From assembly GCA_001871075.1 (NCBI GenBank), contig MNUP01000130.1, forward strand, positions 1 to 32,636: DNA of 32,636 nt. Reading direction: 5' to 3'. The notes beneath the pieces were generated by a model. It had not been told where the DNA came from. It searched no databases and saw only the letters and a list, made by a program, of their open reading frames with translations. Of this stretch, positions 1 through 32,636 are shown one piece after another (positions within the stretch are counted from its first letter, which is position 1; each line of letters starts with the position of its first letter). The position numbers were made by a program, and so were the translations under genes. Origin of the DNA: Candidatus Desantisbacteria bacterium CG1_02_49_89 (GTDB lineage: Bacteria; Desantisbacteria; UBA1551).

Positions 1-1303
1 TTTTTACATCGCGGACCCTGACCTGAACAGCGGGAAGAACGCGGTTGATGCTTCAAAAGAAATTTCAATTGCCTGGCAGGAGAACGCGAAGGCAATCGCG
101 GTTATTTTCGGGGTAAGCCAGAAGGACGCAGCGCTCACCTCAGATATCGGGGTAATAACTATTGTTTACGACAAGGCAGGGCAGGAACAGGTCAATATCA
201 CCCGCGGGCTTAACGCGCTCTCGAATAACGAGTTCCCTTTGCAGAAGTGGCGCGCTGAGATGTTCGCTTTTAAAATGAATAAGGACGCGGCTGTAACCGA
301 GATCAGGATCAAATGCAGGTTCCCGGTTTTCGCCGTGACTGCGGCAGGGGAGAAGACGCAGAGATCTTCTGATTCTCTCGCCTCGATCGAGAAAGAGCAG
401 AAAGAGGCGCTGGAAAAGACGATAGCCGAGGCAAAATATATTGCCCAGAGGGACGCGCTTACGGCAAAATGCAAAGACATAGTCGCGAAGGCGCAGGCAA
501 AAAAGCCGATAAAGATCTGCCTGATACCGCCGCGCGGGGACATAATTCCGGTTTCAAACCTTGAGGCAGACCCGGGGAAACTGTGGCCTATAGGGAATGT
601 CATCAAAAAGGCGGCGGAAGACCTGGGTATAACCGTTGACGTTCCGAAAGTCAGCGAGTTTGTTGACAATGCGGTTTTTAACCCTGCCAACTACCCGATA
701 GCGTTTTACTTCGGGCACGAAGAATACATCCGCACATATAAAACGGAAAATGACTGCGAAGACGCGCTTTTGAATTACCTTAAGAACGGGGGATTTTTGA
801 TCGTGGCCGGACCCGGCGGCACCTATCCGTTTTTCTACCCGATGGACTACGAGGGCGGTAAATGGAACACGCAATTCAAGAAACCGGCGGACTTCGGAAG
901 GCAGTTCGAACTGTTTATATGCGGGTCCGGAGCGAAAAAAGGCGAGAGCAGGGGTTTTGAATCCCCGCCCACGGACGAAGTCCTGACCTTCAAGATCAAT
1001 AAAAATCAGAAAGTATTCACCCTCCTGCCGCAGACAATGCCTTACCCGAAAGAGCCTGACCCCAGGTGGAGGCCGGTTTCCGGGGAAGGGCTTGCTCCAG
1101 AGGACGAATATATCCCAATATTAAATTTGGAGAATGACAGCAGCGAACCGTACGGCCAGGGTATAGCGCTTATAAAACACGGTTGTCCCGATTTTAAGGG
1201 CGCCAGCGTCCTTTATTTCTGGGGCTCTTTGCTTGATACGCAGTACGGCGAGGGAATGCTTCTTGAAGCGATCGCATACGCGGTGCAGGCAGTCGCCAAA
1301 TAA
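1..1303 (+). CDS. Hypothetical protein, 5'-truncated by the window; C-terminal part resembles a class I glutamine-amidotransferase-like/trimerisation domain of glycoside hydrolases
   Basis: The frame of ORF 239..1303 is open from base 2 (FYIADPDLNSG...), so the TTG at 239 is not the true start. 'ALLNYLKNGGFLIVAG' is typical of GATase1-like domains. Confidence 0.7.
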   Translation, partial: FYIADPDLNSGKNAVDASKEISIAWQENAKAIAVIFGVSQKDAALTSDIGVITIVYDKAGQEQVNITRGLNALSNNEFPLQKWRAEMFAFKMNKDAAVTEIRIKCRFPVFAVTAAGEKTQRSSDSLASIEKEQKEALEKTIAEAKYIAQRDALTAKCKDIVAKAQAKKPIKICLIPPRGDIIPVSNLEADPGKLWPIGNVIKKAAEDLGITVDVPKVSEFVDNAVFNPANYPIAFYFGHEEYIRTYKTENDCEDALLNYLKNGGFLIVAGPGGTYPFFYPMDYEGGKWNTQFKKPADFGRQFELFICGSGAKKGESRGFESPPTDEVLTFKINKNQKVFTLLPQTMPYPKEPDPRWRPVSGEGLAPEDEYIPILNLENDSSEPYGQGIALIKHGCPDFKGASVLYFWGSLLDTQYGEGMLLEAIAYAVQAVAK

Positions 1304-1523
1304 TTTGGCGACGGTTAAAGTTAAAGGTTGAAAGTTAAAAGTTGAAAAATACAGAAAGATGCGTTCAGCCACGGATGTCCACGGATAATACTTAATTGTC
1401 AGCTTTACAAACTTTTTGAACTGCTTTTTTAACCACGGATTTACACGGATTATCACGGATTTTACTTTATAAACTCTATAAATTGTATTTTACTGTGGAC
1501 TGTGGACTAAAATAGGGGGAAAC

Positions 1524-4007
1524 ATGCTTAAATCGATCAGGGCTAAAGCCCTGAGTTACATTATCGTGCTGGTGTTCGCGATGCTGGCGCCGGGGGTGGT
1601 CATGGCTCTTGACAGGCCGTATATAGCCGTCACGTTTTTTTACTGGTACACCTGGGATTACAAGAATGAGAAGGGCGGGTGGATAGACGGGGGCGTGGAC
1701 AATACCCCGTTGTTCGGCTATTACAATTCGCCGTCTCTGGAGGACAACTACCACTCGCAGTGGCTCGCGAGCGAGTGGGGGGTCACGCACCACTTCATGG
1801 ATTTCTGGGGCCAGGGCTGGAAGGCGAAAGACGGCAAGGCACCCAGGGAAACAGTTGTCATGCAGGCCGCGGAGCAGCTGCAGAAAGAAGGTTATGACAT
1901 ATATATGTCCTTCTACCAGGACGGGAAAAAATTCAATATGAGCGATTTTTCACAGAATATCTCCGACCCGAAAAATAACGACGTCAGGTTCTGGCTGGAT
2001 AATTACGCCAAATCACCCGTATGGCCCAAGTGGCAGAATAAACCTTTCTGGCTTGTTTACGGAAGGAACGGCAGCCCGAAGCAGACAACTGATAACAGCG
2101 GGTTCAAGGAATACCTTAAAGCCAGATACGGAGACAGTATAGATAAATTAAACAAGATATGGGGCACGGAATATTCCACATTTGACGAGATCACCCTGAA
2201 ATACACAAAGGGATGGAACCGGGCTGAGTCCATCAACTACCAGTATTCGGTCTGGCAGAAGTCAATGGACGAAATGAACAGGCTCGCGAAGGAAAAATAC
2301 GGGTGGGCAGGCTTGATCCCGTCCTTTGACGTGTGGTGCGACCCGTTTATGGGTTACGGTTACTCAAATTACCACAAGGCATTCGGCGGGCCGCATTCAT
2401 ACGGCGGGATATTCGACCGCCCCGAGACCCAGGACGCGCAGAGGCTGATACAGAGCGCGGTCGCAAGGTACTACAACACGATATTCTGGGATACGTATAA
2501 GAACTATTACTGCGACTGGAATACCGAGTCCCGCATACCCGGTTTCAAATTTTTCCCCGAACCTTTTCACTTTGACAGGTTCTGGGTCGGCAACCTCATG
2601 CGCCATTCGGAGGCGATGGTCCACCTTTCCTGGAACGAGTGGTGGGAGGGATCGAACCTTGAGCCCAGCTTTGAGTACGGGAAAAAATTCTGCGAGAAGA
2701 ACCTTTTCTATGCCACTGTGATGAAGGAGTGCTTCGAGAGCCTTCGCGACTGCGCGAAAGGCGCGAAGACCGCGGTGCTGCTCAACGACTGGTCGTGGCT
2801 TGCGGGCAGTAACAGCGTGGCTGACCTGTACGGCGTGATACAGTCCCTGAGGCTTTTCGATGTTGCATTCGACCTGATACCGGACGATTTTGTGGACGCG
2901 GCAAAGCTTGAGAATTTCAGCCTTGTCATCGCTCCGTCGAACGGGACCGGGTTCGGTTCTAATAAAGACGGGAAATCCATTGCGAAGATCCTGCAGGAAT
3001 GGGTGGAGAAAATCCCCGGCAGGAGGCTTGTGGTATCATCATGCCCGGAATTCGCGCAGTACCTGGGCATAACCGAAGGCACGGATAAGGTAAAGGGAGC
3101 GGATAAGAAACCGCTGGATTTCCTCGCGAAGGAAAAAGATAAAAATACTGCCTGGACAATACTGGGGGAAGCGGACCAAAGCAGCAACCTTAGAATAGCG
3201 GCTACGGGAGAGGGGGATGTAAAGGCCGTTAAAAAAGGCGGAAGGTTTGCCAAAACAGCAACCGAGAACCCGACTTCAAAGGATTCGAAATATATGTATT
3301 TTGACGTTGACAACGGTTTTATTTCCAACGCCAGCTGGCCGAAAGTAAAAATGACGGTTGAGTATTTTGACGAGGGCAGCGCGCAGATAAGCATGTTCTA
3401 CGATTCATGCGACCAGGAATACCAGGCTTATCCGGGATACCCTCCCGGGACCTGGAAGCCCGCGGAAGAGAACATAGCGCTGGAGGATTCGGGGCAGTGG
3501 AAATCGATCACTTATAATATCGAAGACGCGCGGTTCTCTAACAACTGCAACGGCATGGATTTCAGGTTCAACATTCCCGGAAGCTTTGAATTCACCGTTG
3601 GGAAAGTGACCATCGAGAAGATAGGCGAGCCTGAGGCGCTTGTTCTGCACAGCCCTGAGATCTTCGGCGAGGAAAGCGGCAAGCCGATCTCGCTTGCTAT
3701 GCCCAAGCACGACACACATAATTTCGGAAAAGGAAAGCCGGTCACGTATTATAATTCCGACCTGTGCGCGAGGGACGCTGTGTTCGCGAAGGGTAAGGGC
3801 GAAGTATTGTTTGTAAACGACCTCGCGGGCATTTTGGAATATAAGCCCTACTGGGAAAAGGTCCTTTCCAACTGGGCGAAGGTTGACCTGCCCAAGACCG
3901 TTTATGGGGACAATGTCAGGGGGACCAGGCTTTTCAGTGGCGGGACCAGTATTTTGCTCGCATATAACTACAATCAATTGCAAATTGCAAATTGCAAATT
4001 TCCCTAA
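1524..4007 (+). CDS. Secreted GH99/GH71-like glycoside hydrolase with a trimerisation-like domain and a CBM-like domain; probably the 5' part of a frameshifted gene
   Basis: GGGGA RBS and N-terminal signal peptide. Motifs FFYWY, 'TPLFGYYNS' and 'SWNEWWEGSNLEPS' are GH99-like; 'YLKARYGDSIDKLNKIWGTEY' is a GH42-like insert. The ORF ends inside a repeat tract. Confidence 0.7.
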   Translation: MLKSIRAKALSYIIVLVFAMLAPGVVMALDRPYIAVTFFYWYTWDYKNEKGGWIDGGVDNTPLFGYYNSPSLEDNYHSQWLASEWGVTHHFMDFWGQGWKAKDGKAPRETVVMQAAEQLQKEGYDIYMSFYQDGKKFNMSDFSQNISDPKNNDVRFWLDNYAKSPVWPKWQNKPFWLVYGRNGSPKQTTDNSGFKEYLKARYGDSIDKLNKIWGTEYSTFDEITLKYTKGWNRAESINYQYSVWQKSMDEMNRLAKEKYGWAGLIPSFDVWCDPFMGYGYSNYHKAFGGPHSYGGIFDRPETQDAQRLIQSAVARYYNTIFWDTYKNYYCDWNTESRIPGFKFFPEPFHFDRFWVGNLMRHSEAMVHLSWNEWWEGSNLEPSFEYGKKFCEKNLFYATVMKECFESLRDCAKGAKTAVLLNDWSWLAGSNSVADLYGVIQSLRLFDVAFDLIPDDFVDAAKLENFSLVIAPSNGTGFGSNKDGKSIAKILQEWVEKIPGRRLVVSSCPEFAQYLGITEGTDKVKGADKKPLDFLAKEKDKNTAWTILGEADQSSNLRIAATGEGDVKAVKKGGRFAKTATENPTSKDSKYMYFDVDNGFISNASWPKVKMTVEYFDEGSAQISMFYDSCDQEYQAYPGYPPGTWKPAEENIALEDSGQWKSITYNIEDARFSNNCNGMDFRFNIPGSFEFTVGKVTIEKIGEPEALVLHSPEIFGEESGKPISLAMPKHDTHNFGKGKPVTYYNSDLCARDAVFAKGKGEVLFVNDLAGILEYKPYWEKVLSNWAKVDLPKTVYGDNVRGTRLFSGGTSILLAYNYNQLQIANCKFP

Positions 4008-4033
4008 AGGATCCCTTCGGGACAAATTTCAAA
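3975..4033. repeat. CAAATTG/CAAATTT heptamer tract with an embedded 22-bp palindrome TCCCTAAAGGATCCCTTCGGGA (4001-4022)
   Basis: Read directly: caattg caaattg caaattg caaatt [tccctaaaggatcccttcggga] caaattt caaa. Confidence 0.9.
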
Positions 4034-5932
4034 GAACCGGTAGCGGAAGTAATTGCGCTGAGAAGCGATGGAAACGAATACAAACCAATAACCTACGAAG
4101 TCAAAGACGGAAAAATCCTTTTCAGCGACGAGATCCAGTACTTCGGGGTTTACGAGGTTGTTTTCTCGCCTGTAGCCATAAACCACAAGCCGCTTGTGCT
4201 TCATCCCGGGGAAAAGACAAGCGCGGAACTGACCCTGAAGAACCTTACAGATAAACCAGTATCAGGCACATTAAAACTTAAGAGCGTTATCCCCACCCTT
4301 GGTTCGGATGTCCTCAACTACTCCCTTGCTGCAAAGGAAGAGAAGAAGGCAAGCTTAACTATCTGGGCAAAGGACACGGTTGACTGGGGCAATAAGACGA
4401 TAGAATGGGAATTGACATGGTTAACAAATGAGCCTAAAGGCTCTACTCCGGGAGAAAACGAGCCTAAAGGCTCTACTCCCAAGGCCTTCTACTGGCGACC
4501 CCTGTTTGTTGAGAGAAACCCGGATCTCTTGATCCTGACAAAGGTCATTGACTCCGGTAATCCCGTGCTTGCCATAAAGAACCAGGAATTCAAGCCCATG
4601 ACCTCAAAGGAGAAGGGTTTTATCACAAACGCCACAGCTAAAGACGTGAAGGTAACGATTGATGGAAAAACCACCTTTTTCGGTGACATTTCCACAAACC
4701 AGGAAGTTTCCAAACCATTAATCCTTTCATCCATTAATCCATTAAACCCGGGCCTGGAAAGAAAGGCAATCCGGATATCATACACCCAGGATAACCGCCA
4801 GGTTACTGTTGAGGACTCCGTTTCTGTCATGCTCTATCCCCAGCCTAAGATAACCCAGAAGGAGATACAGGTCTTTGTGTGCAACGCAAAAAACAAGGAG
4901 CTGGCAGACCGTCTGTTCGTCACAGACCTTCCGAAAGGCCTGTCTGCCCCGTTCAAGCTTACAACCCCGGCAGGTGAGAGTATCCCATGCCAGATACTTG
5001 ACAATAAGCTGGTATTCGTGCTTCCATATATCCTGCAGGAGACCTGTGTCAGCCTTACCATATTAAAAGGAGAGAAGGGCAATGACCAAACAGACCTTAC
5101 GCTTACAAGCTCTGACCTGGGCACAGGCAAAGGAACCCTTACTGTTGCCAACAAGCACTTCACCATAACCTTAAGCGAGGAAAAGGGAGGGACAGCTGTC
5201 AGCTTCTCATCCATTAACAAAGGCAAAGATTACGGGAGCAACTCTTTCGGCATCAACTACGGCCAGTTTTCCCAGCATGATGAACTAAAACCCGCCCAGA
5301 ACGCCGTAGAATACATTAACGAGATAAAGACAAGGCAGTCTGGCAAGCCGGGTAAGATCAAGGTTCTTGCGGACGGGTCCTTGTACAAGAAGGCGCAGGT
5401 GTCCTGGTCTGACGAGAACATTGACGCGGCGCAGGTCTACGAATTCTGGGCTTCCCAGAAACAGTTCAGGGTTACGGTTGACATTACGCCGAAGAATAAA
5501 GCCCTGACATGCGAGGAAATAGTCGCGTTTGACGCGAATTTCACCCGCAACACTCTTTATAAAATGTATCCGGGCGGCAGCGGCATGAGCCAGACAACCG
5601 GGAATTTTACGAAAGAGGTCCCGCACGCGGGATGGCGCCATGCCGACTACATCCATCCGTATTCTACTATTATGGGGCGCGGCGAGAACGTTTCAGTGAT
5701 GGTTGAGGAAAAAGCCGGGATAAACAAGTACCGCCAGGGGTTCTGGCCCGGTAAAAGGCCTGTCGCGGGTAAAATCCGGTCCGCGGAAATCGAGTATATA
5801 TCCCTGTATAAGGGCGGGTCGAGAAGCCCTGTTCATTTAACTGTCTGGGTCATGCTGCACGGGCTTTCGCACAAACAGGCAAAAGAATTTTTGGAGGAGC
5901 TTGTTTCTCCGCTTTGCATTGCCAGCAAGTAA
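3992..5932 (+). CDS. Beta-rich hypothetical protein; probable 3' part of the preceding glycoside hydrolase gene
   Basis: 646-codon ORF whose TTG start lies inside a CAAATTG repeat, with no RBS or signal peptide. It overlaps the upstream ORF in the -1 frame. Confidence 0.65.
   Translation: MQISLKDPFGTNFKEPVAEVIALRSDGNEYKPITYEVKDGKILFSDEIQYFGVYEVVFSPVAINHKPLVLHPGEKTSAELTLKNLTDKPVSGTLKLKSVIPTLGSDVLNYSLAAKEEKKASLTIWAKDTVDWGNKTIEWELTWLTNEPKGSTPGENEPKGSTPKAFYWRPLFVERNPDLLILTKVIDSGNPVLAIKNQEFKPMTSKEKGFITNATAKDVKVTIDGKTTFFGDISTNQEVSKPLILSSINPLNPGLERKAIRISYTQDNRQVTVEDSVSVMLYPQPKITQKEIQVFVCNAKNKELADRLFVTDLPKGLSAPFKLTTPAGESIPCQILDNKLVFVLPYILQETCVSLTILKGEKGNDQTDLTLTSSDLGTGKGTLTVANKHFTITLSEEKGGTAVSFSSINKGKDYGSNSFGINYGQFSQHDELKPAQNAVEYINEIKTRQSGKPGKIKVLADGSLYKKAQVSWSDENIDAAQVYEFWASQKQFRVTVDITPKNKALTCEEIVAFDANFTRNTLYKMYPGGSGMSQTTGNFTKEVPHAGWRHADYIHPYSTIMGRGENVSVMVEEKAGINKYRQGFWPGKRPVAGKIRSAEIEYISLYKGGSRSPVHLTVWVMLHGLSHKQAKEFLEELVSPLCIASK
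4430..4479. repeat. Two in-frame copies of the REP-like palindrome GAGCCTAAAGGCTCTACTCC
   Basis: Identical 20-mers at 4430-4449 and 4460-4479, encoding EPKGSTP twice. The minus strand reads GGA-GTAG-AGCCTTTAGGCTC. Confidence 0.85.
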
Positions 5933-6095
5933 AAAATGCCGTCGAACGTCGTAAGTCGTACGTCATACGTTTTCAAATCCCCTCCGAAGAGTCCGTATAC
6001 TCCGTCCTTTCGGAGTCATCGGACCTATCTCCCCCTTTATTAAAGGGGGATTGAGGGGGATTACGACAATCGGTATTTCAAAAAAAGGAGGGGCT

Positions 6096-6728
6096 ATGAA
6101 AAAATTAGTGTTGTTTGGTCTGGCCGCGTGTGTCGCGATGGGTTTACAGACAAGCTTTGCCGCGAAAGAAGAGGCAAAGGGAACAGCGCTTTGCCTTTCA
6201 GCGACTTTTGCCGCGGCGGATGATTACGAATACTGCTACCTGAACTTCATCGAGAAGGAAGATGAGTTCAGCATTCCCAAGGGCGCTTTCCTTGAGTATG
6301 ATATGTTCATACCCAAGACAAGCGCGGGTTTCTCGGGAGGGGTTGATCTCGGGGGTGGTTCGCTGGGAACCCTGCGCGACAACGGCGGCGAGGCAGGCTG
6401 CAAGGACCAGGATGGGAATTCACCTCATCCCGCCGGAAACGCTGAAAACGCGAAAGGCGCATGGTGGCACAGGAAAATAGACCTTGGGCCCATAGCGGGA
6501 GAGAGTTTTATGGACGCGATCCTTGCTGTGGACGCGGGGAAAGACCACAAGGCAGGCGTTTACAAGGCTTATTATAAGAATATCCAGATCACGGACGGCA
6601 AAGGCAAGGTCCTTATCGACCTTTTTACAAACAAAGATAAGGTGCCGATCGGTGACGTGACAGAGCACGCCGTAAAGGACATGTCAGACTACGGTCTGAC
6701 AGTCGTGCCGCTCAGCGCCGTCAAATAA
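6096..6728 (+). CDS. Secreted hypothetical protein (paralogue 1)
   Basis: AGGAGG RBS before the ATG at 6096, signal peptide MKKLVLFGLAAC..., and strong similarity to 6861..7493. Confidence 0.85.
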   Translation: MKKLVLFGLAACVAMGLQTSFAAKEEAKGTALCLSATFAAADDYEYCYLNFIEKEDEFSIPKGAFLEYDMFIPKTSAGFSGGVDLGGGSLGTLRDNGGEAGCKDQDGNSPHPAGNAENAKGAWWHRKIDLGPIAGESFMDAILAVDAGKDHKAGVYKAYYKNIQITDGKGKVLIDLFTNKDKVPIGDVTEHAVKDMSDYGLTVVPLSAVK

Positions 6729-6860
6729 AACAGTTGAAAGTTAAAAGTTGAACGTTGAAAGTTGAAAGTTGTACCAACAACAGTTCCTTTACTATTGAGC
6801 TATTTAAGTATTTGCGACGAACGATGAACGAAGAACGACGCACGAGACAAGGGGGGTAAC

Positions 6861-7493
6861 ATGAAGAAGCTTGTATTGCTGGCGCTGGTGCTTGGGATGG
6901 CGGCAGTCCTGCACACGGGATTCGCCGCGAAAGAAGAGGTAAAGGGGACGGCGATCTGCCTGACAGCGGATTACGCCGCGGCTGATGACTATGAGTTCTG
7001 CTACCTGAACTTCATAGGCGGGGATGACGAGTTCACTATCCCGGAAAAGTCATTCCTTGAATATGATGTCTTCATACCAAAGACAAGCGCCGGGTTCAGC
7101 GGGTCGATTGATATGGCCGGAGGTTCTTTCGGGACCCTGCGCGACAACGGCGGCGAGGCAGGATGCAAGGACCAGGACGGCAACTCACCGCATCCGGCTG
7201 GTAATTTCCAGGAAGCGGCAAAAGGCACCTGGTGGCACAGGAAAATAGACCTGGGTCCGATCGCTAACGAAACATTTCTTTACGGCATTATCGCAGTTGA
7301 CGGCCAGACGCACACCGACGGCGTTTACAAGGCGTATTACAAGAACATCCAGATAACAAACGGTAAGGGCAAGGTGCTTGTGGATCTTTTCACCAATAAG
7401 GCCAAGGTCCCGATAGACGAAGTGACAGAGCACGCTGTGAAGGATATGTCAGACTACGGCCTGACGGTGGTGCCGCTTAGCGCCGTCAAATAA
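6861..7493 (+). CDS. Secreted hypothetical protein (paralogue 2)
   Basis: RBS and signal peptide. Shares GTLRDNGGEAGCKDQDGNSPHPAGN and VTEHAVKDMSDYGLTVVPLSAVK exactly with paralogue 1. Confidence 0.85.
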   Translation: MKKLVLLALVLGMAAVLHTGFAAKEEVKGTAICLTADYAAADDYEFCYLNFIGGDDEFTIPEKSFLEYDVFIPKTSAGFSGSIDMAGGSFGTLRDNGGEAGCKDQDGNSPHPAGNFQEAAKGTWWHRKIDLGPIANETFLYGIIAVDGQTHTDGVYKAYYKNIQITNGKGKVLVDLFTNKAKVPIDEVTEHAVKDMSDYGLTVVPLSAVK

Positions 7494-7661
7494 AAACAGT
7501 CACGAGTCATGCGTCATGGGTCATGAGTTTTAAACTTGACACTTGATACTTGTCGCCCCTTCGGCGACCCGCCGTTGAGGCGGGACTCTTGATACTAATA
7601 ATAATTACCGTAATCAGTATTAAAAAATCACTGTAATCTTCAGTTAAAAAAAGGGGGTAAC

Positions 7662-8270
7662 ATGAAAAGATTGATACTGCTTGGTTTGGCCGCGGTATTT
7701 TCAACAGTGGCCGCGGCTGGCGTGTTCGCGCAGGAAGCCGCGAAGAAGGCGCCTTCTTACGTGAAGGATCCTGACGCGGCATGGGTTATCCTTTCAAAGA
7801 AGCCGGTGAAGACGGGGCTGGAACTGCTTGAGAAAGGGGCTGAGGGTGACAACGCGCCTGCGACAAAAGGCGGCAAAGAGGCGTGGGCCGCGCTGGGCAA
7901 GAACAACGCGGTTCCCGACAACCCGGACGCTTCGCCTTTTATGTATTTCAAGATCACAAAAAAGGCATTCAAGAAAGGCGCCGCGCCGCGCGTAAAGCTT
8001 ACCGTGGAGTACTTTGACGAGGGAGAAGCGGAAGTAGGGCTTGAATACGATTCATCGGATGACGCGGTCGCCAAATGCCCGATTCCCGGAGCGTTCAAGG
8101 ACCACGAGGAGAAGATAATACTGGAAGATTCAGGGAAGTGGAAAACCTTTTCTTTTGAAATAGAGGACGGCAAGTTCGATAACGGCTGCAACGGGTGTGA
8201 TTTCCGTTTCAACTTCGCGGGCGGGGTGACCTTCACAATCGGTTCGGTCGCGGTTGAAAAAATGAAATAA
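7662..8270 (+). CDS. Secreted protein made of a single CBM-like beta-sandwich domain
   Basis: Signal peptide. Motifs MYF..., TVEYFDEG, LEDSGxWK and NxCNGxDFRFN match the internal domain of 1524..4007. Confidence 0.8.
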   Translation: MKRLILLGLAAVFSTVAAAGVFAQEAAKKAPSYVKDPDAAWVILSKKPVKTGLELLEKGAEGDNAPATKGGKEAWAALGKNNAVPDNPDASPFMYFKITKKAFKKGAAPRVKLTVEYFDEGEAEVGLEYDSSDDAVAKCPIPGAFKDHEEKIILEDSGKWKTFSFEIEDGKFDNGCNGCDFRFNFAGGVTFTIGSVAVEKMK

Positions 8271-8288
8271 GAGTTAAAAGACAACGCG

Positions 8289-9839
8289 ATGCTTACGCCC
8301 CTAATAACAGCGGCGCTGCTATACGTTCTGGGAGCAGCGTCCGCGTCCGCGTTCAGGATCCCTGTTCTGGCCGCAGCCCTGTTCCTGTTCGCTTCATTCG
8401 CAGCCACGCTTGTTTCGTTCAGGTTCAGGAGATCCCTGCTCACTGTTTTCCTGGCGCTGGACGTAGTATTCGCAGGCGCGTGCCTGCAATCGCTTGCGGC
8501 AAACCCGGTCTCGGCTGACCACGTAAGGAAATTAGCTTCCCCCTGGGGAATGGAACTTACCGGGACGATACTGCAGGAGCCTGATTATAATAAGGGGAGG
8601 TATTACTTTCTTCTCGGGGCGGAGGAAACAAGGGACAGCCTTTCGGTTAATACGGCCGGTCACCGCGCTGAAGGGCTTGTCAGGGTCACCTGCCCTTCTT
8701 CAGCCAGGTCAGGAGTTCCCCTGCTTTACGGCAGAAGGATCTCTGTCTCGGGCCTGCTCAAAGAACCGCCGGCGCCTGTAAAGCCCGGGGCATTTGACTA
8801 TCGAAGGTACCTTTCAAACAAGAAAATATTCGCCGTAATAACCGCGAGGAAGATCGAAGACCTTGGAAGGGGAAAAGAAAACTTTTTCCTCAGCATAGCC
8901 GCGAGATGCAGGCGCGCGATAAGAAAGAGCATAACAGGCACGCTCAAAGGGGATGAGGCGGCGCTTCTCAGGGGCGTGATGCTGGGCGACAGGGTAGGCC
9001 TTTCGCAGGAGCTGAAGGAGATGTTTATTGCCACGGGGCTTGCCCACACCCTTGTGGTTTCCGGGCTGCATGTGGGCCTTGTAGCGTCGATATTTTTCCT
9101 GTTCTTTCACAAGCTGCTGCGCCTGCCCAGAAAGATAGTTTCTTTTATAACGATGCCGTTCACCGTCCTTTACTGCCTGATGACCGGAGCGAACGCCCCG
9201 GTTGTCAGGGCGACCGTGATCACGCTGGTGGTCCTTATGGGCTACGTGCTTGAGCGGGAGCCGGATATGCTCAACAACCTTGCCCTCGCCGCCCTGATAA
9301 TCCTGGTGATCAACCCGCTTTCGCTTTTTGACGCCAGCTTCCAGCTGTCTTTCCTGGCAACCCTGGGCATAGTGTACCTGGTGCCTTTTTTTGATGCGAA
9401 TTTTAAAAAGGTCCTGCCGGGCTGGTTCGCTACCCCTTTCGCCGTTTCAGTCAGCGCCCAGATAGGCGTGGCTCCGCTGATAGCGTATTACTTCAATAAA
9501 ATTTCGATAGTGGCGCTTGTCGCGAATATTTTTGTGGTTCCCATAATGGGCGCGGTCCTTGCCCTGGGCATGCTGACCGCGATCTTCGGTTTCTTTTCCC
9601 AGGCGCTGGCGAAACTGGCAGCCGCGCTGAATTACGCGCTGCTGTGGTATTTCGCGGCGGCAGTAAAGTTTTTCGGCTCTTTCATGTTCGCCTCGCTCAA
9701 CGTTCCGAAACCGGCCCCCGTATTCATCGCGGGCTATTACGCGGCTATGTTCGCGCCGGGTTTTAAGCACGGGAAGTGGGTTTTTATGGGGCTGTGGGCA
9801 GCCCTGGCAATCTATGTCTGGATACAAGTATTTATCTGA
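8289..9839 (+). CDS. comEC: ComEC/Rec2 family competence protein, without a C-terminal beta-lactamase domain
   Basis: Motifs PGAFDYRRYL, TGLAHTLVVSGLHVG and SFQLSFLAT, with many TM segments. Confidence 0.92.
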   Translation: MLTPLITAALLYVLGAASASAFRIPVLAAALFLFASFAATLVSFRFRRSLLTVFLALDVVFAGACLQSLAANPVSADHVRKLASPWGMELTGTILQEPDYNKGRYYFLLGAEETRDSLSVNTAGHRAEGLVRVTCPSSARSGVPLLYGRRISVSGLLKEPPAPVKPGAFDYRRYLSNKKIFAVITARKIEDLGRGKENFFLSIAARCRRAIRKSITGTLKGDEAALLRGVMLGDRVGLSQELKEMFIATGLAHTLVVSGLHVGLVASIFFLFFHKLLRLPRKIVSFITMPFTVLYCLMTGANAPVVRATVITLVVLMGYVLEREPDMLNNLALAALIILVINPLSLFDASFQLSFLATLGIVYLVPFFDANFKKVLPGWFATPFAVSVSAQIGVAPLIAYYFNKISIVALVANIFVVPIMGAVLALGMLTAIFGFFSQALAKLAAALNYALLWYFAAAVKFFGSFMFASLNVPKPAPVFIAGYYAAMFAPGFKHGKWVFMGLWAALAIYVWIQVFI

Positions 9840-9923
9840 ATTATAAATAGCGAGAAATATTATCTTTAGAAATCGGTGTAATCTCGCAGTTGAAATCTGT
9901 GTAATCATTTTCCGGAGGGAAAA

Positions 9924-11153
9924 ATGGAGTTTATAGCGGATCTCCACGTTCATTCAAAATACAGCCGGGCTACAAGCCGCCAGATGGACATAGCCGGCAT
10001 TTCGAAATGGGCCAAACTGAAGGGCATAAAACTCATGGCCACCGGTGATTTCACGCATCCTGACTGGCTCGCGGAAATGCAGCGGGAGCTTGAGCCCGCC
10101 GGCTACGGGCTGTATAAAAAGGGGGATATTTATTTTGTCCTTACGGCCGAAGTCTGCAATAACTTCTACAAGGAAGGAAAAAATCACAGGATACACACCC
10201 TCGTGCTCGCCCCGTCTTTTGACGCGGTAAAAAAGATCAACCGCGACCTGGAAAAATACGGGAACCTTGAGTCGGACGGAAGGCCCATACTTGACATCAG
10301 CGCGAAAGACCTTGTAAAATCCGCGCTGAACGCGTCCGCGGACTGCCTCATAATCCCGGGCCATATCTGGACCCCGTGGTTTTCCCTTTTTGGCGCCAAC
10401 ACGGGCTTCGATAAGATAGAGGAATGTTTTGAGGACCAGACCAGGAACATCTTCGGCCTTGAAACCGGCCTGAGCAGCGACCCCATAATGAACTGGCGCC
10501 TCAGCGCCCTGGACCGCTACACGCTTTTATCCAATTCCGATTCGCACTCGCCTAAAAAGATAGGCAGGGAGGCGAACGTATTCGACTGCGGCCTTGATTA
10601 CAGGGAAATAACGGACGTGATTCGCAAAAAAGACAAGTCCCGCTTCCTCTACACCATCGAGTTCTTCCCGGAAGAGGGCAAATACCACTACGACGGGCAC
10701 AGGCTCTGCAACGTTGTTTTCGCCCCTGAGGAAACAAGGAAGCACAACTATATCTGCCCCGGATGCGGGAAACGCCTGACAGTGGGGGTGATGCACCGCG
10801 TGGAAAAGCTGGCTGATAGGGAAGCGGGATTCGTTCCTCCCAACGCGATCCCGTATAAAAATCTTATCCCGCTGGACGAAATAATCGCGGACGCTCTCGG
10901 GGTGGGCAAGGAATCGGTCCTGGTTGAAAGGGAGTATATGGCCCTTGTTTCAAAGGCTGGGACTGAATTCGACATCCTGCTGAAAATGACGGATATGGAG
11001 ATCAGGAAGAACATCCCGCAGAGGATCGCCGAAAACATAATCAACATGAGGCAGGGCAGGGTAAAGGCTTCCCCGGGTTACGACGGGGTTTACGGAAAAA
11101 TAGAGGTGCTGAAAGGGGAGACCAAGGAAGCCGAGCAGCTGAGTCTTTTTTAA
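9924..11153 (+). CDS. Endonuclease Q family (PHP domain) protein
   Basis: ADLHVHSKYSRATS, TGDFTHP, HIWTPWFS, ETGLSSD, SNSDSHS, GKYHYDGHRLC, a CPGCG zinc finger and PGYDGVYG. Confidence 0.9.
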   Translation: MEFIADLHVHSKYSRATSRQMDIAGISKWAKLKGIKLMATGDFTHPDWLAEMQRELEPAGYGLYKKGDIYFVLTAEVCNNFYKEGKNHRIHTLVLAPSFDAVKKINRDLEKYGNLESDGRPILDISAKDLVKSALNASADCLIIPGHIWTPWFSLFGANTGFDKIEECFEDQTRNIFGLETGLSSDPIMNWRLSALDRYTLLSNSDSHSPKKIGREANVFDCGLDYREITDVIRKKDKSRFLYTIEFFPEEGKYHYDGHRLCNVVFAPEETRKHNYICPGCGKRLTVGVMHRVEKLADREAGFVPPNAIPYKNLIPLDEIIADALGVGKESVLVEREYMALVSKAGTEFDILLKMTDMEIRKNIPQRIAENIINMRQGRVKASPGYDGVYGKIEVLKGETKEAEQLSLF

Positions 11154-11475
11154 GAGTCAGAGAGTCACAGTAGTGGCAGAGCTTGCTCTGCGAGTTCTTT
11201 CGTAGGGCAAGCCTTCTCGAAGACCCCCGCCAAACTGACTGGCGGGCAAGCTGCCAGTTTTGTTAGGAGGGAGGCTTGCGGGTAGCCGCAACCTTCAGGT
11301 TGCGTTTTATAGAGGCGGGGTTTATCCTGAACCTGCCGTGTCCGCCAAGTTTGTTAGGCGGAATGGTTCAGCGGCATGCCCGCCCTTTACAACTCCCCCT
11401 TTGTAAAGGGGGATTGAGGGGGATTTTGCGGCGCGGCGTTTCGTCGCGCATTGTAGTGGTCGAGCTTGCTCGACA
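11153..11475. repeat. Cluster of GTAG-headed REP-like palindromes and other hairpins
   Basis: GTAGTGGCAGAGCTTGCTCTGC (11170), GTAGGGCAAGC... (11202), GTAGCCGCAACCTTCAGGTTGCG (11282) and GTAGTGGTCGAGCTTGCTCGAC (11453). CTCCCCCTTTGTAAAGGGGGATTGAGGGGGATT (11393) has a near-identical copy at 6029. Confidence 0.75.
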
Positions 11476-11537
11476 ATTAATTAAGTATTGTGTCCCCGGA
11501 ATTCCATAACCACGCGATTACACGAGGAGTCTTAAAA

Positions 11538-12053
11538 ATGAGAGCGATCGTCCCGCAGGAAGTCCTCGAACAAAAGATTTTTCTAATTCGCAGCCAGAAG
11601 GTCATATTAAGTACCCATCTTGCTGATCTTTATGGGGTTGAGGCAAGGGAATTGATCCAGGCAGTTAAGCGCAACATCGAAAGATTTCCCGGTGATTTTA
11701 TGTTTCAATTGACAAATGATGAATTTAAAAACTTGAAATCACAAATTGTGATTTCAAGTTGGGGCGGTATGCGGCGCGCCAGACCTTACGCCTTTACTGA
11801 AGAAGGGATAGCTATGCTGTCCAGTGTTCTGCGGAGCAAGAGAGCCGTGCAGGTCAATATTGCCATTATGCGCACCTTCGTAAAGCTTAGAAACATTCTT
11901 TTAGCTCATAAAGAACTTGCTCATAAATTAAAAGAGCTTGAAAGAAAATTCGAAAAGCACGATGAAGAAATAATAGCAATCTTTAATGCGATCCGCCAGA
12001 TGATGGCGCCGCCGGAAAAAGTAAAACCGCGGATCGGCTTTAAGCCATACTGA
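11538..12053 (+). CDS. ORF6N domain DNA-binding protein (copy A)
   Basis: GAGGAG RBS before the ATG at 11538. IFLIRSQKVIL...LADLYGVE...QAVKRNIERFPGDFMFQLT...PYAFTEEGIAMLSSVLRS, a coiled coil, and the tail RIGF. Confidence 0.9.
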   Translation: MRAIVPQEVLEQKIFLIRSQKVILSTHLADLYGVEARELIQAVKRNIERFPGDFMFQLTNDEFKNLKSQIVISSWGGMRRARPYAFTEEGIAMLSSVLRSKRAVQVNIAIMRTFVKLRNILLAHKELAHKLKELERKFEKHDEEIIAIFNAIRQMMAPPEKVKPRIGFKPY

Positions 12054-12243
12054 AAATAATTAAGTATTGTGTCCCCGGAATTTTTACACAAAAGTTGAAG
12101 AAAAAATAAGGGACATTATGGGACATACTTAAGGGACATTAAGGGGCATTTGGAATTTTTTATCTTGCATCCCGTATCAAAATCTATCAGAATCTATCGC
12201 CGGAAGACGCCTGCCGAGAGTTTATGAGCAAATATTAGCTCCG

Positions 12244-12355
12244 CTAACAAAAGAAGAATTTTTGAGGTGCTAAATTATCACCTCAAACTTGAAGTGCCAT
12301 TTTGACACATCAAGCAGAGGGGGAAGAAGGTATTTACCCTATGTTTTTACAGAAA
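12244..12355 (+). pseudogene. ORF6N gene fragment (variable region only)
   Basis: Translates LTKEEFLRC*IITSNLKCHFDTSSRGGRRYLPYVFTE. Confidence 0.8.
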
Positions 12356-12376
12356 TAAAATAATCAGAGAGAAAAA

Positions 12377-13723
12377 ATGAAATTTAAGGAAAATGAAACT
12401 ATAGAGCTTAAAAAATCAACTTCAGAATTGAAAGAAGCAATCATTTCCATCAGCTCTATTCTGAACAAACATGGCAAAGGCACAGTCTATTTTGGCATTG
12501 AGGATGATGGTAAAGTTGTTGGACAGCAGATAGGCAAATCAACAGTTAAAGATATTTCTAAATGGATAACCGATCACATTGACCCTAAAATCTACCCTGA
12601 TATTAAAGTTCAGAAAATAGTCGGCAAAGATTGCATTGTTATTAATTTCAACGGACATGAAAATTTGTATTCAGCCTTTGGACGTTTTTATTTAAGAGCC
12701 GGGGATGAGAATAAAAAGCTTTCTACGAAAGAAGTTGAACGGCTTATTGCAAAAAAGCAGAACTATATTTATTCATGGGGTTTTCAAGTTTCAGAAATAC
12801 CAGTTTCTGTTGTCGATGTCCCAGCAATACGGGCATTTATTAAAAAAGGCCGGGAAGCAGGACGAATTAGCTGTGCATTTGATACGGCAAGGAATGTCTT
12901 GAACAAGTTAAACCTTGTAAAAGGCAATAAATTGCTCAATGCCGGAAAGGTTTTATTTTGTAAGAATAACAGTCTTGAAGTAAGGGCAGCAATTTTTGCC
13001 ACTAACGAAAAAACAACTTTTTTGGATATCCAACTGTTTAAAGGAACACTTTTTGATTTAATCAATCAATGCGAAGCATATATTAAAGAACATATAAACT
13101 GGAGTGCGGAGATAGTTGGATTTAAGCGGGTAGAAACTCCGGAAGTTCCGGTTAATGCTGTGCGGGAAGCCATTGTAAATTCCTTATGCCACCGCGATTT
13201 TGATAATCTTGGCGGGAATGAAATTGCTATTTATAAAAATAGAATAGAAATCTACAATCCCGGGCAATTTCCATATGATTATTCCCCTGATGATTTTATC
13301 CGGGGCAAAGAAAAAAGTCTTCCCAGAAATCCTCTGATTGCAGATACTTTTTATCTAACAAAGGATATCGAGAAGTGGGGTTCCGGATTAAAAAGAATCA
13401 GTGATGAATGTAGGGTTTCCGGCGTGAAGGTAGAGTTCAATAAGATTAAAAGTGGATTCGTGGTGATATTTTATCGCCCGCAAATCGAAAAGGGCATAGA
13501 AAAAGTCGGAGATGAGGGTGTAAATGAGGGTGTAAATGAGGGTGTAAAATTTCCATTGGAATACATTAGAAAAAATCCTGGCAAGAGAGCACCTTATATT
13601 GCAGGAATGCTTAAAGTCCCATTAAAAACACTTGAGCGCTGGTTGAAAAAACTGAAAGCAAAAGGAAAAATAAAATACGAAGGAAGCTCAAAGACCGGTG
13701 GATATTACGTTGTTGGTCAGTAG
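12377..13723 (+). CDS. AlbA_2 (Schlafen-like)/HATPase_c_4/winged-helix protein, often annotated as a RecG-like transcriptional regulator
   Basis: ENETIELKKS, GTVYFGIEDDG, REAIVNSLCHRDF, RIEIYNPG, RNPLIA and IEKWGSG, followed by a 12-bp repeat linker (EGVNEGVNEGV) and a C-terminal wHTH. Confidence 0.88.
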   Translation: MKFKENETIELKKSTSELKEAIISISSILNKHGKGTVYFGIEDDGKVVGQQIGKSTVKDISKWITDHIDPKIYPDIKVQKIVGKDCIVINFNGHENLYSAFGRFYLRAGDENKKLSTKEVERLIAKKQNYIYSWGFQVSEIPVSVVDVPAIRAFIKKGREAGRISCAFDTARNVLNKLNLVKGNKLLNAGKVLFCKNNSLEVRAAIFATNEKTTFLDIQLFKGTLFDLINQCEAYIKEHINWSAEIVGFKRVETPEVPVNAVREAIVNSLCHRDFDNLGGNEIAIYKNRIEIYNPGQFPYDYSPDDFIRGKEKSLPRNPLIADTFYLTKDIEKWGSGLKRISDECRVSGVKVEFNKIKSGFVVIFYRPQIEKGIEKVGDEGVNEGVNEGVKFPLEYIRKNPGKRAPYIAGMLKVPLKTLERWLKKLKAKGKIKYEGSSKTGGYYVVGQ

Positions 13724-13806
13724 ATAGGAAAATGGGCGCTGTCCCTACTTTCAATAAAACGTATCGGTCCCGACAAGGGCGGCCATTGGGAAGTGGTCGA
13801 AAAATC

Positions 13807-13982
13807 TTTTTGAGGTGCCAAATTGTCACCTCAAACTTGAAGTGCCATTTTGACACATCAAGTTGGGGTGGAACCCGTAAACTACCCTATACTTTTACCG
13901 AGAAAGGCGCGGCCATGCTTTCCGTCAACTTATGGCGCCACCGGAAAAAGTAAAACCGCGGATCGGCTTTAAACCATGCTGA
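13807..13982 (+). pseudogene. Internally deleted ORF6N remnant (variable region plus 3' end)
   Basis: FLRCQIVTSNLKCHFDTSSWGGTRKLPYTFTEKGAAMLS is joined, through a TCC microhomology and out of frame, to [19 protein letters not shown]. Confidence 0.85.
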
Positions 13983-14072
13983 AAAATAAATAAGTATTGT
14001 GCCCCCGGAATTTCAAAAAACAACCCTTTTGTTGTTTAGGTCGCAATTTGCGACCTTAAACAAGTCTTAAAA

Positions 14073-14600
14073 ATGAAAGCGATCGTCCCGCAAGAAGTTA
14101 TTGAGCAAAAGATTTTTTTAATCCACCGGCAAAAGATAATGTTAGATAAGGACCTGGCAGAGCTATATGGGGTAACCACGGGCAACCTAAATAAAGCGGT
14201 AAAAAGGAATGTTGAAAGATTCCCGGAAGATTTTATGTTCCAGTTAACTAAGAATGAGGAGAATTCTTTAAGATTCCAATTTGGAAGCTTAAAAAGAGGT
14301 CGGCATGCCAAGTATCTGCCTTATGCCTTTACAGAACAAGGTGTAGCCATGCTTTCGTCTGTGCTGAAAAGTAAGAGAGCCGTACAAGTCAACATTGCTA
14401 TTATGCGGGCCTTTGTAAAACTTAGAAACATCCTTTCCACCCATAAAGAACTTGCCTGCAAATTAAAGGAGCTTGAAAGAAAAACAGGAAAACATCTAAA
14501 AAAACACGATGTCGAAATCCAAGCAATTTTTGATGCAATCCGTCAACTTATGGCGCTGCCGGAAAAAGTGAAACCGCGGATTGGCTTTAAGCCATGCTGA
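14073..14600 (+). CDS. ORF6N domain DNA-binding protein (copy B)
   Basis: Paralogue of copy [48 protein letters not shown]. Confidence 0.9.
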
Positions 14601-14746
14601 AAAATAAATAAGTATTGTGTCCCCGGAATTTAATACAACAACATTTGGAGAAGAACCTTAATTTTTAATGGGGAATAAAGATGACTTATAAGAAATTTGT
14701 AAAAGAATATTTATTTAAAGGATTTCTGAAAAGACAAAAATAAAAA

Positions 14747-16147
14747 ATGGCAGCAATTAAAAATTTTGATAAAAAAATTGGTGAGCTAAAACTACAATAC
14801 GGGAAAATTAACTGTCCGATAGTGTTTAATTTCCGTACTTTTTGTTCTTCTTGGGAATGGACTAAAAGGTCGGATGTGCTCACTCATCATATTCATAAGT
14901 ATCCCGCAAAACTCATTCCCTATATTCCAATATTCTTTTTGTCTTCCCAGATGTGTGCTAAGGATGATGAAGTAATGGATCCTTTTACTGGTAGTGGAAC
15001 CGTTCTTTTAGAATCCATAACTCATCCTTACTTTAAAAGAAATTGCTTTGGAATTGAAATTAATCCTTTAGCTCGGTTAATCGCAAAAGTCAAAACCACT
15101 CCTTTAGATCTCAAAAAATTACAAGATAAGGAAGAAGAATTATTCTTAAATTTGAAAAGAAAAGATATAAATCCAATTATCCCAGAATATGACAATCTTG
15201 ATTTGTGGTTTTCTGAGAATGCACAAAAAAAATTAGGTAAGCTAAGAGCATGTATTGAAGAACTTAAGGATGATGATTACAAAGATTTCTTTTTTGTATG
15301 TTTCTCCTCACTTATAAGAAAAGTATCATTAGCCGATCCTAATATTCCACCTCCGGTTGTTTTGAAACCGGACAAGTATAAGAAAGGTTCCTCTAGGTAT
15401 GATGAGATGAAGGATTTTCTAAAAAGAAACAGAATTCCTAATGTAAAAGCGTTATTCAAGCAATGCGTGAAGGATAATGAGAGGCGAGTTAAAAGCCTTT
15501 CTAATATAGAAGATGTTTCTAATGGCGTGGCAAAAGCAAGAATTGTTTGGGATGATTCGCGAGATCCTAAGATTGGAAGACTTGTAGCCAAAGGAAATAT
15601 TGAAAAAAAAGGCGCAAAGGTATTTAAAGAAAACAGTATAGGATTAATAATAACATCACCACCATACATCACTGCTCAGAAATATGTTAGAACGACAAAA
15701 TTGGAATTGCTTTGGCTAGGTTTGGTTGATTCAAAGTCCCTTATCGAGTTAGATAAGGAGACAATTGGAACTGAGAAAGTTAAGGTTGACGACAATCTTG
15801 TGAGAACAAACATAAAAATAATAGATAATTTATGTAATAAAATTGTAGATATTTCAAGAGAAAGAGCAATTATGGTTAATAGATATTTCAACGATATGAT
15901 TCTTGTAATAAGGAATTCCTACAAGATGCTTAAGAAAGATGGGAGAATGATCCTCATTGTGGGAAATAACAAAGTGTGTGGTTATAATGTGAAGACCTAT
16001 GGTATGCTGGCTGAAATAGGCGAGAGCATAGGATTCAGAAAAGAGATGGTAATAAAAGACAGGATTAGAAGCAGGGGGATGATTACAAAACGGCACAAAA
16101 AAGGTGGCTTAATCGAAGATGAGTATATTGTTGTACTTCAGAAATAG
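14747..16147 (+). CDS. DNA amino-methyltransferase, probably N4-cytosine type with alpha-like motif order
   Basis: IHKYPAKLIP, then the SAM-binding motif DPFTGSGT, then the catalytic motif ITSPPY. Confidence 0.88.
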   Translation: MAAIKNFDKKIGELKLQYGKINCPIVFNFRTFCSSWEWTKRSDVLTHHIHKYPAKLIPYIPIFFLSSQMCAKDDEVMDPFTGSGTVLLESITHPYFKRNCFGIEINPLARLIAKVKTTPLDLKKLQDKEEELFLNLKRKDINPIIPEYDNLDLWFSENAQKKLGKLRACIEELKDDDYKDFFFVCFSSLIRKVSLADPNIPPPVVLKPDKYKKGSSRYDEMKDFLKRNRIPNVKALFKQCVKDNERRVKSLSNIEDVSNGVAKARIVWDDSRDPKIGRLVAKGNIEKKGAKVFKENSIGLIITSPPYITAQKYVRTTKLELLWLGLVDSKSLIELDKETIGTEKVKVDDNLVRTNIKIIDNLCNKIVDISRERAIMVNRYFNDMILVIRNSYKMLKKDGRMILIVGNNKVCGYNVKTYGMLAEIGESIGFRKEMVIKDRIRSRGMITKRHKKGGLIEDEYIVVLQK

Positions 16148-16155
16148 GAGAAAAA

Positions 16156-17139
16156 ATGTTACAGATAATCCCTAAAATTAGTTTATTGAACGCTGAGAAA
16201 GAGTTCGAAAAGGTAATTAGTGGCATAGAATTAAGAGGTTACATAAACAAGCCACCTGTAAGCGTTACGGGAGGCATTCAATGGGACTTGGCAGAAGAGA
16301 AAATCAAATCTCTATCGATCGATGATATTACAAATATTTTTTGTCCTTCGAGAAGAGACATATATATGAAGCGAGTTTTGAAGATTAAAGGTAGTAAAAA
16401 TTGGGGAAGAGTAACAGGCCAACTTGTTGAATCCTGCATGTTCGGCTTTGCCGATAAATATAAAGACAATATCTCAATCAATAGGGTTAGAACATATGAA
16501 AGCTTATCGAAGAAAGCCAATCTTTTCATGGCAGATTTCTCTAAGAAAAACAAAAAAGAGGTCGCTGAGCTAACTAAATTCAAAAATAGTCCAGGGGAAG
16601 ATGAGGATTTGTTGCTACGTCAGTTAAATTATGCTTTGCGGTACGAACTAATCATGCTTCGAGCTACCCGAAAGCTGTCAGGAAATAAATCTGGCAGTGA
16701 GGTAATCCCACATATGAAAATAGAACCAAACACAAAAATATTAGGCATAAGCTCACCCTCCACACCTGATTTTGTTATTCCTGGCCTTTCTGCTATAGGC
16801 GATATCAAAACAGGTTTCGAATTTAAGGATTATTACCGCTTAGCGGCTGCTGGCTATGCATTAGCTTACGAAAATCAGAAGGGTGTAGGTAATGATATTA
16901 ATTTGGGACTCATATATTATTTCCCAACGAGAAAAAAAGATATATCTTTTGCGCATTTGTACATATTTGTAATTGATGACACTTTGAGACAGGAATTTCT
17001 AGATATGCGAGACAAGGCTTTGCTCGTTATGAAAGAGGCTTTTTCCGTTTCCAAGACCGTTCCTGCTTTAGCCGAGTTGGACAAGCATTGTATTTATTGT
17101 AAATATAGGAGCGAGTGCGATAAGTCGAGAAGAAAATGA
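16156..17139 (+). CDS. csa1: Csa1/Cas4-like PD-(D/E)xK nuclease with four Fe-S-type cysteines
   Basis: ELRGY..PP, 'SIDDI..IFCPSRRDIYMKRV', LGIS...PD, GDIKTG, 'RLAAAGYALAYE' and C-terminal CIYCKYRSEC all match my recollection of Csa1 (Cas4 family) motifs. Confidence 0.78.
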   Translation: MLQIIPKISLLNAEKEFEKVISGIELRGYINKPPVSVTGGIQWDLAEEKIKSLSIDDITNIFCPSRRDIYMKRVLKIKGSKNWGRVTGQLVESCMFGFADKYKDNISINRVRTYESLSKKANLFMADFSKKNKKEVAELTKFKNSPGEDEDLLLRQLNYALRYELIMLRATRKLSGNKSGSEVIPHMKIEPNTKILGISSPSTPDFVIPGLSAIGDIKTGFEFKDYYRLAAAGYALAYENQKGVGNDINLGLIYYFPTRKKDISFAHLYIFVIDDTLRQEFLDMRDKALLVMKEAFSVSKTVPALAELDKHCIYCKYRSECDKSRRK

Positions 17140-17990
17140 AGAAAAAAATCATACCTTTAATTAAAGAATATAGAATCCAAAAACTGTTTAAAGTATTGGT
17201 TTGCTTTGAGAAGTATCCATTTAACAGAGATGGTCTTAGGGAGTGCATACTCCAATTGTATAAAAGTAAAGAAGAAAAAAGTATATTTAGAGGAATGGTT
17301 ATTCCTTCTTTAAGACACCTGGGTCTTATTCTCGGGTACGATGAAGATTTAAGATTAAGCGCAAATGGTAATCTTATAGTAATTGCAAGAAAAAAGTCAG
17401 AAGAAGAGGGATTGAGAGTTTTTAGGGCAGTGTTAACTGAAATCGACGACCTAGATATAAAAATTCTAAAGATGACCATAAAGAGGAATATAGATTTTGA
17501 CAACCTTAAGTATAGCCTAATAAAGAAAATAGAGGCTCCTTCTGAAAAGCAAGCGAGAGAACGAATTAACCACTGGGTTTCTATGCTACTAGAGGCGGGG
17601 TTGTTGGTGAAGGAAAATGAAAAAAGAAGTATTGCGAAAGGATTGTTATCTCAAGTAGAAAAAGATTTGGATGTTAGTACCAAAAAAGAAAAGTTTGAGA
17701 AGGTATTTTTTGAGGTTTATGAGTCAATATTTAAAAAACAGGAAAACATACCTATAATTGATATACCAGATATCCGAACAGGGGTGACAGCAGCATTTTA
17801 TACAAGGCATAATTTAATTGTTACGGAGAAGCAGTTTGACGGACTTTTGCGGGGAATTAAATTTGCAGCTGACGATTACATAATATCACTCGGTAGAGCA
17901 ATGGGTGCTGAGGAGAAATTGTTCAAACACGAAAATAATTATTATAGAACGATTTCAATAAGATTTTTAAATAAGGAGGTAAAAATATGA
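17136..17990 (+). CDS. Hypothetical protein, possibly tandem winged-helix
   Basis: 284 codons, with ATGA overlaps to both neighbours. 'PSLRHLGLI...LRLSANG' and 'WVSMLLEAGLL' resemble wHTH ends. Confidence 0.75.
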   Translation: MKKKIIPLIKEYRIQKLFKVLVCFEKYPFNRDGLRECILQLYKSKEEKSIFRGMVIPSLRHLGLILGYDEDLRLSANGNLIVIARKKSEEEGLRVFRAVLTEIDDLDIKILKMTIKRNIDFDNLKYSLIKKIEAPSEKQARERINHWVSMLLEAGLLVKENEKRSIAKGLLSQVEKDLDVSTKKEKFEKVFFEVYESIFKKQENIPIIDIPDIRTGVTAAFYTRHNLIVTEKQFDGLLRGIKFAADDYIISLGRAMGAEEKLFKHENNYYRTISIRFLNKEVKI

Positions 17991-19099
17991 AGTCCTTTAT
18001 GGAGTCAGAATATAAATTGAAAGTGGACCCTTTTGATAATAAAGTTGACCTTTCTGCCCCAATGGCTGGTCGTAAAAAGGAAAAAGAAGCGTGGAGTCAG
18101 ATCATTAGGCAGAGAACCGGGCAAAGAGGAAACTCTTTTAATTTTGTTATAGGTGATTATGGGTTCGGAAAATCTTTCTCGCTATATAAAATTTACGAAG
18201 AAGTGAAAAAAAAATATGAGAATGTAATACCGATTTTTATCACCTTACTTCCAGAAGATACTATCAGAAAATTTGGTTTAGAGTTTATACAGAGGATATT
18301 CAGCAAATTTGAGATGAAAGATTTTAAAAGAATTTTATCAAAAGTTAGAAAAGAAGATTTCGACCATCTTAAGAGTTTGTTACCTGAACCAGCCATCATT
18401 TTTGAAAAAGTAAGGAAAGGAAATGATCTCGCTTTTGTTTTTTTAAGAGGTGACAAGGTCATTGATGCCAAAGAGATGCATGCTTTAGGGGTAGGAAGGA
18501 AATTAGATTCAACAGACAGAGCCAAGGACTATTTGCTTAGTTTTTTGTATCTTTTAAAGAAGGCTGGGTTGGATAGTTTGCTTCTTGCGATTGATGAGGT
18601 TGAATATATCTTTAGCCAAATGAGAGGTTCAAAAATTTCTTTGGCCTTCAATACCTTAAGAGGAATTCACGATTTGCAGTCATTAGAACTTGGAGAAACC
18701 GCAAACATGATATTTTTCTTCGGCATCTCAATAGATGGATGGAGACGTTTGACTGTTGATCTCCAAAAAAGAGAAAAAAGCCAAGGTGGCCCGATACAGC
18801 CTTTTATAGATAGGAAAGATAATGTTATTACTCTGGAGCCATTGAGTAAAGAGGAAACGAAAGAGCTTATTAAGTTGAGATTAAAGCAGAACAGGACTAC
18901 CGGAATAGTAGGCGAAAAGCCGCTAATTCCTTTTAATGATGAATTTGTTGGCTATGTGTTTGATTTAACCAAAGGTAGACCTCGTGACATAGTCCGAAGG
19001 TGTGATATTGTTTTATTGGAAGGGTTAGAGCAAAAGATTACATTGATAACGGTAACTTTTGCAAAGAAAGTTTATGAGTCGCATGGACTTTTTATCTAA
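17987..19099 (+). CDS. AAA+ P-loop ATPase (BrxD/DUF2791- or Cdc6-like)
   Basis: Walker A GDYGFGKS, Walker B LLLAIDEVE, sensor-like GRPRDIV, and an AAGGAGG RBS. Confidence 0.85.
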   Translation: MKSFMESEYKLKVDPFDNKVDLSAPMAGRKKEKEAWSQIIRQRTGQRGNSFNFVIGDYGFGKSFSLYKIYEEVKKKYENVIPIFITLLPEDTIRKFGLEFIQRIFSKFEMKDFKRILSKVRKEDFDHLKSLLPEPAIIFEKVRKGNDLAFVFLRGDKVIDAKEMHALGVGRKLDSTDRAKDYLLSFLYLLKKAGLDSLLLAIDEVEYIFSQMRGSKISLAFNTLRGIHDLQSLELGETANMIFFFGISIDGWRRLTVDLQKREKSQGGPIQPFIDRKDNVITLEPLSKEETKELIKLRLKQNRTTGIVGEKPLIPFNDEFVGYVFDLTKGRPRDIVRRCDIVLLEGLEQKITLITVTFAKKVYESHGLFI

Positions 19100-19233
19100 A
19101 CGAAATAATCCTTCCAAAATTCTCAACAGAAAAATTAGTAAGCGCATATAAAATTATATTCCGCTTATGCTCGATATAAAAATACTTGAAATATGGTTAT
19201 TACATATTGTATGAATGAATATGAAGGAAACCC

Positions 19234-21332
19234 ATGAAAAAGAAAAAAGATCACGAAGAAGACGAAAGGTCAAAAACGACCCAAAATATTGAAGAACTGG
19301 CGCAACTTGCAAAAGAAAGCCAGGAACAAAAGCTGCCTGAGCAGAAGGTTGTTTTTAAAGCAGATTCTATAAAAGCTCGTGCGGGAAGACGAGGAGTCCA
19401 TAATTTACCAGACCAAACTAATCCCCCGATGGGTTTTGACCCGGAAAAAGCCTTTGACAATATATTTCCCTTTATTAAGCTTCCTTATCTTCAACCCAAT
19501 ACGCCGGAGGATATTATAAGTTTTGGTTCACCGGATGTGGGTGGGTTTTTAGATACAAAGAATAAGAGAATTCCGCTCAATGCTATCTTTTTTGGCGATA
19601 ATTTGCATATTTTAAGAGCATTACCCTCAAATTGCATAGACCTTATTTATATTGATCCGCCATTTTTCTCCGGTAGAAACTATAATTACTGAGAATCGCA
19701 TAATACCTTGACAGTTGTCTTTGCGAGCGATAGCGAAGCAATCTCGTTTTTAACGACGGGATTGCCACAGGCTTCGCCTTCGCAATGACATCAAAAAACG
19801 TCAACCAATTAAGCGAATATCAATAGATATGGGGAGATGATAACGAAGTTAGAACTTTCCACGACATTTGGGAAGACGGTCTGCCAAGTTATTTGGTTTG
19901 GCTGAATGCCCGATTATGGGAAATGCGCAGAGTTTTAAAAGATATAGGTTCAATATATATCCATTGTGATTGGCACGCCAGCCATTATATTAAATGCGAA
20001 ATGGATAAGATATTTGGGTATGATAATTTTCAAAATGAATTTATATGGTATTATGGTGGAGGTGGAGCATCAAAAGAAAGATGGGGTAGAAAACATGACG
20101 TAATTTTATTTTACACAAAAGGTAAAGAGTGGACATTTAATATTGATGCAGTGAGAATACCCCATAAATGGACTGATGGACAAAAAAGAGCTGATGGAAG
20201 CAAAAGGGATTATGATAAAGGGAAGATACCCGATGATGTGTTTATTCATCACTCCGTAATGCCCTGGGGTGGTGAGAAAATTGGCTATCCTACTCAAAAG
20301 CCAGAAGAATTATTGGAGCAAATAATTAAGGCATCATCTAACAAAGGCGATTTCGTTGCTGATTTCTTCATGGGTGGTGGAACAACTTGTGCTGTTGCCC
20401 AAGAGCTTAATCGTAAATTTATAGGTTGTGATATTTCAAGAGTAGCCTCTTCAGTTACCCTCAATCGTTTAATAAGAGACGCAGAGCAGATTTCGGGAAG
20501 AACTGCTTCGATAAATATTGATAAAAAAGATAAACCGCTCAGCTTAGAACTTACTATAAAAGAAATCCCTGACATCAGGGTTTATTATATGGGTGTATAT
20601 CCAATTGAAAAGTTTGAGTTTATCGGGCAGAAAGAATTTGAAGACTTTATTCTAACTTCTTATGAATCAAGAAGATTCACCGGAGAGGGTGAAATTACAG
20701 GAGTAATGAATGCCGCTACTTCCGTACTAATCGGTTCAGTCAAACCAAATGAGTCTATACCTGAAGCAAGATTGAAAAAATTCGTAGAGGACATTCTGAA
20801 ATTACGTTATCAGGAAAACATCAGGATGAAGTTGAAAGTAATTGCCTGGGTATTTCCTCCATCATTACAAAGATATGCAAAAGTCTTAGAAAATTATTTC
20901 TTTAAGAAAAATTTGGCGGTTGAGATAGAACTGATTCCCATAAACAGCCAGTTATTCAGAAAAAGGATATTGGAACATTATCAGGATACGTCTAAAAGCG
21001 AATTTTTACTCAAATTTATTTCGCAACCTTCAATTATGGATATTGTCTATAAGAAAGTCAGCGGGCTTAAATACAAATTTGAGGCAGTCGGGGCAAGGAG
21101 CAACAATATAGACGGATACCTCATAAATTGTCAGTGGGATTTCAATTTTGCAGGTGGTAAATTCGGTGAAAGTGAATTCGCCCTTATGCGGGAACAAAAA
21201 GACGGCAAGTATGTGGCAATTCTGAAGGCAGAAAAAGAATTTGAAAAGTTGGGCAGATATATCGTTGCCTGCCGTGTGCAGGACAATCTTGGCGGTGAAA
21301 CGATAAAGACAAAAGGAGTGGAGATTAAATAA
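19234..21332 (+). pseudogene. Type III-like N6-adenine methyltransferase (Mod, beta class) interrupted by a MITE
   Basis: The 5' part ends ...YIDPPFFSGRNYN. After the insert the frame resumes IWGDDNEVRTFHDIWEDGLPSYLVWLNARL...YPTQKPEELL...DFFMGGGTT. Confidence 0.88.
19687..19825. mobile_element. MITE family 1, copy 1 (TA-flanked, about 18-bp imperfect TIRs)
   Basis: Ends TACTGAGAATCGCATAAT ... ATTAAGCGAATATCAATA. It interrupts a gene and has a second copy at 23791. Confidence 0.85.
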
Positions 21333-21334
21333 TT

Positions 21335-23382
21335 ATGAAATACGCATTTAAAGAGCACGAAAAGAACTTCGCGGAATGGTGCAGACAGGGATATAATTTA
21401 CCTTTACCTGATGCCCAGAAACCTAAAGCCAGGGATTTTCTTAAGAATATAGACGATCCCAACTTTGTCCCTCCGTTATACCGCCATCAGGCGGAAGCCG
21501 TAAAGAGAATAATTTATTCTTATGAAGTTTAGGCAAAAAGGATTTGCTTGTGGAGGTAGTAACAGGCGGGGGCAAGTCTGCGATTATCGCCGGGATTATT
21601 GCTTATTTTATGATTGTTCACGATAAAAATAGATTTCTTGTTTTAGTGCCTAATACAATTGTCAGGGCAAGATTAAAAGATGAGTTTGACCCGGAAAGCA
21701 AAACCTTTGTTTATAACACCTTCCCTTTCTTCTATAACGGCACAACCGATTTAATTGAAAGGCTTACTTTGCATATGATGGAGCAGGGAAAGGCGCCTGA
21801 GGGTATAAGACAGGCAAGTATAATCCTGGGCAATATCCACCAGATTTATGAAGGCAAGGTAAGCCTTGAAATAATACAGAAAAATCTCGGCGACATTGTC
21901 ATATTTAACGACGAAGCCCACAATTCTAAGGCAGAGAATTACAACGAAGTCCTGAATAAACTTAAACCTCAGAGAATATTCCGGCTGGATACTACTGCAA
22001 CGCCGGATAGATTAGACGGGCTTCACCCTGACAGTGAAAAGATTTTAGAGTACGGCGTAAAGAGGGCGATGCAGGACAGGATAATCAAAAGGATCATAGT
22101 CTGCAAGCCTGATATCGAAAAGGTCAAGCTGACTTATAAAGACACGGAAACCGGCGAGGAGATTAAAGCCGAAGAAGTGCCCTGGGAAGAAATCGAGCAT
22201 AGAAAAATCAAGCCCACAAGGTTTATCACAAGTGAAAAACCTATGCGCCAGCAGATTGCTATTGCCAAACAGTGCCTTGATTACCAGAAGAAAGTGATTA
22301 CTCTGGACGATATAGGCAAGCCCAAGTGGAAGCCTCTGCTTTTTGTTGTTGCCATTTCAATAGCCGATGCTATGAATATCGCAAAGGTATTGGAGAATGA
22401 GTTCAAAATGAAGACCCTTTTGGTTACCAATGAAAGCGAAGAAGAACAAAAAGAAGAAGCAATGACTATCAACAGACATCTTAAAGACTGTGAGTGGGAC
22501 GCAATCGTATCAGTGCTTATGCTCCGCGAGGGCTGGGATGTCAAGAATATATCGGTCATCCTGCTTTTTAGGAAATTCTGTTACAAACTAAACGAATACA
22601 CAGGCGACAAATACTCTGTTTACGGACAGCAGGTTATCGGCAGGGGGCTGAGAAGAATTGACCCGCAGAATAAAGATGAGTGGGAGCAATGCCTTGTAGT
22701 TGACCACCCTATATTAAAACATGACTGGCTCTGGGAGATGTTGGATGCCGACCAATATGGCAGCCCTCTTAACCCGGATGAAATAATTGACGCCCAAAAA
22801 ATTCCAGAACCCAAGGAATTTGGGATTGAAACAGTTGACCATAAACCTGAAGATGTTAAAGATATTATCGGCAATATCCAGGATATTATAGACGGTATTC
22901 CCAATCCCCAAAAAGAAGAATTAAGGGTTATTCAAAAATGGCAGGAGTATCTGGATAATTATCAATATCAGATGGAACAAATAGACATTGACCAGACAAT
23001 CAGGGAAATCAAAAAAAGAAAGCTTGCCACGGGTTTCAACGAGCAGGAGGCCTTTGATGAATTTAAAATAGACGTCCAGCAGATAAATAAATTTACAGAT
23101 CGTAGCGTTGAAGAATTAAAAGAAATGATTTCCTCTGAGCTGGGTTTTATCTGCAGGGACAGTCTTAAAGAATATGACCGCAATCCGGACAAAAGACAGG
23201 ATATTATATATAAGATTCTGATTGACCATACAAAGAAAAGGTTTTTGCTGGGCAATGACCTGTTTACTATTGAAGATAAGGGCGCCTTAAAAAAATTGTG
23301 GTTTGTGATGATAGAAATTAGAGAAGTATTTTTAAACCCTTTATTAATAGAAGGGATACTTAAAAATCCATCTGAATTATGA
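21335..23382 (+). pseudogene. Type III Res-like SF2 helicase with a 1-bp frameshift at about 21528-21530
   Basis: LYRHQAEAV lies in the 5' ORF; TGGGKS, DEAH, TATP, MLREGWD and QVIGRGLR lie in the 3' ORF. One extra T in GTTT restores SYEVLGKKDLLVEVVTGGGKS. Confidence 0.85.
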
Positions 23383-23789
23383 GAGTCAACAGAGGAAAGC
23401 TAATCGGGTTAAGGCGCAGTCCGTACGGGGAAGAGGTCTATGATTCAGACCTGGAAAAATATTATATGGTGGAATTGGAAGGAATGCCCGGGATTAAAAG
23501 CTGGACTAAAAAACATAATATAAAGATTCCATACCAATTTTTATTTATAAAGAGACACTACATACCGGATTTCCTCGTGGAATTTAATGACGGCAGCAAA
23601 GAAATTCACGAAACAAAAGGGTTGCCCTTTTTGTTTTTATTATCAACTAAACTTAAAAAAGTATCAGCCGAAGAATATTGTAAAAAGTTAGGGTGGAAGT
23701 ATATATTTATAACCAAGGATAAAGAGGTTTTTTATAAGAATAATTTTCTTTCTAACGCTCTGGGCAGCATAAAAGATATAAAGGAATAA
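23379..23789 (+). CDS. TnsA-like PD-(D/E)xK endonuclease
   Basis: YDSDLE...IPY...HYIPDFLVEF...EIHETKG, with an ATGA overlap to the helicase stop. Confidence 0.8.
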   Translation: MRVNRGKLIGLRRSPYGEEVYDSDLEKYYMVELEGMPGIKSWTKKHNIKIPYQFLFIKRHYIPDFLVEFNDGSKEIHETKGLPFLFLLSTKLKKVSAEEYCKKLGWKYIFITKDKEVFYKNNFLSNALGSIKDIKE

Positions 23790-23790
23790 T

Positions 23791-24007
23791 TATTGAGAAT
23801 CGCATAATACCTTGACAGTTGTCTTTGCGAGCCAAAGCCGCGAGCGAAGCGTGGCGGGCAAGCGAAGTCCCAAAGGTCCCAAGGGGATCCCTTTGGGAGA
23901 TCCCTTGGGACAACCTTGTTTTTAACGACGGGATTGCCACCCCGCCACGAATATTGGCGGGTCGCAATGACATTAAAAAACGTCAACCAATTAAGCGAAT
24001 ATCAGTA
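23791..24007. mobile_element. MITE family 1, copy 2, with nested palindromic inserts
   Basis: Ends TATTGAGAATCGCATAAT ... ATTAAGCGAATATCAGTA. Collinear with 19687-19825 apart from three internal hairpin segments. Confidence 0.85.
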
Positions 24008-24020
24008 ATTGGAGTCAAAA

Positions 24021-24353
24021 ATGTATATAATCGTGTATACGCCCTGCGCGAGCAGGGAAGAAGCGGAAAAGATAGGCAGGGCGGTCGTAGAGGAAAAACT
24101 CGCGGCCTGCGTCAATATTTTCCCCATCACGTCCATTTACCGCTGGAAGGGGAAGGTTGAAACGGGAGAGGAATGCGTTCTCCTCTGCAAGACCGCCAGG
24201 GAAAAATTCGCGAAAGTCAAAAAGATGATCAAGAAACTGCATTCCTACGAGCTTCCGGTTATAATTTACTGGAAGTTCAGGGCGGAAAGGGACGTGCTGG
24301 ACTGGATCGACGGCTCCGTCGGTGCAGGGGATGGGGAGCCCGGCGAATTATGA
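24021..24353 (+). CDS. cutA: Divalent-cation tolerance protein CutA
   Basis: VEEKLAACVNI, SIYRWKGKVE and LHSYELP, with a GGAG RBS before the ATG at 24021. Confidence 0.92.
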   Translation: MYIIVYTPCASREEAEKIGRAVVEEKLAACVNIFPITSIYRWKGKVETGEECVLLCKTAREKFAKVKKMIKKLHSYELPVIIYWKFRAERDVLDWIDGSVGAGDGEPGEL

Positions 24354-24456
24354 ATTATGAATGATGAATTATGAGTGAAGGAATCAGGGCTAAAGCCCTG
24401 AGTTACAATAAAATCCTTGCTTTTGATTCATAACTCATAACTCATAACTCATAATT
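24345..24456. repeat. Inverted heptamer arrays enclosing a REP-like palindrome
   Basis: (GAATTAT)n-like at 24345-24376 and the complementary (TCATAAC)n at 24426-24456. ATCAGGGCTAAAGCCCTGAGTTACA lies between them at 24383-24407. Confidence 0.85.
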
Positions 24457-24459
24457 AAA

Positions 24460-25107
24460 ATGTTACTCAGAATTTACCGCATGTTATTGAAATGCTTTGG
24501 GCGCCAGGACTGGTGGCCCGCCAAGACAAGGTTTGAGGTCATGGTCGGGGCGATACTCACGCAGAACACGAACTGGAAAAACGTGGAGAAGGCGATCGCG
24601 AATCTTCGAAAAGCAGGGGCGCTTACCCCCGAAAAAATGTCAAAACTTACGCGCGGAACACTGCGCGGATATATAAGGCCGTCCGGGTTTTACAGGCAGA
24701 AGGCTGAGAGGCTTGCCGGTTTTCTGGATTTTCTCAAGGGTTATGGATATGATCTTTCAAAGCTTTTCAGCGGGGACCCCGGCTGCCTCAGGATAAAACT
24801 GCTCCAACTTAAAGGGATAGGCCCTGAAACCGCGGATTCGATAATGCTATACGCGGGCAACAAACCGTTTTTTGTCGTGGATGCCTACACGAAAAGGATC
24901 TTCGCGAGGCTCGGCCTGATCGCAGATTCCGATGAATACGAAGAGGTCCGGAAATTTTTTCAGGATAACCTGCCCAGGAAAACCGGGCTTTATAATGAAT
25001 ATCACGCGCTCATAGTCGAGCTTGCCAAGAAACACTGCAGGAAAGAGCCTGTTTGCGGCGGCTGCCCGCTTGCGAAGCAATGTAAATTTGAGAAGAAGTA
25101 TAATTAA
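24460..25107 (+). CDS. Endonuclease III-related HhH-GPD DNA glycosylase
   Basis: WWPA..RFEVMVGAILTQNTNW, KGIGPETADS, VVDAYT and the Fe-S motif C..PVCGGCPL..C. Confidence 0.9.
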   Translation: MLLRIYRMLLKCFGRQDWWPAKTRFEVMVGAILTQNTNWKNVEKAIANLRKAGALTPEKMSKLTRGTLRGYIRPSGFYRQKAERLAGFLDFLKGYGYDLSKLFSGDPGCLRIKLLQLKGIGPETADSIMLYAGNKPFFVVDAYTKRIFARLGLIADSDEYEEVRKFFQDNLPRKTGLYNEYHALIVELAKKHCRKEPVCGGCPLAKQCKFEKKYN

Positions 25108-25108
25108 A

Positions 25109-25136
25109 TTGCTTTTTTAAATTTTTTGAATATAAT
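25109..25136 (+). promoter_or_regulatory. Possible sigma70-type promoter
   Basis: TTGCTT-16 nt-TATAAT, with a second TATAAT at 25139, upstream of the RBS and ATG at 25166. Confidence 0.35.
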
Positions 25137-25165
25137 AGTATAATCAATTATTGAGGAAATGAAAA

Positions 25166-25453
25166 ATGAGTTATTGCGGAAAATTAATTGCTAAAAATCT
25201 TAGAAGGAAATACGGAGACGCGGAAGAAGAAATCGCCGAATCAGACAGAGAATATTTTTCCCTGCTTTCGCCGGAGGACAGGATCCGTTTTTCTGCCTAT
25301 CTTTCAGGCATGTTTAACGGGCTCGCCGCGTCTTTCGGTAAAGAAATATTAAACAAACTTATGCTGACCGTTGAGTCCGAAAGAAACAGAAAAATGGAAA
25401 GTTATAAGCAAGTGACAAAATGGCTGAAGACAAAACAAAAAAAGAATTTGTAG
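25166..25453 (+). CDS. Small hypothetical protein, partner of the downstream nucleotidyltransferase
   Basis: GAGGA RBS, 95 aa, overlaps the next gene. Confidence 0.6.
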   Translation: MSYCGKLIAKNLRRKYGDAEEEIAESDREYFSLLSPEDRIRFSAYLSGMFNGLAASFGKEILNKLMLTVESERNRKMESYKQVTKWLKTKQKKNL

Positions 25454-26022
25454 GCGAACCGTATTTTGCGGTGCTTTCCGCATTGTCGCATCTTATGGCT
25501 GACGCCGGGATAAATTACGCGATTATCGGAGGAATTGCGGCGGGCATGTGGGGTATGCCGAGGTCCACTTACGACGTGGATATTGTAGCCACTCTTGATA
25601 AAGGCGCAGTTAAGCAGCTGCTGGATACAGCCGGCAAACACGGCTTTACCTTTAAAACCGATGAGATAAAAACTCTTTTAAAGAGCGATATGCTAAGGAT
25701 ATATTACCAGCCAGGCGGGCAGGAAATTATCATCGCTATAGACTGCATGCTCGCGGAGACAGAATATCAGCGTGAAGTCATCAGGCGCGCAAAAAAGATA
25801 AAGATAAGCGATTACTATATTTCATTCGCGAGCCCGGAAGACGTTATAATACTGAAGCTGATTTCTTTTCGCGGAAAAGACCGCGCAGATATTGATGACA
25901 TTATCCGTTACCGGGGCAGGAGCCTGGATACGGGATACATAATGAAATGGGCGAAGGTGTTTGAAGTAGAGGCGAATTTAAGGAATTGCCGCAAAATAAT
26001 ACAAACGCATAAAATAACCTGA
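25420..26022 (+). CDS. Nucleotidyltransferase-fold protein (DUF6036/AbiEii-like)
   Basis: YAIIGGIA...PRSTYDVDIV and SPEDVIILKL..RGKDRADI. Confidence 0.82.
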   Translation: MAEDKTKKEFVGEPYFAVLSALSHLMADAGINYAIIGGIAAGMWGMPRSTYDVDIVATLDKGAVKQLLDTAGKHGFTFKTDEIKTLLKSDMLRIYYQPGGQEIIIAIDCMLAETEYQREVIRRAKKIKISDYYISFASPEDVIILKLISFRGKDRADIDDIIRYRGRSLDTGYIMKWAKVFEVEANLRNCRKIIQTHKIT

Positions 26023-26154
26023 TAGTGTCATTGCGAACGAACGAAGTGAGTGTGGCAATCTCGTCGTTAAAACCGAGATTGCCCCGAAGGGATCCCCTTG
26101 GGACTTCGTCGTTTCACTCCTCGCAACGACAAATTATTTAATGCGTTTGTATTA
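25997..26154. mobile_element. MITE family 2 (TA-flanked, 21-bp TIRs) with a GTCATTGCGA...CGCAACGAC palindromic core
   Basis: Ends TAATACAAACGCATAAAATAA ... TTATTTAATGCGTTTGTATTA (one mismatch). Confidence 0.8.
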
Positions 26155-26194
26155 GAACCAGGGCCGAAATAGTTATTGAGGAGGGAGGTCTAAT

Positions 26195-27019
26195 TTGGTT
26201 TATTCAAAAGAAATAATCGCAGAGCTTGAGGGAAAGGCGAAGCAGGTAAGAAGGGATATCATCAGGATGCTGGTAGCCGCGGGCTCGGGCCATCCCGGAG
26301 GTTCGCTTTCATCGGCGGATATAGTGACCTGCCTTTATTTTTCCAAAATGCGCCACTCCCCGAAAGATCCCAAATGGCCTGACAGGGACAGGTTCGTCCT
26401 GTCAAAAGGGCACTGCGCGCCGGTGCTTTACGCCTGCCTTGCGGAGACGGGTTATTTCCCCGTCGACGAACTGATGACGCTGAGAAAGATCAACAGCCGG
26501 CTCCAGGGCCACCCGGATATGGTGAAGACGCCCGGGGTGGAGATGTCAACCGGCTCGCTGGGCCAGGGGCTTGCGGTCGGCAACGGCATGGCGCTCGCGG
26601 CAAGGCTTGATAAAAAGAACTACAGGGTTTACGTGGTGTTAGGGGACGGAGAGATAGAAGAGGGCGAGGTATGGGAAGCAGCGATGGCATCCGCACATTA
26701 CAAGCTTGATAACGTGTGCGCGATACTGGACCACAACGGGCTGCAGATCGACGGGCCCAACTGCTGCGTGATGGACCCTGAGCCCGTCGCGGAAAAATGG
26801 AAGGCGTTCGGCTGGAACGTGATAGATATAAACGGGCACAGCATAAGCGAAATACTTGAAGCGCTGGACAGGGCGGAGGCCCTGAAGGGCAAACCGACAA
26901 TGATAGTCGCGAAAACGGTCAAGGGCAAGGGCGTGTCTTTTATGGAGAACGTCGTGGACTTCCACGGAAAAGCCCCGACCGCGGAAGAAGGGGAGCGCGC
27001 ACTTAAAGAATTAAATTAA
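26195..27019 (+). CDS. Transketolase, N-terminal subunit
   Basis: SGHPGGSLS, DRFVLSKGH, STGSLGQG, the TPP motif GDGE...N, and a GAGGAGGGAGG RBS before the TTG. Confidence 0.93.
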   Translation: MVYSKEIIAELEGKAKQVRRDIIRMLVAAGSGHPGGSLSSADIVTCLYFSKMRHSPKDPKWPDRDRFVLSKGHCAPVLYACLAETGYFPVDELMTLRKINSRLQGHPDMVKTPGVEMSTGSLGQGLAVGNGMALAARLDKKNYRVYVVLGDGEIEEGEVWEAAMASAHYKLDNVCAILDHNGLQIDGPNCCVMDPEPVAEKWKAFGWNVIDINGHSISEILEALDRAEALKGKPTMIVAKTVKGKGVSFMENVVDFHGKAPTAEEGERALKELN

Positions 27020-27159
27020 AAATGCAAAATGCAAAAGTAAAGATGAACCACAGAGGCACAGAGACACAGAGAAATACTCTCTTGTTTTTAAACTAAATAC
27101 TGTCCACTTAAGATAATCACTGTAATCTCTTTTGAAATCACCGTAATCAAGGAGTAACA

Positions 27160-28092
27160 ATGGAAATAGCGACAAGAGATGCTTACGGAAAAGCGCTTGC
27201 GGACCTGGGCTTGACAAACCCGAACATTGTGGTGCTTGACGCGGACCTTTCAAAGTCGACCAAGACCGTAGAATTCTGTAAGGCGTTCCCGGACAGGTTC
27301 TTTAACATGGGGGTTGCCGAGGCGAATATGATAGGGACCGCCGCGGGCCTTGCCACCTGCGGGAAGATCGCTTTCGCTTCCACGTTCGCTGTTTTCGCCA
27401 CGGGGAGGGTATACGACCAGATAAGAATGTGTCTGTGCTACCCGAAAACCAACGTCAAGATATGCGCGACGCACGCCGGTATTTCGGTCGGCGAGGACGG
27501 GGCTTCGCACCAGAGCAACGAGGATATAGCCCTGATGAGGGTGCTGCCTAACATGACCGTAATAGTTCCCGCTGACGGGGTTGAAACAGAGAAGGCGGTA
27601 GCGGTGATCGCTGAGTACGCGGGGCCGGTATACCTGCGCCTGGGCCGTTTAAAACTGCCGGTTATTTTTAGCCAGGACTATAAATTTGAGATCGGCAGGG
27701 GCGTTCAGCTTAAGGGCGGCGCCGATGTTTCGATAATCGCGTGCGGCCTGATGGTCCACGAGGCGCTCAAGGCTTCGGAAGAGCTTTTGAAAGAGGGGAT
27801 CAGGGCAGGGGTCGTGAACATGTCTTCGGTGAAACCTCTGGATGAGGCGCTGGTCGCAAGGTGCGCGAAGGAAACAGGCGCTCTGGTAACCGCGGAGGAG
27901 CATATGGTTACAGGAGGCCTGGGCGATGCAGTTTCGGAGGTTGCCTGCAGGACGCATCCTGTCCCGGTGATACGCGTGGGCGTGACGAAATTCGGCGAAT
28001 CCGGAAGCCCCAAAGAACTGCTTGAGAAATACGGGCTTACGGCAGGCGCGGTAGCAGGGGCTTGCAGGGAAGCGATAAGGATGAAAAAATGA
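27160..28092 (+). CDS. Transketolase, C-terminal subunit
   Basis: ATRDAYG, GVAEANM, GEDGASHQ, GPVYLRLGR and AEEH...GGLG. Confidence 0.93.
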   Translation: MEIATRDAYGKALADLGLTNPNIVVLDADLSKSTKTVEFCKAFPDRFFNMGVAEANMIGTAAGLATCGKIAFASTFAVFATGRVYDQIRMCLCYPKTNVKICATHAGISVGEDGASHQSNEDIALMRVLPNMTVIVPADGVETEKAVAVIAEYAGPVYLRLGRLKLPVIFSQDYKFEIGRGVQLKGGADVSIIACGLMVHEALKASEELLKEGIRAGVVNMSSVKPLDEALVARCAKETGALVTAEEHMVTGGLGDAVSEVACRTHPVPVIRVGVTKFGESGSPKELLEKYGLTAGAVAGACREAIRMKK

Positions 28093-28613
28093 ACCGCTTG
28101 AGCATCGCGGCAATTATTGTTTCAATCGCAGTGATCGCGGCCACGGGATACGGCGTGTTCAGGTTCTACGGCTTTACTTCATCGGTAAGGGAAAAAATAG
28201 AAATGGCCGTGTACCTTGAAAACGGAGCGGATACACCCGCCCTGCGGGCGGATATAAGCAGGATAACAGAGGTCAGGAGCGTTGTTTTCATTTCTAAGGA
28301 AGAGGCGCTCCGGATGCTCAAGAGAGAGATGGGCGACACCGGCATTTTCACCGCCATACCTTCAAACCCGCTGCCTGATTCACTGATAGTGAAGCTGAAG
28401 TCGAAATACGCGGCGGCTGAAAATTTCGAGAAGGTCCGCAACAGCCTGGGGCTTCTGCCCGGAGTTTCTGAAGTTGCCTATGAGAAAAAATTCCTTGAAA
28501 GATCCCTGCCGCTGGTGACTCTGGGCGAGAAAATAGCGCTTGTATGCGGCCTGGTGCTCATAGGATACGCAAGCTTCACGATCATACTTGCGGTCAGGGC
28601 GTCAGGGGCTTAA
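28089..28613 (+). CDS. Short FtsX-like protein (TM, extracellular domain, TM)
   Basis: ATGA overlap with the transketolase stop. EMAVYL, FISKEEAL, NPLPDSLIVK and LPGVSEV are FtsX extracellular-domain motifs. Confidence 0.7.
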   Translation: MNRLSIAAIIVSIAVIAATGYGVFRFYGFTSSVREKIEMAVYLENGADTPALRADISRITEVRSVVFISKEEALRMLKREMGDTGIFTAIPSNPLPDSLIVKLKSKYAAAENFEKVRNSLGLLPGVSEVAYEKKFLERSLPLVTLGEKIALVCGLVLIGYASFTIILAVRASGA

Positions 28614-28615
28614 TC

Positions 28616-29653
28616 ATGGGCGGAATCTCAGAAGACTTTGACAAATTTGAGAAGAGATACGCTGAACTGCACGACATGTTCGGAGCCGCGGGGGTCCAGG
28701 GCAAGGACCTTGCGAACTGTGCCAGGGAATTCGCGTTCCTTGAAAAATTGATACCGAAAATAAATGGATGCAGGAAGATCGCCAGGGAGATAGAGGACGC
28801 GAAAGCGCTCCTTGCATCGGATGACAAAGAAATGCGCGGCCTCGCGGCGCAGGAGCTTGAAAAGCTGGAAGGATCAAAGGACGCACTCGAAGAGGAGATC
28901 AGGGGAATAATATCTCCGGGCGAGGACGACAAGAACGTTATCATGGAGATAAGAGCCGGCACGGGCGGCGAGGAATCCGCGCTTTTCGCGAGCGACCTGT
29001 ACAGGATGTATGCAAGGTATATCGAGCGCAAGAAATGGAAGAGCGAGACATTAAGCTCGCACCCGATCGGCATAGGCGGTTTCAAGGAAATAATATTCAG
29101 GGTCGAGGGAAAAAGCTCTTACAAGAACCTGAAATTTGAAAGCGGGGTGCACAGGGTCCAGAGGGTCCCTGTCACGGAAGCCAGCGGCAGGATCCATACT
29201 TCCACCGCGACGGTTGCGGTGCTGCCTGAGGTTGAGGACGTGGAGATCGAGATAAAACCCGAGGAGATCCGCCTGGACACGTACCGTTCTTCCGGGCCCG
29301 GAGGGCAGGCGATGCAGAAGACCGATTCCGCGGTAAGGATAACGCACATACCCACGGGGATCGTCGTGTCCTGCCAGGATGAAAGGTCCCAGATAAAAAA
29401 CAAGCTTCAGGCGATGTCCATACTGCGGGCAAAGCTTTACTCCATGAAAGAGCAGGAACAGCATGACAGCATTTCAAAAGAGCGCAGGAGCCAGGTAGGG
29501 ACAGGCGAGCGCAGCGAAAAGATCAGGACTTACAACTACCCGCAGAACCGCGTTACCGACCACAGGATAAATAAGAGCGTGCATAACCTCACCGAGATCA
29601 TGGAAGGGGGCCTGGACGAATTCATAGAGGCGCTTGCCAAAAATCTGAAATGA
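28616..29653 (+). CDS. prfA: Peptide chain release factor 1
   Basis: EIRAGTGGEESALF, ESGVHRVQRVPVTE (PxT motif), GGQ and SEKIRTYNYPQNRVTDHRI. Confidence 0.96.
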   Translation: MGGISEDFDKFEKRYAELHDMFGAAGVQGKDLANCAREFAFLEKLIPKINGCRKIAREIEDAKALLASDDKEMRGLAAQELEKLEGSKDALEEEIRGIISPGEDDKNVIMEIRAGTGGEESALFASDLYRMYARYIERKKWKSETLSSHPIGIGGFKEIIFRVEGKSSYKNLKFESGVHRVQRVPVTEASGRIHTSTATVAVLPEVEDVEIEIKPEEIRLDTYRSSGPGGQAMQKTDSAVRITHIPTGIVVSCQDERSQIKNKLQAMSILRAKLYSMKEQEQHDSISKERRSQVGTGERSEKIRTYNYPQNRVTDHRINKSVHNLTEIMEGGLDEFIEALAKNLK

Positions 29654-30519
29654 AAAAAACAGCGGAATTGCTTAACTGGGCGCAGGAACAGCTGAGGGAT
29701 GCCGGCATACCGGAGGCGGAGGCGGAATCCGAACTGCTGCTTGAAGAACATACGGGGCTTACGCGCACAGGGCTTTACATGAACCTTGGCAGCTGCGCAA
29801 GCATGGACGAGGAACTGTTAGAGGACAGGATAGCGAAGCGCAGGAACCGCTTTCCGCTCGCGTATATAATAGGAAAGGCGCGTTTTATGGGTTTTGACTT
29901 CCTGGTTGATGAACGCGTGCTTATCCCGCGCCAGGAAACCGAGCTGCTGGTCGAAAATACCGTGAATACGTCGTACGTCGTACGTCGTACGTCGAACAAC
30001 GAAATATCAATATTAGATATAGGGACGGGAAGCGGGAATATAGCGGTTTCACTGGCAAAGCTGATCCCTGAAGCGAAAATATTCGCGACAGATATTTCTG
30101 AAGACGCGCTTGCGGTTGCGGAAAAGAACGCGGTCCTTAACACGGTCAGGGATGAAATTACTTTCATCCGCTCGGACCTGTTTTTGGGGATCGGGAACCT
30201 GCGGAAGAACAGCGTTGATATAATTGTTTCAAACCCGCCGTATATCCCTGCCGCGCAGATCGCCGGATTACAGCCCGAGATCCGTTTCGAGCCGCGCATT
30301 GCCCTGGATGGCGGCGAAGACGGCGCGGATTTCCACAGGAGAATAATAAGCGAAGCCCCCGCATACCTCAGGAACGGCGGTTTTCTTTTCATGGAAATGG
30401 GCGCGGGCCAGTCCGCGGGTATTACGGGTATGGTTTCCAAGAACGGGAATTACGTAAAATTTGGCATAATAAAGGATTACGCGGGCATCGACCGCATTGT
30501 CTGGGCGGTTAAAAGATAA
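29650..30519 (+). CDS. prmC: Release factor glutamine methyltransferase
   Basis: PLAYIIG, VLIPRQETELLVE, LDIGTGSG, SNPPY and ALDGGEDG; follows prfA. Confidence 0.95.
   Translation: MKKTAELLNWAQEQLRDAGIPEAEAESELLLEEHTGLTRTGLYMNLGSCASMDEELLEDRIAKRRNRFPLAYIIGKARFMGFDFLVDERVLIPRQETELLVENTVNTSYVVRRTSNNEISILDIGTGSGNIAVSLAKLIPEAKIFATDISEDALAVAEKNAVLNTVRDEITFIRSDLFLGIGNLRKNSVDIIVSNPPYIPAAQIAGLQPEIRFEPRIALDGGEDGADFHRRIISEAPAYLRNGGFLFMEMGAGQSAGITGMVSKNGNYVKFGIIKDYAGIDRIVWAVKR
29967..29994. repeat. (TACGTCG)4 inside prmC
   Basis: Four perfect heptamers within the stretch encoding TSYVVRRTS. Confidence 0.95.
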
Positions 30520-30636
30520 ACCACGGAGACACAGAGACACGGAGAAAAACCATTAACCACGCGATTACACTCGATTTTCACAAGATTAATATCTAGCATA
30601 ACTTAAATATCTCTGTGCCTCCGTGCCTCTGTGGTT
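30519..30636. repeat. Inverted octamer arrays (CACRGAGR)n
   Basis: AACCACGGAGACACAGAGACACGGAGA (30519-30545) pairs with TCTCTGTGCCTCCGTGCCTCTGTGGTT (30610-30636). A lone left arm lies at 27046-27072. Confidence 0.85.
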
Positions 30637-30654
30637 ATTTTGGAAGGATTTAAA

Positions 30655-31908
30655 ATGGCGAAGCTCATAATAGAAGGCGGGAAACCCCTTGAGGGTGAAG
30701 TAAAAATATCCGGGTCCAAGAACGCGTCCCTGCCAATAATGGCCGCAACGCTTCTGGCAGACGGGGAATGCTTCCTGGACAACGTCCCGAAGGTCTGGGA
30801 CGTCAGGAGTATGGGTTTCGTGCTGCGCACGCTGGGGATGAGGGTCGAGGAGCAGGACGGACGTTTTAAGATAATCCCTCCGAAAATGCTGCATTATGAA
30901 GCGCCGTATGAACTGGTCAGGACAATGCGCGCTTCAGTGCTGGTGCTGGGGCCGCTTCTTGCCAGGCTGAGGCACGCGAGGGTTTCAATGCCCGGCGGGT
31001 GCGCTATAGGCGTAAGGCCGGTTGACCTGCACCTGAAAGGCCTTGCCAGAATGGGCGCCGAAATATCGATAAAGGAAGGTTACATAGAGGCGCACGCGAA
31101 GGGCGGGCTCAAGGGAGCGCGGATATGTTTCGAAAAGAAAAGCGTGGGAGCCACTGAAAACATAATAATGGCGGCGGCCCTGGCAAAAGGAAAAACTTAC
31201 GTGGAGAACGCCGCGATGGAACCGGAGATAACCGACCTTGCCGGGTTCCTGAACAGGATGGGAGCGAAGATAAAGAATACCGGCCCCGGCTGCCTGGAGA
31301 TCACCGGCGTTGAAAGGCTCAAAGGCACTTTTTACCGGGTGATACCCGACAGGATAGAAACAGGCACGTTCCTGATAGCCGGCGCCGCGGCTGGCGGTGA
31401 AGTCACGCTGAAGGACGTCCGGCCTGACCATGTCAAGATCATCACGGACAAGCTGAAGAAGATGGGAACATCCGTAGACATTAAAAAAAATTCGATGACC
31501 GTCTCGGGGAAAAAAAGGCTGAAGGGAGCCGAGATCGACACGGACCCGTTCCCGGGTTTCCCGACGGACCTGCAGCCGCAGATGATGAGCCTGCTGTGCG
31601 TGTGCAGGGGCAAAAGCGTTGTCAGGGAGACGATTTTTGAGAACAGGTTCATGCACATAGGCGAGCTTCAGAGAATGGGCGCCAGGGTGGAGATCCGCGG
31701 GAACAGCGCGGTCATCACCGGGGTTGAATATTTAAACGGTACTTCCGTGATGGCTTCTGACATAAGGTGCGGCGCGGCTCTGGTTGTCGCAGGCCTTGAG
31801 GCGCGGGGTGAAACATGCATCTCCAGGATCTACCATATAGACCGCGGCTATGAGAAAATAGAGGACAAGTTCAAAAGCCTCGGCGCGCGGATAAAAAGGA
31901 CAAGTTGA
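30655..31908 (+). CDS. murA: UDP-N-acetylglucosamine 1-carboxyvinyltransferase
   Basis: SGSKNASLP, MRAS, PGGCAIGVRPVDLH, SVGATEN, PGFPTDLQPQ and FENRFMH; ATG at 30655 after GAAGG. Confidence 0.97.
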   Translation: MAKLIIEGGKPLEGEVKISGSKNASLPIMAATLLADGECFLDNVPKVWDVRSMGFVLRTLGMRVEEQDGRFKIIPPKMLHYEAPYELVRTMRASVLVLGPLLARLRHARVSMPGGCAIGVRPVDLHLKGLARMGAEISIKEGYIEAHAKGGLKGARICFEKKSVGATENIIMAAALAKGKTYVENAAMEPEITDLAGFLNRMGAKIKNTGPGCLEITGVERLKGTFYRVIPDRIETGTFLIAGAAAGGEVTLKDVRPDHVKIITDKLKKMGTSVDIKKNSMTVSGKKRLKGAEIDTDPFPGFPTDLQPQMMSLLCVCRGKSVVRETIFENRFMHIGELQRMGARVEIRGNSAVITGVEYLNGTSVMASDIRCGAALVVAGLEARGETCISRIYHIDRGYEKIEDKFKSLGARIKRTS

Positions 31909-31909
31909 A

Positions 31910-32636
31910 ATGAAGATATTCAGGTGGAATACCGCCAGGGCCAAAAGTTATATCGCTGAAATTTCCTGCCGCAGCTCCCGCGGCGCGGCGGGCAAAGAAA
32001 AAGAAGCCGGGAGGATCGTAGACGACGTGCGCCGCAACGGTGACAGGGCACTGCGGAAATACACGAGAAGGTTCGATGCCCCGGTCAGGAACATCCGGGT
32101 CACACAGGCGGAGATCGCGGAGGCATACAGGAAAGTGGACCCGGCTTTTGTTTTTACCGTCGACGAACTTGCCGGGCGCGTCGCTGAATTTGAAAAAAAA
32201 TCCGTCCAGAAGTCGTGGATGAAAGAATCCGCGGGGGTGATCGCGGGGCAGTACGTGAACCCCGTTGAAAGCGTGGGTATATACGTGCCGGGAGGCAAAG
32301 CCGCGTATCCCTCCTCGCTGATAATGTGCGCGGTCCCGGCAAGGCTTGCCGGGGTCAAAAGGATCGTTGTGGTAACTCCGCCCGGCAGGGATGGCAGGAT
32401 AAATCCCTGCGTGCTTACCGCCGCGGCGAGAATGTCCATAAAAGAGATATATAAGGCCGGAGGCGCTCAGGCGGTCGCCGCGCTCGCGTACGGCACCAGG
32501 ACCATAAAAAAAGTCGATAAAATAGTGGGCCCCGGGAATGTTTATGTCAGCGCGGCGAAAAAGCTCGTCCGGGGTGACGTTGAGATCGACATCCTGGCAG
32601 GCCCTTCGGAGATCCTGGTGCTTGCCGACGGGAAAG
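31910..32636 (+). CDS. hisD: Histidinol dehydrogenase, 3'-truncated by the window
   Basis: Translated by hand because it is absent from the ORF track: VRRNGDRALRKYTRRFD, VGIYVPGGKAAYPSS, GGAQAVAALAYGT, KIVGPGNVYV and AGPSEILVLAD. Confidence 0.95.
   Translation, partial: MKIFRWNTARAKSYIAEISCRSSRGAAGKEKEAGRIVDDVRRNGDRALRKYTRRFDAPVRNIRVTQAEIAEAYRKVDPAFVFTVDELAGRVAEFEKKSVQKSWMKESAGVIAGQYVNPVESVGIYVPGGKAAYPSSLIMCAVPARLAGVKRIVVVTPPGRDGRINPCVLTAAARMSIKEIYKAGGAQAVAALAYGTRTIKKVDKIVGPGNVYVSAAKKLVRGDVEIDILAGPSEILVLADGK

Follow-up and report, generated by a model that had tools for sequence, protein, structure and literature searches.

Two intact ORF6N genes lie on the plus strand of the window, by which we mean the whole 32,636-nt stretch of DNA that was analysed, and these are gene A (11538..12053, 171 aa, 111.9 bits to Pfam PF10543) and gene B (14073..14600, 175 aa, 115.9 bits). 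Besides the Pfam ORF6N domain there is a weak match to Phage_pRha, and both genes match three profiles of the PADLOC system PDC-S05 (E 1e-37 to 1e-62), including PDLC04856 with E values of 2.9e-57 for gene A and 5.6e-62 for gene B. From these assignments ORF6N would be a family of the DNA-binding type (Pfam) and a candidate anti-phage family (PADLOC). The PDC-S05 entry, which covers ORF6N and RhuM types, describes proteins only, and its tested representative is a RhuM-domain protein rather than an ORF6N protein, with T7 and T5 plating reportedly lowered about 1000-fold (bioRxiv 10.1101/2024.09.26.614923). The genome has six ORF6N genes above the curated PF10543 cut-off of 27.8 bits. Genes A and B are surrounded by a defence island of methyltransferases, a Csa1/Cas4-like protein, a BrxC/D-like ATPase and a ResIII helicase, and the syntenic locus is absent from the relatives compared, the nearest of which is related only at the level of the order. 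Genes A and B are also flanked by the D4 repeat, which was considered as part of the element described below and rejected, as it is dispersed genome-wide.

Two ORF6N remnants, also on the plus strand, lie between the intact genes. The left remnant (12200..12371) consists of a degenerate LTKEEF stretch, two tandem palindromes and a stretch ending in PYVFTE, with an in-frame TAA within the first palindrome, while the right remnant (13807..14024) begins at its palindromes, runs to a stretch ending in AMLS and, after an internal deletion, finishes with the ORF6N 3' end. Positions 13816-13923 of the right remnant give a partial PF10543 match of 26.2 bits, and positions 13915-14024 are 90% identical to the 3' end of gene B (14533-14642, repeat D1). 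Between the two remnants is a plus-strand gene with SLFN_AlbA_2 and HATPase_c_4 domains (Pfam; 12377..13723), which has on either side one of the 95-nt direct repeats D5 (12259-12353 and 13807-13901, 83% identical). The AlbA_2 gene is cargo and lies outside the palindrome element.

The original prediction described seven palindromes in this region, and when each 25-mer is scored by the number of pairs, out of 12, around one centre base, every one is recovered at the coordinates given. The copy in gene A (11733-11757) scores 12/12, encodes LKSQIVIS and forms part of a perfect 31-mer (11730..11760) whose arms (11730-11744 and 11746-11760) are 100% complementary, in agreement with the claim that its perfection extends beyond the 25-mer. 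The copy in gene B (14268..14292) scores 11/12 and encodes LRFQFGSL. The tandem copies of the left remnant (12262..12313) score 11/12 (12262-12286) and 9/12 (12289-12313), their starts being 27 nt apart, and those of the right remnant (13810..13861) likewise score 11/12 (13810-13834) and 9/12 (13837-13861). The seventh copy is non-coding (14035..14059, 11/12), with its centre 26 nt 5' of the gene B start codon and 13 nt between its end and the ATG at 14073, as had been claimed. The encoded peptides had been read correctly, reverse-complementing the 25-mer of gene A indeed keeps the frame and turns QI into QF, and the range of zero to two mismatches for 11-bp arms and a 3-nt loop holds, as both 9/12 copies have two mismatches. 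Only 12 25-mers reach at least 10/12 in the window, five of them among these seven palindromes, and only 77 reach at least 11/12 in the whole 2.48-Mb genome; the seven palindromes are more than chance.

Five of the seven had been regarded as spare copies. The copies are there, but as a store of cassettes they do not stand, as four lie in decayed ORF6N fragments and the fifth, which is non-coding, belongs to a recurrent type of upstream copy. We suggest that the four are relics of ORF6N genes that homologous recombination around the AlbA_2 gene would have left behind. An alternative is that the palindrome itself is a recombination site or hot spot, comparable to those of integrons or shufflons, at which defence-island cassettes are inserted or ORF6N copies exchanged. 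The D5 repeats around the AlbA_2 gene do begin exactly at palindromes, the right remnant has no ORF6N homology 5' of its palindromes, and a second in-frame copy is present in some intact genes (L022, L024, L034 and L078). We nevertheless consider such a role improbable. The arms differ in all six paralogues of the genome, so no single recombinase could bind them, and no recombinase family was matched among the 14 window proteins scanned, which are a subset of the ORFs. The site is located mid-gene rather than at cassette ends, and the 83% identity of D5 over 95 nt is better accounted for by homologous recombination between ORF6N copies. Sites of the attC, dif, hix or shufflon type were rejected, there being no shared arms and no recombinase among those 14 proteins.

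The palindrome is a property of the family rather than of this locus. At least 10 of 12 pairs are present in 158 of the 162 ORF6N gene segments taken from contigs of genomes and metagenomes, and at a fixed codon offset the same threshold is reached by 64 of 69. The initial motif pattern failed at 14 of 80 genome loci, and a looser one recovered genes in 147 of 160, the other 13 being left out. The mean of 11.2 pairs compares with 4.9 ± 0.18 in uniform synonymous shuffles and 6.2 ± 0.21 in shuffles with pooled codon usage, and none of 1000 synonymous shuffles rose above 6.84 pairs, so that the comparison with codon-shuffled controls suggested at the outset leaves the palindromicity of ORF6N segments far above the controls. 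In 142 distinct homologous 35-mers, 93.8% of cells pair; shuffles give 70.6%, with none of 500 attaining the observed value, and slid controls 26-44%. Paired changes on both sides are found at 10 of the 12 pairs, and each position shows many types of pair. A Ser wobble base (TCA/TCG) varies together with the partner codon, which encodes Val or Ala. The six full ORF6N genes of the genome all have at least 10/12 pairs in six different palindrome sequences, and the predicted covariation of the arms is thus borne out both in these genes and in the 142 homologues. The palindrome is found across many phyla and on viral contigs, where the 78 genes that carry the anchor motifs all score 8-12 pairs; phage records gave only five matches, all unannotated and metagenomic. 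A REP- or MITE-like mobile palindrome was rejected: by our reading about 16 of the 53 genome matches are palindromes of the type described here, and 12 of these lie in or beside ORF6N genes or remnants.

Within the palindrome it is the dyad centre that is most conserved in ORF6N genes and the half-site centres that vary. Pairing is not required of the central 3 nt, and at the centre base A (57 of 113 sequences) and T (54) are nearly balanced, which indicates a site without orientation. In 17 gene segments with a peptide of the ELV[AT]NCDRF type the same core is kept in another reading frame, which argues that selection acts on the nucleic acid and not on the peptide. Given the shuffle control, the synonymous and non-synonymous covariation and this second reading frame, selection on the protein cannot explain the symmetry, a point on which the original prediction is strongly supported. 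The symmetry is maintained by paired base changes whatever the codon choice or reading frame, and the same data strongly support the view that the palindrome, 25-27 bp long and constant in its place within ORF6N coding sequences, acts in cis as a nucleic-acid element and is selected as DNA. We found no description of an ORF6N palindrome in the literature searched, and nothing relevant on KilA-N with inverted repeats or on RhuM, DUF1016 or ORF6N with palindromes or hairpins.

The AF2 model of the protein has helix-turn-helix-like helices at residues 25-32 and 36-45 and a long C-terminal helix at 101-137; its best Foldseek matches are weak (Dachshund/Ski DNA-binding domain, probability 0.92-0.97, E 0.07-0.2), and a sequence search of the PDB found no relative. 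The palindrome-encoded peptide is modelled as a helix end and a low-confidence loop, and residues 66-73 belong to the more variable portion of the domain, with an entropy of 0.9-2.1 bits. Such a peptide, replaced in one subfamily by an out-of-frame reading, raises the question of whether the palindrome has any function. Quasipalindrome template-switch mutagenesis, reportedly described by Ripley in 1982 and by the Lovett laboratory, carries a change in one arm over to its partner, so that paired changes can arise without a second independent mutation, and is the kernel of the hairpin-templated idea put forward in the original prediction. The palindrome could then be a functionless, self-perpetuating quasipalindrome in a sequence-tolerant peptide segment, and PMC7202029 describes imperfect inverted repeats being made perfect in this way. 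We judge this very improbable as a full account, since template switching is a mutational mechanism and not a function, and a mutational bias alone leaves the fixed position, the conserved bases and the upstream copies unexplained. The position and core are kept across many phyla, viral contigs and two reading frames, the non-coding copies cluster 5' of start codons rather than at random, and analogous fixed-place elements are found in two further families, RhuM and DUF1016.

The original prediction had offered, as one of its two readings, a hairpin that templates rapid switching of the variable segment or exchange of cassettes. In the boldest form of such a scheme the peptide would recognise its own coding DNA, and specificity and site would change jointly. 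The variability of the segment, the differences among all six genome paralogues and the replacement of I by F when the palindrome is flipped, both residues being about equally common, are in line with such a scheme. The rates of change are not. At a domain divergence of 0.285 the variable arms differ at 0.28 as against 0.51 for third codon positions, at 0.33 the values are 0.42 and 0.57, and five pairs below 0.20 nucleotide divergence differ, on average, at 0 to 0.075 of the variable arm positions. A/T differences at the centre, as far as the data resolve them, saturate no faster than four-fold sites. As the arms are not faster than synonymous sites, the diversification reading is unsupported, and with upstream copies that do not match the copy of their own gene and a subfamily that keeps the DNA while its peptide is replaced by a different-frame reading, we regard it as highly improbable. 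A search for inverted or converted alleles found none in the contigs of four metagenome runs, although contigs cannot show rare variants. These contigs end at palindromes, with joints that link paralogues or the dispersed D4 repeat. The stretch is contained in 24 sequencing runs, all of groundwater or aquifer DNA with no RNA run among those listed, and the very high summed depth at the palindrome of gene A arises because the ORF6N genes of many other organisms share the word.

The free copy 5' of gene B also has counterparts elsewhere. Upstream non-coding copies are present at 26 of 135 homologous genes (19%), their centres mostly 16-60 nt before the start codon, and in some genes they form abutting pairs 31 nt apart (L029, L125). 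In a manual count over an unbiased list of palindromes, T7, C10, G16 and A19 of the coding copies are present in 15 of 18 upstream palindromes. Non-coding copies that share sequence features thus recur just 5' of start codons in the genes compared. They are no more like the copy within their own gene than like those of other genes, the arms differing from it by 3.44 positions as against 3.49 from the copies of other genes (P 0.41) and being identical to it in only one of 34 cases. A paralogue-specific match of protein and site is therefore unsupported.

That every copy, coding or not, is self-symmetric and yet different from the other copy at the same gene is what would be seen if complementarity alone were constrained, and the main rival to the reading that we prefer below is that the palindrome acts as a base-paired structure, either a hairpin or cruciform in DNA or an RNA hairpin in the mRNA or its 5' leader. 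A general or family-specific factor would then read the shape, in transcript stability or processing, in pausing or in structure sensing. As in structured RNA hairpins, there is a stem in which changes are compensatory (at 10 of 12 pairs, as noted above) and a short conserved centre that is free not to pair, and the seven window copies are predicted to form RNA hairpins of -7.4 to -17 kcal/mol, the lowest being that of gene A (z -6.5). Other families add to this, in that palindromes of the same size and unrelated sequence lie at fixed places in RhuM genes (22 of 28 with at least 10/12 pairs; mean 10.36 as against a null of 7.80 ± 0.16) and in DUF1016 genes (10 of 17; mean 10.0 as against 7.34 ± 0.20), and yhcG of E. 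coli K-12 has three tandem palindromes, at positions 8131, 8170 and 8209 of the sequence L314. Nevertheless, an RNA stem is expected to gather G-U pairs, and these are not enriched: 29 G-U cells are found against 105 other non-pairs in the coding copies of the 142 35-mers, and the 38 non-Watson-Crick cells of the non-coding copies are 8 G-T, 11 A-C and 19 other. Unlike known RNA families in Rfam 15, to which the best match is 24.7 bits with a gathering score of 80, the element has A or T equally at its centre, and as a structured RNA element it was rejected for want of an Rfam match and of G-U pairs in the stem. The sense strand has no T-run after the stems; a promoter and terminator scan gave counts at the level of shuffles, and the sole palindrome called as a terminator, on the minus strand of gene A, is not general. 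The non-coding ORF6N copies keep bases at several positions beyond what pairing demands. An arm of 11-12 bp with a centre of 1-3 nt is also short for stable cruciform extrusion. We give a role as structure a somewhat lower probability than the reading preferred below.

The three families taken together suggest a broader view, which we offer as speculation and think rather unlikely to hold as a whole. The ORF6N palindrome would be one case of a class, so far undescribed, of symmetry-constrained DNA elements that are embedded in coding sequence and mark small defence-island cassette families (ORF6N, RhuM and DUF1016/YhcG), each being 25 nt long and at a fixed place after the helix-turn-helix region in any frame. 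These would serve as portable control or sensing sites, either through docking in cis or through a hairpin or cruciform that reports infection-induced changes in DNA.

We propose, as a best guess that we hold tentatively and at somewhat less than an even chance, that the ORF6N protein itself docks on the palindrome as a site built into its own gene. An operator embedded in the gene of its own regulator was the other reading of the original prediction and still leads, while that the product binds there is something we infer. A symmetric site is indeed found within the coding sequence and is conserved beyond coding need. A two-fold symmetric ORF6N oligomer would dock on the duplex palindrome, which would act as a built-in operator or roadblock, and being inside the gene the site would travel with a small and often promoter-less defence-island cassette, whichever promoter it is transcribed from. 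Upstream copies, where a gene has them, would act as additional operators. Conserved positions would be those read by the protein, and positions that are not read could drift and yet stay symmetric, helped by quasipalindrome template-switch mutation, with the encoded peptide serving as a tolerant linker.

Several observations count against the docking site. A conserved dyad centre with variable half-site centres fits a hairpin with a conserved loop, whereas many operators have the opposite pattern, with conserved half-site centres and a variable dyad centre. The same-sized, fixed-place palindromes of RhuM and DUF1016 would be more economically explained by a single structure-dependent process than by three protein-site pairs. 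The intragenic site is near-universal and the upstream one is not, a test for helical phasing between upstream and internal copies was negative (Rayleigh p 0.25-0.70, n = 34), and in the model the encoded peptide has no clear DNA-reading element.

Binding sites inside the gene of the binder are known from parS in spo0J of Bacillus subtilis and from the ori iterons in gene O of phage lambda. As in these systems, the ORF6N palindrome is a short symmetric or repeated site that is co-inherited with the gene of a DNA-binding protein and may have extra copies outside it. It differs in being conserved family-wide across phyla, in arms that drift in a compensatory manner at most positions, in occurring in two frames and in having upstream copies that do not match the internal one, and binding is here a proposal. 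The controller (C) proteins of restriction-modification systems have their C-boxes upstream of the gene and not in the coding sequence. They are similar in that a small DNA-binding protein in a restriction or defence locus has palindromic sites at its own gene for autoregulation. C proteins belong to a different fold family, and no homology is claimed.

A DNA signal that constrains the protein sequence lying over it and survives a change of frame is rare, and such signals are easily missed because gene annotation sees only the protein. In practical terms, the palindrome breaks metagenome assemblies at ORF6N genes. If it is an element of structure common to ORF6N, RhuM and YhcG, it would point to a common new step in the biology of these cassettes. 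If it is a docking site, it would explain why defence cassettes that lack a promoter stay regulated at any place where they land, and the site would be a handle for finding the targets of a large candidate anti-phage family.

The window has two intact ORF6N genes, gene A (11538-12053; 111.9 bits with Pfam PF10543, for which the cut-off is 27.8) and gene B (14073-14600; 115.9 bits), and each is also a match to PDC-S05, a candidate defence family of PADLOC. Between them lies a gene with SLFN_AlbA_2 and HATPase_c_4 domains (12377-13723), hereafter the AlbA_2 gene, of which a second variant, with 43 differences over 441 nt (12716-13156), was present in metagenome run X8. Downstream of the ORF6N genes are methyltransferases, a Csa1/Cas4-like protein, a BrxC/D-like ATPase, a ResIII helicase and a TnsA-like fragment, and genes A and B sit in a defence island. 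A single RhuM-type PDC-S05 gene is reported to protect E. coli from T7, T5 and T4 (bioRxiv 10.1101/2024.09.26.614923). Two neighbouring ORFs match a DNA methyltransferase (N6_N4_Mtase), that at 19234-19692 its N-terminal part and that at 19893-21332 the remainder, and this gene is apparently split or has an interruption of ~200 nt.

The original prediction described seven palindromes in this region, and all seven are borne out. Counted as paired positions out of 12 around the centre base of the 25-mer, they score 12, 11, 11, 9, 11, 9 and 11, with that of gene A forming a perfect 31-mer, while 25-mers scoring at least 10/12 number only 12 in the window and those scoring at least 11/12 number 77 in the 2.48-Mb genome. 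Among the palindrome matches of the window is a short tandem repeat with a 7-nt unit (29966-29997). Short arrays of three to six 7-nt A/T-rich units occur at 3979-3999 and at 35 other places in the genome on many contigs, often directly upstream of genes, and the junction of these units is similar to the ORF6N palindrome centre, possibly by coincidence.

The palindrome is a property of the family. It is present at the same codons in all six full ORF6N genes of the source genome, where it scores 10/12 or more and no two genes share its sequence; a first-codon Trp TGG, for example, accompanies a last-codon Ser TCC and a Leu TTG accompanies TCA. On genome contigs of many phyla (80 loci), the fixed offset gives 10/12 or more in 64 of 69 gene segments. 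When 68 of these were compared with synonymous-codon shuffles (without L060, and with the shifted offset used for L078), the observed mean was 11.2 pairs versus 4.9 ± 0.18 with uniform synonymous codons and 6.2 ± 0.21 with pooled codon usage, and swapping arms between 55 distinct sequences gave 8.6 pairs versus 11.1 observed. Relaxing the anchor pattern yielded 162 segments, from 147 of 160 loci on genome and metagenome contigs, which had 12 pairs in 74 cases, 11 in 56, 10 in 28 and 9 in 4, and on viral contigs (80 loci) all 78 genes with the anchor motifs scored 8-12. Among 142 distinct 35-mers, 93.8% of cells were paired versus 70.6% in shuffles (0 of 500 reached the observed value) and 26-44% in slid controls; both sides change at 10 of the 12 pairs, and doubly changed cells number 386 versus 103 expected. 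The symmetry extends to pair 13 (83% paired), is less marked in the next two pairs, 14 and 15 (55%), and is at background level further out.

That selection on the protein alone could not account for this symmetry, as had been supposed, is upheld by two observations. In 17 segments that encode other peptides, of the ELV[AT]NCDRF or EVV[AT]NCDHL type, the same inner palindrome is read in a different frame, with the Ala/Thr codon covarying with the Cys wobble base of the partner codon, and covariation at a synonymous site was also found in the shuffle-control set. Together, the conservation in another frame and the covariation at a synonymous site show a real palindrome under nucleic-acid-level constraint, the selected object being DNA or RNA and not the encoded peptide. 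G-T pairs are not enriched in either coding or non-coding copies, which argues for a DNA-level element and against an RNA stem.

Hairpin-templated diversification of the variable segment of the protein, one of the two mechanisms proposed in the original prediction, is not supported and we consider it extremely unlikely. Divergence at the variable arm positions lags behind that at third codon positions (0.28 vs 0.51 at a domain divergence of 0.285, and 0.42 vs 0.57 at 0.33), and the five gene pairs of less than 0.20 divergence differ at none or few of these arm positions (mean 0 to 0.075). At the centre, 57 of 113 sequences have A and 54 have T, and within the resolution of the data this base reaches saturation no sooner than four-fold sites do. 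No switched allele was present in the contigs of four metagenome runs (X2, X8, X20 and X24), in which rare variants would not be revealed, and these contigs break off at every palindrome. Over the gene A palindrome (within 11664-11770) the summed depth is 10- to 500-fold that of the adjacent sequence, as this word is common to many organisms.

Four of the five copies outside genes A and B lie inside two ORF6N relics. The left relic (~12200-12371) retains LTKEEF in degenerate form, a tandem pair of palindromes, the first with an in-frame TAA inside it, and PYVFTE. The right relic (13807-14024; a partial PF10543 match, 26.2 bits) starts at its palindromes and carries an internal deletion; its last part is an ORF6N 3' end with 90% identity to that of gene B (repeat D1). 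A 95-nt direct repeat common to both relics (D5, 83% identity) brackets the AlbA_2 gene, an arrangement that looks like homologous recombination between ORF6N copies and not like a cassette store; a role of the palindrome itself as a recombination hot spot is improbable. Intact ORF6N genes at four other loci (L022, L024, L034 and L078) have a second in-frame palindrome 27-45 nt past the first, as in the tandem pairs of the relics. Other repeats are also present here. The ~25-nt D4 borders genes A and B as well as the right relic (11472-11509, 12051-12088, 13981-14018 and 14599-14636) and is dispersed genome-wide, mostly away from ORF6N genes (18 matches with at most 3 mismatches on 11 contigs). 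The intergenic region ahead of gene A (11154-11537) contains further dispersed repeats and short G+C-rich hairpins, with 91-96% identical copies of ~11202-11280 on contigs C91, C87 and C6.

Comparable palindromes occur in two other families. RhuM genes of the source genome (C14:448-1194, and on C100 and C120) contain a 25-nt palindrome whose position is fixed at 70 or 79 nt ahead of where the YNLD codons end, and in loci L254-L283 (30 loci, 121 genomes searched) 22 of 28 distinct segments reach at least 10/12, with a best-in-segment mean of 10.36 versus a synonymous null of 7.80 ± 0.16 and strong compensatory variation. In DUF1016/YhcG genes (L284-L313) the coding palindrome, also of 25 nt, follows a GFS..N motif by 54 or 63 nt, with a mean of 10.0 versus 7.34 ± 0.20 in 17 segments from 30 loci, the other 13 being without the anchor pattern, and in E. 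coli K-12 yhcG three copies lie in frame at a spacing of 39 nt and score 11, 10 and 11 of 12 (L314 positions 8131, 8170 and 8209). Away from ORF6N genes, ORF6N-type palindromes were seen in the source genome at C94:13328-13352 (12/12, ~85 nt upstream of a DUF1016 gene), C11:2753-2777 and C4:525-549. The palindromes of the three families have size and symmetry in common and are otherwise little alike in sequence, which weakens the reading that each protein recognizes its own site and keeps alive one that depends on structure; a hairpin or cruciform role is possible, if somewhat doubtful. Searches of the literature for ORF6N by name, for KilA-N with inverted repeats, and for RhuM, DUF1016 or ORF6N with palindromic or hairpin elements found no description of the ORF6N palindrome and nothing relevant, and no Rfam family matches it.

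The second proposed mechanism, an operator embedded in the gene of its own regulator, is the leading candidate. The fifth spare copy, which is non-coding (14035-14059), is centred 26 nt upstream of the gene B start codon, and 26 of 135 genes have such copies upstream (33 in all), some as abutting pairs, with centres mostly 16-60 nt before the start codon and with the same base as the coding copies at several positions. The upstream copies are no closer to the palindrome of their own gene (3.44 differences) than to those of other genes (3.49; P 0.41), which speaks against a paralogue-specific site, and no helical phasing was found between upstream and internal copies. In an AF2 model (pLDDT 80.7), the helices at 25-32 and 36-45 resemble a helix-turn-helix and the C-terminal helix is long, while the palindrome-encoded residues 66-73 span the end of a helix and the beginning of a loop of low confidence. 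A fold comparison gave, as its best results, weak matches to the Dachshund/Ski DNA-binding domain, and a sequence search of the PDB found no relative.

All readings of the function of the ORF6N palindrome are candidates. Quasipalindrome template switching (PMC7202029) could contribute to the symmetry, and a palindrome that merely repairs itself and has no function is quite improbable. Tentatively, we propose that the palindrome may be a built-in docking site on duplex DNA for the ORF6N protein, whose symmetry would be kept partly by such template switching.
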